Shown here: positions 1 to 64,000 of the stretch, piece by piece
Layout of the letters: the number at the start of each line of letters is the position of its first letter
Numbering within the stretch: the first letter of the stretch is position 1
Origin: a bacterium
Lineage (GTDB): Bacteria > Patescibacteriota > Minisyncoccia > UBA6257 > GWB1-50-10
Direction of reading: 5' to 3'
Assembly (NCBI GenBank): GCA_021815205.1
Contig: JAKAHD010000002.1
Coordinates: forward strand, 45,538 to 109,537
Length of the DNA: 64,000 nucleotides
Notes under the pieces: model-generated
What the model was told of the DNA's origin: nothing
Database searches by the model: none
The model's input: only the letters and a program-made list of their open reading frames with translations
Program-made: the position numbers and the translations under genes

Positions 1-171
1 ATGGAACGAGGAGAGTATAGTATTGAAACGAAGAAAGGAATCGCGTTTGACCCAAGGATGTCGCAGACGACGCTTGCCCTCTTTCTTTCTGCGGGAAACG
101 TTCCGAAGTTTAATTTCTTAAATCAGATGCTCATGCGCCGCGCGCGTTGGCTTATCCCTCATTTTTCGTTA
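1..171 (+). CDS. 3' end of an upstream gene (5' truncated by window edge); unknown product
   Basis: Frame 1 is open from nt 1 to TAA at 169-171; the TACGAA repeat element starts right after the stop, matching the pattern at other gene ends. Confidence 0.3.
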
Positions 172-181
172 CAATAAGTTA

Positions 182-296
182 GCTACGAAATACGAATTAC
201 CTACGAATACACGAAAGAGATGACTTACAACTCACAATCGACAACTGGCAGCACGGCAATCGGATTCGTATATTCGTACTCAATTCGTAATTCGTA
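182..296. repeat. TACGAA-type intergenic imperfect palindrome (T-element copy 1)
   Basis: Left arm gctacgaaatacgaatt...tacgaatacacgaa, right arm attcgtatattcgta...aattcgtaattcgtag; ends ~10 nt before ATG at 306. Confidence 0.8.
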
Positions 297-305
297 GAGA
301 ATTTC

Positions 306-1979
306 ATGAAATTGGAGAAGAAAATATTTCTCGATAGATCCGACGATCTTAATGCGGCGGTTGATGCGATCATCAATGCTTCTGCGGCGAGAGTTATTTT
401 GAACATTCCAAAGGGTTCGGTACTCGGGGAGTCAGTGCACACGTTCCAAGTGTTGCGGAGAGAAAGCGAAACCGCGGAGAAAGAGCTTTCAATCGAGTCC
501 GTTGACGAGCATATCCTCGAGCTTGCGTCGATCGCGAAGATTCCCGCACTGAATCCAATCTTCAAAATAAAGGAACGGGCGGTAACCGATATCATTCCGC
601 GTATGACTCGAATGGAAGTTCCGAAACGGAAAGCCGCTGCAGAAAAAATAGCGGAGGATGAAGAAGAAACGGAAGAGGAACTATATTATGAAAAACGGCC
701 GGTAAAGAAAAAGAAAACGTTATGGCGAAAAAAGGAAAGAGGGGAAGAGCCCCCGGAAGAGGATAGTGAAGAAAGGAACGAAGCGTCCGAAGAGACCGAA
801 GACGCAGCACCGAAGCGGAGAGGAAGAACGGGAAAGCGTCTTGTGAAATCTTTCGTTACGTTCGTAGGGCTTGTGGCGGCGGGCGCGATCGCGGTCGTGT
901 ATATTCTGCCGCGTGTGACAATTCAGATGACCCTAAAAAAAACGCAAGCGAGCTTTGATCTTTTGGTAACCGCCGCCGCAAATACTGCGACGACGACCGT
1001 GATTTCGAACTCGGTGATGATTCCCGGGCAGATACTCTCCGCCAAGAAGAACGTAGTGATGAGTTTCAAGGCGCAGGGAACCGCGGAACAAACGGGAGGA
1101 TACGCGGAGGGCACGCTTGCGATATGGAATGCATACTCCACGGCGCCGCAAACGCTCGTTGCGACAACAAGATTTCAGTTTCCCGACGGGAAGATATTCC
1201 GCCTTGTGAATGCAGTAACCGTTCCCGGAGCAAGTATGGTAAGCGGAAAGCTGAAACCATCATCAATAGATGCGCGGGTTCGCGCCGACAAGATGGGCGA
1301 TGCCTACAACCTTTCCAAAACAAATGAGGTATGGATGATTCCGGGATTCAAAGGAACGGAGCGGTACCAGAAGTTCTACGCGACAATGAAGACCTCGATG
1401 AGTGGCGGATTTACCGGTACGAGGATAGTGCCTACAAGCGCCGACATCATGAACGCAAAACAAAAGGCGGAGGAAGCACTGCGCAATACACTCGAAGCGC
1501 AGATGACCATATCGGGTTCGAATAATTATAAACTGCTTCCGGGCGCCTCCACTTTTGAGATCACGAGCGAATCGATTTCTTCCTCGACGGCCGCGGACGG
1601 CACCTTCTCGGTATTCGCCGAAGGTACGTTACGAGAACTCGTGTTTGATGAAGGAATGCTGAAACATGCCATTATGCAATCGGCGGGTATCTCGACCGCA
1701 GGTGATATGAAGATTGATAATCTCACCTTGAACTATGGGACCTCGACTTTGGATGTCGCGAACGGAAAGGTATCGTTTACGGCACGCGGATCCATTCTTG
1801 CCGAGCCGAATATTGATTTCAACGGTTTGAAACAGCAGATCGCGGGGGATAACGAGGCGGACCTCAAGGCCGCGCTCTTCTCGCTTCCCGGACTCGAGAA
1901 GGCGAACATCTCCTTCTGGCCTTTTTGGGTCACGGCCGTGCCGCAAGACACAGGGAAGATTTATTTCGAAGTGCAGTAG
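306..1979 (+). CDS. hypothetical membrane-anchored protein (charged K/E-rich linker, single TM, large extracytoplasmic domain)
   Basis: 557-aa ORF; KKKK/EEE tract then hydrophobic segment FVTFVGLVAAGAIAVVYIL; no recognisable catalytic motif. Confidence 0.6.
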   Translation: MKLEKKIFLDRSDDLNAAVDAIINASAARVILNIPKGSVLGESVHTFQVLRRESETAEKELSIESVDEHILELASIAKIPALNPIFKIKERAVTDIIPRMTRMEVPKRKAAAEKIAEDEEETEEELYYEKRPVKKKKTLWRKKERGEEPPEEDSEERNEASEETEDAAPKRRGRTGKRLVKSFVTFVGLVAAGAIAVVYILPRVTIQMTLKKTQASFDLLVTAAANTATTTVISNSVMIPGQILSAKKNVVMSFKAQGTAEQTGGYAEGTLAIWNAYSTAPQTLVATTRFQFPDGKIFRLVNAVTVPGASMVSGKLKPSSIDARVRADKMGDAYNLSKTNEVWMIPGFKGTERYQKFYATMKTSMSGGFTGTRIVPTSADIMNAKQKAEEALRNTLEAQMTISGSNNYKLLPGASTFEITSESISSSTAADGTFSVFAEGTLRELVFDEGMLKHAIMQSAGISTAGDMKIDNLTLNYGTSTLDVANGKVSFTARGSILAEPNIDFNGLKQQIAGDNEADLKAALFSLPGLEKANISFWPFWVTAVPQDTGKIYFEVQ

Positions 1980-1991
1980 CTGACACGGATA

Positions 1992-2015
1992 GTGCTATGC
2001 CCTATAGCATGGCAC
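1992..2015. repeat. GTGCTATG...CATAGCAC palindrome family (imperfect copy)
   Basis: agtgctatgccctatagcatggcac immediately after stop of 306..1979. Confidence 0.5.
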
Positions 2016-2050
2016 CTGACTGAGATAATATAGTTGCACCCCTATTGATA

Positions 2051-2079
2051 TTGACAATTTTCCACCTCTTCGTTACCAT
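2051..2079 (+). promoter_or_regulatory. sigma70-like promoter upstream of infA
   Basis: TTGACA(2051-2056)-N17-TACCAT. Confidence 0.4.
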
Positions 2080-2091
2080 AGAACCTGCCTA

Positions 2092-2325
2092 TTGATGAAA
2101 CCATCACCGCAGCTTGTGAGAGTGGAAGGAAAGGTGATAGAGGCCCTGCCGGGTCTTCTCTTCCGCGTGATTGTGGGAAAAGAGGGGGAAGGAGGACACG
2201 AAGTCCTGGGGCATCTTGCGGGGAGGTTAAAATTGCACCGCATCCGCGTGATCCCGGGAGATCGGGTGATTCTCGAAATGGCGAACATGAACGATGCGAG
2301 GGGAAGGATCACTAGAAGGCTATAA
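2092..2325 (+). CDS. infA: translation initiation factor IF-1
   Basis: S1/OB-fold pattern (VEGKVIEALPG..FRV..G..V.GHLAG..R...IRVIPGDRV..E..), ~72 aa; TTG at 2092 or ATG at 2095. Confidence 0.85.
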   Translation: MMKPSPQLVRVEGKVIEALPGLLFRVIVGKEGEGGHEVLGHLAGRLKLHRIRVIPGDRVILEMANMNDARGRITRRL

Positions 2326-2527
2326 AAGGCGAAATCCCAAATACCAAATTTCAAATAACAAATAAATTCTGTCCCTTCGGTCATCCCTACGGGAGATGTC
2401 CCGGAGGGACAGATATCTCCCGCAGGGAGACCATTCTCGAAATCTAAAACCGGTAACATGTTTCTGATTTTGATGTTAGATTAGGTATTATTTGGAGCTT
2501 GGTGCTTGGAACTTGGAATCTTTCGAC

Positions 2528-2644
2528 ATGAAAGTACGCGCGTCGGTAAAAAAAATTTGCGAAGGCTGCAAAACCGTCCGCCGCAAAGGACGGCTTTATG
2601 TAATTTGCAAGAAAAACCCGAAGCATAAGCAGAGACAAGGCTAA
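2528..2644 (+). CDS. rpmJ: 50S ribosomal protein L36
   Basis: 38-aa [41 protein letters not shown] (absent from ORF track, <60 aa); C-x2-C...C-x4-H zinc ribbon; canonical position between infA and rpsM. Confidence 0.9.
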
Positions 2645-2791
2645 CGATAAAATCCGAAGCACGAAATCCGAAATTCGAAACAATAGTCAAAAATAAGAAA
2701 TAATAATGCTCAAAACACGTGTTTAGGATTTAGGAAATTTGGTATTGGAATTTGTTTCGTATTTCGATATTCGAATTTCGAATTTAATTGT

Positions 2792-3175
2792 ATGAGAGTA
2801 GCCGGTGTAAATATTCCCGATACTAAGAAGGTGCGGATCGCGCTTCGTTATATTTATGGCGTAGGTCCTACGAACGCGCTCGAAGTGTTGAAGATTTCTA
2901 AGATCGACCCCGAGAAGCACGCAAAGGACCTGACGCCCGAAGAGGTAAATAAAATCCAATCTTATTTTGAAAAACACATAAAGGTGGAGGGGGAACTGCG
3001 GCAGGTAGTGCGGCAGAACATCAACCGACTGAAAGACATAAAAGCCTACCGCGGCGTGAGGCATATGCGCCGCCTTCCAGTTCGGGGTCAGCGCACCAAG
3101 ACGAACTCGCGAACGGTGCGCGGAAACGTCCGGAAGACCGCAGGGAGCGGAAAGAGAAAAGTGGAACTCAAGTAA
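2792..3175 (+). CDS. rpsM: 30S ribosomal protein S13
   Basis: MRVAGVNIP..K.V..AL..IYG.G; conserved order rpmJ-rpsM-rpsK-rpsD-rpoA-rplQ. Confidence 0.95.
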   Translation: MRVAGVNIPDTKKVRIALRYIYGVGPTNALEVLKISKIDPEKHAKDLTPEEVNKIQSYFEKHIKVEGELRQVVRQNINRLKDIKAYRGVRHMRRLPVRGQRTKTNSRTVRGNVRKTAGSGKRKVELK

Positions 3176-3351
3176 CGAAATCCTAAGCACCAAATCCTAG
3201 ATTCTAAACAAATTCCAATGACAAAAACCCAAAACAACAGAACACATGTTTCGGTCATTATCATTTCGAATCTTGGTCATTGTTTAGGATTTATGTCCCT
3301 TCGGGACATCTCCCGTAGGGAGAGAAATTAGAATTTAGGATTTCGACTATT

Positions 3352-3804
3352 ATGGGGAAGAAAAAAGTAGCGGAAAAAACAAAAGAGGAGTTGATAAAGG
3401 AAAACGAATCCGTCGAGAGCGCAGTGGCAAAGCAAAAGGGCGCCGCCGGAAAATCGCGCGTGGAGCAGGGGAGGATTTACGTGCGGACGACGTATAACAA
3501 CACCATGATCACGGTAACTGATATGCAGGGAAGAGTAATCGCGTGGATGTCCGCGGGATCGCTCGGATTTTCGGGACCGAAGAAGGCGACGCCGTTCGCC
3601 GCATCAAAGGTTGCGGAGGCGATCACGCAAAAAATAGAAAAGACCGGTCCCTCGACGGTCGAGATTTATGTGAGGGGCGTGGGAAGCGGAAGAGATTCTG
3701 CGGTCCGTTCGTTCGCCGCGAAGGGCTTGAATATCATCGCGGTGAGAGACGTAACGCCGATTCCGCACAACGGGCCGCGCCCCGCGAAAGTAAGGAGGGT
3801 ATAA
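3352..3804 (+). CDS. rpsK: 30S ribosomal protein S11
   Basis: IYVRTTYNNTMITVTD..G..IAWMSAG..GFSGPKKATPFAA. Confidence 0.95.
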   Translation: MGKKKVAEKTKEELIKENESVESAVAKQKGAAGKSRVEQGRIYVRTTYNNTMITVTDMQGRVIAWMSAGSLGFSGPKKATPFAASKVAEAITQKIEKTGPSTVEIYVRGVGSGRDSAVRSFAAKGLNIIAVRDVTPIPHNGPRPAKVRRV

Positions 3805-3806
3805 CG

Positions 3807-3846
3807 CACGAATATGCACGAATCATTCACGAATATCACGAATAGG
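3807..3846 (+). repeat. four direct CACGAAT repeats phased ~10-11 bp, filling the rpsK-rpsD spacer
   Basis: cacgaatatg cacgaatcatt cacgaatat cacgaatagg; spacings 10/11/9 bp (one helical turn); ends 6 nt before rpsD ATG. Confidence 0.75.
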
Positions 3847-3851
3847 CAATT

Positions 3852-4454
3852 ATGAAATCAGTGAAAGAAAAAAAGGAACGATCACTCGGCGTGAGGCTTT
3901 TTATCAAGGCGGATCGTTGCGGTTCACCGAAGTGTGCGATGGTGCGCCATCCGTACCGCCCCGGCATGCACGGAGAAAGAGGACGCCGCACGGTCTCCGA
4001 TTACGGGCGCCAGCTTCAGGAGAAGCAGAAAATGCAGCTTCTGTACGGTTTCAACAATCGGCAGATGCGGAATCTTTTCAAAGCGCACGCTCAAGAGGAG
4101 ATTTTCCTGCGTCTTGAAATGCGGCTTGATCACGTGGTGTTCCTCCTCGGATTTGCAAAATCGCCCCGTATCGCCCGCCAACTCGTCTCCCACGGGCATG
4201 TCCATGTGAACGGGAGAAAGGTGACAATTCCTTCGTTTCATGTGAAAATAGGAGATGAGATACGTATTCGTCCGGAATCCCGCGACTCGAAAGTGTTTGA
4301 AGATATACATGCGAGATTGAAACAGCATGCGGCACCCGCATGGCTCGAACTCCTGCCCGAGAGGCTTGAAGGGAAGTGCGTTTCGAACCCTTCGCCCGAG
4401 GATCTCCGGTTGCCATTCGATATTAATTTGGTCGCCCAATTTTTTGCCCGTTAA
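3852..4454 (+). CDS. rpsD: 30S ribosomal protein S4
   Basis: C-x4-C..zinc ribbon-like N-terminus, S4 domain (RLD.VVF..GFA.SR..ARQLV.HGH..VNG..V.IPS). Confidence 0.95.
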   Translation: MKSVKEKKERSLGVRLFIKADRCGSPKCAMVRHPYRPGMHGERGRRTVSDYGRQLQEKQKMQLLYGFNNRQMRNLFKAHAQEEIFLRLEMRLDHVVFLLGFAKSPRIARQLVSHGHVHVNGRKVTIPSFHVKIGDEIRIRPESRDSKVFEDIHARLKQHAAPAWLELLPERLEGKCVSNPSPEDLRLPFDINLVAQFFAR

Positions 4455-4476
4455 ATAACGCGGGTAGCACACCAGC

Positions 4477-5235
4477 ATGAAGTACTTGCATCTTAGTGAG
4501 ACAGTGGTCGTAAAAAAGATTTCCGAGAAGGATAACATCGGAGTATTCCATATTGAAGGATTGTATACGGGATACGGCACGACCCTTGGGAACGCGCTTC
4601 GGAGAGTGCTCCTCTCTTCGCTTCCAGGAGCGGCGATTACCCAAATCAAGATACAAGGAGTGGATCACGAGTTTTCGACGCTTCCCGGCATGATGGAAGA
4701 TGTCGTCGAATATACGCTGAACCTGAAAAAGGTGAGATTTGTGTTTAACGCGGAAGAGCCGCAGACCCTTTCTTTAAAGGTAAAAGGGGAACGCGAAGTA
4801 ACGGCGGCCGATATTGAATCTTCCCCGTTCGTGCAGGTAATCAATAAAGATCTGCATCTTGCAACGCTCACGAAAAAGTCCGCCGAACTCAACATGGAAC
4901 TTACCGTCGAGAAAGGATTGGGGTACGTAGTCTCCGAGATGCATCGCGTGGAGCGTCTCTCTGTAGGAACGGTGGTCTTGGACGCAATCTTCTCTCCCGT
5001 CGTGCGCGTTGCGTTCAAGGTCGAGGACATGCGCGTGGGAGACAGGACCAACTTCAATCGTTTGGAGCTTGAGATAGAAACGGATGGCTCGATCAGCCCC
5101 TCCGAGGCGCTCCATAAAGCGGGGAAGATCATGAAAGATCATTTTGAGAAGATAGCGGAGATAGAAGTGACTCCGGCGGCGCTCGCCGAGGAAGCGGAAG
5201 AAGAGAAAGAAAAGAAAACAAAAAAGAAGAAATAA
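4477..5235 (+). CDS. rpoA: DNA-directed RNA polymerase alpha subunit, N-terminal domain only (no alpha-CTD)
   Basis: alpha-NTD motifs (GYGTTLGNALRRVLLSS.PGAAI); 252 aa ending in an EEAEEEKEKKTKKKK tail; no HhH alpha-CTD. Confidence 0.9.
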   Translation: MKYLHLSETVVVKKISEKDNIGVFHIEGLYTGYGTTLGNALRRVLLSSLPGAAITQIKIQGVDHEFSTLPGMMEDVVEYTLNLKKVRFVFNAEEPQTLSLKVKGEREVTAADIESSPFVQVINKDLHLATLTKKSAELNMELTVEKGLGYVVSEMHRVERLSVGTVVLDAIFSPVVRVAFKVEDMRVGDRTNFNRLELEIETDGSISPSEALHKAGKIMKDHFEKIAEIEVTPAALAEEAEEEKEKKTKKKK

Positions 5236-5240
5236 ATTTT

Positions 5241-5352
5241 GCTACGAAATACGAAGGTAGTACGAATATACGAAATTATAGCTTACGATTTATATCACAT
5301 AACTAACAAGGAACGCGGATTCGTATATTCGTACACAATTCGTAATTCGTAG
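5241..5352. repeat. TACGAA-type intergenic imperfect palindrome (T-element copy 2)
   Basis: gctacgaaatacgaagg..tacgaatatacgaa / attcgtatattcgta..aattcgtaattcgtag between rpoA stop and rplQ start. Confidence 0.8.
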
Positions 5353-5361
5353 AGAAATCCT

Positions 5362-5715
5362 ATGCGTCATCTCAACAAGGGGAGAAAATTTGGTTTGAAG
5401 CGGGGCCCGAGGAGGGCGTTTTTGAGGGTACTCGCGAACAACCTTATTCGCCATGAACGCATCCGTACCACGGAGGCGAGAGCGAAAGAAATAAAAATGC
5501 TTGTAGAGCGCTACATTACCTATGGAAAGAAACAGAACTTGAGCGGCATGAGATTATTGCAGCAGAAGCTTCCGAAGGTCGCCGCATACAAGGTATACCA
5601 CGAACTTGCACCGCGTTATGCGGAGCGCAAGGGAGGTTATATAAGAATTTTGAAACAGACGAAGGCTCGGACACATGACGGCGCGAAGATGGTCGTGATC
5701 GAGTTTGTGAAGTAA
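5362..5715 (+). CDS. rplQ: 50S ribosomal protein L17
   Basis: MRHLNKGRK..R...HR.A..RN...L..HERI.TT..KAKE. Confidence 0.95.
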   Translation: MRHLNKGRKFGLKRGPRRAFLRVLANNLIRHERIRTTEARAKEIKMLVERYITYGKKQNLSGMRLLQQKLPKVAAYKVYHELAPRYAERKGGYIRILKQTKARTHDGAKMVVIEFVK

Positions 5716-5835
5716 TCGCGAATAACGCGAATGAATTCAAAATAATGCGAATACGATATAACGCATACGAATATGGAAACGGGTCGAATTACAACCATTC
5801 GCGTTCTTTGCTGTAATTTGCATTATTGGTGATAA
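5716..5835. repeat. GCGAAT/ATTCGC-type intergenic imperfect palindrome (variant of T-element family)
   Basis: cgcgaataacgcgaatgaattcaaaataatgcgaatacga ... accattcgcgttctttgctgtaatttgcattattgg between rplQ and rplM. Confidence 0.6.
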
Positions 5836-5839
5836 CTCT

Positions 5840-6181
5840 ATGCAGTACGAGTTTGACGCAAAAAATAAAAAACTAGGAAGACTTGCGAGCGAGATTGCGC
5901 TCGTGCTCCAGGGCAAGAAGAGCCCTTCGTATCATCCCAAAGACGAGGGCTCCGATACGGTAGTCGTGAAAAACGCCGCGAAGCTCGTGCTCACGGGCAG
6001 GAAGGCGCAGGAAAAGGTATATTACCGCCATGCGGGCGCGCTGGGACACCTGAAAGAAACGAAGTTTGAAGATAAGTTCGCAAAAGACCCCGCCTGGGTG
6101 TTGCGGCACGCGGTGCGGCTCATGCTTCCCAAGAATCGTTTGAATATAAGAAGGTTAAAGCGGTTAAAAATAGAGGAGTAA
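5840..6181 (+). CDS. rplM: 50S ribosomal protein L13
   Basis: L13 signature (LGRLAS.IA..L.GK....Y.P..D.GD.VVV.NA). Confidence 0.95.
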   Translation: MQYEFDAKNKKLGRLASEIALVLQGKKSPSYHPKDEGSDTVVVKNAAKLVLTGRKAQEKVYYRHAGALGHLKETKFEDKFAKDPAWVLRHAVRLMLPKNRLNIRRLKRLKIEE

Positions 6182-6196
6182 TCACAAAAAACGGCA

Positions 6197-6652
6197 ATGA
6201 CAACGACAACTCCAAAAACGAAAAAAACTTCGGCGGGAAATTCCGGAAAAGAGCGGTATCTCGAGGCGGTCGGAAGAAGAAAGACGGCGGTTGCGCGCGT
6301 CCGCCTTTTTACGGGGCGTCCAAAATCAAGCAAGGAACCAGAGATGATGGTGAATGGAAAGGGATTTACCGAATACTTCGGTCTCGTAAAACAGCAGGAG
6401 ATCGTACGCGCTCCGTTTCAGGCGCTCTCGCTTAAAGAGTACAACGCGACCGCGCTCGTGAAGGGCGGGGGCGTGCATGCGCAGGCGGAGGCGATCCGTC
6501 TCGGGCTCTCGAGGACGCTCGTCGCGATGAACCCCATCTGGCGCTCGAAATTGAAATCGCTCGGATTTTTGAAACGCGATCCCCGCAAAGTGGAACGCAA
6601 AAAGTACGGTCTGCGAAAAGCAAGAAGACCTCAGCAATGGCGTAAACGTTAA
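6197..6652 (+). CDS. rpsI: 30S ribosomal protein S9
   Basis: C-terminal GGG..AQA.A.RLG..RAL...KRDPR..ERKKYG..KARR..Q..KR. Confidence 0.95.
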   Translation: MTTTTPKTKKTSAGNSGKERYLEAVGRRKTAVARVRLFTGRPKSSKEPEMMVNGKGFTEYFGLVKQQEIVRAPFQALSLKEYNATALVKGGGVHAQAEAIRLGLSRTLVAMNPIWRSKLKSLGFLKRDPRKVERKKYGLRKARRPQQWRKR

Positions 6653-6716
6653 AAAAATCCCCTATCGGGGGATTTTTCTTTACGCCATTGCTGAGAGGAG
6701 GGGGTGATGGGGGAGG
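6634..6716 (+). repeat. 83-bp direct repeat copy 1 (rpsI 3' end + terminator + G-rich hairpin)
   Basis: caatggcgtaaacgttaaaaaaatcccctatcgggggatttttctttacgccattgctgagaggagggggtgatgggggaggg; identical again at 6795-6877. Confidence 0.85.
6652..6681 (+). terminator. rho-independent terminator of rpsI
   Basis: aaatcccc-tatc-ggggattt stem-loop then T-run; duplicated at ~6813-6842. Confidence 0.75.
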
Positions 6717-6794
6717 GCGGGAAATGAGCCCTCCCCCAAGCCGGAGCTCGCGAACCGAATGGTTCGCGGGAGTCCGCCAAAGGCGGACGACGCA

Positions 6795-6877
6795 ACAATG
6801 GCGTAAACGTTAAAAAAATCCCCTATCGGGGGATTTTTCTTTACGCCATTGCTGAGAGGAGGGGGTGATGGGGGAGG
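6795..6877 (+). repeat. 83-bp direct repeat copy 2 (includes second terminator copy)
   Basis: Perfect repeat of 6634-6716, 161 bp downstream. Confidence 0.85.
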
Positions 6878-6880
6878 GGC

Positions 6881-6972
6881 GGATCGCTGTATTGAAAAAG
6901 TGTGCGCTCCAAGACCGCCTGCCTGCGCAGGCAGGCGAGGCCGGTCTTACCCACTTTTTCAATACAGCGAAT
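6881..6972. repeat. ~90-nt near-perfect hairpin/palindrome at the convergent junction
   Basis: gctgtattgaaaaagtg...cactttttcaatacagc arms (17/17), aagaccg/cggtctt, central perfect palindrome cctgcctgcgcaggcagg. Confidence 0.7.
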
Positions 6973-7028
6973 CCGCTTTTCACGTAAAAAACCCTGCCTA
7001 TAATGCGGGGTTTCTATTGGGAGAGGGT

Positions 7029-7814
7029 TTATCGAAGCGCAAAAGTCGCGTGCACAAGGTAGGTCAGAAGTTTTTCAACCGAGGAGGTGTCGTATGCGCC
7101 GTAATCCGAAACAAGCGTTGAGTTTACGGGTGTGATCTGCGTGACGCCGATACTCGATGACCGCAAGTTTCCGACCGTCGCCCCGACGCCTTCGGTGATC
7201 GCCTTTGCCCGGTCGCGGGCATCCGAAAGCGCGCTCTGGAGCATTCCTCGCCTCAAGGAGTCGAGTGTTTCGTTCTTCAAGTAATATTCCGGGCTCTGCG
7301 CGGAAAAGATGATTCCTTTTCCGACGAGGAACTGCGGTGCGTCATGCGCAAGCGTGGTGAGCCCGTCTACGTTGTCCGATTCGACGAGTATGCTTTGCGA
7401 GAGATCGTATCCTGTAAGTGTTCCCCCCAGGCCGCCGCCGTAGAACTTCGCGCTCATCACGCCGTTCGCCGTCTGATACTGAGGATCGACGGAAAGAGGA
7501 TTGACCGTGATCGAGGAAGTCGCGATGCCATTCGACGTGAAATAGGCGAGGATGGTATTCAAATCGCTCGTCATCTGCGCGGAACCGGTCTTCAAATCGC
7601 TTTCCGCAGGACCGGTGTGGCGGAGGAATGTGCCCCTCCACTTCACGACGTCGGATTTCACCGTTTTCTGGGAGACGCCCGTCACGGTGACGACCGCGTT
7701 ATTGTAGGTTTTTACGTAATACACAACCCAGCTTACGATAACCGCAGTGAGCATCAAGCTCAGGCCGAGTATTATTCCGAACGGAACGAGCGATCTCGGT
7801 TTGTTTTCATTCAT
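7029..7814 (-). CDS. SIMPL/DUF541-like periplasmic protein with N-terminal membrane anchor (hypothetical)
   Basis: Start taken at MNENKPRSLVPFGIILGLSLMLTAVIV (signal anchor); composition and length resemble SIMPL-domain proteins; terminator hairpin with T-run downstream on minus strand (~6990-7020). Confidence 0.55.
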   Translation of the reverse strand: MNENKPRSLVPFGIILGLSLMLTAVIVSWVVYYVKTYNNAVVTVTGVSQKTVKSDVVKWRGTFLRHTGPAESDLKTGSAQMTSDLNTILAYFTSNGIATSSITVNPLSVDPQYQTANGVMSAKFYGGGLGGTLTGYDLSQSILVESDNVDGLTTLAHDAPQFLVGKGIIFSAQSPEYYLKNETLDSLRRGMLQSALSDARDRAKAITEGVGATVGNLRSSSIGVTQITPVNSTLVSDYGAYDTSSVEKLLTYLVHATFALR

Positions 7815-7979
7815 TGTTGTGGAGAGAAATGAACGACCTTTTGAGACAGTATAGCAGATTCGAAATAACAAATCACAGGCGTAAATCCTCAATAATGACC
7901 AAAATCAGAAATTCCAATTATCAAAACACGCGTTTTGAATTTTGTATTTTTTAGGATTTAGAATTTTGAGTTTAGGATT

Positions 7980-9329
7980 TCACTCTCCGAGCGTCGTTTG
8001 CACGAAGCTCCCATCGCGCTTCATTGCGTAGATTGTGTTTCCTTCCGGAAACACCTTCTTAATCGCACTGCTTATAATCGAGATGTTTTGGGGCGTTCTG
8101 TTGTCGAGTTCGGCGAGTGCGGCGCCCTTCGTGCCGAGCACAAGGCCGTAGTCGGGAAAGCTCGGAAGCCAGAAAAACTCGCGGGGTGTTCCGAGCGAAT
8201 CAGGGAGCTCAATGCTCCACTCGGCGCCCTGGAGCACGTCGGTATCGCTGTGGTAATCTTTGAGGGCGAGCATGCGAAGCGAGCCGTCGGTTCCAAGGAG
8301 TGCGAGTCGTTCCTCTCCGGGCGAGAGGAAGAATGACTGCACGCCATGCGCAAGGAGATTGATGGTATGGGAGCTTCGGTCGTAGCGGGAGAGATCGCCG
8401 TTCTTCTTGAGCAGGAAGATTTCGTTGCCGCCCGGATTCGTCTCAAGTTTTGTGGTGTTCACGGCGCCGAGAGCGTACTCGTTCGTGGTCTGAAGAAGCA
8501 GGTTGAATACGAGAAGCTTCCCTTCGTCGTTCACGAGAAACACCTCGTTTTCGGATGTGGTCGCCGCGACGATGTGCGGGAAATTCGAAAGGAGATCAAT
8601 TCGCGTCCGCCGCAAGTCGAGAAGATACAAGCCGTTCGAAGTAGTAAGAAGCAACCTCCCCGCGCTAAAAGGGTGGAAGAGAATCCGGGTGATAGGCCCC
8701 GCCGCACTTTTTGCGGTGCGCCCGGAGAGAGAGGCAAAAAGCGAAGAAATATTCGTACTGCTCGCGGGGTTCTGGAGGTCGGTAAAGAAGTAGTTTTTTC
8801 CCTCGCTCGAGATGAGGTAGTTCGAGTCTTTATCGCTTACCGCGACGTTCGTTCCGCGGAGTGTCGTACCGTCGAAATGGAGCGAGCGCTTCGCGTCGCT
8901 CGTTACGGCGCCGCTTTGGGTGAGCCAGAAATCGGAGATGGGGTCTTTCGCGACCTCGGTGAAGCTGAATGTTGCGGGCCACAGTGTGATACGCGCCGCC
9001 GCGGTGACAATTCCCGATTTTACGGCGAGATCCTTCGTCCATGAATCATATCCATTTTTTGCGAGTACGAGATGATACGCGCCCGGTTTGAGGTCGGTGA
9101 TAAGTACGCCGGGAATCACGAATCCCTGCGATGCGTCTTCCAACACCCCATTCAAGGTAAGTGAAGCGTCGGTGGGATTGAACTTTAAGAAGAGCGCGCC
9201 AGTTTTCACGAATCTGAAATTGTTCGCGTCAAACACAAGGCCTTGCGCGGTGAGAAGAAGATACGCGCCCACGATTACGAAGACGAGTATAAAAAAATAG
9301 AAGAGAACTCTTCGCGCAACAGTGTTCAT
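7980..9329 (-). CDS. membrane-anchored PEGA-domain protein with C-terminal beta-propeller-like repeats (hypothetical)
   Basis: Start at MNTVARRVLFYFFILVF (RR + TM); PEGA-like segment LITDLKPGAYHLVLAKNGYDSWTKDLAVKSG; + strand ORF 8346..9044 is its shadow. Confidence 0.55.
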   Translation of the reverse strand: MNTVARRVLFYFFILVFVIVGAYLLLTAQGLVFDANNFRFVKTGALFLKFNPTDASLTLNGVLEDASQGFVIPGVLITDLKPGAYHLVLAKNGYDSWTKDLAVKSGIVTAAARITLWPATFSFTEVAKDPISDFWLTQSGAVTSDAKRSLHFDGTTLRGTNVAVSDKDSNYLISSEGKNYFFTDLQNPASSTNISSLFASLSGRTAKSAAGPITRILFHPFSAGRLLLTTSNGLYLLDLRRTRIDLLSNFPHIVAATTSENEVFLVNDEGKLLVFNLLLQTTNEYALGAVNTTKLETNPGGNEIFLLKKNGDLSRYDRSSHTINLLAHGVQSFFLSPGEERLALLGTDGSLRMLALKDYHSDTDVLQGAEWSIELPDSLGTPREFFWLPSFPDYGLVLGTKGAALAELDNRTPQNISIISSAIKKVFPEGNTIYAMKRDGSFVQTTLGE

Positions 9330-9664
9330 GCCTATAGTATGGTACGCATGAGGAGCGATATTTTCAAGGCAAGGATGCATAAGGCCACATACATATTGCA
9401 CTCGGTGAGGCCATCGCCTCACCCATGAGAATCCATTGTACATATACCGGTGTCAAAGGGATGTTGACGGTATACCGTGATGCGTTACGCTCGAAGAGGG
9501 TGAAAGAAATTTTTCTCTGCCATATCCTTAAGAAGGATGGTAAAAGTTTTATGTGTTCAAAATATGGACACAGAGAATTATCAAGAGAAGAGCTTAGATG
9601 GCTTAATGAAATTCGTCGTAAATAATCAATGGTCTAGCAAAATAAATAGCCCTCTGTAAAGATA

Positions 9665-10051
9665 TTACAAAGGGCTTTTCATTATCTCTAATATCCTCTC
9701 CCTAATTTCTTTATAGGGAGTGGATAATCTAACCGCAACAACAGGAACCTCAGGATGTTTGATTCGGTGATCCTCCACAAAATTAGGACCAGTCACCGAA
9801 AGAGGAATAAACTTATACCTCTTATCAACGAAAATAACATAAAAATCTATTCCGTTAATCACATCAGAATAACTAAAATTCCCACTGCTTACGAAATTAA
9901 CAATCTCCTTGTTATCCCTCATCTTTAAAAGAGCCTTTTCTACTTTTTGCTCTCGTATTTTCCCAATTTTCAATTTCCACCTTGGCTGGTTTTCCTTTCT
10001 CTTCAAGACGATTTCCCTCATTTGAAGAAAATTATTTGTCCTTAAAGACAT
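9665..10051 (-). CDS. hypothetical protein in AT-rich island
   Basis: 128-aa ORF (MSLRTNNFLQMREIV...) in a ~0.9-kb AT-rich segment unlike flanking DNA; no motif recognised. Confidence 0.3.
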   Translation of the reverse strand: MSLRTNNFLQMREIVLKRKENQPRWKLKIGKIREQKVEKALLKMRDNKEIVNFVSSGNFSYSDVINGIDFYVIFVDKRYKFIPLSVTGPNFVEDHRIKHPEVPVVAVRLSTPYKEIRERILEIMKSPL

Positions 10052-10103
10052 CACTACCTCCTTTAATCTATACGGGCTGATAATAAGTATAGCATGAATA
10101 AAT

Positions 10104-10171
10104 CCCGTAAGAAGCTCACACGGGGTAGTAAACCCAGCGTTCGCCACGGGGATTTCTGCTTTTCACGGGAT
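10104..10171. repeat. MITE-like element X (terminal inverted repeats cccgtRagaagc / gcttYtcacggg)
   Basis: tcccgtaagaagctcacacggggtagtaaacccagcgttcgccacggggatttctgcttttcacggga; second copy at 47103-47229 carries a nested insertion. Confidence 0.7.
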
Positions 10172-10364
10172 AAAACGAAGAAACTTGAATTCTTTCCAAA
10201 TTGAAGTTACAGTAGGGATGTTACCCCGCACATAATAAAGCGCATAAGAGAAGCCTAGGTTATATCGGGGTTACCTTGTACAATAGCCGAGTGTAGTATA
10301 AAGAGCCTTATGTGCGGGGTGCTCAATTTTATAGTTGCTCGCTCCGCTCGCAAATAAAATTGGC

Positions 10365-11375
10365 ATGTTCATCAGAAAAATAGGAATCGACCTGGGGACC
10401 ACGAACACCATCGTGTTTTTGCCCAATCGGGGGATCGTGATCAACGAGCCGACGGCGGTCGCGCTCCGCAGGCCGGGGAACAATGTGCTTGCGGTCGGTG
10501 CGGAAGCAAAGGAGATGGTGGGACGCACGCCGGACGATATCGTAACGTACCGGCCGCTGAAGGACGGAGTGATCGCGGAGTATTACATCACGCAGGCGAT
10601 GCTCAAGTATTTCATCTCGAAGAGCGTTGGTTCTTTGAACGTGTTTCGCCCCGAGGTGGTGATCTCGGTGCCTGCGGGGATTACCTCGACGGAATACCGC
10701 GCCGTGATGAACGCCGCGAAAGAAGCGGGCGCGAAGGAGGTGTATCTCGTAAAAGAACCGCTCTTAGCCGCGCTCGGCGCGGGCATTCCGATCCACTCCG
10801 CGGAAGGAAATATGATCGTGAATATCGGCGGCGGCACGACGGAGGTTGCCGTGATTTCTTTGGGAGGCATTGTGACGTGGGCGAGCGTGCGCGTCGCGGG
10901 GAACCGTTTTGATCAGTCCATCTCGGATTATGTAAAGAAAAAGTACGGCCTCGCGATAGGGGACGCGACCGCGGAGCACGTAAAAATCTCCATCGGTACC
11001 GCGCTTCCGAACCGGGCAAAGACCGAGATGAAGATTCGCGGAAGAGATCTCGCATCGGGGCTTCCCAAAGACCTCCTCGTAAACTCGAACGAGGTGGCGG
11101 AAGCGGTGAACCCTCATCTTGTGGATATCATGAGCGCCGTCCAGTCCGTTTTCAACGTGACGCCGCCCGAACTTGCGGCGGATATCATGGAGAAGGGGAT
11201 TATTCTCTCGGGCGGCAGTGCTCAACTCCGCGATTTCGAGGAGTTCTTCAAGCGTTCGCTCGGCGTTGCGGCGTATGTCGCGGAAGAGCCCATTCTCTGT
11301 GTCGCAAAAGGCACGGCGATTATCTTGAATCACCTCGACGTGTATAAGCGTACGCTCCTCAATAAAGCCCGCTAA
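10365..11375 (+). CDS. mreB: rod shape-determining protein MreB (actin homolog), paralog 1
   Basis: [15 protein letters not shown]...NEP..VA; ATP-binding motifs; start at second Met. Confidence 0.9.
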   Translation: MFIRKIGIDLGTTNTIVFLPNRGIVINEPTAVALRRPGNNVLAVGAEAKEMVGRTPDDIVTYRPLKDGVIAEYYITQAMLKYFISKSVGSLNVFRPEVVISVPAGITSTEYRAVMNAAKEAGAKEVYLVKEPLLAALGAGIPIHSAEGNMIVNIGGGTTEVAVISLGGIVTWASVRVAGNRFDQSISDYVKKKYGLAIGDATAEHVKISIGTALPNRAKTEMKIRGRDLASGLPKDLLVNSNEVAEAVNPHLVDIMSAVQSVFNVTPPELAADIMEKGIILSGGSAQLRDFEEFFKRSLGVAAYVAEEPILCVAKGTAIILNHLDVYKRTLLNKAR

Positions 11376-11393
11376 CGACGCACTTACTTCGCA

Positions 11394-12164
11394 ATGAAAT
11401 TTTTCGGAAACGAAACTATTATTACGGCATTCCTTGCGGGAATACGCGAAGGAACGCTTGCACACGCGTATCTTTTGTACGGCGAAAAGGGGATAGGGAA
11501 GACCACATGCGCGCAGTATATTGCTCGCCTGCTCGAATCGGATGGCGCGGAGCATTCTCTTGCGCCGCTTCTTGATGTCTACACGCTTCTTCCCGAAGAA
11601 GGAAAAACGATGATCGGTGTGGACGCCGCGCGCGCCGTGAAGGCGTTTCTCTCGGAGAAACCCTTGCGGTCCACGAAGCGCACGGTGATTATTCCCGACG
11701 CGGAACTTCTTACGGACGAAGCGCAGGGCGCGCTTCTCAAGATCGTGGAAGAACCCCCCGCATCCGCGCTGATCTTCTTTATAGCCCAGGATCCGCAGAC
11801 GCTCACCCCGCCGCTTCGCTCCCGCCTTCAGAAGGTATATATGAGAAAGATGCCAAAAGAGCGGATCGCGGAAATTTTAACGGAAGAGTACGGCGTCGAA
11901 AAAAAGACGGCAATACTCCGCGCGGCTCGTTCATTCGGGCGACTCGGAGAAGCGCTCCGCGCGGAAGAAAAAAAAGAAGAGACGAGTGACGACGTATATT
12001 CGTTCCTCGAGCGCACAATCGTGTCGCTCTGGGAGAAGGATAAGCGGAAGTACGCACCGCTCTTACGGACGCTCCTGCTTCGTGAATCGCTTATTACGCG
12101 CTATACTGTAAATGCGAACCTGCAGAAAAAGGCGATAGAAGAAATTGTACACGATGCATTGTAG
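11394..12164 (+). CDS. holB: DNA polymerase III delta' subunit (clamp-loader AAA+), short form
   Basis: AHAYLLYGEKGIGKTT P-loop-like; box VIIPDAELLTDEAQGALLKIVEEPP...LRSRLQ. Confidence 0.75.
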   Translation: MKFFGNETIITAFLAGIREGTLAHAYLLYGEKGIGKTTCAQYIARLLESDGAEHSLAPLLDVYTLLPEEGKTMIGVDAARAVKAFLSEKPLRSTKRTVIIPDAELLTDEAQGALLKIVEEPPASALIFFIAQDPQTLTPPLRSRLQKVYMRKMPKERIAEILTEEYGVEKKTAILRAARSFGRLGEALRAEEKKEETSDDVYSFLERTIVSLWEKDKRKYAPLLRTLLLRESLITRYTVNANLQKKAIEEIVHDAL

Positions 12165-12171
12165 TATACCG

Positions 12172-12250
12172 TCATCCTGAATCTGCCACAGGCGGATGAA
12201 GGATCTGTTCAGCAAGAAAGAGATTCTTCTCCGCCAAGGGCGGATCAGAA
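12172..12250. repeat. MITE-like element W (gtcatcctgaa...ctcagaatgac family)
   Basis: gtcatcctgaatctgccacaggcggatgaaggatct...gagattcttctccgccaagggcggatcagaa; copies at 33310-33382, 53355-53402, fragment 24256-24280. Confidence 0.6.
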
Positions 12251-12279
12251 ACACGAGGGGTTTTGATAATTGAAACACT

Positions 12280-12828
12280 ATGGAATATCTTAATTTTATA
12301 AAAGAAAAGGGAAACGCAGTCATCGAAGATCTGAAGAAAGCCATGGCGGGGATACGCACGGGACGACCCTCTCCCGCGTTGCTCGAAGAAATCAAAGTTT
12401 CCTATTACGATCAGATGGTGCCGATGAAACAGGTGGGATCGATAGGAGTACAGCCCCCGCGGGAACTCTTCGTACAGGTGTGGGATAAGACCGCGATCCC
12501 CGGAATTGTAAAAGCGATCGAGACATCTTCCTTGAATGTATCGGCGAACGTTGATGGAAACGTAATACGCGTCTTCCTTCCCGAGTTGAGCGCGGAGCGG
12601 AGAGAGGAACTTATGCGGCACGCAAAGAAGATCGGCGAGGATCATCGTATCGAGATCCGCCACATCCGCGATGAAGCAATGAAACAGGTGCAGGAGGCGT
12701 TCAATGCGGGCGATTTTGGAGAGGATCAGAAATTCAAGACGAAAGAAAGCATACAGAAAGAAGTGGATCGCCTCAACAGCTTCATTGAAGAGGTTTTGGA
12801 AAAAAAGATGCAAGAGATTTCGGAATAA
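12280..12828 (+). CDS. frr: ribosome recycling factor
   Basis: RRF pattern (IRTGR..P.LL..I.V.YYG...P..Q...I...E.R.L.V...D); 182 aa. Confidence 0.95.
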   Translation: MEYLNFIKEKGNAVIEDLKKAMAGIRTGRPSPALLEEIKVSYYDQMVPMKQVGSIGVQPPRELFVQVWDKTAIPGIVKAIETSSLNVSANVDGNVIRVFLPELSAERREELMRHAKKIGEDHRIEIRHIRDEAMKQVQEAFNAGDFGEDQKFKTKESIQKEVDRLNSFIEEVLEKKMQEISE

Positions 12829-12829
12829 C

Positions 12830-13873
12830 ATGAGCACCGTTCTCATTATTATCGGCCTCGCGCTTCTTATCTTCGTGCACGAGGCGGGACACTTCGTGAG
12901 CGCGAAGCTTATGAAGATGAAGGTGGAGGAGTTTGGATTCGGATTTCCTCCGCGGCTTTGGGGGAAGAAAATAGGGGAGACACTGTATAGTGTGAACGCA
13001 CTCCCCTTCGGAGGGTTCGTGCGCCTCTTGGGCGAAGATGAGGAAACGAAGACAAAAGGAGGGTTTATGGATCAGCCGTTCCGGAGACGGATGCCGGTAC
13101 TCCTCGCCGGGGTTCTGATGAATTTCGTGATCGGGTGGTTCCTCTTCAGCGTCGTCTTTATGGCGGGCGCGCCCCGGCACCTTGCAATCGCGGATGTTTT
13201 ACCTGACTCTCCCGCGTATACCGCGGGAATAAAGAGCGGAGATATTGTGACGGAAGCGGTAATTGGGAGCGAGACGCTCAAAGATCCGATTGATGTGGCC
13301 GTATTCGTGAATGCGGTGAGGCGTTCTGCCGCGCCAAACGTAGCGCTCACGATTCTTCGCGGAAAGGACTCTCACGTACTCACGGTAACAAAACGAGTGA
13401 ACCCGCCTGCAGGCGAAGGCGCGCTCGGGGTGAGTCTCGCGGAGATCGGCATCGCGCCCCAGCCGTTCTTCGGGAGTTTTCTCTCGGGGATCGGCGAAGC
13501 ATGGAACACGGTCGTGCTCGTCGTGCAGGGACTTGTGCAGTTTATCGGCGGGTTGTTCATGAATCCCGGGGCGACCATACAGGAGGTTGCGGGTCCCGTA
13601 GGAATTGTATTCCTTGCGAGCCAGGCGGGCGCCTTGGGGTTCGTCTACTTCCTCAATCTTTTAGCGCTCATCTCGATCAATCTCGCGGTGCTGAACCTTA
13701 TCCCGTTCCCGGCACTTGACGGAGGGCGGGCGCTCTTTCTTATCATCGAGAAGATCAAGGGGAGCCCCGTCTCCAAAAAGTTGCAGATAATCGTGAACGG
13801 CGCAGGATTTGCGGTCCTCATTGCACTCATGGTACTGGTCACGATTCAGGACATTTCAAGAGTTACCCGCTAG
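12830..13873 (+). CDS. rseP: RIP zinc metalloprotease RseP (site-2 protease, M50) with one PDZ domain
   Basis: HEAGHF (HExxH) in first TM; PDZ segment; start at MSTVLIIIG directly after frr stop. Confidence 0.85.
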   Translation: MSTVLIIIGLALLIFVHEAGHFVSAKLMKMKVEEFGFGFPPRLWGKKIGETLYSVNALPFGGFVRLLGEDEETKTKGGFMDQPFRRRMPVLLAGVLMNFVIGWFLFSVVFMAGAPRHLAIADVLPDSPAYTAGIKSGDIVTEAVIGSETLKDPIDVAVFVNAVRRSAAPNVALTILRGKDSHVLTVTKRVNPPAGEGALGVSLAEIGIAPQPFFGSFLSGIGEAWNTVVLVVQGLVQFIGGLFMNPGATIQEVAGPVGIVFLASQAGALGFVYFLNLLALISINLAVLNLIPFPALDGGRALFLIIEKIKGSPVSKKLQIIVNGAGFAVLIALMVLVTIQDISRVTR

Positions 13874-13981
13874 AAGCAGATCACGCAGATAAGACGCGGA
13901 TATACGCAGAAATGTATCCGCGTGTTTCTGCGCCGCTTCAGCGTTATCTGCTTCTACGATTCGTATGTTACAATTACCGAT

Positions 13982-14986
13982 ATGACACCAAAAGGGAAGA
14001 AACAGAAGAATGAAAAAATCAGGGTGGCGGTTCTGATGGGCGGACCTTCGACGGAGCACGAGGTGTCCTTGAAAACCGGCGCGAATATCTTGGAGCACTT
14101 CGACCCCGAACAATTCGAAGCGAAAGGAGTTGTGATCAGTAAGGAGGGGAAGTGGCCCTTTGCGGTCGAGGAGCTTCCGCAGAAATTCGACGTGGCATTT
14201 ATCGCGATGCACGGAACCTACGGTGAGGACGGCACGGTGCAGGGGATTCTGGACGAGGTCTCGATCCCGTATACGGGTTCGGGGAAACTCTCGAGTGCGC
14301 TCGGGATGAATAAGTTTCTCTCACTCCGCCTCTTCAAAGATGCGGGGCTCACGATTCCCCCAACGCTCCACTTTATCCTCCGCGACTTCCCTGAGCGGGA
14401 AGAAGAGGTGATGCAAAACATTCTTTGGTATCTCGAGAAGCCCTGGGTCGTGAAGCCGAACTACGGCGGTTCGAGCGTGGGGACCGTGATCATAAATGAT
14501 AAAGAAGCGCTCCGCGACGTACTTCGCGCCGCGGCGAACGATTATAAAGATGCGCTGGTGCAGACGTGCATTCCCGGAAGGGAAGTCACGTGCGGTGTTG
14601 TGGATTACGGCACGGAGGATTCGGCGTTCGCGCTTCCGCCTACAGAGATCGTGCCGCGGGCGAGCCGCTTTTTTGATTACAAGGCGAAGTACGAGCCCGG
14701 CGGTTCGGATGAGATTACTCCCGCCCGATTTCCCGAGTCGTTCCTTAAGGAGTTCAGGAGGATTGCGCTTCTCACGCACCGGCTTACGGGATGCAGGGGA
14801 TTCTCGCGCACCGATATGATTGTGGGAAAAGATAAGAAGATATACCTCCTCGAGATCAATACGATCCCGGGGCTCACGAAAGAAAGTCTGCTCCCGAAGG
14901 CCGCGCACGTCTACGGCATCCCGTTCCAGAAACTCCTTGAGCTCCTTGTGGAATCGGCGTTCGCTTCGCATAAGAGAAAATCATAG
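13982..14986 (+). CDS. ddl: D-alanine--D-alanine ligase
   Basis: ATP-grasp; RVAVLMGG.S.EHEVSL.T; MHGTYGEDGTVQG.L; start at MTPKGKK. Confidence 0.9.
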   Translation: MTPKGKKQKNEKIRVAVLMGGPSTEHEVSLKTGANILEHFDPEQFEAKGVVISKEGKWPFAVEELPQKFDVAFIAMHGTYGEDGTVQGILDEVSIPYTGSGKLSSALGMNKFLSLRLFKDAGLTIPPTLHFILRDFPEREEEVMQNILWYLEKPWVVKPNYGGSSVGTVIINDKEALRDVLRAAANDYKDALVQTCIPGREVTCGVVDYGTEDSAFALPPTEIVPRASRFFDYKAKYEPGGSDEITPARFPESFLKEFRRIALLTHRLTGCRGFSRTDMIVGKDKKIYLLEINTIPGLTKESLLPKAAHVYGIPFQKLLELLVESAFASHKRKS

Positions 14987-15173
14987 AAAAAAAGATTTTC
15001 ACAGATGGGAGACAGATTTCCACCGAATCACAGATGCGTCGTCACCTATTACCTGTTTTGATTTGTAGTTATCCGTGAGATCTGTTTGAGGCATAATGAA
15101 TACAATACAGAAATACTGAAGCCCCAAAATACCAAAACCGTGAGCAGTATCATCACGCGGAGACCCTATGACA

Positions 15174-15197
15174 GGTGCTATGCTATAGCATAGCACC
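15174..15197. repeat. perfect 24-bp palindrome ggtgctatgctatagcatagcacc (P family)
   Basis: Exact self-complementarity; one of 7 copies in the window. Confidence 0.9.
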
Positions 15198-15213
15198 CTA
15201 GAAAAGCATGTAT

Positions 15214-15310
15214 CCCTCGCATAACGTAAGAGAAAAAAGGAGAATATAATATGATGAAAACTTCGAAAAATGAAAGAGGTCGCTTTTATAGTGAGTTATG
15301 TGAGGGATGA
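15214..15310 (+). promoter_or_regulatory. leader element V: inverted repeat sequestering RBS plus 19-aa uORF (15251..15310) coupled by ATGA to downstream gene
   Basis: ccctcgcataac(15214-25) pairs with gttatgtgaggg(15295-306); uORF MMKTSKNERGRFYSELCEG, stop TGA 15308-10 overlaps ATG 15307-09; paralogous element before mreC. Confidence 0.6.
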
Positions 15311-15948
15311 ATCAAGAACAAAGAACTTGTCAGAATTGTAAACAAAGGTTCATGATTGAACCCGACGATTTTGTGTTCTACGAGAAGATAAAGGTGCCGC
15401 CTCCGACCTTTTGCCCCGAGTGTAGGAATGTGCGGAGGATGACGTGGCGCAATGAGCGGACGCTCTATAAGCGTGCCTGCGAAAAGACGGGAAAACAGAT
15501 CATCTCCTGCTTTGCTCCGGATTCCGGGATCCATGTATACGATCGCGATATATGGTGGTCAGACGAGTGGAATCCGCTCTCATTTGGTCGAGAATACGAT
15601 TTTTTGAGGCCGTTTTTCTCCCAGTTTCGCGAGCTGCTCGGCGCAGTCCCTATGCCGGCGGTATTCAACAGCCGATGTGTGCGGACTGAGTATGCGAATC
15701 ACGGCGGCGAGCTTAAAGATTCATACCTCGTGTTTGCCTCATGGGGAGGGGAGAATCTGCTCTACAGTAGCAAGATACAAAACGGAAAAGATTCACCCGA
15801 TCTCCTTGTTGTAAGTAATTCCGAACTCTGCTACGAGGTAATGAATTCTTCAAAACACTTCCACGGCGACACGCCCTGTCCGAACGAATTTGAGACAAGC
15901 TATGCCCCCAACCGCCCTGAGATCATCTATTGTGAAAGCTGCTACTAG
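15307..15948 (+). CDS. hypothetical Cys-rich protein with N-terminal zinc-ribbon (CxxC...CxxC)
   Basis: CQNCKQRF...CPECRNV and C-terminal CPNEF...CESCY; flanked by P palindromes. Confidence 0.5.
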   Translation: MNQEQRTCQNCKQRFMIEPDDFVFYEKIKVPPPTFCPECRNVRRMTWRNERTLYKRACEKTGKQIISCFAPDSGIHVYDRDIWWSDEWNPLSFGREYDFLRPFFSQFRELLGAVPMPAVFNSRCVRTEYANHGGELKDSYLVFASWGGENLLYSSKIQNGKDSPDLLVVSNSELCYEVMNSSKHFHGDTPCPNEFETSYAPNRPEIIYCESCY

Positions 15949-15962
15949 GCGGAGGTAGTGTG

Positions 15963-15996
15963 CCATAGGTGCTATGACATGTCATAGCACCTATGG
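15963..15996. repeat. perfect 34-bp palindrome ccataggtgctatgacatgtcatagcacctatgg (P family)
   Basis: Exact self-complementarity, 15 nt after stop of 15307..15948. Confidence 0.9.
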
Positions 15997-16032
15997 TGCG
16001 TGCCATATGCGATATTGATCGGTGGAGCCCCA

Positions 16033-16262
16033 CGGCTTTACCCCCACACCATGGGCGTAAGCTCATGGTGTGAGGGTTTACAGCCGTGGCACCGCTCCAC
16101 ACGCTTCGTCGGGCGGAACCCTCCGAAGCGTATCCTCCTTCGCTCAAGCTACGGAGGATGCCCTCGTGCACCCCCGCATCTATGTATAGGTGTGGGGGTG
16201 CATCCCTGCATTTACGGGTGGGGCTTTCTCCGCTTCGCGGAGGAGGGTAGATTCAAGTATGA
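16033..16262. repeat. composite repeat C1 (contains Y-type cccccacac...gtgtggggg palindromes plus ~150-bp conserved core shared with 57375-57560)
   Basis: acggctttacccccacaccatggg...tttacagccgtggcaccgctccacacgcttcgtcgggcggaaccctccgaagcg shared with C2; second Y-like palindrome at ~16168-16203. Confidence 0.7.
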
Positions 16263-16297
16263 TAAGGGGAGGAGTATAATAAACAAAACATGAGAAT

Positions 16298-16720
16298 ATG
16301 AAAAAGAAGAAAATGCATATCTCGCTCATTTCGCATTACCCATCGCGTAAAGAATGGGAGAGCGCTTCGTGGGAGATAATTGTGCGATCTCCAGACATCC
16401 TTAACGCGCTGACTACTCCTCGCGAACGCCACGATTTAGTGATGCGCACCGCGGTAATAGAAAGAATTCATTCCGGGAAAAGCTATCGCGAGATTGGAAA
16501 AGAATTGTGGTGTTCTCCGCAGACCATAAGCAGCATCAAAAAGGCGCTTTATGAGAAAAAGTATCGAAGTTACCGAGAGCGGGGCAAAACAGAGCGGAAG
16601 AAAAGAGTGTATTCCTCGTTCTCCCGCAGAGCCGAACGAGAACCTAAGAAAAGAAAAGCGTACCGCGATTACGGTATGCCTCAATTATCGGGTATTTCAA
16701 GAAGACACCCGCTTAATTAA
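16298..16720 (+). CDS. TrpR-like (YerC/YecD family) HTH protein
   Basis: R..V...I..G.SYREIG......S..TISSIKKAL matches the YerC/YecD TrpR-like HTH pattern. Confidence 0.55.
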   Translation: MKKKKMHISLISHYPSRKEWESASWEIIVRSPDILNALTTPRERHDLVMRTAVIERIHSGKSYREIGKELWCSPQTISSIKKALYEKKYRSYRERGKTERKKRVYSSFSRRAEREPKKRKAYRDYGMPQLSGISRRHPLN

Positions 16721-16739
16721 GTACAGAAGGAAGAACAGG

Positions 16740-16767
16740 AGGGTGCTATGACATGTCATAGCACCCT
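16740..16767. repeat. perfect 28-bp palindrome agggtgctatgacatgtcatagcaccct (P family)
   Basis: Exact self-complementarity 20 nt after the stop of the TrpR-like gene. Confidence 0.9.
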
Positions 16768-16883
16768 CTATGCGTCAGAGGATGTATTTCGTTAGATTTT
16801 ACTGAGTCTCTTTCTGCTCCGAGTGCCGTATCGCTGTTTTTCGTTTTATTACCTTCTTCTCCGGGTTGTGGTATGGTTACCTT

Positions 16884-18050
16884 ATGAAGAAAATTGCGGT
16901 TATGTATTTTCTTGCCGCGCTTATCATTGAATTTGCTGCGGTTTCATACTTTGGGGGAAGCATGGCGTTCTTTCATGTTCCGCAATCGAGTGTGAGGATG
17001 GGGGAGACCTTATCGTCCTCGAGAAACCAACCGGCGATCTCCATTGCGTCAGGAACGGATCCCGCATCGGCGGCGCCGATAAGTACTTCTCCTCAAAAAC
17101 AGAGCACCGCTTCGTCCTCGGGGAAGAAAAAGACGAACCCGACGGTACGAGAGGCGCCGCCGCCCCAGTCCGCATCTTCAGTACCGCAAGTTGATTTACA
17201 AGGAAAAAGTTTTGTGGGACTCTTGTGCCACTTTGGTGCAAACACCGCCGCGATTGCGAACGCGTACGGCAACAGTTCCGGAGAGATCCTCATGAAAGGA
17301 AGCGGGGTCATCGTAAATTCCGAAGGGTATATCTTGACCGTGCGGCATCTTGTCGATCCAAAATGGACGAACTGGGCATATGCCTCTTCAACCTCGGACA
17401 GTATGAAGATCTTAAACAACAATATCACGTTCAAGTACTGCGAGGTTGCGATGCCGACCTCGGATGCGCTGCCCGATATCGCGGTGATTCAGCGCATCAA
17501 TCCGAATATCACCGTGAACCACCCGTTCTTGTATCTTGCGACGCTTGCGTTTGTGCCGCCGCAGGGGAGTTTGAGCGATTATGAGTACGGATATCTTGAT
17601 TTTGCGGTGTTGAAAGTTACGGAGCCGATGCATAATTGCGCGCAGTTCAACGCGTGCACCCTGCCGCGTTCCTATCCCTACAGCCCGTCGCTCTCCGCGG
17701 AGGTGCCGGAAAAGGGGACGAATATCCTGAATTTCGGATATCCCGCGGAGCTCATTAATTCAAGAGCAAGCACCTTCAATGATTTTTATTTGAAGGGTAC
17801 GCTCGGGTACTTGAAGGATTATTTCGGAGGCGATGCGTACTTCAAAAACAAACCCTTCACGTTCGAGTGGACGGCGAACGATGTCCTCGAGGGACGATCG
17901 GGGTCGCCCCTCATGTGGAAGGGGTACATTGTGGGAATTCAGACCTCGACGAACATTGAGAACTCCGCGGAGGACTTTGCGCTCGGCATCCCCGCGATCC
18001 AGCGGATCCTCAAGGAGAATAATTTAGGGGACATCCTTATAACGAATTAA
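16884..18050 (+). CDS. secreted trypsin-like serine protease (S1 family)
   Basis: Signal anchor MKKIAVMYFLAALII; GSGVIVNSEGYILTVRHLV (His) and GRSGSPL (Ser) motifs. Confidence 0.7.
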   Translation: MKKIAVMYFLAALIIEFAAVSYFGGSMAFFHVPQSSVRMGETLSSSRNQPAISIASGTDPASAAPISTSPQKQSTASSSGKKKTNPTVREAPPPQSASSVPQVDLQGKSFVGLLCHFGANTAAIANAYGNSSGEILMKGSGVIVNSEGYILTVRHLVDPKWTNWAYASSTSDSMKILNNNITFKYCEVAMPTSDALPDIAVIQRINPNITVNHPFLYLATLAFVPPQGSLSDYEYGYLDFAVLKVTEPMHNCAQFNACTLPRSYPYSPSLSAEVPEKGTNILNFGYPAELINSRASTFNDFYLKGTLGYLKDYFGGDAYFKNKPFTFEWTANDVLEGRSGSPLMWKGYIVGIQTSTNIENSAEDFALGIPAIQRILKENNLGDILITN

Positions 18051-18053
18051 TGA

Positions 18054-18147
18054 CCGCTGATTCACCCCCCACACCCATGCATGGGTGTGGGGGTGAAGCT
18101 GATTTTCGCCGATACATTATCCGCGGTCATCAGATCACAATCAGCGG
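18054..18147. repeat. MITE-like element Z with nested Y palindrome (18063-18095)
   Basis: ccgctgatt...[caccccccacacccatgcatgggtgtgggggtg]gaagctgattttcgccgata...aatcagcgg; Z copy without insert at 46987-47036. Confidence 0.65.
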
Positions 18148-18203
18148 AGATCAGTTATGAAGAGCGTTGAAAGGCGGCAAAACCTCTGCTACAATTCCTC
18201 CGT

Positions 18204-19457
18204 ATGCGCGAGTCACAGTTATTCTTCAAGACCCAAAAGGACTTCCCCAAGGACGAGGTCGCGATAAACGCCCAGCTTCTCTTGCGGGCTAATTTTATCG
18301 AAAAACTCATGGCGGGCGTGTATTCGTACCTGCCACTGGGGTATCGCGTGCGCGAGAAGATTATTCGCATCATCGAGGAAGAAATGAACGCGTTGGGCGC
18401 GGCGGAGATCCTCATGCCCGCGCTCCATCCCCGCTCGGTGTGGGATGCGACGAAGCGGTGGGAGACGATGGGAAAGATCATGTACCAATTTAAAGATCAC
18501 TCGGGGCGCGAGGTGGGCTTGGGACCCACACATGAAGAAGTGATGGCAGTGATCGGAAAAACCGTGATTGATTCGTACGCCGATCTGCCGCGCGCCGTCT
18601 ACCAGATCCAGACGAAGTATCGTGACGAACCGCGCGCGAAGTCCGGCGTTTTGCGGGGAAGGGAGTTCACCATGAAAGATCTTTACAGTTTTCATACGGA
18701 CGAAGCGTCGCTCGCGGAGTTCTATGAAGAAGCGAAGAAAGCGTACACGAAAGTGTTTACCCGCGCGGGACTCAAGGCGTATGCGACGGAAGCTTCAGGG
18801 GGGGACTTTACGAAAGAGTATTCTCACGAGTTCATGGTGGAAACGAATGCGGGGGAAGACGAGATGATGCTCTGCCGGCTCTGCGGGTTCGCGCAGAATA
18901 CGGAGATCTCAAAGCTGAAGTCGGGGACACAATGCCCGAAATGCCAGAGCGGCGTCTTGGACAAGGTAACGAGCGTCGAAGTCGGAAATATCTTCAAACT
19001 CGGGACGAAGTTTTCGGAGCCCGTCGGATTCACCTACAAGAATCAGGAGGGGAGATCGATGCCCGTCGTGATGGGTTCGTACGGAATCGGTATCGAGCGG
19101 CTCTTGGGCACGATCGTCGAGGTGCATCATGACGACAAAGGGATTGTATGGCCAGAGGCCGTCGCCCCCTTTAAGGCGCATCTCCTCCGCATCGGGGAGG
19201 CGACCCCGGAGCTTCAACGACTCTCGGAAGAAACGTATCACGCGCTCCAAAAAAGCGGTGTCGAGGTGCTCTTTGACGATAGGGAGAGAGCGAGTTCCGG
19301 AGAGAAATTTTTCGACGCCGATCTCATAGGAATTCCGTGGCGCATCGTGGTGAGCGAGAAGACGCTCGTCCGGGAGAAGGTCGAACTCAAGCGCCGGAAT
19401 GAGCAAGAGGTAAAAGTAATTACACTGAACGCATGCATAAAATCACTTACTCTATAG
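18204..19457 (+). CDS. proS: prolyl-tRNA synthetase (class II, no INS editing domain; Zn-ribbon insertion)
   Basis: Class II motifs; 417 aa; CRLCGF...CPKCQSG. Confidence 0.9.
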   Translation: MRESQLFFKTQKDFPKDEVAINAQLLLRANFIEKLMAGVYSYLPLGYRVREKIIRIIEEEMNALGAAEILMPALHPRSVWDATKRWETMGKIMYQFKDHSGREVGLGPTHEEVMAVIGKTVIDSYADLPRAVYQIQTKYRDEPRAKSGVLRGREFTMKDLYSFHTDEASLAEFYEEAKKAYTKVFTRAGLKAYATEASGGDFTKEYSHEFMVETNAGEDEMMLCRLCGFAQNTEISKLKSGTQCPKCQSGVLDKVTSVEVGNIFKLGTKFSEPVGFTYKNQEGRSMPVVMGSYGIGIERLLGTIVEVHHDDKGIVWPEAVAPFKAHLLRIGEATPELQRLSEETYHALQKSGVEVLFDDRERASSGEKFFDADLIGIPWRIVVSEKTLVREKVELKRRNEQEVKVITLNACIKSLTL

Positions 19458-19462
19458 GAGGT

Positions 19463-20488
19463 ATGACTGTCAAGAAAGTCATCGGAATTGATCTCGGGAC
19501 CGACACCACGCAGGTGTACCTGAAGGGCACGGGCATTATTGTGAACGAGCCCTCGATTGTGGCGTTCAATAACCGTACGAACCGAATTGTCGCGGTGGGG
19601 AGCGATGCCAAGCGGATGCTCTCGCGCACGCCGAGCCACGTGACCGCCTTACACCCCATGGTGAACGGCGTGATCGGCGATTTCGACATGGCAAAGGAGA
19701 TGATGCAGCGCTTTCTAAAAATGAAACATATTCCGTGGTCGTGGTTCACGGAAACCGTGGTAAGCGTGCCGACGAATCTTACGGAAGTGGAGCGGAAGTC
19801 GGTCGAGGATCTCCTGCGGGAAGTAGGAGTGAACAAGGTGCATTTGATCGAGCAGCCGATCGCGGCGGCCTTGGGAAGCGGGCTCGATATCAATCAACCC
19901 ACCGCCTACCTCATTGTCGATATCGGGGCGGGAACGACCGACATGGCGATTATTTCCATGAACGGGGTTGTGGCGTCGCGCCGTTTGAAAATCGCAGGGG
20001 ATTATTTGAACCAGGAGATCATCAAAGGCATGAAAGAAGAGCTTAAACTTCATATCGGCGAGCCCACCGCGGAGGAGATAAAGATTGGAGTGGGGGAGGC
20101 GATACCGCAGAGCGAGCGGCTCGACCTTGTGGTCCGCGGCCGCGACGCGGGAAGCGGCCTGCCGCGCGAAGCGGTTATTAAGGATACACAGGTACGGTAC
20201 TGGCTCACGAGGCCCTTGAAGCTCATTATCGAATCCTTGAAGGAACTCATCGATATCACTCCTCCCGAGCTCGTAGGGGATGTGTATAAGAACGGAATCT
20301 ATCTTTGCGGCGGAGGAAGCCTCTTGCGCGGCGTTGAGCAGTTGTTCGAAAAGGAGATCGGCGTCGAGGTGCACCTCGTGGACGAGCCGCTCTTGTGCGT
20401 TGCGCGGGGAACCGGCCTCGTTGCCGAACACATTGATGCGTTTGCGGCGATCGTGGACACGTTCTCAAGCGCGAAGGTCGCATTATAA
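19463..20488 (+). CDS. mreB: MreB-like actin homolog, paralog 2
   Basis: MTVKKVIGIDLGTDTT..NEPS.VA; directly upstream of mreC-mreD-PBP2. Confidence 0.85.
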   Translation: MTVKKVIGIDLGTDTTQVYLKGTGIIVNEPSIVAFNNRTNRIVAVGSDAKRMLSRTPSHVTALHPMVNGVIGDFDMAKEMMQRFLKMKHIPWSWFTETVVSVPTNLTEVERKSVEDLLREVGVNKVHLIEQPIAAALGSGLDINQPTAYLIVDIGAGTTDMAIISMNGVVASRRLKIAGDYLNQEIIKGMKEELKLHIGEPTAEEIKIGVGEAIPQSERLDLVVRGRDAGSGLPREAVIKDTQVRYWLTRPLKLIIESLKELIDITPPELVGDVYKNGIYLCGGGSLLRGVEQLFEKEIGVEVHLVDEPLLCVARGTGLVAEHIDAFAAIVDTFSSAKVAL

Positions 20489-20490
20489 AC

Positions 20491-20590
20491 CCCTCACATA
20501 ACAGAGAAGTTAAGAGGGAGATAGTTGAGCAGTATGAAAACCCAAGGTTTTAGTACAAGTCGATTGAGTCACGAGTTATGTGAGAGATGA
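20491..20590 (+). promoter_or_regulatory. leader element V copy 2: IR plus 18-aa uORF (20534..20590) ATGA-coupled to mreC
   Basis: ccctcacataac(20491-502) / gttatgtgagag(20575-586); uORF MKTQGFSTSRLSHELCER, stop TGA 20588-90 overlaps mreC ATG 20587-89. Confidence 0.6.
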
Positions 20591-21309
20591 GACCGTTTAG
20601 GAATCTCGTTGCGGGAGCGGTTGCGCTTATACTGCTTCTTATCATTCTTGTATGGCAGGATCCGATCGTGCATTTTTTTGAGAATGTACGCGTATTTTTT
20701 GCAGGTTCGGCGGACCCCTCATTCAATTATGGTTCATTTGAGTCGCTCAAGATCGAGAATGCCGCGCTCCGCACCCAGTGTGCCGCGGCCTCATCTTCCC
20801 CGCGCGCTCCGTGGTTTTCGACGAGTTCCGCGGACCGCGCGCGGTATAACCTCCGTGAAGTACAAATCTACTCCCGCTACCCGTTCAATAATGAGGCGTC
20901 GGTTTCGATTAATGCGGGCTCGGAGGATGGAATACGAGCGGGAATGCCGGTCTTAGCCGCGCCGGGGGTGTTGTTCGGGAAGGTGAAAACGGTGGAGCGG
21001 ACGCGGAGCGAAGTCGAAACGATCTTTGATCCCTCCTGGCGCAGTACGGTACTTGTGGGAGACGCCCGCACGAAGGCGGTCTTTGTCGGCGCGTCCTTCC
21101 CGTATCTTGATCTTATCCCGAAAAACGCTTCGACTACGGCGGGAGATGTCATTCTTAATGCGGATCCCGATTTTCCATTGAATCTCCTCATCGGAAACGT
21201 CGCCTCCCTTCAAGAGGGTGCGAATGCGCTCTGGCTCCAGGCAAAAGTGGATCCTTCGTTCCGATTCGATGCGCTTCGCCGGGTATTTGTCGTTCTCAAC
21301 TATCCGTAG
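20587..21309 (+). CDS. mreC: rod shape-determining protein MreC
   Basis: N-terminal TM, coiled coil, C-terminal beta domain (GMPVLAAPGVLFGKV..V....S.V); synteny mreB-mreC-mreD-mrdA. Confidence 0.8.
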   Translation: MRPFRNLVAGAVALILLLIILVWQDPIVHFFENVRVFFAGSADPSFNYGSFESLKIENAALRTQCAAASSSPRAPWFSTSSADRARYNLREVQIYSRYPFNNEASVSINAGSEDGIRAGMPVLAAPGVLFGKVKTVERTRSEVETIFDPSWRSTVLVGDARTKAVFVGASFPYLDLIPKNASTTAGDVILNADPDFPLNLLIGNVASLQEGANALWLQAKVDPSFRFDALRRVFVVLNYP

Positions 21310-21317
21310 TACGTTCC

Positions 21318-21800
21318 ATGGCACACAAAGTCGCCATCGCATGGGCGCTACTCACAATACTTCTCTTCAGCGAAGCGGCGCGGCTCTTCGAGATCGGGGG
21401 TATCGCTCCGAATCTTGTTATTGTCTTTTTTGCCGTGCTTTTTACGGGGACGCGGTTCGGGGGATCGTTACGCGCCGCTCCTTTTTTCGCGCTCCTCTTC
21501 TTTCTTATGGCGGCGGGCGCGCTCCTCTTTCCTTTCTGGTTTTTGGAGTTCCTCATACTCTCTTCCGTAATCGGCGTGCTCTACGGCGCGCGCAAGAAGC
21601 TCGTCGGGACGCCTTTTTTTGATCTGCTGCTTTTCTGTATCGGAGGCACGGCGCTCTTCTATGCCCTACTCGCGGTCGCAGGCACGAGTCCATTTTTTGC
21701 GGGACGCGTAACGGAAGAAGCGCTCGTGACGACCGCGTATGGAGTCGTATCCTGGCTTGTGGTACGGTATGGAGTGTATGCACGGAGACCTCAACCTTGA
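21318..21800 (+). CDS. mreD: rod shape-determining protein MreD (polytopic membrane protein)
   Basis: 160 aa, ~5 TM helices; position between mreC and PBP2. Confidence 0.55.
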   Translation: MAHKVAIAWALLTILLFSEAARLFEIGGIAPNLVIVFFAVLFTGTRFGGSLRAAPFFALLFFLMAAGALLFPFWFLEFLILSSVIGVLYGARKKLVGTPFFDLLLFCIGGTALFYALLAVAGTSPFFAGRVTEEALVTTAYGVVSWLVVRYGVYARRPQP

Positions 21801-23628
21801 AGACATACTGACCGACCGCGCCGTCGAAGAAGACCTCCTCGAAGTGCCGCTCACCGACAAGGTATTTAGGCGCTTTTCCTGGATCTCGGGGATCGTGATA
21901 TTTCTTGTGCTCGCACAGATCGTGAACGTGGGAGTATTCCAGCACGGGTTCTATGTGAAGCGCGCGATCGCGAATATGAGCGATATAAAAACGGAGGTTG
22001 CGCCGCGCGGAATTATCTATGATCGTTTCGGAAATCCGCTTATCAAAAACGATCCCGCATTCGATGCGTTTCTTGTTCCGAGCGAACTGCCGAAAGACGC
22101 CGATTCGAGGAGCGCCATTATTGCGAGAGTAAGTAAGCTGCTCGGCCTACAGGAGGCGGAGGTGCGGATGAAGATCGAGAAACGGGACTGGAGTTTGCGC
22201 TCGGACCTGCTCTTGAAACACGCCATTTCGCACGATGAGATCGTTGCGCTTTCTTCCGCAGCGCTCCAGGGGATTCAGATCACCCCCTCGTTTGAGCGAG
22301 TGCCCATTATACCCTTTACGTTCGCGCATCTTTTGGGATATACAGGACTCGTGAACGAGAGCGACCTAAGGGGAAATCAGAATCTCGCCATTGACGATCA
22401 AGTAGGAAGAGCCGGACTTGAGCGCGTGTACGACACCTACCTCCGCGGAGCGGATGGGAAAACCATGATCGTAACAAATGCGCGGGGCGAGCGGCAGAAC
22501 GAACGGGTGATTGCGCAGCCGACGATAGGCGATTCCCTCGCCACCTATATTGATAAGGATATGCAGCGTTATTTTTACGACGAGCTGCAGACTAAGATTC
22601 GCGCGCTCGGAAGAAACGTTGGGGTGGGAATCGCAATGAATCCCCAGAACGGAGAAGTGCTCGCACTCTTCAGCATTCCTTCATACGATTCAAATCACGT
22701 CGCGGCGTCCCTGAACGCGCCCTTTAATCCGATGTTTAACCGCGCGGTGAGCGGGCTCTACAGCCCGGGTTCGACCGTAAAGCCGCTTGTCGCGACTGGA
22801 GCTCTGGCGGAGGGGATACTGGACCCGAACCATGAGATCTACTCCCCGGGGTATCTCGATATCCCAAATCCGTACGACCCCTCGCATCCATCCCGATTTC
22901 TGGATTGGCAGCCTCAGGGATGGGTGAATCTCTTCTCCGCACTTGCGCGTTCGAGCGATGTCTACTTCTACGAAGTGGGCGGGGGATTTGGCGATCAGCG
23001 GGGCTTGGGCATTACGCGCCTTAGAAGCTGGTGGGAGAAGTTTGGATTGAACGTAACAACAGGGATTGATCTGCCGAACGAGAATGCGGGCTTTCTCCCC
23101 GACCCGCAATGGAAAGAGCGGGTGAAGGGTGAACCGTGGCGCCTCGGCGATACCTTCAATGTTTCGATCGGGCAGGGCGATCTCGTGATTACGCCGATCG
23201 AGCTTCTTAATTATGTGAACGCGATTGCGAATGGAGGGAAATTCGTTACGCCTCGTGTTATGAAAGATATAAAAGACGCGCAAGGGAACATCGTTCTTAA
23301 GAGCGCCCCCTCGGTGCGTGCTGACATAAGTTCCGAGATAGGAAAAGTTCTTCCTCTTGTGCGGCAAGGTATGCGCGACACGGTAATGAAACCCTACGGC
23401 ACCGCGTATCTTCTGCATGATCTTCCCATCGAGGTTGCGGCGAAGACCGGTTCCGCGCAAGTCGAAAATAACGCGAAGACGAACGCATTTTTCGTTGGGT
23501 ACGCGCCGTACCAAGATCCGCAGATTGCGATCGTGATCCTTGTCGAGAATGCGAGAGAAGGGAGCTTGAACGTAGTGCCGGTAGCGCGGGATTTCTTTCT
23601 GTGGTACTATAAGAACAGAATGAAATAG
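21739..23628 (+). CDS. mrdA: penicillin-binding protein 2 (class B PBP)
   Basis: SxxK (STVKP), SxN, KTG(S) motifs; N-terminal TM; start may be 21769 (MECMHG). Confidence 0.85.
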   Translation: MESYPGLWYGMECMHGDLNLEDILTDRAVEEDLLEVPLTDKVFRRFSWISGIVIFLVLAQIVNVGVFQHGFYVKRAIANMSDIKTEVAPRGIIYDRFGNPLIKNDPAFDAFLVPSELPKDADSRSAIIARVSKLLGLQEAEVRMKIEKRDWSLRSDLLLKHAISHDEIVALSSAALQGIQITPSFERVPIIPFTFAHLLGYTGLVNESDLRGNQNLAIDDQVGRAGLERVYDTYLRGADGKTMIVTNARGERQNERVIAQPTIGDSLATYIDKDMQRYFYDELQTKIRALGRNVGVGIAMNPQNGEVLALFSIPSYDSNHVAASLNAPFNPMFNRAVSGLYSPGSTVKPLVATGALAEGILDPNHEIYSPGYLDIPNPYDPSHPSRFLDWQPQGWVNLFSALARSSDVYFYEVGGGFGDQRGLGITRLRSWWEKFGLNVTTGIDLPNENAGFLPDPQWKERVKGEPWRLGDTFNVSIGQGDLVITPIELLNYVNAIANGGKFVTPRVMKDIKDAQGNIVLKSAPSVRADISSEIGKVLPLVRQGMRDTVMKPYGTAYLLHDLPIEVAAKTGSAQVENNAKTNAFFVGYAPYQDPQIAIVILVENAREGSLNVVPVARDFFLWYYKNRMK

Positions 23629-23632
23629 CGTA

Positions 23633-23745
23633 GCTACGAAATACGAATTTTCTACGAATATACGAATCTCCACGTCGTTCTGATTTACCTCCGGCGGAGA
23701 AGACCCTTCGTGTTCGTATATTCATAATCAATTCGTAATTCGTAG
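23633..23745. repeat. TACGAA-type intergenic imperfect palindrome (T-element copy 3)
   Basis: gctacgaaatacgaattttctacgaatatacgaa / ttcgtatattcataatcaattcgtaattcgtag between PBP2 and greA. Confidence 0.8.
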
Positions 23746-23753
23746 AGAATCAC

Positions 23754-24212
23754 ATGCAAAATTATTTAACAAAGGAACGACATGAGGAGCTTGTCGCGGA
23801 GTTAGATGATTTAAAGACGAAAGGGCGGCAGTCGGTTTCTGAGCGGCTGCGGCACGCGAAGGATCTGGGTGATCTCTCGGAGAACGCGGAGTATCAGGCG
23901 GCGCGCGAAGAGCAGTCGCTTTTGGAGCAGAAGATAGTCCAGCTCGAGTCGCTTTTGAAGTACTCGTCGATTATCGAGCACCAGCCGAAGGGAGGTACGG
24001 CGGTGCGGCTCGGATCGAAAGTGAAAGTGAAGAAGAATGGGTCGTCCGTCGAGTACACGCTCGTGGGCTCGAACGAGGCGGACCCCTTTCAGAATCTTAT
24101 CTCGAACGAGTCGCCCTTGGGGCGCGAGCTCCTTGGAAAGAATGTGGGGGATACGATACAGGTGCAGACGCCGAAAGGAACGGCAGAATATATAATCGAA
24201 GAAATTCACTGA
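23754..24212 (+). CDS. greA: transcription elongation factor GreA
   Basis: LT..G...L..EL..L....R..V...I..A...GDLSENAEY..A...Q. Confidence 0.9.
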   Translation: MQNYLTKERHEELVAELDDLKTKGRQSVSERLRHAKDLGDLSENAEYQAAREEQSLLEQKIVQLESLLKYSSIIEHQPKGGTAVRLGSKVKVKKNGSSVEYTLVGSNEADPFQNLISNESPLGRELLGKNVGDTIQVQTPKGTAEYIIEEIH

Positions 24213-24214
24213 GG

Positions 24215-24320
24215 GCTACGAAATACGAATTTTGTATGAATATACGAAAATACGAGATCCTTCACTTCGTTCAGGATGACGGCTGTATTCGTATATTCGT
24301 AAGTGATTCGTATTTCGTAG
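24215..24320. repeat. TACGAA-type intergenic imperfect palindrome (T-element copy 4; W-element fragment in centre)
   Basis: gctacgaaatacgaattttgtatgaatatacgaaaatacga...attcgtatattcgtaagtgattcgtatttcgtag; centre gatccttcacttcgttcaggatgac. Confidence 0.8.
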
Positions 24321-24340
24321 CATAATCTTAATAGAGTTCA

Positions 24341-25783
24341 ATGTTAGAGGACATCATGCAAGAACGGCGGGAAAAACTTTCCCGCTATACAAAAGAAGCG
24401 GATCCGTATCCGGCCCGCGTGAAGAGAACCGTAACGGCGCATGAGGCGCTTCTTCGGTTCGGCGCATTCCTAAAGGCAAACAAAACGATATGGCTTACGG
24501 GGAGAGTGATGAGTATGCGCGACCAGGGAGGGATCGTGTTTTTGCATATTGAGGATAAAAGCGGAACGATTCAAATCATCTTGAGAAAAGAAGAAACGAA
24601 AGGGTTCCGGGTGCTTCAGAAGACGCTCGACAAGGGCGACTTCCTTGAGGTTGCGGGGAAGGCGATGAAGACGAAGCGAGGGGAGAAGAGCGTGCTCGCA
24701 TCGCGGGCGCGGATTATCGCGAAGAGTCTCCGGCCCATTCCCGATTCGTGGTTCGGGCTCGAGGATGCGGAGACGCGCCTTCGGAAACGTTACCTCGATG
24801 CGATCGTGCACCCCGAAACCAGAGAACTCATGGAAAAGAAAGCGGTGTTTTGGGAGACCGTTCGGGAATTTCTGAAGCACGCATCGTTTCTGGAGGTCGA
24901 GACGCCCGTCCTGGAGCCGATTCCGGGAGGCGCCGAGGCGGAACCCTTCATCACGCACCATAACGCTTTGGACAGGAACTTCTATCTCCGCATCTCGCTT
25001 GAACTCTCATTGAAAAAGATGCTTGTCGCCGGACTTGAGCGGGTATTTGAGATTGGAAGGATTTTTAGGAACGAGGGGATCGATCGCGAGCATCTACAGG
25101 ACTACACGCAGATGGAGTGCTACATGGCGTATGCGGACTATCACGACATGATGCGGCTTACCGAAAAAATGTTCAAAGCAATCGTGAAACGAACCTGCGG
25201 GACATTCACCACCTCTCAAGGAGGAAAGAAGGTAAACTGGGGAACAAAATGGAAGAGCGTTGACTATTATGCGGCGTTCAAAAGATATAACGGCATCGAT
25301 TTGAAATCCGCGCCGGTCGAATCTCTGCGCGCTCGCGCGCGCGAGCTCGGCATCCCGCTCGATGCGTCCGTCGGGAAGGGAAAACTTATCGATCTTATAT
25401 ACAAAAAAACGGTGCGCCCGAAACTCGTGAATCCTTGTTTTCTCGTGAATCCTCCGGTTGCGATCGAGCCGCTCGCAAAACGCGTGCCGGAAGACCGGGA
25501 TCGCGTGGAGCGATTCCAGATTGTCGCCCTCGGTACGGAGCTCGGAAAAGGATTCTCGGAGTTGAACGATCCGATCGATCAGCGGGCGCGATTCGAGGAG
25601 CAAATGGCGCTTCGAGACGCGGGCGACAAGGAAGCGCAGATGCTCGACGAAGATTTTATAGAAGCATTGGAATACGGCATGCCTCCCGCCGCCGGGTTTG
25701 GCATGTCGGAGCGCTTTTTTGCGGTTTTGATGGACAAGCCCGTACGGGAGACGGTATTTTTTCCTTTGATGAGAGAACGGTGA
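24341..25783 (+). CDS. lysS: lysyl-tRNA synthetase (class II)
   Basis: OB anticodon-binding domain then class II core (FLEVETP, RISLEL..K, FEIGRIFRNEG, ELG.GFSE). Confidence 0.9.
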   Translation: MLEDIMQERREKLSRYTKEADPYPARVKRTVTAHEALLRFGAFLKANKTIWLTGRVMSMRDQGGIVFLHIEDKSGTIQIILRKEETKGFRVLQKTLDKGDFLEVAGKAMKTKRGEKSVLASRARIIAKSLRPIPDSWFGLEDAETRLRKRYLDAIVHPETRELMEKKAVFWETVREFLKHASFLEVETPVLEPIPGGAEAEPFITHHNALDRNFYLRISLELSLKKMLVAGLERVFEIGRIFRNEGIDREHLQDYTQMECYMAYADYHDMMRLTEKMFKAIVKRTCGTFTTSQGGKKVNWGTKWKSVDYYAAFKRYNGIDLKSAPVESLRARARELGIPLDASVGKGKLIDLIYKKTVRPKLVNPCFLVNPPVAIEPLAKRVPEDRDRVERFQIVALGTELGKGFSELNDPIDQRARFEEQMALRDAGDKEAQMLDEDFIEALEYGMPPAAGFGMSERFFAVLMDKPVRETVFFPLMRER

Positions 25784-25786
25784 TAT

Positions 25787-25901
25787 GCTACGCAATACGA
25801 ATTTTGTAGGAATATACGAAAACGAAGAATATGCAAGCAGCGTGTTACTGAGCGGTATGTGTTGTACATTCGTATATTCGTAATTAATTCGTATTTCGTA
25901 G
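25787..25901. repeat. TACGAA-type intergenic imperfect palindrome (T-element copy 5)
   Basis: gctacgcaatacgaattttgtaggaatatacgaaaacgaa ... attcgtatattcgtaattaattcgtatttcgtag between lysS and serS. Confidence 0.8.
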
Positions 25902-25920
25902 CGAATTTTTATAGAAAATT

Positions 25921-27174
25921 ATGCTTAATGTGAATCTTATACGGGAAAATCCCGAAGCGGTGAAACAGGGGATTATGAAGAAAAATGTCGACGGGAAGCT
26001 TGTCGACAAGTTTTTGAAGCTCGATGAAACGTGGCGCGCAAAAACGAAAGCCCTGGATGAACTGAAGGCGGAACAGAATGCCGTGACAAAGGAGCTTTCA
26101 CACGGCCCGAAAGAGGACTTGATCAGCAAAGCGCAACTCTTAAAGCAGCGTATCGCGGACATAGAGGCAGAGTGCGATGCCGCGGGAGCGAAACGAAAGG
26201 AACTCTTGGGCCGGATCCCGAACGTGCCATTCGAGGATGTGCCGGTTGGGAAAGACGAAACCGAGAATAAGGTGGTCCGCGAAGTCGGAAAGAAACCGAA
26301 GTTTGATTTCGAACCGAAAGAATATCTTCCGCTTGCCGAAAAGCTTGGTATCGTGAATCTCAAAAAGGCATCAGAGGTTTCGGGAAGCCGATTCGGATAT
26401 CTTGTAGGGGACGCGGCGCTCCTCGAGTTTGCGCTCGTACAGCTCGCATTCGATACGGCGCGCGAAGAGGGATTTGTTCCCGTCGTACCGCCCGTGATGA
26501 TCAAGCCCGATGTGTATGCCGGCATGGGGCGTCTTGCCGCCGACCAGAAGGAGGAGCGCTACTATCTGCCGAAGGATGAGCTGTATCTCGTAGGAAGCGC
26601 CGAACACACGGTAGGGCCGCTTCATATGCATGAAGTGTTTGAAGCGGAAGATCTGCCCCGCCGTTATATCGCGTTTTCAACGTGTTTCAGAAGGGAAGCG
26701 GGATCATATGGAAAAGACACGAAGGGGATTTTGAGGGTGCATCAATTCGACAAGGTGGAGTTATTCTCCTTCTCGCACCCAGAAAAATCGGAAGAGGAGC
26801 ATCGGTTCCTCCTTTCGCTCCAGGAGCGATTATTTCAGAAACTTGAGATTCCCTATCGCGTGGTCGCGATCTGTACGGGTGACATGGGATGGACGGATGC
26901 GCGGCAATTCGATATTGAAGCGTGGCTTCCCGGAGAAAAGGCGTATCGCGAGATCACCTCGTGTTCCAACACCACTGACTTCCAGGCGCGCGGCATCAAC
27001 GCGAAATACAAAACGAAGGACGGGAAAAAGGAATTCGTCCATATGCTGAACGCGACTGGGTTCGCGATCGGAAGAACTTTGATCGCGATCATCGAAAACA
27101 ACCAGACGAAAGAAGGGACGATCCGTGTCCCGAAGGCGCTCCAAAGATACCTCGGGAAGGAAGAGATACAGTAA
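25921..27174 (+). CDS. serS: seryl-tRNA synthetase
   Basis: N-terminal coiled coil, class II core (FRREAGS.GKDT.G..R.HQF.KVE). Confidence 0.9.
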   Translation: MLNVNLIRENPEAVKQGIMKKNVDGKLVDKFLKLDETWRAKTKALDELKAEQNAVTKELSHGPKEDLISKAQLLKQRIADIEAECDAAGAKRKELLGRIPNVPFEDVPVGKDETENKVVREVGKKPKFDFEPKEYLPLAEKLGIVNLKKASEVSGSRFGYLVGDAALLEFALVQLAFDTAREEGFVPVVPPVMIKPDVYAGMGRLAADQKEERYYLPKDELYLVGSAEHTVGPLHMHEVFEAEDLPRRYIAFSTCFRREAGSYGKDTKGILRVHQFDKVELFSFSHPEKSEEEHRFLLSLQERLFQKLEIPYRVVAICTGDMGWTDARQFDIEAWLPGEKAYREITSCSNTTDFQARGINAKYKTKDGKKEFVHMLNATGFAIGRTLIAIIENNQTKEGTIRVPKALQRYLGKEEIQ

Positions 27175-27244
27175 ATGAGGCAGTAGGTAGCAGAATTTTA
27201 AAACCCTGTATACCATAGTGAGATAGTAATAAAATAGAACCCAC

Positions 27245-27278
27245 ACCAAGTTATTTCGCCATGGCGAAATAACTTGGT
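27245..27278. promoter_or_regulatory. perfect 34-bp palindrome accaagttatttcgccatggcgaaataacttggt (operator-like) at start of PaaX-like gene
   Basis: Exact self-complementarity; 42-bp version at 28042-28083. Confidence 0.7.
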
Positions 27279-27900
27279 AGAAAATGGAACGCGCGCCAAA
27301 ATAAGGCACATGACTCAAGGACAGAAAAGAAAAATGCAATTACGGCGCGGATCCCGTGCGCATCATATTATGAAATGTGTTGCATTGGGAGGCGGTGTGC
27401 TGGTTCTATCGCTTGTTGCTCCTATGGGCGGCGCACTCCTTGTGCGAAATTTGATCCGCGTGTATTTCAGGAGGAGATCTTTTGAGAAAAAACGGTTCCT
27501 GAACGACCTCAAGAGTCTTCGGGAACGCAGTTTGGTGGAGTATCATGAGTCACGGGACGGAACGGTGAGGATTACGTTCACAAAAGCGGGAAAAGAAAAG
27601 ATGCTTGAATATCGGGTGGACGAGATGAAGCTTAAAAGGCCAGAAAAGTGGGATAAAAAATGGCGTCTCGTAATGTTTGATATTCCAAGCGATCACAAAG
27701 AAGCGAGAGATGCATTAAGAAGAAAGTTGAAGAGATTGGAATTTTATCCTATGCAGAAAAGCGTGTATCTTACCCCGTATCCATGCGAAGATGAAATAGA
27801 ATTTTTAGCCGCGCTCTTTGATGTGAGGCGATATATACTCGTGCTTTACGCAAGCGGTTTTGAGAGCGAGGAGAAATTAAAACGGCATTTTGATTTGTGA
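27274..27900 (+). CDS. PaaX-like regulator: N-terminal hydrophobic segment, wHTH, Cas2/VapD-like domain (start uncertain, possibly 27310 or 27370)
   Basis: SLVEYHESRDGTVRITFTKAGKEKM (winged helix) then WRLVMFDIPSDHKEARDALRRKLKRLEFYPMQKSVYL (Cas2-like strand-helix-strand as in PaaX central domain). Confidence 0.5.
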   Translation: MVENGTRAKIRHMTQGQKRKMQLRRGSRAHHIMKCVALGGGVLVLSLVAPMGGALLVRNLIRVYFRRRSFEKKRFLNDLKSLRERSLVEYHESRDGTVRITFTKAGKEKMLEYRVDEMKLKRPEKWDKKWRLVMFDIPSDHKEARDALRRKLKRLEFYPMQKSVYLTPYPCEDEIEFLAALFDVRRYILVLYASGFESEEKLKRHFDL

Positions 27901-28041
27901 AGTTTTTGTAGCGCTCTATGACCCTCGTAGTCGCGTGATTGTTATGGCGGAGTAGGCCGAATGCGGCACTCACCTCACACACTTTGTCGAGTGGAGTTTC
28001 TTGAGGCGCGTCGCCGTAGCGGCCCGCCCTAAAGGTTTTGC

Positions 28042-28083
28042 GCCACACCAAGTTATTTCGCCATGGCGAAATAACTTGGTGTG
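28042..28083. promoter_or_regulatory. perfect 42-bp palindrome ccacaccaagttatttcgccatggcgaaataacttggtgtgg (second operator-like copy)
   Basis: Exact self-complementarity; ~40 nt upstream of PKD-domain gene. Confidence 0.7.
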
Positions 28084-28121
28084 GGCATGGAGGTAGTACA
28101 AATGTGTATAATAAAAGAGTA

Positions 28122-28769
28122 ATGAGAATTTTTAGGAAGGCATTGCTTTGGATTATCGTGCTCGTAGCCGTGGGATACGGCGCATGGTATGCCTACTCCA
28201 AGTGGTGGGGGATTGATAATGCGAAACGGGTGGGGGGCTTTATGGATACTACGGCGAAAAATATCGGCAATGCCGCCGTCACGAAGGCGGGTGAAATAGG
28301 GACCGAGGTGGCATCGAATACGGTGAAAAGCGCACGCTCCTTCGTAGGGAGCACGATCGGCAACCTGCTCTCGGGGCTCGGAAGCTCGATTGAGAATGCG
28401 GGGATAGGTCTCGGAGGAACTCCTTCGTCTCCGGCGGGATCAACTACGAACGGAAATCAAACCTACGCACAGCCGGCTCTTCCAAGCGGTTCCGCGCCCG
28501 CGCCGACCTCGAGCGCGTTCTCTGTGCCGCCGCCTCCCGCGACGGTTATGACGAAAGTGGGCGTGCCATTGAGTTTCTCGATCAACAGCGGAACAACATA
28601 CCGCGTTGAATGGGGAGATGGAAAAGTCGCCGAAGGGACGACTGCGGCGCACGAAGTTACGGTCATCAGCCATATGTGGAGTGCACAAGGCGACTATACG
28701 GTGCATATGACGATCGGAGACAACGGGTCAAAAACCATTTCGTCGTTTCCGGTACGAGCGTACCAATAG
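28122..28769 (+). CDS. membrane-anchored protein with C-terminal PKD/Ig-like domain (hypothetical)
   Basis: Start at MRIFRKALLWIIVLVAVGYGAW; Gly/Ser-rich linker; YRVEWGDG...H.V...W...GDYTVHMTIGDNG resembles PKD. Confidence 0.5.
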   Translation: MRIFRKALLWIIVLVAVGYGAWYAYSKWWGIDNAKRVGGFMDTTAKNIGNAAVTKAGEIGTEVASNTVKSARSFVGSTIGNLLSGLGSSIENAGIGLGGTPSSPAGSTTNGNQTYAQPALPSGSAPAPTSSAFSVPPPPATVMTKVGVPLSFSINSGTTYRVEWGDGKVAEGTTAAHEVTVISHMWSAQGDYTVHMTIGDNGSKTISSFPVRAYQ

Positions 28770-28772
28770 AAG

Positions 28773-29588
28773 ATGTTCCGGTATAAGAAGAAAAAATTCA
28801 ATCCCGAACTCTATCCCTCTCATCACAAAAAGAAACGGAACGCAATCTGGTTCTGGATAGCGAGCGGAGCGATCATCATTCTCCTTCTCACGGGTGCGGG
28901 ATATGCGGCGCTGAACCTTGTCTGGCTCCGCGTAGCCGATTTTAAAGTGGAGGGAAACGTACAGGTGCCGCCCGACGCGATTATTTCCGAGACGGCGAAG
29001 GAGATGCTTACGAACACATGGCGGGGATGGATAGGTCCCGGAAATATCCTGTTCTGGGTGTTCGGAAAAACCCCGGAGCGCCTCGACCGCTTTCCCGAGG
29101 TGAAGGAAGTGCGCGTCACCTCGAATCTTTTTACGCGCAGCGTGAATATCACGGCGGAGGAACGAACGCCATTCGCGATTCTATGCGAGGCGTCTTCAAC
29201 GAGGTGTTTCGTTATGGATCACGAAGGGATTCTTTTCGCCTCGGCGCCCCAGACGGAGGGGACGCTCATTCTGAAGATTCAGGATGCCACAAATCGGACC
29301 CTGCTCCTCGGAATGCCGTTTCTTCCGGATGCTTTGTGGATACATCACGTCTTTTCGGTGCTCGAGGCATTGAAGCGGAACGATTTTGTGCCGCGTGCGA
29401 CCTCAATTGAAAGTCTTTCGCTCCGCACGTGGTCCGTGAAGGTGACCCAGGGACCAACATTCGTCTTCAGCTTGAACTTCGTGCCAGACAATCTCGACTC
29501 CATCTTGAGCAACCTCTCCGGAAAGTTGGATTTTTCGAGCGTCTCGACGGTGAACTTTGAAGTGCCGAACAGGATATACTACCAATAA
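28773..29588 (+). CDS. ftsQ: cell division protein FtsQ/DivIB
   Basis: Short cytoplasmic tail, one TM, POTRA-like FKVEGNVQVPPDAI, FtsQ-type beta domain. Confidence 0.7.
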   Translation: MFRYKKKKFNPELYPSHHKKKRNAIWFWIASGAIIILLLTGAGYAALNLVWLRVADFKVEGNVQVPPDAIISETAKEMLTNTWRGWIGPGNILFWVFGKTPERLDRFPEVKEVRVTSNLFTRSVNITAEERTPFAILCEASSTRCFVMDHEGILFASAPQTEGTLILKIQDATNRTLLLGMPFLPDALWIHHVFSVLEALKRNDFVPRATSIESLSLRTWSVKVTQGPTFVFSLNFVPDNLDSILSNLSGKLDFSSVSTVNFEVPNRIYYQ

Positions 29589-29692
29589 GGACAAATTTTA
29601 AATTCTAAATTTCAATTGAATGAACGAATTTTAAAATGTAATAAGTTGAAATTGATTTAAAATTTAGAACTTAAAATTTAAAATTATCGCAT
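29589..29692. terminator. AT-rich ~100-bp inverted repeat between convergent ftsQ and PMT genes (likely bidirectional terminator)
   Basis: aaattttaaattctaaatttcaattgaatgaac ... gttgaaattgatttaaaatttagaacttaaaatttaaaatt. Confidence 0.5.
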
Positions 29693-31570
29693 GTGGTACA
29701 CGAATATTGACGTTCCTACCCTGTAATCCGGCTGTGGTACCTCTCCCATACCCGGTTTCGGAGGGCGGAGCGCGGTAAGCCATTCGTATGAATTCTCGGA
29801 CTTCCTCGTGAAGCCGTTCGAAACGGGCGCGATCGAGCTCTCAAGCGTGTTAATGGAGACGGCGAGCCACTCGATTCCTTGTATGCTCGGATCGCCATCC
29901 TTCGAAGCCCATGGGATCGCGACATTTTTACCGAGATAGTATTCCGGACTGCCGCCGCCGAAGTAATCCACGGCGATTTTTTGTATATGGCGTTCCTGAA
30001 CGAACGATGCGAGACGTTTCAGGTCTTGCCCCCAGTCGTAGTTCGAATCGTCAACGTAGCGATAGCCGTTTTGGGTTCCGCCCGTGATCTCATTAGTGTA
30101 AGAGAGGAGATAAGGATACGCGGCGACCGTTTCGCCGATGAACCAGATGGCGCACAATCCCGCGGTCGAGGCTCGTACGAGCCGCCCTTTTTCTTTCGCA
30201 AGTATCCAGTGCCGCACCCCGAGCGCGGCGAGAATGTAAATGAAGGGAAGGGTGGGGAGAAGATGCCGTACGCCGATATTCAAATTCGAATGCATGCTGT
30301 ACGTCCAGTAGAACGCGATAATAAAGAGCATCGCAAACTCGGCGAAGTGGATGCCGAGATATTCGCCGAGGCGCCGCATGCGCGACATAAGGAACGGCGA
30401 CTTTTTGAATACGGATGCGAGTCCGGTAGAGAGCGCAAGAAGTATGAGGAGGAGAGAAGGGATCGGCTCCTTGAGAAGGAAGACGACGGGGAAGTAGTAC
30501 CACCACCCCGTATTCGTGACCGTGCCGAGGAAGTATGCCGTGTTTCCTCCGCTTGAGCGCTGGAGCACCATCATAATTCCAAGGAAGTAGTGTGCGATCG
30601 GCCTCGTGATCGGGTTCGAAGCGAGCGCGATTTCAAACGAGGCGAGCGGTGAGGATTTGAAGAAATCCCCGAGAAGGTATTGTGTGTCGTGAATCTGCTT
30701 CTCGATCGGATAATGAAGCGTGAGGACGGCGTACGCCGCAACAATCACGGCGAGCGCGATTGCGAACATAAAGGCGAGCTTGCCCGCGTAGCGGAGCGCG
30801 CCGCGCGTAAAGAAGCGGAACGGCCGTACCTCGTCCCCGGAGTCCTTTTTTCTGATAGTTTCTCCGAGAAGAAAAAACCCCGCAAGCATCACGAAAAGCG
30901 GAATAAGAAGTACGGTTGAGAATTTGGTGAGTTCGGCGATACCGAGCGCAATCCCCGCGTAGAGCAGGTTCTTTTTCGATTGATGGGTGAGATAGCGCAC
31001 GAAATAAAAGCTCGCAAGAAGAAAGCCGAATGCGGCGGCAAGGTCCGTCGTCACGTAATGCCCGTGAGCAAGTACGGTAGGTGAGAGGCCAAAAAGAAAT
31101 GCGGGAAGGAGCCCCCACTCGGAGCCCATCACGTCTTTCGCCCACACGTATATGAGCACGACAGTGAGAAGCGTAAGAAGTATCGGAAATATCCGCGCGA
31201 GCGAGATCATCTGATCGGCGTTGTTTCCCGAGTCATAAAGAAAGATCGTGCCGATATCCCACTGCGCGTTCGTCTCGTGCGTCCAATGGGCGCTTGTCGC
31301 GGGGAAGGAAATCGGGAGTGAAAGAAGAGGAAGCGCGGCAAGCGCCTTCAGAAGCGGGGGATGCTCGGGATTCAGGCGATAATCCAAGAATTTCGCGTAC
31401 GTATATCCCGCGGGAATGTGCGCGAGCTCGTCCATGATCGCGGATTCCTGTCCCGCGAGGTTCCACATGAGGGAGCCCGAAACGACGAGTATGAGACACA
31501 ACGCGATCGGCGCAAAAAGCGCCCTGGATTTTATCTGCATGATGGAGGTTTTTATGGTATCATTATACAA
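29684..31570 (-). CDS. GT-C family glycosyltransferase, PMT/ArnT-like (GT39/GT83)
   Basis: ~12 TM; first-loop IMDELAHIPAGYTY (DE..H motif); 628 aa. Confidence 0.75.
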   Translation of the reverse strand: MYNDTIKTSIMQIKSRALFAPIALCLILVVSGSLMWNLAGQESAIMDELAHIPAGYTYAKFLDYRLNPEHPPLLKALAALPLLSLPISFPATSAHWTHETNAQWDIGTIFLYDSGNNADQMISLARIFPILLTLLTVVLIYVWAKDVMGSEWGLLPAFLFGLSPTVLAHGHYVTTDLAAAFGFLLASFYFVRYLTHQSKKNLLYAGIALGIAELTKFSTVLLIPLFVMLAGFFLLGETIRKKDSGDEVRPFRFFTRGALRYAGKLAFMFAIALAVIVAAYAVLTLHYPIEKQIHDTQYLLGDFFKSSPLASFEIALASNPITRPIAHYFLGIMMVLQRSSGGNTAYFLGTVTNTGWWYYFPVVFLLKEPIPSLLLILLALSTGLASVFKKSPFLMSRMRRLGEYLGIHFAEFAMLFIIAFYWTYSMHSNLNIGVRHLLPTLPFIYILAALGVRHWILAKEKGRLVRASTAGLCAIWFIGETVAAYPYLLSYTNEITGGTQNGYRYVDDSNYDWGQDLKRLASFVQERHIQKIAVDYFGGGSPEYYLGKNVAIPWASKDGDPSIQGIEWLAVSINTLESSIAPVSNGFTRKSENSYEWLTALRPPKPGMGEVPQPDYRVGTSIFVYHMR

Positions 31571-31683
31571 CAGAATTAAGGTTTATCGGACACCAGCATA
31601 TATCGGCTTTATCAGCACACATCAGCGTCAAAAATCCCCTCGGCTTAATTATGATATCAACTCGAAATAACAACGTGGAAAAT

Positions 31684-32475
31684 ATGAAAAGGAGCATACA
31701 CAGTAAGCTTGGTTTTTCACTCGTCGAACTTATGATCTATATCGCGATCTTTATGGTGAGTGCGGTTTTTTTGGTCGCGATCCTTACGACGTTTACGAGA
31801 ATCCAATCGCGGCAGACCTCCGAAGGGGAGGTGAATCGGCAGATAGGGTTCGTGGGAGACACGATACAGCGGCTCGTGCAAAACGCGAGTCTTGTCGATA
31901 TGACGGCAGGCGTCGCGACGTCCACGTTAAAACTCCGCACGGCGTCTTCGACGAATGATCCAACACTCGTCTACGCGAGCGGTACGGCAGTGTACTTGAA
32001 GCAGGGATCGAGCGCTCCGATTGCGCTCACAAACTCGGAGGTCACGGTCGGGAGTTTTCTCGTCACGCCGTACGTGAACCCGGGGGGCGTTACGATTGTC
32101 CAATTAAACCTCACAATGAGTTATCAGGCGACGAATCCCACGGGCCAGCTCACGCGGTCGCTTGCAACCTCGATCGCAAGGGTATCGGCGGCGCAGTTTG
32201 ATTCATCGGTGTATCCGAACGCGGACGGCACGCTTGATCTCGGCACTGCGACGAATGAATGGAGGAACGCGTACTTCAGCGGCACCGTGACGACCAAGGG
32301 GCTTACCACCTTGGGGACGGGAGTTGCCGGCGCGACGACCTTGAAGGCGCAGGGGAATATAGGATTTTCCACCTCGAGTTACGGGATTATCTTCGTGACT
32401 CCCGGAGGTTCGTGTCTTCTGATGGGTCTCTCGAATTCGGGAAATGTCACCACAAGTTCCGTTGCCTGCCCGTAG
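31684..32475 (+). CDS. type IV pilin/pseudopilin (prepilin N-terminal methylation motif)
   Basis: KLGFSLVELMIYIAIF (G|FSLVE cleavage/methylation motif) then hydrophobic helix; start at MKRSIHS. Confidence 0.8.
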   Translation: MKRSIHSKLGFSLVELMIYIAIFMVSAVFLVAILTTFTRIQSRQTSEGEVNRQIGFVGDTIQRLVQNASLVDMTAGVATSTLKLRTASSTNDPTLVYASGTAVYLKQGSSAPIALTNSEVTVGSFLVTPYVNPGGVTIVQLNLTMSYQATNPTGQLTRSLATSIARVSAAQFDSSVYPNADGTLDLGTATNEWRNAYFSGTVTTKGLTTLGTGVAGATTLKAQGNIGFSTSSYGIIFVTPGGSCLLMGLSNSGNVTTSSVACP

Positions 32476-32546
32476 CCATAGAAGCAGATTACCTGCCTGA
32501 CCAAAAACTTGGTCGTTCGGGCGGGCGCCACGAAGGGCGGTAGAGA

Positions 32547-32581
32547 TTAGCGCTTGACAATATCGAGTGCTAATTTATACT
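32547..32581 (+). promoter_or_regulatory. CIRCE operator (TTAGCGCTT-N9-GAGTGCTAA) overlapping sigma70 promoter (TTGACA 32554-59, TATACT 32576-81) of the hrcA-grpE-dnaK-dnaJ operon
   Basis: CIRCE consensus TTAGCACTC-N9-GAGTGCTAA: right arm perfect, left arm 2 mismatches; -35 lies in the spacer. Confidence 0.8.
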
Positions 32582-32589
32582 TATACCTA

Positions 32590-33288
32590 ATGACAGAACG
32601 TACGGAAGCGATATTGGAAGCGGCGCTTCGTGATTTCATCAGCACCGGAAGGCCGGTTACCTCGGAATCGCTCTACGAATCGCATGATTTCGGCATCAAG
32701 CCCGCGATGATACGCTGGGAATTAAACGAATTGAGCAAAGAAGGGTATTTTTATCAGCGCCATCCTTCGGGCGGCAGGATACCCTCCGACAAGGCATACC
32801 GTTTTTTTACGGAACGCACACTCCGCAAAGAAGAGGCGCGGAACGTCCGGGGTTTCGAGAGCGCACTCCACGATTTTGTGAAAGGAGCGCGCAGAGCGTT
32901 TATCGAAGGTCTCGCGGAGCAGTTTGGAAACTTGAGCGTAGGATACGAACCGGAGTACGATGAGGTTTACGAAAGCGGACTCCACGCGCTGTTACGCCGC
33001 CTTCAGGATGACGCCATCGCCCCCGATGAGCTCTTGGAGATCGTGAGCGATTTCGAATCCCTTCCGCTTCGTGTCCACGAGCTGCGTTCCTGGTGGGAAG
33101 AGGAAGGAATGTGGCCCCGGGTATTCGTCGGGAAGAATCCGTTTACGAAAAGCACGAACGTCGCGGTCGTCGCCTCATGCCTCAAGCGCGGCGAAGAACA
33201 GTTTCTCCTGCTTTCGATAGGCCCGAAACGGATGGATTACGCGAAACCGATCAGGGCGTTCAAGTTTTTTGAAAGGTCATTGGAATAA
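32590..33288 (+). CDS. hrcA: heat-inducible transcription repressor HrcA (short form)
   Basis: N-terminal wHTH (LTERTEAIL.A...F..TG.PV.S..L......S.A.IR.E...L...G...HPSGGR.PS..AYR.F); upstream of grpE-dnaK; CIRCE in own promoter. Confidence 0.8.
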   Translation: MTERTEAILEAALRDFISTGRPVTSESLYESHDFGIKPAMIRWELNELSKEGYFYQRHPSGGRIPSDKAYRFFTERTLRKEEARNVRGFESALHDFVKGARRAFIEGLAEQFGNLSVGYEPEYDEVYESGLHALLRRLQDDAIAPDELLEIVSDFESLPLRVHELRSWWEEEGMWPRVFVGKNPFTKSTNVAVVASCLKRGEEQFLLLSIGPKRMDYAKPIRAFKFFERSLE

Positions 33289-33309
33289 AGATATATGAAG
33301 GGATAATTT

Positions 33310-33382
33310 GTCATCCTGAACGCAGTGAAGGATCTTTTGTTGTAGAGATTCTTCGTCCGCTAGCGGGTGAACTCAGAATGAC
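33310..33382. repeat. MITE-like element W (full copy with TIR gtcatcctgaa/ctcagaatgac)
   Basis: tgtcatcctgaacgcagtgaaggatc...gagattcttcgtccgctagcgggtgaactcagaatgac. Confidence 0.65.
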
Positions 33383-33415
33383 GTCGGTCGACATCTGAAT
33401 AAAAAGGCAATTACT

Positions 33416-33976
33416 ATGGAGGAAAATAATAAAGACGAATTTACGGAGAAGTGGAATAGCGTATATGGTTCGCTTCCTCCGGAATGTCAAGAGAAGTTGG
33501 AACCAATAACTGAACTTTTCAAGGATACCTTGAAGAAAGTTGAAAAAGACCGGGACGAATACCTCGGCGGATGGAAGCGGGCAAAGGCCGATCTCATAAA
33601 CTATAAAAAAGAAGAAGCGGAGCGCATGCAGTACCTCGCGAGAAAAAGCAACGAAACGCTCCTCGGCGATCTTATCATGATTCTCGATAGTTTCGAGCTT
33701 GGACTTTCCGCGATGGACGAGCACGACGCTTCAAAGAAAGGCATGGCACTCATACGGAATCAGTTATACGACACGATGAAAAAGTACGGCGTCGAAATCG
33801 TGAAAATCCGCGAGGGAGATCCGTACGACCCGGAATTCGCGGAGGCGGTGGGGACGATCGAATCGGGGCAGAGTCCGGGTACAATCGCGGAAGAGGTAAC
33901 GAAAGGGTATACTCTCTACGGAAAGACATTGCGTCCGGCGAGGGTCATCATAACAAAAGAGAAGAGCGAAAAATAA
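33416..33976 (+). CDS. grpE: nucleotide exchange factor GrpE
   Basis: Coiled-coil N-term; LLGDLIMILDSFE; C-terminal beta domain. Confidence 0.9.
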   Translation: MEENNKDEFTEKWNSVYGSLPPECQEKLEPITELFKDTLKKVEKDRDEYLGGWKRAKADLINYKKEEAERMQYLARKSNETLLGDLIMILDSFELGLSAMDEHDASKKGMALIRNQLYDTMKKYGVEIVKIREGDPYDPEFAEAVGTIESGQSPGTIAEEVTKGYTLYGKTLRPARVIITKEKSEK

Positions 33977-34132
33977 AGTCGAAATAATAATAAAAATAAC
34001 AAATCACAAATTCCAGATAACAAATAAGTTCCAATATTCAAACTCTCATCGGTGTTTTCGTGAATCGTTTGGATATTTAATTATTGCAATTTATTTGAGA
34101 TTTGGTGCTTGGTATTTGGAAATTAAACAACT

Positions 34133-36001
34133 ATGCCAAAAATTTTGGGAATCGATCTGGGAACGACGAACTCGGCAATGGCCGTGATCGAAGGCGGCGA
34201 GCCGAGGGTTTTGGAAAACAGTGAAGGCGCCCGCACGACGCCCTCGATGATCGCGGTCAGTAAGTCGGGGGAACGGCTCGCGGGAATGCTTGCGAAGCGC
34301 CAGGGAGTCGTGAATCCGAAACACACGATCTATTCGATGAAACGGCTCATTGGGCGGAAATTCACCGATCCCGAGGTACAGAAAGACAAGGCGTGGCTTA
34401 CCTACGATATCCGCGAGTCCTCCAAAGGAGGCGTCGAGATCCATATGGGCGACAAGTGGTACACACCCGAGGAGATCTCGGCGATGGTGCTTCAAAAACT
34501 CAAGGCGGATGCGGAAGCGAAGCTCGGGGAGACAATTGAAGAAGCGGTCATTACCGTACCTGCGTACTTTGACGATTCGGAACGCCAGGCGACGAAGAAC
34601 GCGGGAGAAGTTGCGGGGTTTAAAGTGCGAAGAATATTGAACGAGCCGACTGCGGCGGCTTTGGCATACGGCTTAAATAAACAGAAGAACGAAAAGATAG
34701 TGGTTTATGATTTCGGCGGCGGCACGTTCGACATCTCTATTCTCGAGGTGGGCGATGATACCGTGGAGGTGAAGGCGACGGGGGGTGATACGCATCTCGG
34801 AGGCGATGATTTCGACAAACGTATCATCGAGCATCTTGTCGGCGAGTATAAGAAACAGGAAGGAGTTGATCTTTCGAAAGACACACTTGCGCTCCAACGC
34901 TTGAAGGAGGCCGCCGAGCGCGCGAAGCACGAGCTCTCGACCGTTACGGAAACTGAGATTAACCTCCCCTACATTACCTCGGACGCATCGGGGCCGAAGC
35001 ATTTCCTTATGAAGCTTACTCGCGCAAAACTCGAAAATCTCGTCGCGGATTTCATCGAGCGCTCAATCACGCTTGTGAAGGACGCGGTTACGGCGCCGGC
35101 GCCGAAGGGTGCGGGGCTTGCACTCTCGGACATCAATGAGGTGGTCTTGGTGGGAGGGCAGACGAGAATGCCCGCGATTCAGGAGGCAGTGAAGAAGCTT
35201 TTCGGGAAGGAACCCCATAAGGGCATTAATCCCGACGAAGTGGTTGCGATAGGCGCCGCGGTACAGGCGGGGATCTTGCAGGGAGACGTGAAAGACATCT
35301 TGCTCCTCGACGTGACCCCGCTTACCCTAAGCATCGAAACTTTGGGAGGGGTCGCGACCCCCATGATTCAAAAGAACACGACGGTACCGACCTCGAAAAC
35401 GCAAACCTTCTCCACCGCCGCGGACAATCAGACCTCGGTCGAGGTGCATATCGGGCAAGGCGAGCGGCCGATGATGGCGGACAATAAAACGCTTGCGCGG
35501 TTCATTCTGGACGGGATTCCGCCCGCGCCCCGCGGCGTGCCGCAGATCGAAGTAACCTTCGATATTGATGCAAACGGAATTCTCACGGTTTCGGCGAAAG
35601 ACAAGGCGTCCGGAAAAGCGCAATCGGTCCGCGTCGAAGCGACGACGACGCTCTCGAAGGACGAGGTGGAGCGCCTCAAGAAAGAAGCCGCGGAGCATGC
35701 GGCGGAGGATGAAAGGAAAAAGGAGCTCATCGATGTAAAGAACCAGGCGGAGACGCTTATCTACACCGCAGAGAAGAGCCTTCGCGATTTAGGGGATAAG
35801 GTGACCCCGGAGATGAAGGACGAGATTAATCAGAAGATCGCGCGAGTACACGAAGTGAAGCAAGGAGAAGATAAGGCCGCAATCGATGCGGCGACCAAGG
35901 AACTCTCCGCATCCCTTCAAAAGATAGGCGAATCTCTCTATAATAAAAAAGATGAACCCCAATCCGGAGATAGTGAGCCGCACCAGGGAGCCGGAGAATG
36001 A
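34133..36001 (+). CDS. dnaK: chaperone DnaK (Hsp70)
   Basis: [18 protein letters not shown], full NBD+SBD; 622 aa. Confidence 0.97.
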
Positions 36002-36059
36002 CAGAAGCCCGTGGAAGATCGCGCTCCTCGGGCTTTTCGGCGTTGCATCAAGCGCGGCC

Positions 36060-36998
36060 ATGGTCTCGGAGTTTCTGAATTTTTCAACCACGCTTCGCAC
36101 GTCCTACTTCTGGATCTCGATTATTGCGGCGCTTCTCTTCTTCTCGTTCGCCCTGCTTCAGGCATTCTTCGTAAAAGGATCGTGGAAACTTTTTCTTATC
36201 ACGTTCCTCGAGTTTGCGGTTCCGCTCCTCATCTTCCGTTCTCGTTTTGATGCGCAGACGTTGCCATATCTTGCCGCCGCGTGCATTCTGGGAATCGCGT
36301 ACATCGGGTTCGCGCTCGAGTATGGGAAGAGACTTTTGGCGAACAGCGTCGAGCCGAGATTTTTCTCAATCGCGAAGCGCATACTTCCTAGACTCGTGAC
36401 GGGCACTCTTCTCTTCTTGAGCATTCTCCTGTATCTCAATTATTTCGTATGGGGGAATTTTACGGACGCGCTCGGAAAAACGTTCGTGACCGGCGCACTT
36501 TCTTCTTCGGCGCCTGTCATAAAGCTTTGGGTTCCGAACGTGTCGTTCGATGCCTCGGTGCGCGATTTCATCGCGTCGCTCGCGAAGGACAGGTTGCAGC
36601 GGACGAGCATTACCGTAGTCGATTCCGGAGGAAGGAGCCAAACCTTCTTATGGAATAACCTCCCTCAAAAACAGCAGGGAGAGTATCTGCAACAAGCGAT
36701 CACCCAGACGAGCCTTGCATTCACGAAGCAGTTCGGAGAGATGAATCAGAATGAGTCCATGCACGAGTTCATATACGGACTGCTCAAGGGGTATGTCGAA
36801 AGAGCGCGCGGGGCGACGGGGAGTCTTCTGCCGATCGCGGCAATCATGCTCTTTTTCTTTGTGATAAAAGGCGTTGCGGCGTTGCTCTCATGGCTCATCG
36901 TGTGTGTTGCGTTTATTATTTTCAAACTGTCGGTGGTCACGGGATTTGCGGAGGAAGCGGTTGAAACGAGGAACAGAACGTTTCTCATTCTTCCTTAG
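36060..36998 (+). CDS. polytopic membrane protein of unknown function inserted between dnaK and dnaJ (alternative start 35952 overlapping dnaK)
   Basis: ~8 hydrophobic helices; no motif recognised; co-directional and tightly packed in the heat-shock operon. Confidence 0.5.
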   Translation: MVSEFLNFSTTLRTSYFWISIIAALLFFSFALLQAFFVKGSWKLFLITFLEFAVPLLIFRSRFDAQTLPYLAAACILGIAYIGFALEYGKRLLANSVEPRFFSIAKRILPRLVTGTLLFLSILLYLNYFVWGNFTDALGKTFVTGALSSSAPVIKLWVPNVSFDASVRDFIASLAKDRLQRTSITVVDSGGRSQTFLWNNLPQKQQGEYLQQAITQTSLAFTKQFGEMNQNESMHEFIYGLLKGYVERARGATGSLLPIAAIMLFFFVIKGVAALLSWLIVCVAFIIFKLSVVTGFAEEAVETRNRTFLILP

Positions 36999-37021
36999 CT
37001 GCTCCTCACGCGGCATGACCT

Positions 37022-38128
37022 ATGCATCAGAAAGATTACTACAAGATGCTCGGCGTTTCGAAAAGCGCGTCCGAGGATGAAATAAAGAAAGCATATCGGA
37101 AGTTGGCGCATCAGTATCATCCCGACAAGGCGGGCGGCGACGAGAAGAAGTTTAAGGAGATCAATGAGGCCTACCAGGTACTCGGGAACAAGGAGAAGCG
37201 CGCCCAGTACGACCAGTTCGGGAAGGTATTCGAAGGCGGAGATATGCCGGGCGGCGGAGCGAATCCGTTCGAAGGTTTTGATTTCGGCGGCGGTGGATTC
37301 TCATGGAATGCGGGTATGGGCGGCGACATGAACGATATCTTCGAGAGTATCTTTGAGCAGTTCGGGGGGGGAGGGCGGCGGCAATCCGCCTCTTCTCACG
37401 GATCCGATGTGGAAATTATACAGCACCTCACGCTCGAGGAGGCGTTTCGTGGTGTTACGCGTGACCTTGAGTTCAAGACGAATGTGGCATGCGCCGTGTG
37501 CGGCGGCATCGGGTATCAAAAAGAACAGGGGCAAAAGGATTGCGCGAAGTGCGGCGGACGAGGAGAGCTACGAGTGGAGCGGAGAACGTTTTTCGGGAGG
37601 TTTTCGCAGGTACAGCAGTGCCCCGATTGCTTCGGTGTGGGAAAAACTCCCAATGCGCCGTGCGCTTCGTGCAAAGGAACGGGCCGCGTCTTTGGCACGA
37701 GAACCGTGCGTGTTACGATCGCGCCGGGGATCGATGATGGCCAGGTGATCAAGGTGCATGGCGGAGGGGAAACGGGCGAGCGCGGGGGAGGAAATGGCGA
37801 TCTGTACATCGTGGTGAAAATCAAGCCGCACGCACATTTTACGCGGGTGAAAAGCGATCTCTATCTTGTGAAAAAGATTACGCTTGCAGAAATGCTTCTT
37901 GAACGCCCCGTGAAGCTCAAAGATATAGGCGGCGAGGAGTTCTCGATAACAATTCCCGCTGGATTTTCCTTGAAGGAGAAGATGAGAGTGCCGCACCGCG
38001 GCATGCCGAAGTTCGGGTCCGCGGCGAGGGGCGACCTCTATCTTCTATTCGATCTTGAGGTGCCGAAACATCTTTCCGCGAAAGCGAAAAAGCTTCTCGG
38101 CGAGCTCAACGACGAGTTAGGGAGTTAG
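37022..38128 (+). CDS. dnaJ: chaperone DnaJ
   Basis: J domain HPD (YHPDK), G/F region, four CxxCxGxG zinc-finger repeats, C-terminal domains. Confidence 0.95.
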   Translation: MHQKDYYKMLGVSKSASEDEIKKAYRKLAHQYHPDKAGGDEKKFKEINEAYQVLGNKEKRAQYDQFGKVFEGGDMPGGGANPFEGFDFGGGGFSWNAGMGGDMNDIFESIFEQFGGGGRRQSASSHGSDVEIIQHLTLEEAFRGVTRDLEFKTNVACAVCGGIGYQKEQGQKDCAKCGGRGELRVERRTFFGRFSQVQQCPDCFGVGKTPNAPCASCKGTGRVFGTRTVRVTIAPGIDDGQVIKVHGGGETGERGGGNGDLYIVVKIKPHAHFTRVKSDLYLVKKITLAEMLLERPVKLKDIGGEEFSITIPAGFSLKEKMRVPHRGMPKFGSAARGDLYLLFDLEVPKHLSAKAKKLLGELNDELGS

Positions 38129-38135
38129 TGAAACT

Positions 38136-39392
38136 ATGAAGCAAAAGAAACAAAGCGGACTTTTTGATATCTCGGGCGAAGGACCGAAGAAAGAGATACC
38201 GGCTGGAGCGTCGCAACCGGCGGATGAGGAGAAGCTATTTCGCGTCGGCGAATTCTTGGATTTTCTGAACGGACTCTGGAAAGGAAAAGAGTATGCCGTG
38301 CAGGGTGAGATCTCCGAGTTCAAAATGCATCCCTCGGGAGCATATTTCGCCCTGAAGGACGCGGAGGGTGAAGGTGTGCTGTATTGTTATATGAATCCCT
38401 ACGCCTACCGCACGCTTGGCTTCGCACTCGAAGACGGATTCGTGGTCCGCGCGTACGGCGTGCCGAACATCTATAAGCCGAAAGGAAGAATGAGTTTCGT
38501 GGTGCGCACGATGACGCTTGCGGGGGAAGGGTCCTTGAAAAAAGCATATGAAGCATTGAAGAAAAAACTCGAAAACGAGGGGCTCTTCGCGCGGAAACGC
38601 CCGATTCCGGAGTTCATCACGCGTATCGGCATTATTACCTCGAAAACGGGGGCCGTGATCGACGATTTCAGGAAGAACCTGAAACCGTTAGGGCTCCATC
38701 TCTCGCTTTTCGATACGCGGGTCGAAGGCCCCTCGGCGCCCGCAAATATTATCCGCGGGCTTCGCTGGTTTAATGAACATCATCTCGAGTGCGACGTGAT
38801 CGTAGTGATCCGGGGCGGCGGAAGCCTCGAGGATCTCCAGCCGTTCAACAACGAGCTTGTCGCGCGCGCCGTGTTCAGCTCGGAGATTCCGGTCATTGCG
38901 GGAATAGGACACGACCGCGACGTGCCGATTGTAAGCCTTGTCGCGGACGCGCAGACCTCGACGCCGTCGTTCGCGGCGGCGGCGATAAACGAGTCGTGGG
39001 ACAGAGTAGTGCTCGGCGTACCGCGGCTCGAACGGGAACTTGCACTCGCGTTTGAAGGCGCCCTCGCGAAACTCCGATTACGCCTCTCACGATACGGCGA
39101 GCGATTTCTGACGCGCCTCGCGCGGCTTACTGTACGGTACCGAACACTCGAGGTATCGCTTGTACGGATGTTTGCGCTTCGCCTCTCCGCGATTAATTCC
39201 CAGCTTATGCATGCCGCGCAGTATCTTTCCGCAGTCGACCCCGAAAGAAATTTGAAGCTCGGGTATGGTATCGTATTCGATGCGCACGGAAGAGTGATGA
39301 AAGATGCGCGGAATGCGAAGGAGGGGGAGATGATCGCCGCGCGCCTCTACCGAGGATCATTGATGGCAAGAATCGAGAAAAAAACCGAGTGA
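38136..39392 (+). CDS. xseA: exodeoxyribonuclease VII large subunit
   Basis: OB-fold N-term (V.GEISEFK.H.SGAYFALKD), catalytic domain (VIRGGGS.EDL..FN). Confidence 0.9.
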   Translation: MKQKKQSGLFDISGEGPKKEIPAGASQPADEEKLFRVGEFLDFLNGLWKGKEYAVQGEISEFKMHPSGAYFALKDAEGEGVLYCYMNPYAYRTLGFALEDGFVVRAYGVPNIYKPKGRMSFVVRTMTLAGEGSLKKAYEALKKKLENEGLFARKRPIPEFITRIGIITSKTGAVIDDFRKNLKPLGLHLSLFDTRVEGPSAPANIIRGLRWFNEHHLECDVIVVIRGGGSLEDLQPFNNELVARAVFSSEIPVIAGIGHDRDVPIVSLVADAQTSTPSFAAAAINESWDRVVLGVPRLERELALAFEGALAKLRLRLSRYGERFLTRLARLTVRYRTLEVSLVRMFALRLSAINSQLMHAAQYLSAVDPERNLKLGYGIVFDAHGRVMKDARNAKEGEMIAARLYRGSLMARIEKKTE

Positions 39393-39634
39393 CGTGGTAC
39401 AATAAATGCGCTATGGAGAAACAAAAGAAGGACAAAAAGGAAATTGGAACAAAGCTCGGGAAACTTGAAGCGATCGTTGCATGGTTTGAAGCCCAAGAAG
39501 AAGTTGATGTGGAGGAGGGTTTGAAGAGAGTGAGGGAAGGCGCGGCGCTCGTTAAGGATTTGAAGGAGAGAATGAAGGGGATAGAAAATGAATTTGAAGA
39601 GATAAAGAAGGATCTCTCGGACAATGCGGCATAG
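39389..39634 (+). CDS. xseB: exodeoxyribonuclease VII small subunit
   Basis: 81-aa helical protein overlapping xseA stop (ATGA); LEAIVAWFEAQE..VEEGLKRVREGAALVK. Confidence 0.8.
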   Translation: MTWYNKCAMEKQKKDKKEIGTKLGKLEAIVAWFEAQEEVDVEEGLKRVREGAALVKDLKERMKGIENEFEEIKKDLSDNAA

Positions 39635-42113
39635 TCAGGACGCGGCACAGTTTCAGGGACTTTCCTCGGAAGAGGCCGCGCGGCGCCTTGCTCGGTTCGG
39701 GGAGAATGTGATCGTACGAAGGAAAAGATTCAGGCCCCTTGTCGCGTTTTTCAAAAAACTCGGAAGTCCGCTTCTCCTGCTCTTAATCGGCGCCGCCGCC
39801 GTCTCTTTCTTTGTCGGCGAACGCACCAATGCCATCATCATTCTGGTGATGGTGTTTGTTTCCGGGGTCCTCGATTTTGTGAACAGCTACAAGTCGGAGA
39901 AAGCGGTTGCGAAGCTTCTCGAAACAATTACGACGACGGCAACGGTATTGCGGGACGGAGTAAGGCGTGAGATTGACTTGCGGGAGATCGTGCCGGGGGA
40001 TATTGTGTTTCTCTCCGCGGGCGACGTGATTCCAGCGGATAGCGAGCTCCTCGAGGCGCGCGATTGCTTCGTACATCAGGCAGCTTTAACAGGCGAGTCG
40101 TTTCCCGCGGCAAAGTATGCCGTTTCGGAACACGGAGTGAACGGAACGGTTCCGACCGAGAAACAAAATCTTGTCTTCATGGGTACGAGCGTTGTGACCG
40201 GCTACGCGGTGGCCCGCGTGATACAGACGGGACCTTCGACCGAGTTCGGAAAAATCGCCGCGCGCATGACGGCCGAATCCCTTCCAACCGATTTCGAACA
40301 GGGAATAAAAAGGTTCAGCGTGTTTATTATGCGCCTCACGTGTGTAATGGTTGCGTTCGTATTCGTCGCGAACGCGCTCCTCGGGCACGGTATCTTCGAT
40401 TCGTTCGTGTTTGCAATCGCGATCGCAATCGGCCTTACTCCAGAGCTTCTGCCGATCGTTATGTCAGTTTCGTTGAGCAGAGGATCGCTCGAGATGGCGA
40501 AGAAGCACGTGGTGGTGAAGAACCTCTCCTCGATCGAGAGTTTCGGAAGTATGAACGTGCTCTGCACCGACAAGACGGGAACCTTGACCGAGGACAGGAT
40601 CACGCTCGTGAAATACACGGACTGTTTTGGCAGAACGGCCGACGACGTATTCCTTTCGGCGTACATAAGCAGCGCCTTCCATACGGGCGTGAAGAGCCCG
40701 CTCGATAAGGCGATCAGGGAGCACAAGCAGATTGAACTCGGGGTATATGAGAAGATTGACGAAGTGCCGTTCGATTTCGATCGAAAACGGGATTCGATTA
40801 TATTCAAACATGAGGGTACGTGCACGCTCATCACGAAGGGGGCGCCCGAAGATATTTTCTCAATCGTTACGAAATATGCGGCAGGCGGCGCGGTAAAAAA
40901 ATGGGATGACGCCGCGAGACGAACGGCGGCGGCCCAGTTCGACGGGTTCAGCAAGGAAGGATTCCGAGTGCTTGCCGTATCCCTGAAGGAGATCGGAGAG
41001 AAGAAAGAGTACGTGAAAGAAGACGAGAGGGAGATGACATTTCTCGGTTTTATGGCGTTCTATGATCCCCCAAAAGCGACCGCATCTTCCGCGATCAAGG
41101 ACTTGAAAGAGCTTGGTATCACCGTGAAGATTCTTACGGGAGACAGCGAACTCCTCACCGAGAAGATCTGCCGCGATATCGGGCTTCCGATCGAGGGAAC
41201 GCTTACGGGGGCGGAAATAGCCGCGCTCGACGACGAGGCGCTTCTCGCGCGCTCGAAGAAGACGACCATTTTCGCGAGAATCACCCCCGAAGAGAAAGAG
41301 CGGATCATTGTAACGCTCAAGAAAGCGGGATATGCCGTAGGGTACTTAGGCGACGGCATTAACGATGCGCCGGCCCTCACGGCCGCCGATGTGGGGCTCT
41401 CGGTCAATAATGCCGTGGATGTTGCGAAGGAGACCGCCGACATCATTCTTCTCGAAAAAAGCCTGCGCGTCTTGCACGACGGCGTGAGAGAGGGAAGAAA
41501 AACGTTCGCAAATACCATGAAGTACATCATGATGGGATTGAGTTCGAACTTCGGGAACATGTTTTCAATGATGGGCGCCTCGCTCGTGCTCCCGTTTCTT
41601 CCGATGCTGCCGCCGCAGATACTTTTAAATAACTTCCTCTACGATACTTCCCAGCTTACGCTTGCGACCGACTCGGTGGATCAAAAACTTCTCGAAAAGC
41701 CGCCCAAGTGGGATATTGCGTTCGTTAAAAAATTCATGGTGATTTTCGGCCCCGTGAGCTCAATCTTCGATTTTCTGACGTTCGGGCTCCTGCTGCTCGT
41801 GTTCCGTCTGCCGGAGGCGCAGTTTCAAACCGGGTGGTTTATCGAATCGCTCGCGACACAGGTGTTCGTGATCTATGTAATCCGCACGCGGTTTATCCCC
41901 TTCCTTGAAAGCAGGCCGAGTAAACCGCTCTTCTGGAATACATTCTTGATTGTGGTTCTCGGGTGGCTCATTCCCTTTCTTGGTTTCGGACTTTTCTTTT
42001 CGTTTGCACCGCTCTCGCTTCCGGTACTCCTCGGTATCGCGGGAATCGTGCTTGCATATCTCATCGTCACGGAATTGGTGAAGCGCCTCTTTTTTGCTAG
42101 AATGCTTACATGA
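39624..42113 (+). CDS. cation-transporting P-type ATPase (MgtA/Ca2+-ATPase-like, P2/P3 type)
   Basis: DKTGTLTE phosphorylation motif, TGES, GDGINDAPAL, 10 TM; 829 aa. Confidence 0.9.
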   Translation: MRHSQDAAQFQGLSSEEAARRLARFGENVIVRRKRFRPLVAFFKKLGSPLLLLLIGAAAVSFFVGERTNAIIILVMVFVSGVLDFVNSYKSEKAVAKLLETITTTATVLRDGVRREIDLREIVPGDIVFLSAGDVIPADSELLEARDCFVHQAALTGESFPAAKYAVSEHGVNGTVPTEKQNLVFMGTSVVTGYAVARVIQTGPSTEFGKIAARMTAESLPTDFEQGIKRFSVFIMRLTCVMVAFVFVANALLGHGIFDSFVFAIAIAIGLTPELLPIVMSVSLSRGSLEMAKKHVVVKNLSSIESFGSMNVLCTDKTGTLTEDRITLVKYTDCFGRTADDVFLSAYISSAFHTGVKSPLDKAIREHKQIELGVYEKIDEVPFDFDRKRDSIIFKHEGTCTLITKGAPEDIFSIVTKYAAGGAVKKWDDAARRTAAAQFDGFSKEGFRVLAVSLKEIGEKKEYVKEDEREMTFLGFMAFYDPPKATASSAIKDLKELGITVKILTGDSELLTEKICRDIGLPIEGTLTGAEIAALDDEALLARSKKTTIFARITPEEKERIIVTLKKAGYAVGYLGDGINDAPALTAADVGLSVNNAVDVAKETADIILLEKSLRVLHDGVREGRKTFANTMKYIMMGLSSNFGNMFSMMGASLVLPFLPMLPPQILLNNFLYDTSQLTLATDSVDQKLLEKPPKWDIAFVKKFMVIFGPVSSIFDFLTFGLLLLVFRLPEAQFQTGWFIESLATQVFVIYVIRTRFIPFLESRPSKPLFWNTFLIVVLGWLIPFLGFGLFFSFAPLSLPVLLGIAGIVLAYLIVTELVKRLFFARMLT

Positions 42114-42439
42114 CCTTTGGTGAGTACCAGGAATTTTGCAAAAAGACGGCCGTCTATCCTGAACGCGGGAAGAACCTTGTCTATCCAACGCTCGGTCTCG
42201 TAGGAGAAGCCGGGGAAGTGGCGGAAAAGGTGAAGAAGCTCATCCGCGACAGAGGGAACGTGCTTGATGAGACGACGAAGAAGGAGATTGCAAAAGAGGT
42301 GGGTGACGTGATCTGGTATGTCTGTATGTGTGCGGTAGAGCTGGGTTTTTCGTTCGAAGAAGTGGTTCAGATGAATCTCGAAAAGCTCCGCTCACGCCTT
42401 GCACGAGAGAAGCTCCACGGCGACGGGGACAATCGTTAG
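42110..42439 (+). CDS. MazG-like nucleoside triphosphate pyrophosphohydrolase
   Basis: EAGEVAE....E.GDV.WY all-alpha NTP-PPase signature; 109 aa. Confidence 0.8.
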   Translation: MTFGEYQEFCKKTAVYPERGKNLVYPTLGLVGEAGEVAEKVKKLIRDRGNVLDETTKKEIAKEVGDVIWYVCMCAVELGFSFEEVVQMNLEKLRSRLAREKLHGDGDNR

Positions 42440-42447
42440 CGTTTTTC

Positions 42448-42798
42448 ATGAATATCTCGTTTAACCAGTTTAAAGAATTGGATTTAAGGATCGCGAAGAT
42501 TCTTGAGGCGTCGCGGGTCGAAGGATCGGAGAAGCTCGTGAAACTTCTCATTGATATGGGCGGTGAAAAGCGTGAGCTCGTTGCGGGAATAGGCAAGGCA
42601 TACGATCCGGACGTGCTCGTGGGGAGGGAGATTGCGGTTGTTGCGAATCTTGAGTCGAAAATCTTCACCCTTCGACTCAGCTCAGGGCAAGTGGCGCTCG
42701 AAAGCCAGGGGATGCTTCTTGCGGCACACGGTGCGCAGGGTGAACCCGTACTCCTTGTGCCCGAGAGAGAAGTGCCGCCGGGAAGCACAATCACGTAG
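42448..42798 (+). CDS. tRNA-binding protein (CsaA/Trbp111-like OB fold)
   Basis: F.ELDLR...I.EA......KL.KL.ID.G...R.LV.GI...Y.P..LVG...AVV.NL; start at MNISFNQF. Confidence 0.75.
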   Translation: MNISFNQFKELDLRIAKILEASRVEGSEKLVKLLIDMGGEKRELVAGIGKAYDPDVLVGREIAVVANLESKIFTLRLSSGQVALESQGMLLAAHGAQGEPVLLVPEREVPPGSTIT

Positions 42799-42929
42799 CA
42801 AAATTTTTAATTTGAAATTTACAATTTTCAATCAAATTCTAATTTTATAATGCGTTAATGTTTAAATATTATAACATTATTGCATTTAAAATTGATTAAA
42901 AATTAAGAACTAAAAATTAAAAATTCTTA
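42799..42929. repeat. AT-rich ~130-bp inverted repeat (same family as 29589-29692)
   Basis: aatttttaatttgaaatttacaattttcaatcaaattctaatttt ... aaaattgattaaaaattaagaactaaaaattaaaaatt. Confidence 0.5.
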
Positions 42930-42935
42930 TTGCTT

Positions 42936-43787
42936 ATGTCTCGTCCCAAAATCGGTGCGCACGTATCAGCCGCGGGCGGGCTCTGGACGGCATTCGACCG
43001 GGCCAAAGAAATCGGCGCCGAGTGCATGCAAATATTCGGTTCGACGCCGCGTTCATGGAGCGTGAAACTCCCGACCGCACAGGAAGCGGATGCGTTCAAA
43101 AAAGCGGGGAAGCGTGCTGGCATCGGCCCCGTGTATCTCCATGCGCCGTACCTTGTGAATCTCGGGAGCGGAGAGGCGCGTATCCACGGCGCCTCGGAAT
43201 CGGCGCTTGCAGGGCACTGTAAAATCGCTGAGATGCTCGGCGCGGAAGGCACCATTTTTCATATCGGTTCCGCGAAGGGAACGACAAAAACGAAAGCAAT
43301 CGCGGCGATCGCCGCTTCGCTTACGGCGATTTTGAAAAAGGTTCCCGGGAGAAGTTTTATCGTGCTTGAGAATGCGGCGGGCGGGGGAGACAAGATCGGG
43401 GCGACGCCCGAGGAGATTGCCGTGATTCTCCGGAAGGTAAAAAGCAATCGGCTCAAAGTGTGTTTTGATACGGCGCACGCCTTCGAGGCGGGGATCATAA
43501 GAGATTACGAACCGAACACAATAAAGGAACTGTTTGACGCGTGGGACGATGCGCTCGGTATCAATCGGATCGTCGCGTTGCATGTGAATGATTCGAAGAC
43601 CGAATATAACTCGCATAACGACCGGCATGGAAATATCGGCGAAGGGTATATCGGGCTCAAGGGATTCAAGGCGCTCGCGAAGGAGAAGCGGCTTTGGGAC
43701 AAGGCGTGGCTCCTTGAGGTGCCCGGGACGGATCATAAGGGGCCGGACAAGGCGAATGTGGATCGCCTGAAATCATGCTTTGGTTAA
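42936..43787 (+). CDS. nfo: endonuclease IV (AP endonuclease family 2)
   Basis: Xylose-isomerase-like TIM barrel motifs (GAHVS..GG, LHAPYLVNL, LENAAGGG, FDTAHAF, HVNDSK...HNDRH). Confidence 0.9.
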   Translation: MSRPKIGAHVSAAGGLWTAFDRAKEIGAECMQIFGSTPRSWSVKLPTAQEADAFKKAGKRAGIGPVYLHAPYLVNLGSGEARIHGASESALAGHCKIAEMLGAEGTIFHIGSAKGTTKTKAIAAIAASLTAILKKVPGRSFIVLENAAGGGDKIGATPEEIAVILRKVKSNRLKVCFDTAHAFEAGIIRDYEPNTIKELFDAWDDALGINRIVALHVNDSKTEYNSHNDRHGNIGEGYIGLKGFKALAKEKRLWDKAWLLEVPGTDHKGPDKANVDRLKSCFG

Positions 43788-43926
43788 TGTCTGCGGCCTC
43801 CCTCTTTTCACTCGGGCGCTCCGGGGCGCTAGCCCAAGTCTTACCCTCGCTCAGAGAGGGACGCCGCAGACGCTACAAGGACTTCGCATATTTTGGCGAT
43901 TTGTGGGAGAATAAGGGGAGAGGAAT

Positions 43927-44145
43927 ATGCGTATATTAGTAACGGTAAAACCGAGGGCGCGCAAAAAAGAAGTGGTGAAAATTGATAGAACTCATTACGA
44001 GGTGTGGGTTACCGTGCCGCCCGAAGGGGGAAAAGCGAACGCGGCGGTACGCGATGTGCTCGCGGAATTTTTGGAGGTGCCGAAATCACGTCTCGTGCTT
44101 TCGTCCGGCGAAACGTCGAGAGAAAAAACATTTGAGATACTGTGA
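43927..44145 (+). CDS. DUF167/YggU-family small protein
   Basis: 72 aa; V.VKP.A.K..V.......V....PPE.GKAN.A....LA..L.V.KS...L..G..SR.K. Confidence 0.6.
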   Translation: MRILVTVKPRARKKEVVKIDRTHYEVWVTVPPEGGKANAAVRDVLAEFLEVPKSRLVLSSGETSREKTFEIL

Positions 44146-44441
44146 GCTTCAGGGAAAAAGTACTCCGCGCGGTGAAGCGGATTCCGAAGGGAAGCACCGC
44201 GAGTTACAAGGAAGTAGCGGAGGCGGCAGGGTGCCCTGGCGCCTACCGCGCCGTGGGGACAATTATGAAACATAACACCGATCCGAGCGTGCCGTGCCAC
44301 AGAGTAATCCGGTCCGATGGGTCGCTTGGCGGGTACAACGGGATACGGGGAAAGAAAGAAGCGTTACTCCGAGAAGAAAGGCGCCCCCGTGCGAGGTTGA
44401 ACCTCGCACGGGTAGAAATCTCTCCTCGAGGAGGAGTTTGA
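44142..44441 (+). CDS. ogt: methylated-DNA-[protein]-cysteine S-methyltransferase, DNA-binding/active-site domain only (Ogt-like, 99 aa); GTG start
   Basis: PCHRV active-site motif, HTH (TASYKEVAEAAG...AVG). Confidence 0.75.
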   Translation: MSFREKVLRAVKRIPKGSTASYKEVAEAAGCPGAYRAVGTIMKHNTDPSVPCHRVIRSDGSLGGYNGIRGKKEALLREERRPRARLNLARVEISPRGGV

Positions 44442-44589
44442 TAAAATAAGGAGATGGGATTGAAGATCAGGGATTTTTCCGCATCGGTTATCAGAAAAAT
44501 TTTCGGGCTTCTCGAATTTTTCCTTTTCTTAAGAGTAGTGCTTGAGTTTTTAAATGCGAATCCCGCCGCGGTCGTGGCGGATTATTTTT

Positions 44590-44635
44590 ACCCCCACACT
44601 GAGCGTAAGCCCATAGTGTGGGGGTTTATCGGATC
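44590..44635. repeat. Y-type palindromic repeat (acccccacac-N-gtgtgggggt)
   Basis: tttacccccacactgagcgtaagcccatagtgtgggggtttat; same tttaccccc.../...gggggtttac ends as copies at 16040 and 57385. Confidence 0.65.
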
Positions 44636-44899
44636 ACCGGTTTTTTCACATCCCCGTTCAATTCCATTTTTCCTTCTGCCCAATTATGGGGGCATGTGAT
44701 CGACATTGTGACGATATCCGCCATTATCGCGTACTGGATCGCATTCGAGATTATTATGAAATTCCTGACGTCAAAGAAAATCTACTACTCATAAGGCTGG
44801 AACGGAAGAAGATCTCAAGAAAATACGGGAGAAACAAATCCGAGTAGAGGTGGAATCTATATTTACGACACCTCCTCTTTATGGCATTATGTAGTATAT

Positions 44900-44983
44900 G
44901 CTCAGGTGTCGGAACTGGTAGACGATCACGACTCAAAATCGTGTGGCCGTAAGGCCGTGAGGGTTCAAGTCCCTCCCTGAGCA
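44900..44983 (+). tRNA. tRNA-Leu (anticodon CAA)
   Basis: Acceptor gctcagg/cctgagc, anticodon stem cacga/tcgtg with loop cuCAAaa, long variable arm ggccgtaaggcc, T-arm gaggg-ttcaagt-ccctc, discriminator A. Confidence 0.85.
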
Positions 44984-44985
44984 CA

Positions 44986-45555
44986 ATGGGAGTACGAACA
45001 TCATTTCATCGAGCGTCTAGTGCGGATACTTTAGAAAATAAAGAAAATCTTTCTTATGTCATTGGTGTAGCCATTGGTGATGGTAATCTCTCAAATCCAA
45101 ACGGAAGGACAGTGCGCTTAAGGGTAACTTGCGCCACTCAATACCCGAATCTTATCAGGCAAATAAAGAAATCTATAGAGAAAGTATTCCCGCATAATAA
45201 AGTATCCCTCGTGAAAAGAAAGGAGACATATTTGGATGTCAGCTGTTATTCCAATAAATGGGAGAGTATTCTTGGATGGAGAGCGTCTGGCGGTTCGAAA
45301 TACAAACAAAGCGTTTCTGTTCCCCAATGGATAAAAGAAAATAAAAGATATTCCATGAAATGCCTGCAAGGACTGTTAGTGACCGATGGCTCCTTATATC
45401 TTGATAGAGGGTATAGAATGATTAATTTTACGACTGTGATTCCACGGCTTGCGCAAGACGTGAGAGAAATGATTGTTAATTTATGGTTCAGCTCAAGAAT
45501 CTACAGATTAAAAACAAAAGGAAAAGATAAGTATGTTATTAAGAATAGCAACTAA
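44986..45555 (+). CDS. LAGLIDADG homing endonuclease (two-motif, free-standing)
   Basis: LSYVIGVAIGDGNL and LQGLLVTDGSLY motifs; AT-rich ORF starting 3 nt after tRNA-Leu. Confidence 0.8.
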   Translation: MGVRTSFHRASSADTLENKENLSYVIGVAIGDGNLSNPNGRTVRLRVTCATQYPNLIRQIKKSIEKVFPHNKVSLVKRKETYLDVSCYSNKWESILGWRASGGSKYKQSVSVPQWIKENKRYSMKCLQGLLVTDGSLYLDRGYRMINFTTVIPRLAQDVREMIVNLWFSSRIYRLKTKGKDKYVIKNSN

Positions 45556-45607
45556 TGTGGATAATTTCATAAAAACGGTCGGTTTCAAAAAGGATTAAGT
45601 TTGGCTT

Positions 45608-46549
45608 ATGGCTCGCGTCATAGCAGTATGCAATCAAAAAGGGGGCGTCGGGAAAACCACAACCGCAATGAATCTTGCGGCATATCTCGCAATATATGGG
45701 AGACGGGTGCTCCTTATTGATTTCGACCCGCAGTTCAATGCGACGTCCGGATTGGGCGTGACCTACGCGCCGGACGAGACGATCTACCACGCACTCCTCG
45801 GGGGACAGGCGCACGAGCGGGTGATCAAGCGCACCTATCTCGCAAATCTCGAGCTTACGCCCGCGTCTCCGGATCTCGCGGGGGCCTTGGTGGAGCTTGT
45901 GAATCTTCCCGAGAGGGAATGGTATCTGCATCGCTTTGTGAAAAAGGTGGGGGATTGGTATGATTTTGTGCTCATAGATCTCGGGCCAAGTTTAAACCTT
46001 CTCACCGTGAACGGGCTTCTCGCCGCGGATGAAGTCTTAATCCCTGTGCAGTGCGAATACTACAGTTTGGAAGGATTGTCCCAGCTCTTGGAGAGCATCG
46101 AGCTCATCAAGAATAATCTGGGGCACGAGATTCGTTCGGTGAGCGCCCTTATCACCATGTACGACAAACGGGAAAAACTTTCGCGCGAGATTGCGCGCGA
46201 AGTGCGCCGCCGTTTTCCGTACAAGGTGTATGAGGCGGAGATACCGCGATCGGTGAGTCTCGCCGAAGCGCCGAGTTACAAAAAACCGATCATGCTCTAC
46301 GCGCCGCAGAGCCCCGGCGCGATCGCGTACGAGGCGCTTGCGCAGGAGATTCTCGGGATGGTCGAGGAACGCGTGATGGGTACGCATCCTCCCATGCGCC
46401 CGGTCGAGAAAAAACTCGCCTCGATGCAAAAAGAAGCGTCTCGGATAGTGGAATCCGCGATGCAAGAAGAAGCCGCGCGCGCCGATTTCGAAGCACCCCC
46501 CTTTGAACTTCCCCTGGACGCCCCGTATCCCTTTGACATCTTGCGATAA
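45608..46549 (+). CDS. parA: chromosome partitioning ATPase ParA/Soj
   Basis: Deviant Walker A KGGVGKTTTA; ParA family; C-terminal extension. Confidence 0.9.
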   Translation: MARVIAVCNQKGGVGKTTTAMNLAAYLAIYGRRVLLIDFDPQFNATSGLGVTYAPDETIYHALLGGQAHERVIKRTYLANLELTPASPDLAGALVELVNLPEREWYLHRFVKKVGDWYDFVLIDLGPSLNLLTVNGLLAADEVLIPVQCEYYSLEGLSQLLESIELIKNNLGHEIRSVSALITMYDKREKLSREIAREVRRRFPYKVYEAEIPRSVSLAEAPSYKKPIMLYAPQSPGAIAYEALAQEILGMVEERVMGTHPPMRPVEKKLASMQKEASRIVESAMQEEAARADFEAPPFELPLDAPYPFDILR

Positions 46550-46986
46550 CTCCTTCTCGCTTATTTTTCCCGGATTGTATCGAAGTTCAACCTCGCTATT
46601 TTTAGGATAGTGAAGTTGAACTTCGATAGGGTTTCCGGGTTCCGTATGTTTCATCAAACCTCGTGTTGACACGCGAGAGCGGAATGCTATCATTCTCTAC
46701 GGTTCGTGCCAATGTGAGGAGGTCTTGTCGTGTTCGAATTCGCACACGGCCGTTGCGGAGGAGGGTGCGACAGGCATTCGATCATTTGTATTGAGCTAAC
46801 GTATACGTTTCACTAAGACAGAGGATCATACTACGATCTCCGAAACGGTGTACCAAGTACTTCATATTTCGAGTTGCTCTTTGTTTATTTTTTATTGACA
46901 TTGTCCTCGAGATTTCTTTTGAAGGAACGGAATATCGTCGAAGGAGGCCTTGGTGTGCCTCTGTTTTAGTTTGTTCTCTTAGATTA

Positions 46987-47036
46987 CCGCTGATTGCGAG
47001 CTGATTTTCGCGGATATGGCATCTGCGGCAATCAGC
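46987..47036. repeat. MITE-like element Z (copy without nested insert)
   Basis: ccgctgattgcgagctgattttcgcggatatggcatctgcggcaatcagc. Confidence 0.55.
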
Positions 47037-47102
47037 TTCACCCCGTTAGAAGTTGCGCAGAAATAATGATGCGTCTTCTTCTATGATGCGATTATCATAA
47101 AT

Positions 47103-47229
47103 CCCGTGAGAAGCTCACATGGGGTAGTAAACCCCGCGTTCGCCACGGGACGAGGCATTCACCCCCACACTAAATGAGTGTGGGGGTTCATCCCTGTGGC
47201 ACGCCCGGGGTTTTCTGCTTCTCACGGGA
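47103..47229. repeat. MITE-like element X with nested Y palindrome (47161-47187)
   Basis: tcccgtgagaagctcacatggggtagtaaaccccgcgttcgccacggg[acgaggcattcacccccacactaaatgagtgtgggggttcatccctgtggcacgcccgg]ggttttctgcttctcacggga vs uninterrupted copy at 10104-10171. Confidence 0.75.
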
Positions 47230-47363
47230 TAAAGAACTGGGAGTGATCCCAATGTGAGACTTCTAACGGGGTAAAATCAGCGAAATTTTGAACAACAAAA
47301 AGAATACGGGGCAACAACAATTATGAATACCAACAATCCTCCGCTATAATATATAATAATTAT

Positions 47364-48302
47364 ATGCCAGGACAGGGATTATCTTCTCTCATTCCGCAAA
47401 AAGGAAACGAGGAGCATACGCGCGGAGAAGAGAAGGCGCACCCCGAAGTATTGCCGCTCGTGAACGCGCACGAGCACGTGGCGCCGCCGCGCGAGAAGCG
47501 CGATCATCACGCGCACGAATCGGTGTTCCAAATAGAAACGGAGAAAATAAAACCGAATCCGTATCAGCCGCGGCACGAATTTGAGGAAGAAGGAATCGAG
47601 GAGCTCATGCAGTCGATCAGGGAGTTTGGCGTCATACAGCCGCTTATCGTTTCAAGTATCACCGAAGAAACGGAATCGGGAACGCGCGTCTCATACCAGC
47701 TCATTGCCGGGGAGCGGCGCCTTCGCGCCGCGAAGAAACTCGGGCTCGCCCAAGTGCCTGCAATCATAAGAGCGGTCAATGAGGGCCGTTCGAAGCTCGA
47801 GATGGCGCTTATTGAGAACATTCAACGAGAAGACTTGAACCCGCTCGAAGCGGCGAACGCCTACGTGCGGCTCGCGGATGAGTTCCAGCTTACCCAGCGG
47901 GAGATCGCCCGTAAGGTGGGGAAAAGCAGGGAGACGGTGGCGAATGCCATGCGGCTTCTGGGGCTTCCGGCGCATATCCAAAGCGCGCTCCGCGAAAAAA
48001 AGATCAGCGAGTCGCAGGCGCGGACCCTGCTCGGCATAAATGATCGCGAGGCGCAGGAAAATGCGTTTCGGGATGCCCTCGAGAAAAAAACAAGTGTCCA
48101 TTCGCTTCGGATGAAGCGCCCTGCGGCCGAGTCCCCATCGGATTCGGAAACGGCATACTGGAAGAAGCGATTTGAGGAAACGCTCGGCATGCCCGTCGCG
48201 ATCGCGAAAAAGAACGGGAAAGGGAAGATCACGCTTTCTTTCTATTCCGAGGAAGAGTGGAACGCGCTCGTTGGCAAGCTTCTCGGCGAGATGAAAGAAT
48301 GA
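47364..48302 (+). CDS. parB: chromosome partitioning protein ParB/Spo0J
   Basis: ParB box (GERRLRAAK), HTH, N-terminal IKPNPYQPR. Confidence 0.9.
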   Translation: MPGQGLSSLIPQKGNEEHTRGEEKAHPEVLPLVNAHEHVAPPREKRDHHAHESVFQIETEKIKPNPYQPRHEFEEEGIEELMQSIREFGVIQPLIVSSITEETESGTRVSYQLIAGERRLRAAKKLGLAQVPAIIRAVNEGRSKLEMALIENIQREDLNPLEAANAYVRLADEFQLTQREIARKVGKSRETVANAMRLLGLPAHIQSALREKKISESQARTLLGINDREAQENAFRDALEKKTSVHSLRMKRPAAESPSDSETAYWKKRFEETLGMPVAIAKKNGKGKITLSFYSEEEWNALVGKLLGEMKE

Positions 48303-48319
48303 GGGTTCTGGAACCTGTT

Positions 48320-50017
48320 TCACCTAATGGACTTGTAGCTTACCTCCCGCGTGCCGGGGATTTTTTTCAGGTTCACGAGAAGTTTCCCGAGTTTTCGTTC
48401 CGGAAACGCAGAAGCGCGAAGCGTGACGGCCGAGAACTTCATGCGGTGGTCCGTCTGGCTTGTGAGGAAGGAGATGTTTACCTTTGCGTTTCCGAATACT
48501 GCCGTAACGTCCTTCAAGTAGCCGGGCCTGTCCACGTTTATGATCCTGAACTCGATGAGCGCTGGCTCCTTTTTTGCGTGCAGGCCGATATGTTTTGCGT
48601 GGAGCGCGATTCTGATATGTTTCTTTGCCGCCGCGGTCTTCGCGAGGCGGAGCCAGCTTTCTGAAGGTTTCTTGCCCCGTTGCGTGATAATTTCTACCAT
48701 ATCTCCCGAGTGGAGCACGTAGTCGAAGGGCACGATGACGTGGTTCACCTTTGCTCCCACGCACTCGTTGCCGATGTCGGTATGGATGCGGTAGGCGAAG
48801 TCGATCGGGGTTGCGCCGAAGGGAAGATCAACAATGTCGTTCCGCGGCGTGAGCACGAAGATCCGGTCTTTGAAAAAATCAAACTTCAACCCCTCAAGGA
48901 ATTCTTTCTCGTTCACGAAGTGCTTCTGCCAGTTTTGGAGCTGCGTGATCCACGTGAGCTCTTTTTTGTTTTTTACCCCCTTCCATTCGTTGCGTTTGTC
49001 TTTCGAACTTTTCACCTGCTCGTACGCCCAGTGGGCGGCGATACCCATCTCGTTTGCTTCGTGCATCTCCTCGGTTTTGATCTGCACCTCGAGGATCCGG
49101 CTGTCGGCACAGAAGACGGTCGTGTGCAAGCTCCGATAGCCGTTCGGTTTGGGACGCGCGATATAATCTTTAAAACGGTTCGGCACGGGTTGCCAGAGTT
49201 GATGTACAACACCGAGTGCGGCATAACACTCGGCGACGGTCCTTGTGATGATACGGAGCGCAACGAGATCGTAGATTCTCGAGAGATCCATATCGTAGCG
49301 AAGCAGTTTCTTGTAGAGGCTATAGTAGCGCTTCGCCCTCGAATCGATGCGTATCGGATGAATGCCGTTCCGCGCGAGTTCTTTCGTGATCAAGGGCACC
49401 ACTTTTTTCGCATACGCTTCGCGCGTTGCATAGTCGTTCTTGGTTTCTTGAAGGAGCCATCGGTACTCTTCGGGATGTACGTAAGGAAACGCGAGGTCCT
49501 CGAGTTCGCCGCTCAAGCGTTGCATGCCGAGGCGGTAAGCAAGCGGCGCGTAGATCTCGGTTGTTTCCCAGGCAAAACGTTCCTGCCGATCGGGAGGAAG
49601 AAACTTGAGCGTCTTCATGTTGTGGAAGCGATCCGCAAGCTTGATAAGGAGAACGCGCAGATCCTTACCGAACGAGAGGATGAATCTCCGGAGATTTTCA
49701 ATGTCCGGATTTTCGGGATACTGAAGGGTCTTGAGTTTTGTAAGCCCGTCAACGAGAAAGGCGATCTCCTCGCCGAACGCTTTCTTGATATCGCGGATCG
49801 TGACATCGGAATCTTCGACGACGTCGTGCAAAAACGCCGCCGCGACCGCGGCATCTCCCAGATGCCATTCGTACGAGCTTCGTGCGACCTCAATGCTGTG
49901 GACGATGTAGGGGTCGCCGTTCATGCGCTTCGCGTCTTTATGGATCTCCGCCGCGAATGCGTAGGCCTTATGCGCCACACTGTCACTTGGAATCTTCTCA
50001 AGCCACTCGATCGCCAT
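48320..50017 (-). CDS. bifunctional (p)ppGpp synthetase/hydrolase RelA/SpoT family (short)
   Basis: HD domain (HDVVED), synthetase domain, TGS domain; + strand ORF 48680..50521 is its shadow (except groES at its 3' end). Confidence 0.9.
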   Translation of the reverse strand: MAIEWLEKIPSDSVAHKAYAFAAEIHKDAKRMNGDPYIVHSIEVARSSYEWHLGDAAVAAAFLHDVVEDSDVTIRDIKKAFGEEIAFLVDGLTKLKTLQYPENPDIENLRRFILSFGKDLRVLLIKLADRFHNMKTLKFLPPDRQERFAWETTEIYAPLAYRLGMQRLSGELEDLAFPYVHPEEYRWLLQETKNDYATREAYAKKVVPLITKELARNGIHPIRIDSRAKRYYSLYKKLLRYDMDLSRIYDLVALRIITRTVAECYAALGVVHQLWQPVPNRFKDYIARPKPNGYRSLHTTVFCADSRILEVQIKTEEMHEANEMGIAAHWAYEQVKSSKDKRNEWKGVKNKKELTWITQLQNWQKHFVNEKEFLEGLKFDFFKDRIFVLTPRNDIVDLPFGATPIDFAYRIHTDIGNECVGAKVNHVIVPFDYVLHSGDMVEIITQRGKKPSESWLRLAKTAAAKKHIRIALHAKHIGLHAKKEPALIEFRIINVDRPGYLKDVTAVFGNAKVNISFLTSQTDHRMKFSAVTLRASAFPERKLGKLLVNLKKIPGTREVSYKSIR

Positions 50018-50045
50018 GCCTTTATTGTAGAATCGTTTTTCTGCC

Positions 50046-50108
50046 TTGACAAAACGACCCTCATGCCTACAATAATGAACGTTAGCAGTGAGAAGTCGAC
50101 ACTGCTAG
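50046..50108 (+). promoter_or_regulatory. groESL sigma70 promoter (TTGACA-N16-TACAAT) followed by CIRCE (TTAGCAGTG-N9-CACTGCTAG, 50082-50108)
   Basis: -35 at 50046-51, -10 at 50068-73; CIRCE inverted repeat 9+9 with 9-nt spacer. Confidence 0.8.
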
Positions 50109-50112
50109 TCAG

Positions 50113-50222
50113 CACGCATGAATATACACTACTATCCACGAATATCACGAATACGGAACGAAAACGTTTGCGTAATCGAGTATTATTCGTGGCATTCGTG
50201 TGCAATTCGTGCGCATTCGTGC
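50113..50222. repeat. CACGAAT/ATTCGTG-type imperfect palindrome in groES leader (variant of T-element family)
   Basis: cacgcatgaatat..ccacgaatatcacgaatacggaacgaaaacg ... attcgtggcattcgtgtgcaattcgtgcgcattcgtgcg, ending 3 nt before groES ATG. Confidence 0.7.
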
Positions 50223-50224
50223 GT

Positions 50225-50521
50225 ATGAAATTAAAACCATTATCGAATCATGTGCTCATCGAACGTATCGAAGAGGAGCGCATGGTCACGAAGTCGGGAA
50301 TCGTACTTCCCGATACGGTCGAAAAAAAGGAACAAACAAAAGGAACGGTCGTTGCAGTAGGTCCGGGGAAGGCGCAGAACGGCACGAGGATCGCACCCGA
50401 AGTAAAACCGGGTGACAAGGTACTCTTTAATAAGCCGTGGGGGGAAGATAAGAAGATTGAAGAGGACGGAAAGGTCTACTTTCTCGCGGACGAGGACGAT
50501 GTGCTGGCGATCATTGAGTAA
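50225..50521 (+). CDS. groES: co-chaperonin GroES
   Basis: MKLKPLSNHVLIERIEEE..T.SGIVLPDT..EK...G.VVAVG.G; 98 aa. Confidence 0.9.
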   Translation: MKLKPLSNHVLIERIEEERMVTKSGIVLPDTVEKKEQTKGTVVAVGPGKAQNGTRIAPEVKPGDKVLFNKPWGEDKKIEEDGKVYFLADEDDVLAIIE

Positions 50522-50635
50522 ATAATTATATCAGCATACATCTGCCTTATCAGTATAAATCAGCGTCGGCCCCTCATCTGTAAGAGAACGCTGATCAATG
50601 CTGATAGAGCCGATAGATGCTGATAACGAATGAAT

Positions 50636-52270
50636 ATGGCGAAACAAATAAAATTCAACGAAGAGGCGCGCATTGCCTTAAAAAAAGGAATCGATACCCT
50701 TGCCGCCGCCGTAAAGATGACGCTTGGCCCCCGCGGCCGCGCGGTCGTGATCGAGAAGGGGTACGGCGCGCCGCAGGTAACGTTCGACGGCGTGACGGTC
50801 GCGAAAGAAATCGAGCTCGAAGGGAAGTATGAAAACCTCGGCGCCGAGTTCATTAAACAGGCGGCTGATAAGACGAACGACAACGTAGGAGACGGCACGA
50901 CCACCTCGGTTGTCTTGACCCACGCGCTTATCGAAGAAGGTGAGAAAGTGATCCGCGAGAAAGGGTTCAATGTCATTCAACTTGCCGAAGAGCTCAAGAA
51001 AGAAAGCGAGTCGGTCATCAAGGCGCTCGAAGCCCAGAAAGAAGAAATCAACGACAGCAAGAAGATCGAAGAAGTGGCGACGCTCTCCGCAAAGGACGCC
51101 TCGATCGGAAAACTCATCGCGGAAGTGATGACAAAAGTGGGAAGAGAAGGCGTCGTCACTGTCGAAGATTCGAACACGATAGGGAACTCGTACGAGATGG
51201 TTGAGGGCATGCAGTTCGATCGCGGCTACGTGTCGCAGTATATGGTGACGAATCAGGAAAAAATGGAATCCGAGCTCGAAGACCCGTATGTGCTCGTCAC
51301 CGACCGAAAGATCTCCTCAATTAATGAACTTCTGCCGCTCTTGGAGAAAGTTTTGCAGAGCGGAAAGAAAGAGCTCTTTATCATCGCGGATGATGTGGAC
51401 GGCGAGGCGCTCGCGACGATTATCGTGAACAAAATCCGCGGTATCGTGAATATCGTGGCGGTTAAGGCTCCCGGATTCGGCGACAGGAAAAAAGAAATGC
51501 TGCAGGATATCGCGATCGTGACCGGCGCCGATTATATCTCGGAAGATCTCGGCAAGAAGCTCGAGAACACGGATATTGATCAGCTCGGACACGCGCATCG
51601 CGTAATTGCCTCGAAGGATGCGACGACGATCGTGAGCGGCAAAGGAGATAAGAAGGCGATCGAGGATCGCGTGGCGCAGATCAAGGCGCAGATCAAGAAA
51701 ACCGAATCGGAATTCGACAAGGAGAAACTGCAGGAACGCCTCGGGAAACTCGCGGGAGGCGTCGCGGTGATTAAAGTCGGTGCGCCCACGGAATCCGCGC
51801 AGAAAGAACTGAAACAGCGCGTGGATGACGCGGTCGCGGCGACCCGCGCCGCGATGGAGGAGGGAATCGTGCCCGGCGGCGGCATTGCGCTTTTCAATGT
51901 GTACCGCGAGAAGTCACAGGAAACGGGAAGAGGAGAACTTGAAAAAAATACGCTCGGGATCGTGTGTGCGGCCTTGAAAGCCCCGCTCTCCGCGATTGTG
52001 GAGAATAGCGGCGAGTCACCGAAGGTCGTGATCGAAGAGCTGCTTTCCAAAAAGAAAGGAAAGAATGACGCATGGATCGGTTTCAACGCCGCAACAAACA
52101 AGATCGGCGACTTGAAGGAGGTCGGCATCATTGATCCTCTGAAAGTGACGAAGACGGCGTGGCGGAACGCGATCTCTGTTGCGGCGAATTACTTGACGAT
52201 CGGCGCCGCGGTAACCGAGATTCCCGAAAAGAAGGACAAGGCGCCCGGCGGCATGGATATGGGGTACTAG
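50636..52270 (+). CDS. groEL: chaperonin GroEL
   Basis: MAKQIKFNEEAR...; full Cpn60; C-terminal GGMDMGY. Confidence 0.97.
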   Translation: MAKQIKFNEEARIALKKGIDTLAAAVKMTLGPRGRAVVIEKGYGAPQVTFDGVTVAKEIELEGKYENLGAEFIKQAADKTNDNVGDGTTTSVVLTHALIEEGEKVIREKGFNVIQLAEELKKESESVIKALEAQKEEINDSKKIEEVATLSAKDASIGKLIAEVMTKVGREGVVTVEDSNTIGNSYEMVEGMQFDRGYVSQYMVTNQEKMESELEDPYVLVTDRKISSINELLPLLEKVLQSGKKELFIIADDVDGEALATIIVNKIRGIVNIVAVKAPGFGDRKKEMLQDIAIVTGADYISEDLGKKLENTDIDQLGHAHRVIASKDATTIVSGKGDKKAIEDRVAQIKAQIKKTESEFDKEKLQERLGKLAGGVAVIKVGAPTESAQKELKQRVDDAVAATRAAMEEGIVPGGGIALFNVYREKSQETGRGELEKNTLGIVCAALKAPLSAIVENSGESPKVVIEELLSKKKGKNDAWIGFNAATNKIGDLKEVGIIDPLKVTKTAWRNAISVAANYLTIGAAVTEIPEKKDKAPGGMDMGY

Positions 52271-52324
52271 TAAAATGAAGCTCCGCGGGCTTACGCCCGG
52301 GGTATTCTCGCGCAGGCGGATAAA

Positions 52325-52370
52325 GGGGTGTCCAACCTCCTTAGGAGGTTGGACACCCTTAGGATTTTCA
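52325..52370 (+). terminator. rho-independent terminator after groEL
   Basis: gggtgtccaacctcc-ttag-gaggttggacaccc hairpin followed by T-rich tract. Confidence 0.7.
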
Positions 52371-52404
52371 GATCAGAATGGGGGATTTTTGCTATACTGA
52401 ACTC

Positions 52405-53334
52405 ATGAAACAATACCTCGATTTGCTCCGCGACGTGGTGGAGCATGGGACAAGGAAGGGTGATCGAACCGGCACGGGAACCGTCTCGATCTTCGGGCGG
52501 CAGATACGTTTCAATCTCGAAGACGGATTTCCCGCGGTGACGACGAAGAAGCTCTATATGAAAGCCGTGATCCATGAACTCTTATGGCTTTTGATGGGCG
52601 AGACGAACATCCAGTACCTTGTGAAGCACGACGTGAAGATCTGGAACGAGTGGGCGTTCGAGGTGTATCTCGCGAAAAATAATCTCCGCGAACAATATCC
52701 GCGCTACTCCGATGCGTGGCAGGAAGAGATGAAAAATTTTATCGAGAGGGTAAAGACGGATGACGTGTTTGCAAAAGCATGGGGCGAACTGGGGCCGATC
52801 TACGGAAAGCAGTGGCGGAGGTGGCAGGGACCGAACGGAGAAGAGGTGGATCAGATTGCAAACATAGTGGATCTAATTGAACACGATCCGACCTCGCGGA
52901 GAATTATCGTAAGCGGGTGGAACGTGGGAGAGATTCAGGAACTCGTGCGAAACCATCATTCGGCGCCACCGCCGTGCCACACGCTTTTTCAATTTATTGT
53001 GGTGGATGGAAAACTTTCGTGCCAGCTCTATCAGCGGAGCGCCGACCTTTTTCTTGGAGTACCCTTCAATATCGCGTCGTACGCGCTTCTCACGATGATG
53101 CTCGCGCAGGTGACGGGCCTGAAGCCGGGAGAGTTCATTCATACGTTCGGCGACGCGCATATTTATCTGAATCATCTGGATCAGGTGAGAGAGCAACTCT
53201 CGCGCACGCCGCGGCCCCTGCCTCGCATGAAGATTAATCCGAGCGTGAAGTCCATCTTCGATTTTAAGTATGAGGACTTTGAACTCGAGGGCTATGACCC
53301 GTACCCCGCCATCAAGGCGCCGATTTCAGTCTAA
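52405..53334 (+). CDS. thyA: thymidylate synthase (ThyA) with ~45-aa insertion
   Basis: DRTGTGT, active-site [27 protein letters not shown]. Confidence 0.9.
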
Positions 53335-53354
53335 AACTTATGCCAAGATATTTT

Positions 53355-53402
53355 GTCATCCTGAGTTTTTCTGTCATCACTGAACGCAGTGAAGGATCTT
53401 CT
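53355..53402. repeat. W-element partial copy
   Basis: tgtcatcctgagtttttctgtcatcactgaacgcagtgaaggatcttc. Confidence 0.5.
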
Positions 53403-53416
53403 TTGATTAAATAGTA

Positions 53417-53914
53417 ATGATTATCTCTCTTATTGCAGCACTATCGAACGACGGAGTGATCGGGAACCGTGGGAAGATTCCGTGGCATCTTCCCGCGGAT
53501 TTGAAGCATTTCAAGGAGATCACGTTGGGGCACCCCGTGATCATGGGGCGAAAAACTTATGAATCAATAGGGAAACCGCTTCCCGGGAGAACGAACATTA
53601 TTGTAACGCGGCACAAGGAGTATGCTGCGCCGGAGTGCGTCGTGGCATCCACACTCGAAGAAGCGTTCGATGCCGCGCGCGTCTCGGGTGCGGGAGAAGC
53701 GTTTGTGATAGGAGGCGCGGAGATTTATAAAGAAGCGATGCCGCGCGCGGAGAAACTGTACCTCACGAACGTGGAAGGAGATTTCGAGGGAGACGCATTT
53801 TTTCCCGAAGTGAGTTCGCTTGAATGGAAGGAGATTTCGAGGGAGAAGGGAGTCGTGGACGAGAAGAACGGGTATCCGCATACATTTCTTGTATTTGAAA
53901 GAAAACGGAATTGA
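53417..53914 (+). CDS. folA: dihydrofolate reductase
   Basis: IAA...DGVIG....IPWHLP.DLK.FK..T.G..VIMGRKT.ESIG.PLP.R.NIVVTR. Confidence 0.9.
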   Translation: MIISLIAALSNDGVIGNRGKIPWHLPADLKHFKEITLGHPVIMGRKTYESIGKPLPGRTNIIVTRHKEYAAPECVVASTLEEAFDAARVSGAGEAFVIGGAEIYKEAMPRAEKLYLTNVEGDFEGDAFFPEVSSLEWKEISREKGVVDEKNGYPHTFLVFERKRN

Positions 53915-53938
53915 CATTTTTTCGGTTCCCGTGATAAT
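53911..53938 (+). promoter_or_regulatory. near-consensus sigma70 promoter (TTGACA-N16-GATAAT)
   Basis: ttgacattttttcggttcccgtgataat immediately after folA stop. Confidence 0.6.
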
Positions 53939-53944
53939 CTGGAG

Positions 53945-54125
53945 TCCGATAGACCTTTCACATACACGGCGGAGTCTTATGGTTGAGGTCCTGGCCGCAT
54001 GATGTCGGAGTTATCGCCCGACAACACGCAACTGATGATAGGCTAATGTCATCGGTGCCGGGACGAGGGTTCGAGTCCTTTGCTCCGCACGAAGTTTCTC
54101 TCCTCGCAGAAAAGGAGGTCGGCAT
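53945..54125 (+). ncRNA. candidate structured RNA or long leader of lemA-htpX (tRNA-like T-arm; ends in hairpin + U-tract)
   Basis: ~180 nt between strong promoter and lemA; gaggg-ttcgagt-ccttt T-arm-like motif pairing gcggagt/gctccgc (too long for a tRNA); hairpin tctcctc-gcagaaaa-ggagg followed by tttttatattt. Confidence 0.3.
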
Positions 54126-54184
54126 TTTTATATTTCCCGCCGCACCTCCTTTCTTTTTTCTCTCGTCGTGCTATACTGTCTCAC

Positions 54185-54739
54185 ATGACCCCAGAAACAA
54201 TAATTCTTATTATCGCCGCGGTGATTATAGTGTGGGCGATTTCTTCGTTTAACGGTCTTGTTTCAAGGAAAAACAGGGTTGCCGAGGCGTGGTCGGATAT
54301 CGAGGTCCAGCTCAAACGCCGGTACGATCTGATCCCGAATCTCGTCGAGACCGTGAAAGGATATGCCGCGCACGAGAAATCCGTGCTTGAGAATGTGACC
54401 AATGCCCGTACTGCCGCAATGTCTACCGAAGATCCCAAGGCGAAACTCCAGGCGGAAAACCAACTCTCCCAAACCTTGAAGACGCTCTTCGCGGTCGCGG
54501 AGAATTATCCCCAGCTCAAGGCGAACGAAAACTTTTCGAAACTGCAGGACGAACTCACCGATACGGAAGACAAGATTCAAGCCGCGCGCAGGTTTTATAA
54601 CGGCAATGTCCGCGACTACAACACGGCGATCGAGGTGTTTCCGAAGAACGTGATTGCCGGCATGTTCGGCTTCACGCACAAAGAACTCTTTGACGTGGAC
54701 AACGACGTCGAGAAACAACCAATCCAAGTCAAGTTCTAA
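54185..54739 (+). CDS. lemA: LemA family protein
   Basis: N-terminal TM; W.D.E.QLKRR.DLIPNLV..VKGYA.HE; typical lemA-htpX pairing. Confidence 0.85.
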   Translation: MTPETIILIIAAVIIVWAISSFNGLVSRKNRVAEAWSDIEVQLKRRYDLIPNLVETVKGYAAHEKSVLENVTNARTAAMSTEDPKAKLQAENQLSQTLKTLFAVAENYPQLKANENFSKLQDELTDTEDKIQAARRFYNGNVRDYNTAIEVFPKNVIAGMFGFTHKELFDVDNDVEKQPIQVKF

Positions 54740-54741
54740 CG

Positions 54742-54852
54742 CACGAATGGGCACAAATCGCCCACGAATATCACAAATTCGTATGAGTGGTATTCGTGTT
54801 CGTCGACCGGCGGGATTTGTGTCGCATTTGTGGTTTATTAGTGTATATTCGT
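54742..54852. repeat. CACGAAT/ATTCGTG-type imperfect palindrome in htpX leader
   Basis: gcacgaatgggcacaaatcgcccacgaatatcacaaattcgtatgagtggtattcgtgttcg ... tatattcgtgcg ending at htpX start. Confidence 0.65.
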
Positions 54853-54856
54853 GCGT

Positions 54857-55765
54857 ATGACCTTATACACCCAAGCATCCTCAAATGTCCGAAAAACGTG
54901 GGCGCTTCTCATGGGTTTTTTCGTGCTCATTATCGCGATCGGCTGGACTTTTAGTTATGCGTATCAGTCGCCGGGCATTCTTGTTTTTGCCGTTATGGTG
55001 AGTGTGATAATGAGTGTCACGAGCTACTGGTTTTCGGATAAGATCGTGCTTGCGAGTGCGGGTGCGAAACCAATCGAGAAAAAGGACAATCCGGAATTAT
55101 ATCGCCTCGTCGAAAATCTTACTATCGCCTCTGGGCTCCCAATGCCGAAGCTTTACGTGATCCCGAATCCCGCGCCGAACGCGTTCGCGACGGGGCGCGA
55201 CAAGGAACACGCGGTCGTAGCCGTAACGCAGGGACTTTTAGATGTCATGAACAAGCAGGAGCTTGAGGGAGTCCTCGCGCATGAGCTTTCGCACATCGGC
55301 AACAAGGATATGCTCGTCTCGACGGTCGTCGTGGTCCTTGTGGGTGTAATTTCGCTCCTCGCCGACTGGTTCTTACGGATGAGTTTCTTCGGTGGAAGGA
55401 GAGATGACAGGGACTCGGGCGGCAATATTATGTTTTTTCTTGGCATCGCAGGCGCGATTCTCGCGCCGATTGCGGCGACCTTGATCCAGCTCGCGATCTC
55501 AAGAAAGCGGGAGTTTTTGGCGGACGCCTCGGGCGCCCTCCTCACGCGGTATCCCGAAGGGCTCGCGAGCGCACTCCAAAAACTGGAGGCGAACCCGTAC
55601 AGCATGAAAGCATCGTCCGCAACCGCGCATCTCTATTTTGCAAACCCGTTCAAGGCGGATAGGGGAGAGAAAGATTCGAAGAAGATACCCTGGGTTACGA
55701 AACTTTTCATGACGCATCCCCCGATTGAGGAGCGCATTAAAGTATTGCGTCAGATGTCGGTCTGA
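54857..55765 (+). CDS. htpX: zinc metalloprotease HtpX (M48)
   Basis: HELSHIGNKDM (HExxH), 4 TM, C-terminal FMTHPP.EERI. Confidence 0.85.
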   Translation: MTLYTQASSNVRKTWALLMGFFVLIIAIGWTFSYAYQSPGILVFAVMVSVIMSVTSYWFSDKIVLASAGAKPIEKKDNPELYRLVENLTIASGLPMPKLYVIPNPAPNAFATGRDKEHAVVAVTQGLLDVMNKQELEGVLAHELSHIGNKDMLVSTVVVVLVGVISLLADWFLRMSFFGGRRDDRDSGGNIMFFLGIAGAILAPIAATLIQLAISRKREFLADASGALLTRYPEGLASALQKLEANPYSMKASSATAHLYFANPFKADRGEKDSKKIPWVTKLFMTHPPIEERIKVLRQMSV

Positions 55766-55881
55766 TTCATCAGGATCCATCTCAAAAGTACTCAGAATTA
55801 TGCTCTGGGACTCCTCGAATGCGCCAAGGAAGTTCAACTTCTTTAGAGAGTCGAACTTCGAAGACACTCCGCGTTGAAACA

Positions 55882-55915
55882 CCGAGGGTGCTATGACATG
55901 TCATAGCACCCTCGG
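55882..55915. repeat. perfect 34-bp palindrome ccgagggtgctatgacatgtcatagcaccctcgg (P family)
   Basis: Exact self-complementarity. Confidence 0.9.
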
Positions 55916-55955
55916 TGCGGTGGAAAAAAGGGGATGATTGTGTAATAATAAAGGC

Positions 55956-56927
55956 ATGAAGAAGAATGATGGTTTTATACCGCTGTGGGCGCTCCTCGTC
56001 GCGCTCGGCGTGATCGTAGTCGCGGGAGGAGTGTGGTATCTCAACTCATCGTCGGGGACAAAAGTATTTGACCCGAGTCCCAATGATCCGATTTGGCGGG
56101 TGTACACCGACACCGCGAACGGATTTGAAGTAAAGTATCCAACGGGAGTTACGCTCCAAGAGCAGAACGGCGACGTCTCCCTCTCTTTTCCGGGAGATAA
56201 GGCGCGCATTTATCTTAAGGTAACCAACACACTCTCCGCACCGCTTTTCGGGACGTTCGGCGGCTGGTATCAATATAACAAAGCCGCGGGGTCACCAAAT
56301 CTCGTGTCCACCGGCACAATCGGTAACTTCGCAGTAGATTATTTTATGCAAGATGCCGGCATGGGGTCGTGGGACAGAGCGATAAATGCGTATCAGACGA
56401 AGAACGGCACCTATTATGAATTATCCTTGTATTATCCGCGGGAATTCAGCGTGCCGGCCGGCGCTGATCACCAAGCCGCTATTGCGGAGGCAAGCGCTGA
56501 TTTGCACGATCTGAACAACGCATATGTGAAGACATTTACGAAAATTCTTAATACATTCCGGTTTACCCTGCCGCAGGGAGTGGAGAAGAAAACATGGAAC
56601 GGAATGACTTTCGACTATCCGGCCGGGTGGACGGTGAGGGAAGATACGTACGCGACACCCGCGCAGACAGCGGAAGGCACCCCACCTTCAGTGGTTGGTC
56701 TCAGTATCGAAAAAGTAACGGGAGCAGAACAATATTTTATTGAGATCGGCGGGCGTCAAGCCGACTGCCGCGGAAACAGCGGTTATGCGAAGTGCGTGAC
56801 TATTCAAACGCCGGATAAACAGCTTTGGCCCGTGCACACAATAAACAGAGACTCCGACACTTTGAGCGTTTTCGATTCAATCGTTCAGAGCATCGTGCAG
56901 CACGGCGGCGCGATCTACCGCTACTAA
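55956..56927 (+). CDS. hypothetical membrane-anchored/secreted protein
   Basis: Start at MKKNDGFIPLWALLVALGVIVVAGG (signal anchor); no motif recognised. Confidence 0.5.
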   Translation: MKKNDGFIPLWALLVALGVIVVAGGVWYLNSSSGTKVFDPSPNDPIWRVYTDTANGFEVKYPTGVTLQEQNGDVSLSFPGDKARIYLKVTNTLSAPLFGTFGGWYQYNKAAGSPNLVSTGTIGNFAVDYFMQDAGMGSWDRAINAYQTKNGTYYELSLYYPREFSVPAGADHQAAIAEASADLHDLNNAYVKTFTKILNTFRFTLPQGVEKKTWNGMTFDYPAGWTVREDTYATPAQTAEGTPPSVVGLSIEKVTGAEQYFIEIGGRQADCRGNSGYAKCVTIQTPDKQLWPVHTINRDSDTLSVFDSIVQSIVQHGGAIYRY

Positions 56928-56970
56928 AGTAGGAAAGTAGGAATCGAAAATCTGTTTTGGGGATAATATA

Positions 56971-56997
56971 AAAACCTCGCATAAGACGAGGTTTTTC
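56971..56997. terminator. bidirectional rho-independent terminator
   Basis: aaaacctcg-cataaga-cgaggtttttc; A-run upstream, T-run downstream; convergent genes on both sides. Confidence 0.8.
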
Positions 56998-57018
56998 TGT
57001 GATTAATGTTCAGATTTT

Positions 57019-57365
57019 TCAGATGCTCAAGGCGATCTGAATTAATCCCTTCGACACCTTTTTTCGGTCTTCCGGGCCAAGTGACTCTCCCGTGGGAATC
57101 ACATCGCTCACCATAAGGATGGTAAGAGCTCGTATTCCATACAGTGCCGCGCGGGTGTAGAGCTCTGCGCTTTCCATTTCAACAGCAAGGACCCCGTATT
57201 TCGTCCAAAGCTTCCACTCGTCCGGATATTCATCGTCGTAGAAGAAATCCGTTGCGAGGATGTTGCCGACTCGGATGGGAATAGTACCCCTTTCTCTGTA
57301 TCCGAGGGAAGAGGAAGAAGGGAGATAATATCGGAAATGGGAGACGTCGAAAAACTTACGGAGCT
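57019..57365 (-). pseudogene. deoD: truncated purine nucleoside phosphorylase DeoD-type (C-terminal ~110 aa only), disrupted by repeat C2
   Basis: RVGNILATDFFYDDEYPDEWKLWTKYGVLAVEMESAELYTRAALYGIRALTILMVSDV matches DeoD/PNP-UDP C-terminus; N-terminal ~130 aa replaced by repeat-derived sequence. Confidence 0.6.
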
Positions 57366-57374
57366 TGTGGAGCC

Positions 57375-57560
57375 CTACGGCTTTACCCCCACACCATGGG
57401 CTCATGATGTGGGGGGTTTACACCCGTGGCACCGCTCCACACGCTTCGTCAGGCGAAACCCTCCGAAGCGATCCTTCTTCGCCAAAGGCTACGAAGGATA
57501 CCCTCCTTTGCATTCATCCATGGGCTTACACCCGTGGTTTTCTGCGAAGGAGGGTAAAAA
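57375..57560. repeat. composite repeat C2 (Y palindrome 57385-57417 plus conserved core shared with C1)
   Basis: acggctttacccccacaccatggg...tttacacccgtggcaccgctccacacgcttcgtcaggcgaaaccctccgaagcg aligns with 16033-16130. Confidence 0.7.
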
Positions 57561-57635
57561 AGTTTCGTGATGACCTGAACTGAAAGCGGTTCCATAATTT
57601 TTGACCGGAGATTTTGAAAATATGATTTCTGCCCC

Positions 57636-57661
57636 AGGTGCTATGCTATAGCATAGCACCT
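57636..57661. repeat. perfect 26-bp palindrome aggtgctatgctatagcatagcacct (P family)
   Basis: Exact self-complementarity. Confidence 0.9.
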
Positions 57662-57708
57662 AATGTATTTCAATACCTGTAGACATTGTTATCCTCTCTC
57701 CTGCGAAA

Positions 57709-58224
57709 GTGCGGGAGAAGATCGGGAAAGAAATAAGAAGGGGGACAAAGGGTTACCCATGTTACTTTCTCGTTGATAACACAAAGCTCATTCCGCATCT
57801 GAGTTTGTGGCATGTACGGATGAGGGAGAAGGATATCAAAGTGCTTTCTGAGGAATTGAAGAAGCTGCTAAGAAAGCAAAATTCGATTGTCATACGCGCT
57901 CCGAGGTTTGAGGTCTCGAAGCGGAGCAACATAGTCAGTTTCGCGGTTCAGGGCTCTCAATCACTTTCCTCGCTTCAATTGCTCGGGTTGTGGAAAGGGG
58001 AGACGCTCAAAGAAGCAAGGAAGTACGGCCGACCGTTCCGGTTTGATCCGTACTTCACAATGGGGGTAATGAGGCGGCGCGAAGACACACTCACGGTGGA
58101 AAAGAATATGCAAGGAGTGAGATTCCAATTCGCCGCGAACGAGATTTACATTTGCGAGGTAAATCGCTGGTGGCAAGTGACGAGGATGATAAAAAAGATA
58201 ACGTTTGGAAAAAGTTATAAGTAG
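57709..58224 (+). CDS. hypothetical protein (single H-x-S/T-x motif; possible degenerate 2H phosphoesterase-like) flanked by P palindromes
   Basis: 171 aa; PHLSLWHV resembles one HxTx motif of the 2H family, second motif not found. Confidence 0.35.
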   Translation: MREKIGKEIRRGTKGYPCYFLVDNTKLIPHLSLWHVRMREKDIKVLSEELKKLLRKQNSIVIRAPRFEVSKRSNIVSFAVQGSQSLSSLQLLGLWKGETLKEARKYGRPFRFDPYFTMGVMRRREDTLTVEKNMQGVRFQFAANEIYICEVNRWWQVTRMIKKITFGKSYK

Positions 58225-58245
58225 GTAGTATCGAGTAATTGGTGA

Positions 58246-58271
58246 GGGTGTTATGACGCGTCATAACACCC
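58246..58271. repeat. perfect 26-bp palindrome gggtgttatgacgcgtcataacaccc (P family variant)
   Basis: Exact self-complementarity. Confidence 0.85.
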
Positions 58272-58490
58272 CAAATTTCTTGCGTGGTACCCCAGTGGTA
58301 AATAGGATGGATAAAAAATATAAGAACCCGGGATTGCTCCTGAGTTCTTTTCGTATCACCTCATAAATAAGCCGCGTATTTGATTTTACATCTTGCGGGA
58401 TGTAGAGTAACGAAACTGGAAGAGTCGCATTGCGCCTCATCGGCGCATCCGCCGCTGAGACGAAAGCAGTAAATAAGATGTACTACAAAA

Positions 58491-58580
58491 GGAGGGGTCG
58501 CATAGCGGTCTAGTGCGCAGTCCTGGAAAGACTGTATACCCGAAAGGGTATCGAGGGTTCAAATCCCTCCCCCTCCGCCA
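58491..58580 (+). tRNA. tRNA-Ser (anticodon GGA), CCA encoded
   Basis: Acceptor ggagggg/cccctcc, anticodon stem cagtc/gactg loop cuGGAaa, long variable arm tataccc-gaaa-gggtat, T-arm gaggg-ttcaaat-ccctc, discriminator G. Confidence 0.85.
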
Positions 58581-58619
58581 ATACACAAACAGGATATCTT
58601 TATGGTATCCTGTTTGTGT
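58581..58619 (+). terminator. hairpin terminator after tRNA-Ser
   Basis: atacacaaacaggatatc-ttta-tggtatcctgtttgtgtat perfect 17-bp stem. Confidence 0.6.
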
Positions 58620-58741
58620 ATCTTGACGTGCGGATTTGAACGGAACTTTCGCGCCTGCAGGGCAGGATTCAGCGAAAGTCCGTGGCTTCGGAGGAGCAAT
58701 TTCATTTGAGCGAAGCGAATATGTAAATTGCGGAGGAGAAG

Positions 58742-58802
58742 AAATCCCTCCCCCTCCGCCAATACACAAACAGGATATCTTTATGGTATCCTGTTTGTGT
58801 AT
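58742..58802 (+). repeat. 61-bp exact direct repeat of tRNA-Ser 3' end + terminator (copy 1 at 58561-58621); att-site-like
   Basis: aaatccctccccctccgccaatacacaaacaggatatctttatggtatcctgtttgtgtat occurs twice 181 bp apart. Confidence 0.85.
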
Positions 58803-59000
58803 TGGCGGTGTCTTCTGGTTAAAATCCGAACCTACTTTGATGAACATCCGGACGAGGAATGAACCGCCCCGCCGCCGCTCGCTTCGCTCGCTGTTCCGCT
58901 TGAGCGTATTTTTGGCTTGGTTGGCGTCTTTTTCATGTTGTACACAACGCGCATGTTTTGACGTTCTCTCGTTTTGGTATAATGATCACTGTACGGGATC

Positions 59001-62000
59001 ATGAACTATACCAATAGGTATTTTGTACTTTCCCTCCTTGGCGCGGTGGCGTTTCTCTTTATTGTCGCATCTCCCGCACACGCGGCGGTTGTGGGCACAT
59101 CAACCGCAATCACCTCGAACGCCCTGAATACCTTGAGCGCGAATACCCGGGCGGCGGTCTTGAATTTGGATCTTAGCGCGAACGGAACGCCGCAGGAGGC
59201 GTTCAACAGTGTTACCGTTACCGTCGCGACCTCGAGCGTCGCCACATCCACTCCGTTTTCCACATCGAGTTTATCCTTTTTGGGCGTTGCGAAGGACGTG
59301 AACGCGAACGGCATCTTTGACGGAACTGACACAGTGCTCGCGACCTCGAGCGTTGCGGGGATTAACGCCACGACCACGGTGAATATCGCTGCGGCAACCT
59401 CAACGCCCGCGAACGGAAATTTCTTTGTGTTTCTTCAGACGAGCGCCACGTCAACCTTCACTGATAACGGCGCTCCGGAAAACGGCGCGGCGGTAGCGCA
59501 AAAATTTGTGGTGCGCATCAGCACTTCGACCGGCGTCGTCGCCTCGTCAACAAACGCGAGTTTGACGGGCGCGACCTCAACCGCGGTATTTACCGCCGAC
59601 ATCCATTCGCAGGCGCCCGTTCCGGGAGCGATCACTCCCCACTTTGATTCTTCGAACAGCACCTACAGTATTTCGAGCAGTGGGGGAGCTGGGGAGCTTG
59701 GTGTGGTGTATGTGTACGCTACTTCGACCGTGGGCGCGACGCCCATCGCCACGAGTTCCGTGAATCAAAGCGGCGTCTTCAGTGCGTCTCTAGGCGCCAC
59801 CTACCGCCCTTCTATCTGGATGGACGCGACCGATGTCGCGGGAAATGCCACGAGCTCCAAGGCGCAATTCAATCTCTCGGCGTACAAGCCCACCGTTACT
59901 TCGCTTGGCGTTTTTACGGATAGAATCATCATGCAGGTAACGAAACCCTTGCGCGGCGACCAGGCGAGCATCTGTTCCAACTATCTCGTGAACGGCGCGG
60001 CGCCGAACTGTTCGAACTCGCCCGGCGCGCCTTATATCGAATTCAGCGGCAATCAGGTTGTTCTAAAGAACCTCTCCTTGTCCGGCACGGCAAGTTTCAG
60101 TGTGAACGGTCTGATACAAGATACGAACGCCGACCAATTCCCGCTTTCATTTTCAACCTCAAGCGTCGCGGTGCAAACCGTATCGGTGCCGACGGTGAGC
60201 GGCGTAACCCCTTCCTCCGGCCAGGCGGGAAATACGGTGACGATTGCCGGAACAAATTTCGGTACCGCGACCGGAACCGTGTACTTCAGCGGCGGCTTTG
60301 ACCCCACGACCGGCCCCAAACAGCCCGTCGAAGCATCCACGACTGCGTGGAGCAACACCTCGATCACCGCGACCGTGCCAACGGGGGCGCAAGGCGGGCC
60401 GGTACAAGTTATTACGTCCGGCGGAATGATGTCGGACGTGAACCAAAACACCTTCTTTGATATTCTCGGAAATGCGTATTTCAAACTTGCGCTCGCGACT
60501 TCGAGCGCTCCTATTGCGACGTCTACCAACATGCGAATCTTTGTAGGCGATAAAAACGGCGAGCATGTGTATTACGCGGGCGACGCCTCGAGTACCAGCT
60601 TTAACGCAACCACCTATGTCTATACTATTCCGAACATTTCAGGAAACGGTTTTGTCTGGGCCTACGACGCGTCGGGAACAAATCTCCCTGCACCGGGAAC
60701 GCAACTGCAATCCGGGACCTCTTCTTCGACTCCACAAACACTCGTGCTCGCGAGTTCCACGCCCTACAGCGTATCAGGCACAATCACACTCGGCACCTCA
60801 TGCATCGCCGCGTATAAAAATCAAAATGTGGCGGTGATGGCAATCCCGCAGGGCGCGAGTGCGGCAATGGGTCCGGGGGGCGTTCAGCCCGCCTTCTTCA
60901 CGACGGACACCGCGTGTCAAACCTCCTATGCGCTCGCTCTCCCCGGGGCCGGCACCTACGACGTGGAGGCGCACCTTCCTCCGTCAACGTCCGCGGGGGG
61001 TCTTCTCGACCCTGCGGGGCAGACGGCGGTGATTACCGGCGGCACGCCAACTGCAACAGCGAACTTTACCTTTACGACCGCGGCTCATTCGATTTATGGC
61101 CGGGTCGTGGGGGGTGATGGCGCTGCGCTTACTGCGGACAAGTACAACAACTTGTGGGTTTTTGCCTATCAGCCGATCGCGGGCGGCCAAGGAGGCGCGG
61201 CGCGCCCCGATACGAGCGGCTATTTCCGGCTCTATGCCGCAGCCGGTGCGTATAAATTGAGTGTGGGCGGACCTGCAATGCCCTCGGGCATTGAACAAGA
61301 CGTACTCGTTACCACAAGCACTTCGTTTGCCGCGGACGCCTCGACGCCGGTCGTCACGATAAAACTTGCGCCGCCTACAAGCTACATTGAAGGGTACGTG
61401 AAAGACGGTGCGAACAACGCTATCGCAAGTGCCGACGTCTTTTCCTATTGCGCAAATGGCCCGGGCGGCGGGCGCGGCACCACCGATTCGCAGGGGTACT
61501 ACAAGATGTTCGTGCCGCCATGCTCGAACTATCATGTGAGCGGATTCTCGCCGCAGTACGGCCAGTTCACCGAGCAGACGGGGATTGCGATCGCGAACGC
61601 CGCGAGCACCGCAACCGTGAACTTTACGCTTTCAAGTTCGGATTTCGTCACGGTGAGCGGTACGGTAAGCAAAAATAGCACGCCGGTCGCGAGTGCAAAC
61701 GTCTGGATTACACAGGGTACCTTTGGAGGAAGTGTTGCCGGCGGCCAGACGGACGCAAACGGCGCATTTTCACTCAAGGTCCGTACAGGCCTTTCGAATC
61801 TGTATGTGCACGCGGCCGTGAACGGACAGGGAGAGCTTGCAAGCGCGGCGCTCGCGAACGGCGGGACGGTTTCAAGCAACCAGACCGGAATCTCCCTCTC
61901 GTCAAGCGTTGCCACACTCACCATTCAATTGAAACCCGGAAATACATTCAGCCAGGTATTCTTAGGCGCCCACAGTGCATCGGGTGGCGGTTATACAAAT

Positions 62001-64000
62001 ACCGCGACGGCGACCTCTACCGATCACGATACCTATCAAATCAGCGTACCCTATGCTCCGGGCGGCACCCTCTACACTATTGACGGCGGGATACCGAACT
62101 TTGGCCCCATTCCAGCAACCTCCACGACGGTTACGGGCAACGCAACGATTATTATTGACCTGAGCTCCATCAACTATTACACCGTTTCGGGGAGTGTCAC
62201 GGGAGATTTTAATGGCGCGTTCGTCTGGGCGGGAGGCGTAAATGGCGGAGGCGGCACGCAGGTGAGCTCCTCAACCGGCGCCTTTTCAATGACGCTCCGG
62301 CAGGGGACGTATGATATCGGTGTGAACAAACCCGGGTATAGCGGATCGCTCCTTGCAAGCCAAAACATTTCCACAACCACGACTGGGTTGAGCTTATCCC
62401 TTACCCAAAGTACAAGCACCTTAAGCGGTACCGTATCCTATAACGGTACGGCGGTGGATGGCGTGCGGGTGTGGGCGGATAACGCGTCAGGCGGCTGGGC
62501 CGGAGGGCAGACAGACGCGAACGGCGCATTCAGCTTGAGCGTTTCCCCTGGTTCGTGGAGAATTCACGCACTTGCGGACGGATATGAGTTGTTGTCTCCG
62601 CTTCTTGTCACGGCTCCCGCGAGCGGACTTTCCTTGAACTTGAGCGCCGTGAATTTCACCCCGGCACAGCAGTTGCAATCCATAAGTCCGAGCGCCGGCG
62701 GCATAGTGCAAACCTCAAGCACGCTTGTGCAAATTCCACAAGGCGCGTTGGGGAGCGGTTCCACCAATGTGCAGCTTTCGGTTGCGGATACCATGAGCAC
62801 GCCGAGCAAGAAAGGCGCAAAAGTCATCGGTAACGGCAAGAATATCAGCGCTTCCTACGCGTCGGGCGCGAGCCAGGGGCAGGCGATTACGACACTTTCG
62901 GGGAACATCACTCTACAGTTCGTGCTGACGAAGGCGGAACTCATCGCGGACGGCATCACCAACTTGACCGCGGCGCAGAAAATGCAGATAGGGTATGACG
63001 ATACGACCTCGAACTCGTGGACCTACATTCCCACAACCGTGACGGCAAGTTCGACGGACGGCACATGGAACACGCTCGAGTCCATCACGCTTTCCGGCAC
63101 GACAAGCCACCTTTCGACGTATGCGCCGGTTTCGCCGACCTCGGGGAGTGCACCCAACACGCCGACCGGTGTCTCTGCTTCGGCTGGCAACGGGCAGGTA
63201 ACACTCTCCTGGGATGCGGTAAGCGGCGCGACAAAGTATGATGTCTATAAACAGAGCGGATCTGAGTATGTGTATCTCGCGCAGACGACATCCCTCTCCT
63301 CTACCGAGACGGGCCTTACAAACGGCACCACCTATTATTACAAAGTTTCTGCATTAGACGACAGCGATAATGAGTCAGCGGCGAGCGCCGCCGTATCCGC
63401 AACTCCGAGCGCGCCGAGCAGTGGCGGCGGCGGAGGAGGAGGAGCCGCTCCCGCGCCCTACTTCACGGTTCAAAATGGCGCATCTTCCGTCTCGAACCCG
63501 GATGTGATGCTCGAGATGTTTGTGCCTTCCGACATCCATACGATGTCCTTTGCAACCTCCTCAAGCGGTTTATCGGCTTCTTCAAGCGTGCCGTATGCCT
63601 CGCAGTACGCATGGAATCTTTGCGGCATTGCGGGAACACCGTGCGCTCCCGGCGTATATACCGTATATGGAAGGTTCTTTACCACGACGGGCGGCCCCGT
63701 CTATGACGCAACGCGATCCGTAACGCTTGTTGCAAGCGCGACAAGCTCTCCCGCCGCGCTTCCTTCGGTCTCTACGCCTGCATCTGCGGGAACCGTTCCC
63801 GCTTCATTCGCGAGCGCATCTGAATTGCAGGCGGTGTTTACCTACCCCTTAATGCGGGGGGTTCGCGGGAACGCAGTAACCCGTCTCCAGGAACTTTTAT
63901 CAGAAGACCGCACGTTATATCCCGAAGGCAGCATCACCGGTTACTTTGGCCCGCTGACCGAACGCGCGGTACAACGATTTCAAAAGAAATACGGAATTGT
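59001..64000 (+). CDS. giant secreted/cell-surface protein, partial (3' end beyond window; >1666 aa)
   Basis: ATG 59001, signal peptide MNYTNRYFVLSLLGAVAFLFIVASPAHAA; frame 0 open to window end (no closed ORFs listed in this frame); IPT/TIG-like (~60186-60480), CarboxypepD_reg-like repeats (~61080-61560), FN3 (~63150-63410), PG_binding_1-like (~63830-63990); Thr/Ser/Ala/Gly-rich. Confidence 0.8.
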   Translation, partial: MNYTNRYFVLSLLGAVAFLFIVASPAHAAVVGTSTAITSNALNTLSANTRAAVLNLDLSANGTPQEAFNSVTVTVATSSVATSTPFSTSSLSFLGVAKDVNANGIFDGTDTVLATSSVAGINATTTVNIAAATSTPANGNFFVFLQTSATSTFTDNGAPENGAAVAQKFVVRISTSTGVVASSTNASLTGATSTAVFTADIHSQAPVPGAITPHFDSSNSTYSISSSGGAGELGVVYVYATSTVGATPIATSSVNQSGVFSASLGATYRPSIWMDATDVAGNATSSKAQFNLSAYKPTVTSLGVFTDRIIMQVTKPLRGDQASICSNYLVNGAAPNCSNSPGAPYIEFSGNQVVLKNLSLSGTASFSVNGLIQDTNADQFPLSFSTSSVAVQTVSVPTVSGVTPSSGQAGNTVTIAGTNFGTATGTVYFSGGFDPTTGPKQPVEASTTAWSNTSITATVPTGAQGGPVQVITSGGMMSDVNQNTFFDILGNAYFKLALATSSAPIATSTNMRIFVGDKNGEHVYYAGDASSTSFNATTYVYTIPNISGNGFVWAYDASGTNLPAPGTQLQSGTSSSTPQTLVLASSTPYSVSGTITLGTSCIAAYKNQNVAVMAIPQGASAAMGPGGVQPAFFTTDTACQTSYALALPGAGTYDVEAHLPPSTSAGGLLDPAGQTAVITGGTPTATANFTFTTAAHSIYGRVVGGDGAALTADKYNNLWVFAYQPIAGGQGGAARPDTSGYFRLYAAAGAYKLSVGGPAMPSGIEQDVLVTTSTSFAADASTPVVTIKLAPPTSYIEGYVKDGANNAIASADVFSYCANGPGGGRGTTDSQGYYKMFVPPCSNYHVSGFSPQYGQFTEQTGIAIANAASTATVNFTLSSSDFVTVSGTVSKNSTPVASANVWITQGTFGGSVAGGQTDANGAFSLKVRTGLSNLYVHAAVNGQGELASAALANGGTVSSNQTGISLSSSVATLTIQLKPGNTFSQVFLGAHSASGGGYTNTATATSTDHDTYQISVPYAPGGTLYTIDGGIPNFGPIPATSTTVTGNATIIIDLSSINYYTVSGSVTGDFNGAFVWAGGVNGGGGTQVSSSTGAFSMTLRQGTYDIGVNKPGYSGSLLASQNISTTTTGLSLSLTQSTSTLSGTVSYNGTAVDGVRVWADNASGGWAGGQTDANGAFSLSVSPGSWRIHALADGYELLSPLLVTAPASGLSLNLSAVNFTPAQQLQSISPSAGGIVQTSSTLVQIPQGALGSGSTNVQLSVADTMSTPSKKGAKVIGNGKNISASYASGASQGQAITTLSGNITLQFVLTKAELIADGITNLTAAQKMQIGYDDTTSNSWTYIPTTVTASSTDGTWNTLESITLSGTTSHLSTYAPVSPTSGSAPNTPTGVSASAGNGQVTLSWDAVSGATKYDVYKQSGSEYVYLAQTTSLSSTETGLTNGTTYYYKVSALDDSDNESAASAAVSATPSAPSSGGGGGGGAAPAPYFTVQNGASSVSNPDVMLEMFVPSDIHTMSFATSSSGLSASSSVPYASQYAWNLCGIAGTPCAPGVYTVYGRFFTTTGGPVYDATRSVTLVASATSSPAALPSVSTPASAGTVPASFASASELQAVFTYPLMRGVRGNAVTRLQELLSEDRTLYPEGSITGYFGPLTERAVQRFQKKYGI

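Follow-up and report, generated by a model that had tools for sequence, protein, structure and literature searches.

A predicted tRNA-derived, non-decoding small RNA encoded between folA and lemA in a member of the Patescibacteria

What is encoded in the spacer between folA and the lemA-htpX genes of this patescibacterial genome? In the window, by which we mean the whole 64-kb stretch of DNA that was analysed, the spacer holds a 121-nt RNA unit (53969-54089) with a predicted promoter and terminator of its own, and the identities of folA and lemA-htpX on either side are backed by Pfam. All features described here lie on the forward strand, and a stress cluster (relA/spoT, groES/EL and htpX) adjoins them. 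The σ70-type promoter (53911-53938) reported in an earlier note is indeed present and is made up of a TTGACA −35 box (53911-53916), a 16-nt spacer and a GATAAT −10 box (53933-53938), matching the consensus at 11 of 12 positions. The −35 box takes in the folA stop codon (TGA, 53912-53914). Only three 11/12 sites were found in 20 kb of both strands, and the promoter of the RNA is one of them. The same TTGACA-N16 arrangement occurs upstream of the RNA in three relatives (L084, L085 and L102) and upstream of a tRNA pair in a fourth (L005). The −10 boxes of L084 (GGTACC) and L102 (TTACCT) are poor.

From a predicted start about 7 nt past the −10 box, the transcript would begin with a leader of about 24 nt (53945-53968), opening with a conserved cUGGAGUCCG; leaders in the homologues are 70–130 nt long. 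The RNA unit is followed by a trailer (54090-54107) containing the CU-rich motif UUUCUCUCCUC (54095-54105), which is kept in L084, L085 and L102, and then by an intrinsic terminator (54108-54159) in which the hairpin AAGGAGGUCGGC ... GCCGCACCUCCUU precedes a U-tract. The hairpin (54108-54154) has a predicted energy of −20.3 kcal/mol (z = −3.0) and runs into UUUUU, in agreement with the hairpin and U-tract expected ahead of lemA; a simple terminator scan had overlooked it because of its 15-nt loop. Matching hairpins in L084, L085 and L102 show compensatory changes in their stems. The predicted primary transcript runs from about 53945 to the U-tract, some 215 nt, where the earlier note had put it at about 180 nt. 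The earlier idea of a discrete RNA gene, bounded by promoter and terminator, is supported.

Could this transcript simply be a leader for lemA? An extended −10 box (TGcTATACT, 54169-54177) lies 7 nt ahead of the lemA ATG at 54185 (feature 54169-54187), a distance that implies a leaderless lemA mRNA separate from the RNA gene. The lemA start is without a Shine-Dalgarno sequence, and a −10-like box occurs 6–7 nt before the lemA ATG in the orthologues examined, with or without the RNA. It had also been suggested that the region is a riboswitch-like attenuator of lemA-htpX. Under such a scheme the terminator (GGAGG:CCUCC) would compete with a read-through conformation formed when the trailer UCUCCUC pairs with GGAGG, and the outcome would be decided by the tRNA-like fold or by a factor bound to the RNA. 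In keeping with such a switch, the CU-rich/GA-rich/CU-rich order is preserved in the window, L084, L085 and L102 (more weakly in L087, L093 and L101), and the genes are on the same strand beside the stress cluster. However, the alternative hairpin is only 4–5 bp compared with about 14 bp for the terminator, which is itself strong and conserved through compensatory changes. With lemA served by a conserved −10 box and no Shine-Dalgarno sequence, a lemA mRNA made by read-through would begin with 240 nt of untranslatable leader. Moreover, the lemA orthologues of L004, L090 and L103 work without the element, and the locus matches no riboswitch or T-box model in Rfam. Attenuation is, in consequence, disfavoured and judged very unlikely.

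The 121-nt unit folds stably (minimum free energy −56.7 kcal/mol, z = −5.24), with none of 200 shuffled sequences folding as well, and its two ends form the top half of a tRNA. The acceptor stem pairs GCGGAGU (53969-53975) with GCUCCGC (54082-54088), followed by a discriminator base, A73, at 54089 (3′ strand plus discriminator, 54082-54089); CCA is not encoded, the next bases being CGA. The T arm, GAGGG-UUCGAGU-CCUUU (54065-54081), has the canonical T-loop consensus, although its stem is weak in the window RNA, with two G.U pairs, and only 3 bp long in L102. Both elements had been proposed from the raw sequence and both are found where they were placed. This combination of a T arm and a 7-bp acceptor occurs just three times on the two strands of the window, and the other two occurrences are real tRNAs. 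Together, the coaxial acceptor/T-arm helix of about 12 bp, the T loop and a single-stranded 5′ leader provide the features of a tRNA-like RNase P substrate.

The lower half is clearly another matter. A miniature D-like hairpin, CUUA-UGGU-UGAG (53976-53987), follows the acceptor strand with no 8-9 linker, and its 4-nt loop retains a GG with which a contact to the T loop could still be made; in homologues this hairpin reads CCU-GUGGU-GGG or CCC-GUGGU-GGG. The place of the anticodon stem is occupied by an 8-bp stem, P3, whose 5′ strand GUCCUGGC (53988-53995) pairs with GCCGGGAC (54057-54064), the latter abutting the T arm without a variable loop. In place of an anticodon loop, P3 opens into a 61-nt three-way junction composed of two hairpins and two junction bases; this junction, unremarked in the earlier note, makes up the additional 45 nt. 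The first hairpin, H1 (53997-54029), has a GCAUG/CACGC base and the loop AGUUAUCGC, and branches off; the second, H2 (54031-54056), has 10 bp and a GGCUAA loop, and stacks directly on P3 with no linker. The base pairs of H1 covary across four species, its distal stem keeps its pairing in the homologues with wholly different sequence, and H2 varies there from 26 to 67 nt. Two further interactions were considered and dropped: leader-trailer pairing (GGAG with CUCC) was convincing in L102 only, and loop-loop pairing between H1 and H2 was plausible in the window, L084 and L085 and absent in L102.

Is this, then, a tRNA, or some other catalogued RNA? The criteria used for a tRNA were an 8-9 linker, a D loop of 7–11 nt, at least 4 nt of variable loop and 70–95 nt in all. 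The window RNA has the 7-bp acceptor with its discriminator base and the T arm with its consensus loop; it has no 8-9 linker, a D loop of 4 nt and a variable region of 0–2 nt, and at 121 nt it exceeds a tRNA by about 45 nt, close to the excess of about 40 nt noted before. It also has no 5-bp anticodon stem closing a 7-nt loop with U33, an anticodon and a purine at 37. ARAGORN at default thresholds, in tRNA, tmRNA, mitochondrial and intron modes, reported nothing at the locus, and at an 80% threshold it gave only a mis-registered call with a 56-nt “intron”. The Rfam scan that the earlier note had proposed (Rfam 15) was likewise negative, both across the whole window at the gathering threshold and in the 401-nt region 53850-54250 at E ≤ 10.

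These searches bear directly on the proposal that the locus encodes an unrecognised housekeeping RNA. The discrete small RNA in that proposal is supported, while its identification as SRP RNA or another housekeeping RNA is not. A divergent copy of SRP RNA, 6S RNA, tmRNA or YrlA might be entertained on the grounds that the tRNA-like domain of tmRNA also lacks a variable loop and has a long helix at the anticodon position. Nevertheless, there is no Rfam match to SRP, 6S or tmRNA models at E ≤ 10 and no SRP domain IV motif; acceptor pair 3:70 is G3-C70 rather than the G3.U70 of tmRNA, and neither a tag reading frame nor pseudoknots nor an ARAGORN tmRNA call was found. YrlA (RF02553) has no match in the window, and an RNA whose ends form the acceptor stem has the opposite topology to it. 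We consider a divergent housekeeping RNA extremely improbable. A reading frame ending ...VEVLAA-stop at 54002 was examined as a possible tmRNA-like tag and set aside, given the G3-C70 pair and the lack of pseudoknots and of conservation. A hammerhead, prompted by CUGAUGA in H2, was dropped, since a GAAA core is not found in register and Rfam has no matching ribozyme; a C/D-box or K-turn (UGAUGU, CUGAUGA) was dropped too, its motifs not being kept in homologues. No RNA of this kind was described in the literature that we searched. Judged from the searches above, it matches no catalogued family, and its own family is new but phylogenetically narrow.

Does the RNA occur elsewhere? A search with a single-sequence covariance model found three diverged homologues in sister Patescibacteria, L084:1013-1174, L085:1738-1892 and L102 (about 2361-2528). 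Each of them has folA upstream, and in L084 and L085 the contig extends as far as lemA. Counting the window RNA, the four members with a three-way junction are 121, 155, 162 and about 167 nt long, and their indels are not multiples of three, which excludes coding potential; a small ORF past the terminator GGAGG, present in L084 and L085, was rejected as it is missing from the window. About five further relatives are of other types. Other searches added no homologue: queried with the RNA, 83 lemA loci gave identical copies only in nhmmer and blastn, blastn in distant mode against a phage database gave no match, a metagenome pattern scan with GTTCGANTCYYTNNCTCCGYACGARG returned the L084 contig only, and a viral-contig scan with GTTCGANTCYYTNNCTCCGYACGA, the same pattern minus its last two bases, gave no match. 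Across 467 kb of other Patescibacteria loci, the covariance model gave weak matches to ordinary tRNA-Ser and tRNA-Thr only. Antisense pairing of the RNA to the 5′ ends of lemA or htpX was also tried and rejected, with z about 0 in three species.

The homologues make it possible to weigh a decaying tRNA pseudogene, in which insertions into the anticodon loop and drift would have produced the present forms while the promoter and terminator are simply not yet eroded, or the terminator is retained to insulate lemA. Several observations would suit such decay: the gene is missing from the close relatives L004, L090 and L103, the anticodon region is different in every lineage, the −10 boxes of L084 and L102 are poor, the D arm and variable region of the window RNA are degenerate, and in L096 an IS3 element lies against a tRNA-like 3′ half. 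Conservation argues otherwise. The RNA core is 77–78% identical between the window and L084 or L085, and 90% between L084 and L085, whereas four-fold degenerate sites in the adjacent lemA are only 51–52% identical. Compensatory double changes preserve the acceptor, T, P3, H1 and H2 helices, the terminator stems covary too, and the inserts form well-made helices in each species. Furthermore, the streamlined genomes of this group seldom retain 270 nt of dead spacer, and this very spacer can shrink to 13–34 nt, as in L004 and L103. A pseudogene is therefore unlikely in our estimate.

The covariation can be put in numbers. An automatic MAFFT/RNAalifold alignment misplaced the window sequence, and a hand alignment was used instead. 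In two such alignments, both made with the structure in mind, the helices of the three-way-junction members (four sequences) were 91% paired, against 33–42% with partners slid, and six pairs had changed on both sides among only these four sequences; the acceptor, anticodon-stem and T helices over eight loci were 96% paired, and both partners had changed in 15 of 17 pairs, in a set that may mix descendants of two ancestral tRNAs and that would covary as any tRNA set does. In the acceptor, for instance, G1-C72 becomes A-U, and U7.G66 becomes U-A or C-G. The substitution patterns show that the RNA architecture is under purifying selection in the sister species, with the sequences and lengths of the hairpins free to change.

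Where did such a gene come from? In more distant relatives, tRNA genes upstream of lemA have anticodon loops of 5–6 nt or carry inserts of 106–129 nt. In this slot L098 carries a tRNA whose anticodon loop is 6 nt long, and L005 carries tRNA-Gln together with an odd tRNA. L087 and L093 have canonical tRNA bodies interrupted by 106- and 129-nt inserts, respectively, and their acceptor and T arms are close to tRNA-Pro(UGG); the window RNA is 64–72% identical to each of five reference tRNAs. A mobile-element origin was considered for the inserts and abandoned, each being single-copy and none resembling another. The recurrence of the same slot with every kind of anticodon-region defect suggests selection on the top half only, and variation in the discriminator base (A or U) and in the 1:72 pair among loci argues against a fixed aminoacylation identity.

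The interrupted relatives also raise the prospect of a functional tRNA carrying a new type of short intron (56–129 nt), excision of which would yield a decoding tRNA, such as the Pro(CGG) called by ARAGORN at a lowered threshold. Patescibacteria are rich in tRNA introns overlooked by annotation tools (PMC13011429), ARAGORN in intron mode calls L087 and L093 at its default threshold (the window only at the lowered one), and those two loci have a D arm, variable loop and anticodon stem of canonical form around the insert. Yet the introns of bacterial tRNAs are group I ribozymes, 184–894 nt in length (PMC13011429) and longer than the inserts seen here, which match no intron or small-ribozyme model in Rfam (for the 56-nt insert of the window, no match at E ≤ 10, RF00028 included) and have no bulge-helix-bulge motif. 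Removal of the window insert leaves no canonical cloverleaf: the would-be mature tRNA lacks the 8-9 linker, has 4 nt in its D loop and 0–2 nt in its variable loop, and carries U37 in any 7-nt splice register. In L084 and L085 the would-be anticodon stem contains a bulged C, the anticodons implied by the orthologues disagree (CGG, CGG, UGG, CGA and CUG), and the uninterrupted relatives L098 and L005 have abnormal loops as well. We regard an excised intron as quite unlikely.

Our preferred reading is that the locus is an independent small-RNA gene, derived from a tRNA gene and making a non-decoding, tRNA-like structured RNA, to which we assign a probability of roughly 60%. A resident tRNA gene would have been turned into this RNA. 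From the sequence features, we infer that the RNA would be transcribed and stable, that RNase P would cut the precursor at G53969, and that the 3′ end would then be trimmed and CCA added, since these enzymes read only the acceptor/T-arm half. The product would presumably be unable to decode because it has no 7-nt anticodon loop, no register of U33, anticodon and purine 37, and no variable loop. Its likeliest role would be that of a stable mimic of tRNA that engages a factor able to recognise the top half of a tRNA, whether as a decoy, as a scaffold displaying the variable module, or as a carrier outside translation. Whatever the role, the gene is dispensable, as it is missing from close relatives. 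More tentatively, a lineage of candidate-phyla-radiation bacteria may have made a tRNA gene into a natural “tRNA scaffold”. Its RNA would be highly expressed, matured and stabilised by the tRNA processing machinery, and the anticodon loop would serve as a free insertion site for lineage-specific structured modules (three-way junctions or long hairpins of 56–129 nt). Such an RNA might be a tRNA-mimic regulator of a new class, or else act as a non-ribosomal aminoacyl carrier, in bacteria whose regulatory repertoires are minimal.

If expressed and stable, the RNA would be a clear bacterial case of a tRNA gene becoming a non-decoding structured RNA, and the intermediates would be visible at a single locus: a normal tRNA, an abnormal loop, a long insert, and remodelled D and variable regions. 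There is also a practical side. The window gene is missed by tRNA finders and Rfam, and ARAGORN reports the interrupted relatives in intron mode only, with mutually inconsistent isotypes; such missed or inconsistent calls affect estimates of tRNA complement and completeness for Patescibacteria genomes. The reach of the finding is limited to a narrow clade, in which close relatives can dispense with the gene.

Among known systems, the canonical tRNA (RF00005) shares with the window RNA the 7-bp acceptor with its discriminator, the 5-bp T stem, the UUCRANY T loop and the GG of the D loop, as well as a stand-alone gene running from promoter to terminator; CCA is not encoded, as is also true of the tRNA-Leu of the window. 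It differs from the window RNA, which is 121 nt long, has a two-hairpin three-way junction for an anticodon loop and has no variable loop. The slot tRNAs of relatives (Gln(CUG) and the Pro-like body) share the genomic position and, in L005, the −35 box and spacing. The group I intron tRNAs of Patescibacteria, with ribozymes of 184–894 nt and canonical exons, come from the same phylum, are interrupted in the anticodon loop and are overlooked by standard tools, but the window RNA has an insert of 56 nt (relatives have up to 129 nt) that contains no group I core and lies between “exons” that are not a canonical tRNA (PMC13011429).

The tRNA-like domain of tmRNA (SsrA) offers a similar top half and a D region that is likewise reduced, and has a long helix for an anticodon stem, abutting the T arm; the window RNA is about one third the size of tmRNA, without the G3.U70 alanine identity pair, the pseudoknots or the tag frame. 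YrlA is likewise non-decoding, mimics T and D arms and carries an additional helical module. In contrast to the window RNA, which ends in its acceptor stem, YrlA ends in a Ro-binding stem on the anticodon side and has its acceptor-like stem closed; no rsr gene was noticed among the flanking genes checked. Finally, mascRNA (from MALAT1) and the viral 3′ tRNA-like structures keep just those features that RNase P and the CCA-adding enzyme read, and are non-decoding. Those mimics belong to longer eukaryotic or viral transcripts, whereas the window RNA would have a bacterial gene to itself and an anticodon arm that is expanded.

The interval between folA and lemA appears, from its sequence signals and pattern of conservation, to hold a real, selected and independently transcribed RNA gene. 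Gene order at the locus is groEL, thyA (52378-53334), folA (53417-53914), the RNA gene, lemA (54185-54739) and htpX (54851-55765). An identical sequence occurs in contig DAIBZI010000002.1 of MAG GCA_027423515.1 (Patescibacteria, candidate phyla radiation), and two short-read assemblies also contain the RNA locus. The promoter, TTGACA-16-GATAAT (53911-53938), agrees with the consensus at 11 of 12 positions, and the folA stop codon falls within its -35 box; sites of this quality number just three in 20 kb on both strands, this one included. Transcription would end at 54108-54159, where a 14-bp hairpin precedes a U-tract. An earlier note had described these elements together with an acceptor helix and a T arm, and all of them are indeed present. 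At three comparison loci from relatives (L084:911-946, L005:2634-2668 and L102:2256-2290), the promoter of the RNA or tRNA unit has TTGACA without a mismatch and a spacer of 16 nt, with GGTACC or TTACCT at -10 and not a TATAAT-like hexamer; the -10 may be of an unusual kind, or the promoter may be weakened.

The acceptor-like helix GCGGAGU/GCUCCGC, with its following A, and the T arm GAGGG-UUCGAGU-CCUUU mark the bounds of a 121-nt unit (53969-54089), whose folding energy of -56.7 kcal/mol (z = -5.24) was equaled by none of 200 shuffles. When the whole window was searched on both strands for a T arm with a perfect 7-bp acceptor, only this RNA and two genuine tRNAs were found. The minimum-free-energy and the centroid structure both show a four-way junction, almost without linkers, of acceptor stem, D-like hairpin (4 bp, loop UGGU), P3 and T arm. 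P3 is an 8-bp stem, GUCCUGGC/GCCGGGAC, in the anticodon-stem position; it closes no 7-nt loop and leads into a compact three-way junction bearing hairpins H1 (53997-54029, after a 1-nt linker) and H2 (54031-54056, stacked on P3 with zero linker). Because P3 opens into this junction and the fold is nearly linkerless, the RNA has no anticodon loop, variable loop or 8-9 linker. CCA is not encoded in the gene. The RNA is best read as a tRNA derivative, with the top half kept and the decoding end swapped for a lineage-variable structured module. Its transcript would presumably undergo RNase P and 3′ processing and CCA addition, would probably not decode, and may serve as a tRNA mimic or scaffold.

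Sequence searches with this RNA returned identical copies only and no diverged homologue. A covariance model made from the single sequence and its fold, applied to loci reached via close LemA and FolA relatives, picked up three diverged homologues in sister species, each lying downstream of folA: L084 (1013-1174; 162 nt), L085 (1738-1892; 155 nt) and L102 (about 2361-2528; ~167 nt). Refolding recovered the same architecture in each, with H1 and H2 unrelated in sequence and different in length, and with one additional hairpin past the acceptor strand in L102. In a hand alignment of the four sequences, 91% of cells in the junction helices were paired, versus 33-42% with the partners slid, and six pairs had changed on both sides. 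Compensatory changes are also seen in the terminator stems (UCGGC/GCCGCA, UAAGC/GCUUA, GCAGU/ACUGU). For the conserved RNA core, identity is 77-78% when the window is compared with L084 or L085, and 90% between those two; at four-fold degenerate sites of the neighboring lemA it is only 51-52%. The higher identity of the core indicates that the RNA is under purifying selection. The homologues share no reading frame, because the length differences among them are not multiples of three. The model found no further family member in 78 other loci (467 kb; 75 Patescibacteria lemA loci and three viral contigs), and two pattern scans, one metagenome-wide and one viral, added nothing.

Known families were also considered. 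Rfam 15, searched with models that included tRNA, tmRNA, SRP, 6S, YrlA, riboswitches, T-box, group I introns and small ribozymes, gave nothing at the locus at gathering thresholds and no match whatsoever over 401 nt at E<=10 with relaxed filters, so that the RNA falls in none of these known families. ARAGORN in default form (with or without introns, or in tmRNA mode) called nothing at the RNA; an 80% threshold forces on it a mis-registered "tRNA-Pro(CGG) with a 56-nt intron". A frame in the 5′ part (53982-54002) reads ...MVEVLAA-stop, like the ...LAA end of a tmRNA tag, and was judged coincidental given G3-C70, no pseudoknots and homologues that do not conserve the frame.

In somewhat more distant relatives, whose LemA is 79-90% identical, the same slot upstream of lemA holds a tRNA gene, its anticodon region abnormal in each. 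L005 carries a normal tRNA-Gln(CUG) and then a tRNA whose loop is CUGUCCG (or 5 nt long); the promoter ahead of the two shares its -35 box and spacing with that of the RNA gene. In L098 the tRNA has a loop of 6 nt, CUUUUU. L087 and L093 combine canonical acceptor, D, variable and T regions with structured inserts of 106 and 129 nt, respectively, between the anticodon-stem strands. Only the 3′ end is retained in L101, at a contig edge, and in L096 a tRNA-like 3′ half adjoins an IS3 element upstream of lemA. The gene is missing from L004, L090 and L103, where the spacer is down to 13-160 nt. Pairing reaches 96% in the acceptor, anticodon-stem and T helices of the eight loci compared, and both sides have changed in 15 of 17 pairs, bearing in mind that covariation is always seen between different tRNAs. 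The bodies of L087 and L093 are nearest to tRNA-Pro, their acceptor and T arm being identical or nearly so to those of phage tRNA-Pro(UGG) genes; the window RNA has diverged too far to be given an isotype. ARAGORN, with introns allowed, found no tRNA immediately upstream of lemA in the 78 other loci. This narrow distribution, and dispensability in close relatives, temper the importance of the family.

Several other features of these neighborhoods were recorded. The IS3-family element of L096 (1653-2795; rve and HTH_Tnp_1 ORFs) directly abuts the tRNA-like half (T arm GCAGG-UUCAAGC-CCUGC, acceptor 3′ strand UGUCUGC-A), so this gene may have been hit by an insertion sequence. The AT-rich viral contig L107 (IMG/VR UViG_3300025778_000034) has an unannotated 136-nt tRNA-like gene (2134-2270) behind a TTGACA box, with T arm and acceptor 3′ strand identical to tRNA-Pro(UGG); ARAGORN calls it solely "tRNA-Phe with a 46-nt intron". 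In L098, the 625 nt that separate groEL from the tRNA-like gene contain, at 2420-2530 and 2760-2800, long perfect palindromes (e.g., CCGGGTAGTAGAAACTCGAC ... GTCGAGTTTTCACTACCCGG) and a possible small ORF after GGAGG. In close relatives (LemA 84-90% identical; L087:7959-9692, L090:3167-4837, L093:130-1863), a divergently oriented thyX takes exactly the place that thyA-folA has in the window (52378-53914), after groEL and before the tRNA-like/lemA unit, so that one thymidylate synthase system is exchanged for another. Many Patescibacteria (at least 20 loci, e.g., L011:3501-3586) share a tRNA-Ser(GGA) that lies 1-3 kb downstream of lemA-htpX; the distance is about 4 kb in the window (58491-58580) and 7 kb in L087 (17722-17809). 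The window copy has an encoded CCA end, and tRNA-Leu(CAA) (44900-44984) does not.

The adjacent lemA has an extended -10 box, TGcTATACT (54169-54177), ending 7 nt ahead of the ATG, and no Shine-Dalgarno; from this, its mRNA is most likely leaderless and made from its own promoter. Given that promoter, the RNA-gene terminator most likely separates the RNA unit from the lemA unit. All lemA orthologues examined, including those without the RNA, have a -10-like box shortly upstream of the ATG, and htpX and the next ORF share the layout. In the start regions of lemA (54169-54187), htpX (54838-54859; box TGTATATT) and this 329-aa ORF (55938-55958; box TGtgTAATAAT), the box ends 6-7 nt ahead of the ATG, again with no Shine-Dalgarno, and leaderless transcripts seem to be the norm in this genome and in those of its relatives. 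Pairing of the CU-rich trailer with the terminator's GGAGG strand is possible, over 4-5 bp only, and in three species no antisense match to the start of lemA or htpX was found.

Many tRNA introns of Patescibacteria are overlooked by tools (PMC13011429), and the gene might on that account be thought to yield a spliced, decoding tRNA. This is unlikely, because orthologues disagree on the implied anticodons, loops are defective in uninterrupted relatives too, and the inserts themselves do not fit; splicing is conceivable, if improbable, for L087 and L093. The reported introns are group I ribozymes of 184-894 nt that leave canonical exons (PMC13011429), whereas inserts at this slot are only 56-129 nt with no ribozyme signature, and the window-type "exons" give no viable cloverleaf.

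Follow-up and report, generated by a model that had tools for sequence, protein, structure and literature searches.

The truncated purine-nucleoside phosphorylase gene (deoD) of the window, i.e., the whole 64-kb stretch of DNA analysed here, lies next to repeats that need not have caused its truncation. With moderate confidence, the locus is read as a deoD remnant in an insertion hotspot, a mobile repeat (C) and a separate element (Y), different kinds of sequence standing side by side. The small repeats are read as non-autonomous and mobile, and they occur in the window at three nested levels, one of which has a clean target duplication and has knocked out a gene. In the literature on Patescibacteria, no description of such small mobile repeats was found. 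An earlier sequence-only reading had taken the interruption of deoD by the repeat copy C2 as evidence of present or past mobility of the Y/C repeats. Mobility is indeed supported, with the strongest case for Y and a more indirect one for C, but the support comes from a split yggT-like gene, from empty and filled sites, from polymorphic hairpins and from the distribution of C, and not from deoD.

A deoD remnant in a variable spacer

The remnant (57019-57294, minus strand) preserves the C-terminal third of a DeoD-type purine-nucleoside phosphorylase, its last ~90 codons, and ends at its own stop codon (57019-57021). It forms part of a 128-aa ORF (57019-57405, minus strand) that shows the significant match to Pfam family PF01048 (PNP_UDP_1) typical of DeoD proteins, with an E value of 2.4e-11 and 43.9 bits (cut-off 25.1). 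Residues 38-107 of the ORF correspond to profile positions 137-206 of 233, that is, to the C-terminal part only. The closest intact relative, the almost full-length DeoD protein P0002 (224 aa), aligns only at its residues 151-222, which share 82% amino acid identity with the translation of 57294-57079. At the DNA level, positions 57284-57089 are 79% identical to positions 636-831 of contig L002, and a multiple alignment to full-length homologues extends the fragment to the native C-terminus. The sequence-only reading was thus right, given the Pfam match and the identity to P0002, in recognizing a C-terminal DeoD/PNP fragment in this ORF. It was also right that the N-terminal part is missing: residues 1-150 of P0002 have no counterpart anywhere in the window, which leaves the fragment far from the about 230-240 aa of a full-length DeoD fold, of which the N-terminal, phosphate-binding part is an element. 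No other part of DeoD is encoded within the 64 kb (tblastn; next best E value 0.49), including the intact N-terminal piece nearby that would have marked a split gene.

Compared with P0002, the fragment has a dN/dS of 0.047 at saturated dS and contains neither a stop codon nor a frameshift. The low ratio and the frame kept intact to the native stop indicate purifying selection during nearly all of the divergence, so that the truncation should be recent. As the N-terminal 150 residues are absent, the fold cannot form, and the deoD piece is read from its sequence as a recently 5'-truncated pseudogene.

The remnant, C2 and their neighbours are located in a hypervariable spacer bounded by htpX and the gene of tRNA-Ser(GGA). 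Close relatives, with HtpX proteins 64-86% identical, share the GroEL..LemA-HtpX segment with the window, and past htpX no match is found. The tRNA gene is a conserved second anchor beside htpX, at a distance of 10 nt (L008), 1.7 kb (L003), 6 kb (L005) and, both in L006 and in the window, 2.7 kb, and the 10 nt to 6 kb enclosed in the relatives consist of unrelated DNA. Since the spacer differs in every relative, the deoD remnant, C2 and the genes around them are regarded as lineage-specific cargo of an insertion hotspot, whose contents turn over in the relatives without any C. No intact deoD occupies the orthologous locus among the relatives L003-L008, whose synteny ends directly after htpX, and the only close intact deoD, which encodes P0002, is found on an 859-nt contig without gene context.

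The sequence does not bear out the claim that C2 interrupts deoD. DeoD homology stops at about 57285-57294, i.e., 72-82 nt short of C2 (57367-57558, plus strand), which is oriented opposite to deoD. The unique spacer in between (57295-57366) is translated as the N-terminal part of the 128-aa ORF, with about one identity per 27 residues in the alignment to P0002; in a short-word blastn search, 57285-57366 matches only itself, with no homology to DeoD or to any fetched sequence. The first 37 codons of the ORF are therefore read-through, ~24 of them in unique DNA (57295-57366) and 13 inside C2. The frame does enter C2, as had been noted, for 39 nt, and its ATG at 57405 falls within the loop of a Y hairpin, but C2 is away from the breakpoint. 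Beyond C2, ~70 nt are followed by a palindrome (D3, 57630-57662, AGGTGCTATGCTATAGCATAGCACCT) and then by an unrelated plus-strand gene (57709-58224), which matches the 2'-5' RNA ligase family weakly and below the threshold. The palindrome is one of six copies of the families D3/D4, and D3 copies bracket gene modules around both C1, the second C copy of the window, and C2.

The ORF spanning the junction between C2 and deoD recurs unchanged on 5 contigs, which come from NCBI, Logan and ENA assemblies, i.e., from three sources independent of each other. This shows that the junction is real and no chimera or accident of assembly. Given that homology breaks off 72-82 nt outside C2 and that the intervening DNA is matchless, C2 is not at the breakpoint. 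Moreover, a simple insertion would have placed the 5' half of deoD beyond C2, where unrelated DNA is found instead, and such an insertion is therefore unsupported. The truncation is better read as the outcome of a deletion or recombination in the hotspot, which accounts for it no less well than insertion of C2 would, and C2 may or may not have participated. In the order of events that we infer, the 5' end of deoD was most likely lost via deletion or illegitimate recombination in the variable spacer.

The C repeat: structure and distribution

A covariance model of the C repeat (R1) detects two copies in the window, C1 and C2, both on the plus strand. C1 (16022-16251; 123.7 bits) folds at -149.5 kcal/mol (z -10.7) and carries a 3' hairpin of subtype a; it is flanked by a 214-aa ORF on one side and by a Trp-repressor-like HTH gene on the other. 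C2 (132.6 bits, E value 1.5e-34) folds at -101.6 kcal/mol (z -7.65) and carries a 3' hairpin of subtype b. The homology between the two, already pointed out in the sequence-only reading, was borne out at 86% identity over 146 nt (92-nt core, 83%; 35-nt 5' end, 97%), with the ends refined to the coordinates given here. The closest copy to C2 elsewhere is that of L086 (88% over 136 nt), while C1 is 92-97% identical to the copies of L083 and L084 over the aligned stretches. Subtype a is shared by C1, L083, L084, L088, L089, L090 and L098, and subtype b by C2, L086 and L095.

All copies begin with GTGGAGCC and end with GGAGGGTAAA. Between these ends lies a core of ~156 nt with four hairpins, and the full copies (n=12) measure 155-158 nt after removal of nested inserts, with the exception of L090 (166 nt), whose terminal mini-hairpin retains a 9-nt extension. 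The four hairpins were set by hand on insert-free cores; RNAalifold, when run on the raw MAFFT alignment, misplaced the nested inserts and returned a wrong hairpin 1. In the four-hairpin structure, 92% of the cells are paired, compared with 34-45% in slid controls. Compensatory changes occur in 8 pairs (27 cells), and the observed covariation score was reached in 0 of 500 shuffles. Mismatches are divided equally between G.U and A.C (12 each), i.e., without strand bias, and both strands fold equally well (fold z -6.7 to -10.7). The covariance analysis that had been proposed for the core has thus revealed hairpins with compensatory changes and no favoured strand, and from the equal folding of the strands together with the parity of G.U and A.C, the constraint looks like one on DNA hairpins rather than on a single RNA strand. 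Nested inserts are found at loop or junction positions only. The strict conservation of the hairpins, with inserts in or next to the loops, could equally reflect function.

The possibility raised earlier that the core is a known RNA gene found no match among Rfam families: in a scan of the window with Rfam 15, two tRNAs alone reach the gathering threshold, and when C1, C2 and the minimal copy of L084 were scanned permissively, only sub-threshold chance matches came up. Alignment of the copies, likewise proposed to establish both ends and target-site duplications, succeeded for the ends; no shared duplication is present in the flanks of 10 C loci. The 5' flanks (TTTT, AATG, TATG, AAAG, GCTC, TGCA, GTTT, ATCG, GCTT) reveal no conserved target, and terminal inverted repeats are absent, GTGGAGCC and GGAGGGTAAA not being complementary. 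Another repeat of the window, X, was considered as a diverged C copy and ruled out (R1 8.9 bits, E value 0.39). Its copy X2 and the C repeat have a short motif in common, CATTCA/TCC..TTTCTGC.

Outside the window, R1 was run over 80 related Patescibacteria loci, 1.1 Mb in all, and detected no copy there. A conserved 21-mer of C located five further copies in JGI metagenome contigs, and six-frame core peptides searched against a protein database located 26 spurious "proteins" that overlap further copies. There were no matches to the core 21-mer in 185,579 species-representative genomes, none to a looser pattern in the IMG/VR viral contigs, and none to the minimal copy in the PLSDB plasmids and INPHARED phages. 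Searching representative proteins with the read-through ORF of C2 gave 11 weak matches only, one of them an unrelated satellite-like protein. The known copies are 85-97% identical across genomes with a GC content of 0.45-0.61, and the element itself has a GC content of 0.57-0.67 (0.62-0.67 without C2). One host, L085, is Binatia-like, to judge from its IlvB, which is 82-92% identical to the homologues listed, most organism-named ones of which are from Candidatus Binatia. Part of the evidence for C across phyla comes from short metagenome contigs.

Several copies lie against or within genes. In L088, C adjoins a 75-codon 5' stump of ybeY; in L089, a parB-like ORF reads through C; in L085 and L087, half a C, broken mid-element, adjoins mid-gene sequence of an amidohydrolase (3' fragment), with the same junction independently in both. 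We infer the movement of C from this distribution and context, no empty-site allele having been found. The data support, more indirectly than for Y, a spread of C between unrelated bacteria, with at least two copies in this genome. An identity of 85-97% across differences in composition and phylum is unusual for a non-autonomous repeat and suggests that the hosts share a vector or exchange DNA directly. The copies also hold a lesson for annotation: the 128-aa "PNP" ORF, an 81-aa yggT stump (see below) and dozens of "hypothetical proteins" (P0066-P0091) are artefacts of read-through into repeats.

Some C copies of other genomes contain different hairpins, in the role that Y has in the window. 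A GC-rich hairpin of 42 nt is located in hairpin 1 (L086, L090), in hairpin 3 (L096, L097) and, reversed, in hairpin 4 (L083). It is present in L096 and L097 and absent from L095, although these contigs are 99.5% identical. Similarly, L099 and L098 (98.5% identical) differ by a 33-nt insert with CCGA..CCGA flanks. Since near-identical contigs differ in them, such mini-hairpins must have moved recently.

The Y hairpin and its target sites

Six copies of Y were identified in the window. They share 9-bp inverted ends (CCCCCACAC and GTGTGGGGG) with 0-2 mismatches per arm, most of them exact, which enclose a variable loop of 5-16 nt; without the duplication, Y is 25-35 bp long. The half-site ACCCCCACAC occurs 10 times compared with 1.5 expected, a count reached in 0 of 100 shuffles. 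In the 80 related loci, only 2 matches to Y were found. Four-nucleotide target duplications accompany these terminal inverted repeats in the copies of C1, C2, X2 and yggT; in two copies, one in the Z repeat of the window and one in L058, the flanks are inverted rather than direct.

Three copies are nested in C. In the loop of hairpin 1, Y and the second TTTA of a TTTA/TTTA duplication occupy 16041-16080 in C1 and 57386-57420 in C2; this site is empty in all C copies from outside the window, where it reads CCACGGCTTTACAGCCGTGG. C1 carries a second Y in the 5' strand of hairpin 4 (16171-16202 with the second TGCA of TGCA/TGCA), at a site that is empty (CATTCA/TCC) in C2 and all other C copies. 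The hairpin 1 copies of C1 and C2 have a site and an inner sequence in common that set them apart from the other Y copies, and they are each other's closest relatives. The pattern suggests an acquisition of Y by one C copy, which within the lineage was subsequently duplicated or else converted its counterpart. Since C1 and C2 share the insertion and differ in their 3' subtype, an extra step of recombination or gene conversion would be needed.

The remaining copies lie outside C. The sequence-only reading had placed Y palindromes inside X, inside Z and alone at 44590; all three places are confirmed, but the last copy is not alone, since it lies inside a yggT-like gene. In X2, Y together with the second TTCA of a TTCA/TTCA duplication spans 47162-47190, and X1 (10098-10175) lacks both the hairpin and the 31-nt piece that bears it in X2. 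In the Z repeat, Y (18063-18095) has the inverted flanks TTCA/TGAA, and the Z copy at 46985-47040 is empty. The gctgatt direct repeats around 18054-18147, previously considered a possible target-site duplication, turned out to be part of Z itself, as the Y-free copy at 46985-47040 has the same ACCGCTGATT..AGCTGATTTT.

The clearest case is the yggT-like gene (44454-44794, plus strand), which is split by Y and one TTTA of a TTTA/TTTA duplication (44591-44628, 38 nt). Deletion of these 38 nt fuses the two frames into a single ORF of 100 aa, which matches the Pfam family YGGT with 29.2 bits (cut-off 27) across the junction, while the present 81-aa ORF has no Pfam match. The homologue in the relative L007 is uninterrupted. 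To judge from the restored frame, Y broke yggT by frameshifting the gene.

Mechanism, alternative explanations and known systems

Among the ORFs of the 64-kb window, none was found to encode a domain of a transposase, an integrase, a reverse transcriptase or an HUH nuclease, and the window also contains no related autonomous element with Y ends; the search for a cognate transposase suggested by the sequence-only reading was, within the window, fruitless. As for the enzymes that would move the two repeats, Y has TNNA as its target and leaves these 4 bp duplicated, in the manner expected of a cut-and-paste transposase acting in trans. It has landed in AT-rich loops of three repeats (C, X and Z) and within the coding part of yggT. 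The C repeat appears to be non-coding, non-autonomous and kept as a structure on DNA. It may move, or may have moved, by a single-strand mechanism that recognizes hairpins, or as a passenger of a larger element.

Other explanations account for parts of these data. An intact deoD may have received C2 and later lost its 5' half, along with the original junction, through an adjacent deletion or rearrangement. The gene is truncated on the side facing C2, just 72-82 nt off, its truncation looks recent, and other C copies directly abut stumps (ybeY in L088; the amidohydrolase 3' fragment in L085/L087). Yet the breakpoint lies away from the end of C2, the intervening 72-82 nt are neither deoD nor C, the missing half is absent from the window, and the spacer turns over without C in relatives; we consider this sequence of events unlikely, though not negligible. 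That chimeric joins at repeats merely resemble gene truncations is extremely improbable. Different genomes in the same kinds of samples do have C in common, and the C of L085/L087 breaks off mid-element against mid-gene sequence, but the breakpoint in the window is outside the repeat, the spanning ORF is identical on the 5 contigs from independent sources, and L085 and L087 show their junction independently. The preferred reading of the deoD truncation remains a deletion or recombination in the hotspot.

The repeats, too, can be seen in another light. The folds are very stable (z -6.7 to -10.7), 8 pairs have compensatory changes, the sequence is highly conserved across hosts and the inserts are confined to loop or junction positions, all of which would fit a functional structured RNA gene or cis-acting RNA that is horizontally shared, with helices under selection and loop hairpins tolerated. 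This is rather improbable given that the wobble pairs show no strand bias (12 G.U vs. 12 A.C), that both strands fold equally, that no promoter, terminator or neighbouring gene is consistent, that several copies occur per short DNA stretch, some of them inside or against ORFs, and that no Rfam family matches. Alternatively, the hairpins could arise locally, by template switching or quasi-palindrome repair together with gene conversion, and the 4-nt flanks would be microhomologies. In favour of this are the inverted flanks of two Y copies, the lack of a transposase in the window and the wide variation among Y loops. Against it, the 9-bp arms of Y return at six unrelated sites, one of them a coding sequence, perfect 4-nt direct repeats, with three different sequences, accompany four events, and the same 42-nt hairpin is found in different C hairpins and in both orientations in other genomes; a local origin is thus very doubtful. 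Lastly, C might serve as a functional module that can be transferred, whether as a single-strand origin, a recognition site or the guide or scaffold of a recombinase, or it might pass between an episymbiotic Patescibacterium and bacteria of soil or groundwater, e.g., Binatia; we attach little probability to this speculation. If exchange did occur, C and hairpin families common to both partners would be markers of DNA passing between host and symbiont. On either form of this idea, hairpins of 25-42 nt (Y, the 42-nt and the 33-nt hairpin) would be among the smallest known transposable units, specialised for landing in hairpin loops. On the favoured reading of C and Y as two separate mobile repeats, their closest parallels are to be sought among small non-autonomous elements of other bacteria.

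By analogy, Y behaves like a minimal miniature inverted-repeat transposable element (MITE). Bacterial MITEs, e.g., Correia/NEMIS, RUP and Nezha, usually measure 50-300 bp. Like Y, they are non-coding and multi-copy, have terminal inverted repeats and a short target duplication, disrupt genes and nest in other repeats; with 25-35 bp, Y is far below their size. We know of no parent insertion sequence with Y ends. The C repeat, on the other hand, is unlike a MITE in having neither inverted ends nor a target duplication. The small dispersed repeats (SDR) of the Nostocales, which Elhai et al. reportedly described in 2008, are said to be ~21-27 nt long and mobile-looking, nested in each other and in hairpins, with ends defined from empty versus filled sites. 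They resemble Y in their very small size, in their nesting in hairpins and in the way their ends are set. However, Y has an unrelated sequence, belongs to another phylum, and shows a clear 4-bp duplication and a gene knock-out. Rickettsia palindromic elements (RPE), of ~100-150 bp, occur inside and between protein-coding genes. RPE insertions preserve both the reading frame and the host protein, whereas here yggT is frameshifted and the genes beside C are stumps.

REP/BIME and REPIN sequences are short GC-rich extragenic palindromes that form mosaic composites, are dispersed in the genome and are mobilised by RAYT, and REPINs track their resident RAYT vertically (PMC3116915). The C repeat resembles a BIME-like hairpin mosaic; unlike REPINs, it crosses phyla. 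The 5' GTAG of REP/REPIN is absent from the arm ends of Y and C, no RAYT or Y1-transposase domain is found in the ORFs of the window, and target duplications like those of Y are not produced by HUH/Y1 transposition. Palindrome-associated elements (PATEs) derived from IS200/IS605 are similar to C in that they have no inverted ends and no target duplication and carry hairpins at both ends; in contrast to them, C has no conserved target of 4-5 nt ahead of its 5' end, and no TnpA/TnpB gene is nearby. Taken as an analogy, the architecture of C thus appears most like that of mosaic palindromic repeats (BIME-like) or of hairpin-ended derivatives of single-strand transposons.

An insertion hotspot between htpX and tRNA-Ser(GGA)

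The adjacency of htpX and tRNA-Ser(GGA) is kept across species, both in the window (55766-58490), where the deoD remnant and C2 lie between them, and in four related Patescibacteria loci (L003, L005, L006 and L008). Across these five loci, the intervening spacer can be as short as 10 nt or as long as 6 kb, and its genes are unrelated from one species to another. Such variation in length and content between conserved neighbours marks the spacer as an insertion hotspot.

In the closest relative, L003, htpX has its final ~17 codons in duplicate (1400-1600), the copies being ~75% identical and separated by a hairpin-rich insert of ~95 nt, which appears to have carried in a substitute end for the gene. 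Further along the same locus (2090-2240), an ATP-grasp ORF contains three hairpins, one of which, GTGATGC..CCACGGGCGTAAGCCCGTGG..GCATCAC, is similar to hairpin 1 of the four-hairpin repeat C; R1, the covariance model of C, gives it a score of 17.7 bits.

Surroundings and translations of the C repeat

Six palindromes of the GGTGCTATGACATGTCATAGCACC type (24-28 bp; window positions 15167, 15961, 16735, 55880, 57630 and 58240) bracket single-gene modules near the two C copies, C1 and C2, alike; one such module is a Trp-repressor-like HTH gene (16283-16717). In the other-genome contigs L095, L096 and L097, C is followed ~230 nt downstream by a palindrome related to these, CTATGACATAAAATGTCATAG, which is absent from the remainder of the 1.2 Mb of loci examined.

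Dozens of public 'hypothetical proteins' (P0066-P0091 and P0213-P0221) are translations reading through C copies, and in some of them the read-through sequence is joined to a genuine domain (YbeY, ParB_N, Usp). These read-through database entries are annotation artefacts.

Other repeats in the window

Repeat X occurs in a short (10098-10175) and a long form (47097-47240), the latter distinguished by an additional 31-nt piece. The small hairpin element Y lies inside this piece, and the nesting thus has three levels. An ORF with a weak LAGLIDADG_3 match (44986-45555) starts 2 nt past tRNA-Leu(CAA) (44900-44984).

Two identical 38-nt palindromes, CCACACCAAGTTATTTCGCCATGGCGAAATAACTTGGT (27241-27278 and 28043-28080), flank a gene with a PaaX/Cas2-like domain (27238-27897). 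A tandem-like pair of 91-nt repeats (6632-6722 and 6793-6883) follows the rpsI gene. The five copies of the CTACGAAATACGAA..ACGAATATACGAA / ATTCGTATATTCGTA motif (163-301, 5222-5356, 23614-23749, 24196-24324 and 25768-25905) are all intergenic and upstream of housekeeping genes, and may be promoter or operator elements; together with the 91-nt pair, they belong to repeat families D1, D2 and D5.

A direct repeat at the tRNA-Ser end

A perfect 61-nt direct repeat (family D9) is present at 58561-58621 and 58742-58802; the 3' end of tRNA-Ser (58491-58580) falls within the first of the two copies. This pair resembles the att-site duplication left behind by an integrating element.

Follow-up and report, generated by a model that had tools for sequence, protein, structure and literature searches.

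The 64,000-nucleotide stretch analysed here (the window) carries an intact tRNA-Ser(GGA) gene, a direct repeat whose first copy overlaps the 3' end of that gene, a short spacer and a second copy of the repeat, followed by the gene for a very large secreted protein. The features of this locus are as follows:

58491..58580, + strand, tRNA-Ser(GGA), intact, with encoded CCA (ARAGORN; Rfam RF00005, 54.6 bits)
58561..58621, + strand, repeat copy 1, attL-like: tRNA end (20 nt, from the T-loop AAAT) plus a 41-nt hairpin (repeat search)
58622..58741, + strand, spacer B between the copies, 120 bp
58622..58642, + strand, 21-nt motif that opens spacer B, CTTGACGTGCGGATTTGAACG
58742..58802, + strand, repeat copy 2, attR-like: matches copy 1 at 100% identity and consists of the hairpin and an apparently displaced fragment of the tRNA 3' end (repeat search)
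58756..58808, + strand, complete 53-nt palindrome with 22-nt arms and a 9-nt loop (repeat search; fold -42.6 kcal/mol)
58975..58983, + strand, extended -10-like TGGTATAAT (sequence reading; promoter scan match at 58958-58986)
59001..64000, + strand, 1745-aa secreted-protein gene, a neighbour outside the repeat-bounded segment, which ends 238 nt past the window

The original prediction described an exact 61-bp duplication of the tRNA-Ser 3' end, its copies 181 bp apart, and the repeat search bore this out: the segments 58561-58621 and 58742-58802 are 100% identical and lie on the same strand with a spacing of 181 nt. The tRNA-Ser(GGA) call was likewise upheld, ARAGORN and Rfam agreeing on its position and strand. 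In each repeat unit, the 20 nt that close the tRNA, ending with its encoded CCA (AAATCCCTCCCCCTCCGCCA), are joined to a 41-nt perfect hairpin. On the left, identity between the copies begins inside the T loop, and the tRNA part of copy 2 is an end fragment with the discriminator base and CCA. With as many as 3 mismatches allowed, either half of the repeat has two occurrences in the window and no more, and 0 of 100 shuffles gave two matches; a search of 70,375 nt (the window plus 6.4 kb to the contig end) that tolerated up to 5 mismatches detected no third copy. The edges of the repeat are sharp. Compared with one another, spacer B and the 120-nt stretches that precede copy 1 and follow copy 2 are no more alike than shuffles, and the structure is therefore not a simple head-to-tail tandem duplication. 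A foreign origin of the 5' part of the tRNA was also considered and rejected, since anticodon stems differ among all five relatives compared and the window tRNA is no outlier.

The palindrome at copy 2 is complete because the flanking TGGCGG pairs with CCGCCA of the tRNA fragment; that at copy 1 is truncated on its right side, with 16-nt arms and a fold energy of -27.8 kcal/mol. The hairpin had been taken for a terminator. However, an intrinsic terminator calls for a G+C-rich stem and a T-run, whereas the stems here are A/T-rich, copy 1 is followed by CTTGACG and copy 2 by TGGCGGTG, a T-run is absent after both, and the terminator scan made no call; it is not a canonical terminator. The window genome is rich in long perfect palindromes, and palindrome and terminator scans recovered those said to flank orphan genes upstream. 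The deoD pseudogene proposed to lie there was recognized as a 128-aa ORF that matches positions 137-206 of 233 in the PNP_UDP_1 profile.

Spacer B contains no ORF and matches no Rfam family, resembles nothing else in 70 kb (longest match 11 nt) and has no similar sequence in the phage, plasmid or viral collections. Its opening 21-nt motif includes an inverted copy of the T-loop region of the adjacent tRNA (GGATTTGAAC, 58632-58641). On the + strand, B alone folds no better than shuffles (z = -0.98). Neither a decayed second tRNA nor a minus-strand tRNA was found in B by ARAGORN or Rfam; a T-arm-like stretch, read by eye, pairs at three of five stem positions. Look-ups of two spurious ORFs crossing the repeat gave no record.

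The gene that starts at 59001, predicted to encode a secreted protein of >1660 aa, is indeed the next gene, its product now being 1745 aa long, with a signal-peptide-like N-terminus, CarboxypepD_reg domains and a C-terminal PG_binding_1 domain. Its likely promoter is downstream of copy 2, because the extended -10-like sequence stands there, 18 nt before the ATG. The stop codon is 8 nt from hyp161, and the 6.4 kb of contig past the window comprise hyp161, truB, a methyltransferase gene and uvrD, of which hyp161, truB and uvrD belong to a conserved backbone that is syntenic in the related genome L131. Members of the giant-protein family occur across related Patescibacteria, in unrelated and differing neighbourhoods without tRNA-Ser. 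The suggested codon-usage check cut both ways, as the third-position GC content (GC3, 0.652) is inside the core-gene range of 0.57-0.72 but codon bias relative to core genes is 0.27 versus 0.12-0.17 in other long genes. With its position beyond both repeat copies, its host-like GC3 and its orthologues throughout related Patescibacteria, the giant gene is no bounded cargo.

We found no integrase, excisionase, transposase or phage gene among all ORFs of at least 150 aa in the window and the 6.4 kb beyond it, which together cover 58 kb upstream and 11.6 kb downstream of the locus to the contig end. The interval between the tRNA gene (tDNA) and the fragment, only 120 bp, holds no integrase. Exact-pattern scans of viral and of metagenome contigs for the junction of tRNA end and hairpin each returned 0 matches; those for the junction of B with the repeat and for an internal 25-mer of B returned 0 in the viral scans. 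No attP-bearing element or attP junction was found in viral contigs, a BLAST search with 58581-59000 gave no match to phages and plasmids, and there was no related autonomous element at the same att site in viral contigs, phages, plasmids or fetched loci. Among viral sequences a single one matched the 20-mer, and it is unrelated: an intact tRNA-Ser(GCT) of a phage, on a 270-kb contig. Thus, nothing mobile remains at the locus.

These results bear on the fuller reading of the original prediction, in which the locus is the edge of an intact or recent element that includes the giant gene and has its integrase and far att copy beyond the window. The GC content at 60-64 kb (0.58 vs ~0.52), the codon bias of the giant gene and the differing neighbourhoods of its orthologues favour such an element. 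Nevertheless, the 6.4 kb to the contig end contain neither an integrase nor, at up to 5 mismatches, a further copy of the tRNA end, the giant gene almost abuts the backbone shared with L131 and its GC3 is that of core genes. This reading is already largely refuted, and we give it next to no chance of being right. The prediction was to fall if integrase and third att copy were missing and all relatives had the duplicate; the first holds throughout the available sequence, so that by its own terms the prediction largely falls, though the duplicate is not in all relatives (see below). The stretch after htpX around the tRNA is recombination-prone, with a flank that varies across relatives, but with 120 bp between the copies and no integrase the locus does not form the border of an intact integrated element.

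In all relatives with the relA-groESL-lemA-htpX backbone in common, tRNA-Ser(GGA) lies nearby. The genes that follow this tRNA differ in all five genomes compared:

window: giant surface protein
L131: h177/h195/CYTH
L129: methylase and GmrSD
L135: MliC-domain protein and ABC transporter
L136: NUDIX/LOG/IS3

The genes hyp161, truB and uvrD are conserved while the slot downstream of the tRNA varies in every relative. Because the gene content after htpX around the tRNA differs in every genome, 'recombination-prone' is a fair description of this locus. Three of the syntenic relatives (L131, L129 and L136) have a single copy of the tRNA end, which makes the repeat a patchy trait and fits its gain by insertion; with HtpX proteins 77-87% identical to that of the window, they are too diverged to serve as empty sites. 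The closest relative by HtpX (L134, 94% identical) ends 19 nt after htpX. Homologues of the neighbouring 171-aa protein are at most 53% identical and therefore gave no empty-site comparator, and a scan of the genome collection with the 329-aa neighbour retrieved a single locus, L002, where no tRNA lies within 20 kb.

The fourth relative, L135 (HtpX 78% identical), has a repeat of its own: an exact 19-nt copy of the 3' end of its tRNA-Ser(GGA), 233 nt downstream on the same strand. Compared with that of the window repeat, its start in the T loop is shifted by one base to the 5' side; this repeat leaves a spacer remnant of 214 bp and contains no palindrome. The shared part of the two spacers begins with a similar 21-nt motif, which was found at 0 mismatches only in the window and L135 loci among ~135 fetched, and the hairpin after copy 2 shows weak similarity between the two genomes. 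Homology over the full length of the spacers was significant against shuffles but, under strict scoring, was not the best of 4160 real-sequence control windows; the apparent similarity is robust only over 21 nt.

Fragments of this kind are not confined to relatives. In a survey of 112 unrelated metagenomic tRNA-Ser loci that end in the same 20-mer, co-oriented fragments were present 81-300 nt downstream in seven (about 6%), and one locus had a fragment within 1 kb upstream; no integrase was nearby at the two loci checked (L112 and L085). As in the window, the fragments at L112, L085, L084, L105, L030 and L063 are co-oriented, lie 81-300 nt downstream and begin within either the T loop or the T stem. 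Their identity, however, stops at the CCA end, with a right extension of 0-1 nt (6 nt in one copy at L086), whereas that in the window goes on for 41 nt through the hairpin. L085 further differs in that its units form a diverged tandem array, while the flanks in the window are unrelated.

The best-known structures of this type are islands integrated into tDNA. The Islander rules specify a full tDNA and an end fragment, the 3' fragment lying downstream and co-oriented, with an integrase between them and a length of 2-200 kb (PMC4383910). Like these islands, the window has an intact tRNA followed by a co-oriented fragment that reaches the tRNA end, and on the left its identity begins in the T-loop/T-stem sublocation, where crossovers commonly occur. 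The original argument that a partial tRNA duplication marks integration is thus sustained by the geometry but not by an integrase. The window also differs from the Islander islands (PMC4383910) in having 120 bp between the copies, or 181 bp from copy start to copy start, instead of 2-200 kb, in the 41 nt of identity beyond the tRNA, and in that no circular or attP form was found.

Another parallel is provided by cis-mobilizable elements (CIMEs), which are att-flanked remnants of integrative elements without recombination or transfer genes and have been described in Streptococcus. In the window, too, two att-like direct repeats bracket DNA without integrase or transfer genes and, by analogy, the resident att copy might be a target for a related incoming element. 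Known CIMEs, however, extend over kilobases and can be assigned to a parent ICE family, whereas the remnant in the window is 120 bp long and no parent element was found.

In our view there is roughly an even chance that the repeat is a relic attL/attR-like pair from an old insertion at tRNA-Ser(GGA), its identity later extended over the hairpin. The insertion would have been of the Campbell type, into the T-loop/3' end of the tRNA gene, and most likely carried out by a tyrosine integrase. The tRNA would have been made whole again by a 3' end that came in with the insert (copy 1), the one originally present being moved downstream (copy 2), and the insert would later have been almost wholly lost, leaving 120 bp. 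A second event must be assumed because identity extends 41 nt rather than the 0-1 nt seen in other scars. It is best explained by a later repair or gene-conversion event in which synthesis, primed in the 20-nt homology of the tRNA end, used copy 2 as template and carried its hairpin over to the copy at the tRNA; a halt 6 nt before the palindrome was finished would account for the truncated palindrome of copy 1 next to the complete one of copy 2. The geometry, the repeat that L135 has at its own tRNA-Ser(GGA), the patchy presence of the repeat, the similar spacer motif, the comparable fragments at unrelated loci and the variable flank all support a decayed scar. On the other hand, neither an integrase nor an attP-bearing element was found, and had a kilobase-scale island been eroded by random internal deletions, remnants of 120 bp (214 bp in L135) would be rather small.

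The missing integrase would need no explanation if the downstream cassette had been swapped by homology-facilitated illegitimate recombination with a conspecific donor that carried tRNA, hairpin and TGGCGG through to the giant gene. A homologous join on the right, in hyp161/truB, together with an illegitimate left join 120 bp past the tRNA and hairpin of the recipient, would create the second, partial tRNA end. Such a swap accounts for a slot that varies in every relative next to conserved hyp161, truB and uvrD, for identity that spans a non-coding hairpin (as expected if donor and recipient were of the same species) and for the right edge of the repeat, where the two alleles would diverge. 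We still consider it unlikely: a random join would not be expected to fall in the T loop, the sublocation seen in L135, L112 and other loci, and no donor allele was observed. A purely local rearrangement, in which stalling or cleavage at the palindrome and template switching re-copied 61 nt along with a 120-nt filler, would involve no foreign element at all. The duplicated block does hold a long perfect palindrome in a genome rich in them, and the palindrome of copy 1 is a truncated version of that of copy 2; but the filler has no source in 70 kb, the junctions lack microhomology, and L135 has the same architecture and a similar spacer motif with a palindrome-free repeat, all of which make this origin distinctly doubtful.

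It is improbable, but not negligibly so, that in Patescibacteria tRNA-Ser(GGA) is repeatedly accompanied by one small conserved module made up of spacer, hairpin and tRNA-end fragment, which would be either a miniature element moved by an integrase or a structured RNA. Taken separately, the proposal of a functional RNA or regulatory module (e.g. a processing signal, decoy or insulator) draws on the position of the module, in both the window and L135, between tRNA-Ser and the extended -10 promoter of a secreted-protein gene. The inverted T-loop motif tracks the variant of each genome (GGATTT/AAATCC in the window, GGATTC/GAATCT in L135), and a T-stem-like helix could re-form before the fragment (by eye, GAGG..CCTC and GAGAG..CTCTC, respectively). 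We nonetheless put little faith in this role, as covariation between only two sequences has no power, B shows neither a favourable fold nor an Rfam match, the module is missing in three relatives, including the two closest by HtpX, and the downstream genes of the window and L135 are unrelated. A mis-join might be suspected in a contig from a metagenome-assembled genome (GCA_027423515.1), the more so as no Logan contig of SRR13299515 runs across the repeat, the breaks being at 58520 and 58870. However, an arrangement with B between two repeat units requires reads for both junctions, so that B must adjoin the repeat on either side somewhere in the sample; the ~115 kb contigs from NCBI and ENA in the protein collection carry the flanking genes, and the independent genome L135 has an analogous structure. 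An assembly artefact is thus very improbable.

As a scar of an already known sort, the finding is fairly ordinary. To our knowledge, integrative elements have rarely been documented in Patescibacteria, which are episymbiotic bacteria with reduced genomes, and the locus marks tRNA-Ser(GGA) as a recombination-prone site in such bacteria, with little consequence by itself. A miniature non-autonomous integrative element served by an integrase in trans would keep the flank of the tRNA open for gene-cassette exchange; were the module a structured RNA, its 3' end would mimic a tRNA. If the module recurs widely, it would offer a handle on accessory-gene exchange beside tRNA-Ser(GGA) in Patescibacteria. 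As for the large surface protein encoded beside this tRNA, its gene proved to be no bounded island cargo.

A repeat search recovered the predicted 61-bp exact duplication of the tRNA-Ser 3' end in the following arrangement.

58491–58580, + strand: tRNA-Ser(GGA), called by ARAGORN and Rfam
58561–58621: repeat unit A, copy 1, 61 nt
58622–58741: spacer B, 120 nt
58742–58802: repeat unit A, copy 2, 61 nt, direct and 100% identical to copy 1

Unit A comprises the final 20 nt of the tRNA (T-loop AAAT through the encoded CCA) and 41 nt that make a perfect hairpin. Allowing up to 3 mismatches, the window holds exactly two matches to each half (0 of 100 shuffles gave two), and a scan of the 70,375 nt of the window and its continuation at up to 5 mismatches found the tRNA end at these two places only. 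The edges of A are sharp: the sequence upstream of copy 1, B and the sequence downstream of copy 2 are mutually no more similar than shuffles. Thus, the arrangement is A-B-A, and a head-to-tail tandem duplication is ruled out. The palindrome is complete in copy 2, where TGGCGG on the right side pairs with the CCGCCA within the tRNA fragment (22-nt arms, -42.6 kcal/mol), and shortened in copy 1 (16-nt arms, -27.8 kcal/mol). As neither copy is followed by a T-run or called by a terminator scan, the proposed terminator function of the hairpin is not established.

The gene order around the locus is parA, parB, relA(-), groES, groEL, thyA, folA, lemA, htpX; a 329-aa orphan, a truncated deoD/PNP fragment (-), a 171-aa 2H-phosphoesterase-like ORF; tRNA-Ser, A-B-A, the 1745-aa secreted protein; hyp161, truB, a methyltransferase and a uvrD-like helicase. 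The window matches DAIBZI010000002.1 of GCA_027423515.1, and locus L003 adds a further 6.4 kb up to the contig end. The names given to homologues indicate Patescibacteria. Pfam scans of all substantial ORFs in the window and two unannotated ORFs beyond it, with precomputed Pfam matches for the rest, gave only housekeeping or unknown proteins and no integrase, recombinase, transposase or phage gene in the window or the continuation. A search of viral contigs, phages and plasmids for an attP-bearing element returned nothing, and Rfam yielded no family other than tRNA above threshold.

The predicted deoD pseudogene was found as a decayed-looking 128-aa PNP/DeoD fragment (57019–57405, - strand; profile positions 137–206 of 233 only). 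The 171-aa ORF (57709–58224, + strand) also looks decayed, its homologues having ~200 aa. Both lie between htpX and the tRNA and are missing from that position in the relative L131, where the tRNA follows htpX after only 90 nt.

Loci of relatives were reached through HtpX homologues; the nearest one extending to the tRNA shows 86–87% HtpX identity, with no closer one to serve as an empty site. All syntenic loci share the backbone relA-groEL-(thyA/folA or thyX)-lemA-htpX, followed within a few kb at most by tRNA-Ser(GGA) on the same strand, and each has different genes after the tRNA:

Window: the giant protein
L131: h177, h195(-), a CYTH protein, h142, then truB and uvrD
L129: EcoRI-like methylase, GmrSD/HNH
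L135: MliC-domain secreted protein, ABC transporter, then ATP synthase
L136: NUDIX, LOG-like and PNPOx genes, IS3-type transposase

In every comparison synteny breaks at the tRNA flank, in partial support of the suggested integration hotspot. The tRNA end is single-copy in L131, L129 and L136. In L135 the 3' end of the resident tRNA is independently repeated, with an exact match over 19 nt (CGAATCTCTCCCCCTCCGC, 10562–10580 and 10795–10813). This repeat has its left edge one base further upstream in the T loop than that of the window, and its second copy lies 233 nt downstream on the same strand. This copy is followed by a hairpin beginning ATACAAAAGAG (in the window, ATACACAAACAGG) and a promoter-like TGGTATACT site preceding the secreted-protein gene.

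Homology between the two spacers is suggestive only. The alignment of B with the right part of the L135 spacer beats 500 shuffles and ranks first among 4160 real-sequence windows under lenient scoring only. Its robust portion is the first 21 nt (CTTGACGTGCGGATTTGAACG in the window, CTTG-CGTGAGGATTCGAACG in L135), a motif found at 0 mismatches in these two alone among all fetched loci. Within it, the T-loop variant of the respective genome recurs in inverted orientation, and RNAalifold pairs the motif with the fragment start (GGATTT/AAATCC in the window, GGATTC/GAATCT in L135). Between the hairpins that follow copy 2 there is weak similarity (empirical p = 0.0014 under lenient and 0.06 under strict scoring). 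In L135 (GCA_021791395.1, 10495–10900), the stretch before the fragment resembles two parts of the tRNA there, the variable arm (GGC-GCAA-GCC) and the T stem (GAGAG..CTCTC). Rfam RF04351, which fits the tRNA 3' part on its antisense strand, has a weak second match (16 bits) in the same L135 region.

The giant gene, considered as possible cargo, lies outside the repeat pair with its stop codon 8 nt from hyp161, and hyp161, truB and uvrD have same-order counterparts in L131. Its orthologues occur in many related genomes (46–72% identity) in varied neighbourhoods. The GC3 of the gene (0.652) falls within the core-gene range (0.57–0.72), although its codon bias, measured against core genes, is 0.27 and so somewhat higher than in other long genes (0.12–0.17). 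Membership of the gene in a bounded integrated element is not supported.

A metagenome scan with the tRNA-end 20-mer returned >120 loci; most were intact tRNA-Ser genes from unrelated bacteria. Co-oriented fragments lay 81–300 nt downstream in 7 of the 112 loci with an intact tRNA end, with identity from the T loop or T stem to CCA; the sole upstream fragment within 1 kb was one copy in L086. L112 and L085, the two examined, showed no integrase near the fragments. Scars of this sort, short-range tRNA-end fragments with no integrase, are thus ordinary, and the locus is a further example of an already known kind of relic, although its identity runs 41 nt beyond the tRNA whereas the others end at CCA. 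In unrelated metagenomic bacteria, L085 (103–423), L105 (3537–3832) and L112 (9211–9311) carry two to three downstream tRNA-Ser 3'-end fragments, 80–300 nt apart, with spacings clustering near attP size; the L085 units form a diverged tandem array of ~150 nt.

The locus has the configuration that Islander takes as its tDNA integration signature (PMC4383910), as the att-like reading implied, but it lacks the integrase and the length that this definition also asks for; it is therefore not an island and at most the remnant of one. It probably derives from tRNA-targeted integration and works like it. We favour, at about an even chance, a history of two inferred steps. First, DNA inserted at the T loop, most likely by an integrase, would later have been cut down to ~120 bp; L135 may hold what is left of a related insertion. 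Later repair or gene conversion, primed in the 20-nt homology, would then have transferred the hairpin from copy 2 to the copy at the tRNA, ending 6 nt before the end of the palindrome; this second step would explain both the perfect 61-nt identity and the truncated copy-1 palindrome.

Beside this two-step history, a cassette swap without an integrase, anchored on conserved DNA, is unlikely, and a local template switch stimulated by the palindrome is slightly more doubtful still. A functional RNA module appears improbable. We consider an assembly artefact very improbable. None of the Logan contigs of the source sample (SRR13299515), which elsewhere match the window exactly, spans the repeat; they stop 30 nt inside the tRNA, at 58520, and resume at 58870, which suggests graph branches on either side of the repeat region from strain variants or shared tRNA sequence. 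The intact element of the original prediction is hardly credible, with neither an integrase nor a further att copy up to the contig end.

A perfect 24-nt palindrome family (GGTGYTATG..CATARCACC) has 8 copies in 70 kb and none in ~125 kb of relatives' loci:

15174–15197, 15968–15991, 16742–16765, 55887–55910, 57637–57660 and 58247–58270 in the window
16468–16491 and 17488–17511 of L003 (window-equivalent 65468–65491 and 66488–66511)

These palindromes flank the lineage-specific genes hyp213 (15307–15948), hyp329 and hyp171, the latter two being the predicted palindrome-flanked orphans upstream of the tRNA, and also the methyltransferase between truB and uvrD, two genes that lie side by side in L131. 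Such a layout is reminiscent of cassette boundaries or terminators. A second perfect family (CCAAGTTATTTCGCCATGGCGAAATAACTTGG; 27245–27278 and 28043–28084, arms of 17 and 21 nt) flanks a PaaX-like ORF (27274–27900). The strongest compositional outlier of the window is a LAGLIDADG homing-endonuclease-like ORF (44986–45555; GC 0.377, GC3 0.353, codon bias 0.675 vs 0.12–0.47 in core genes), which begins 2 nt past tRNA-Leu(CAA) (44900–44984).
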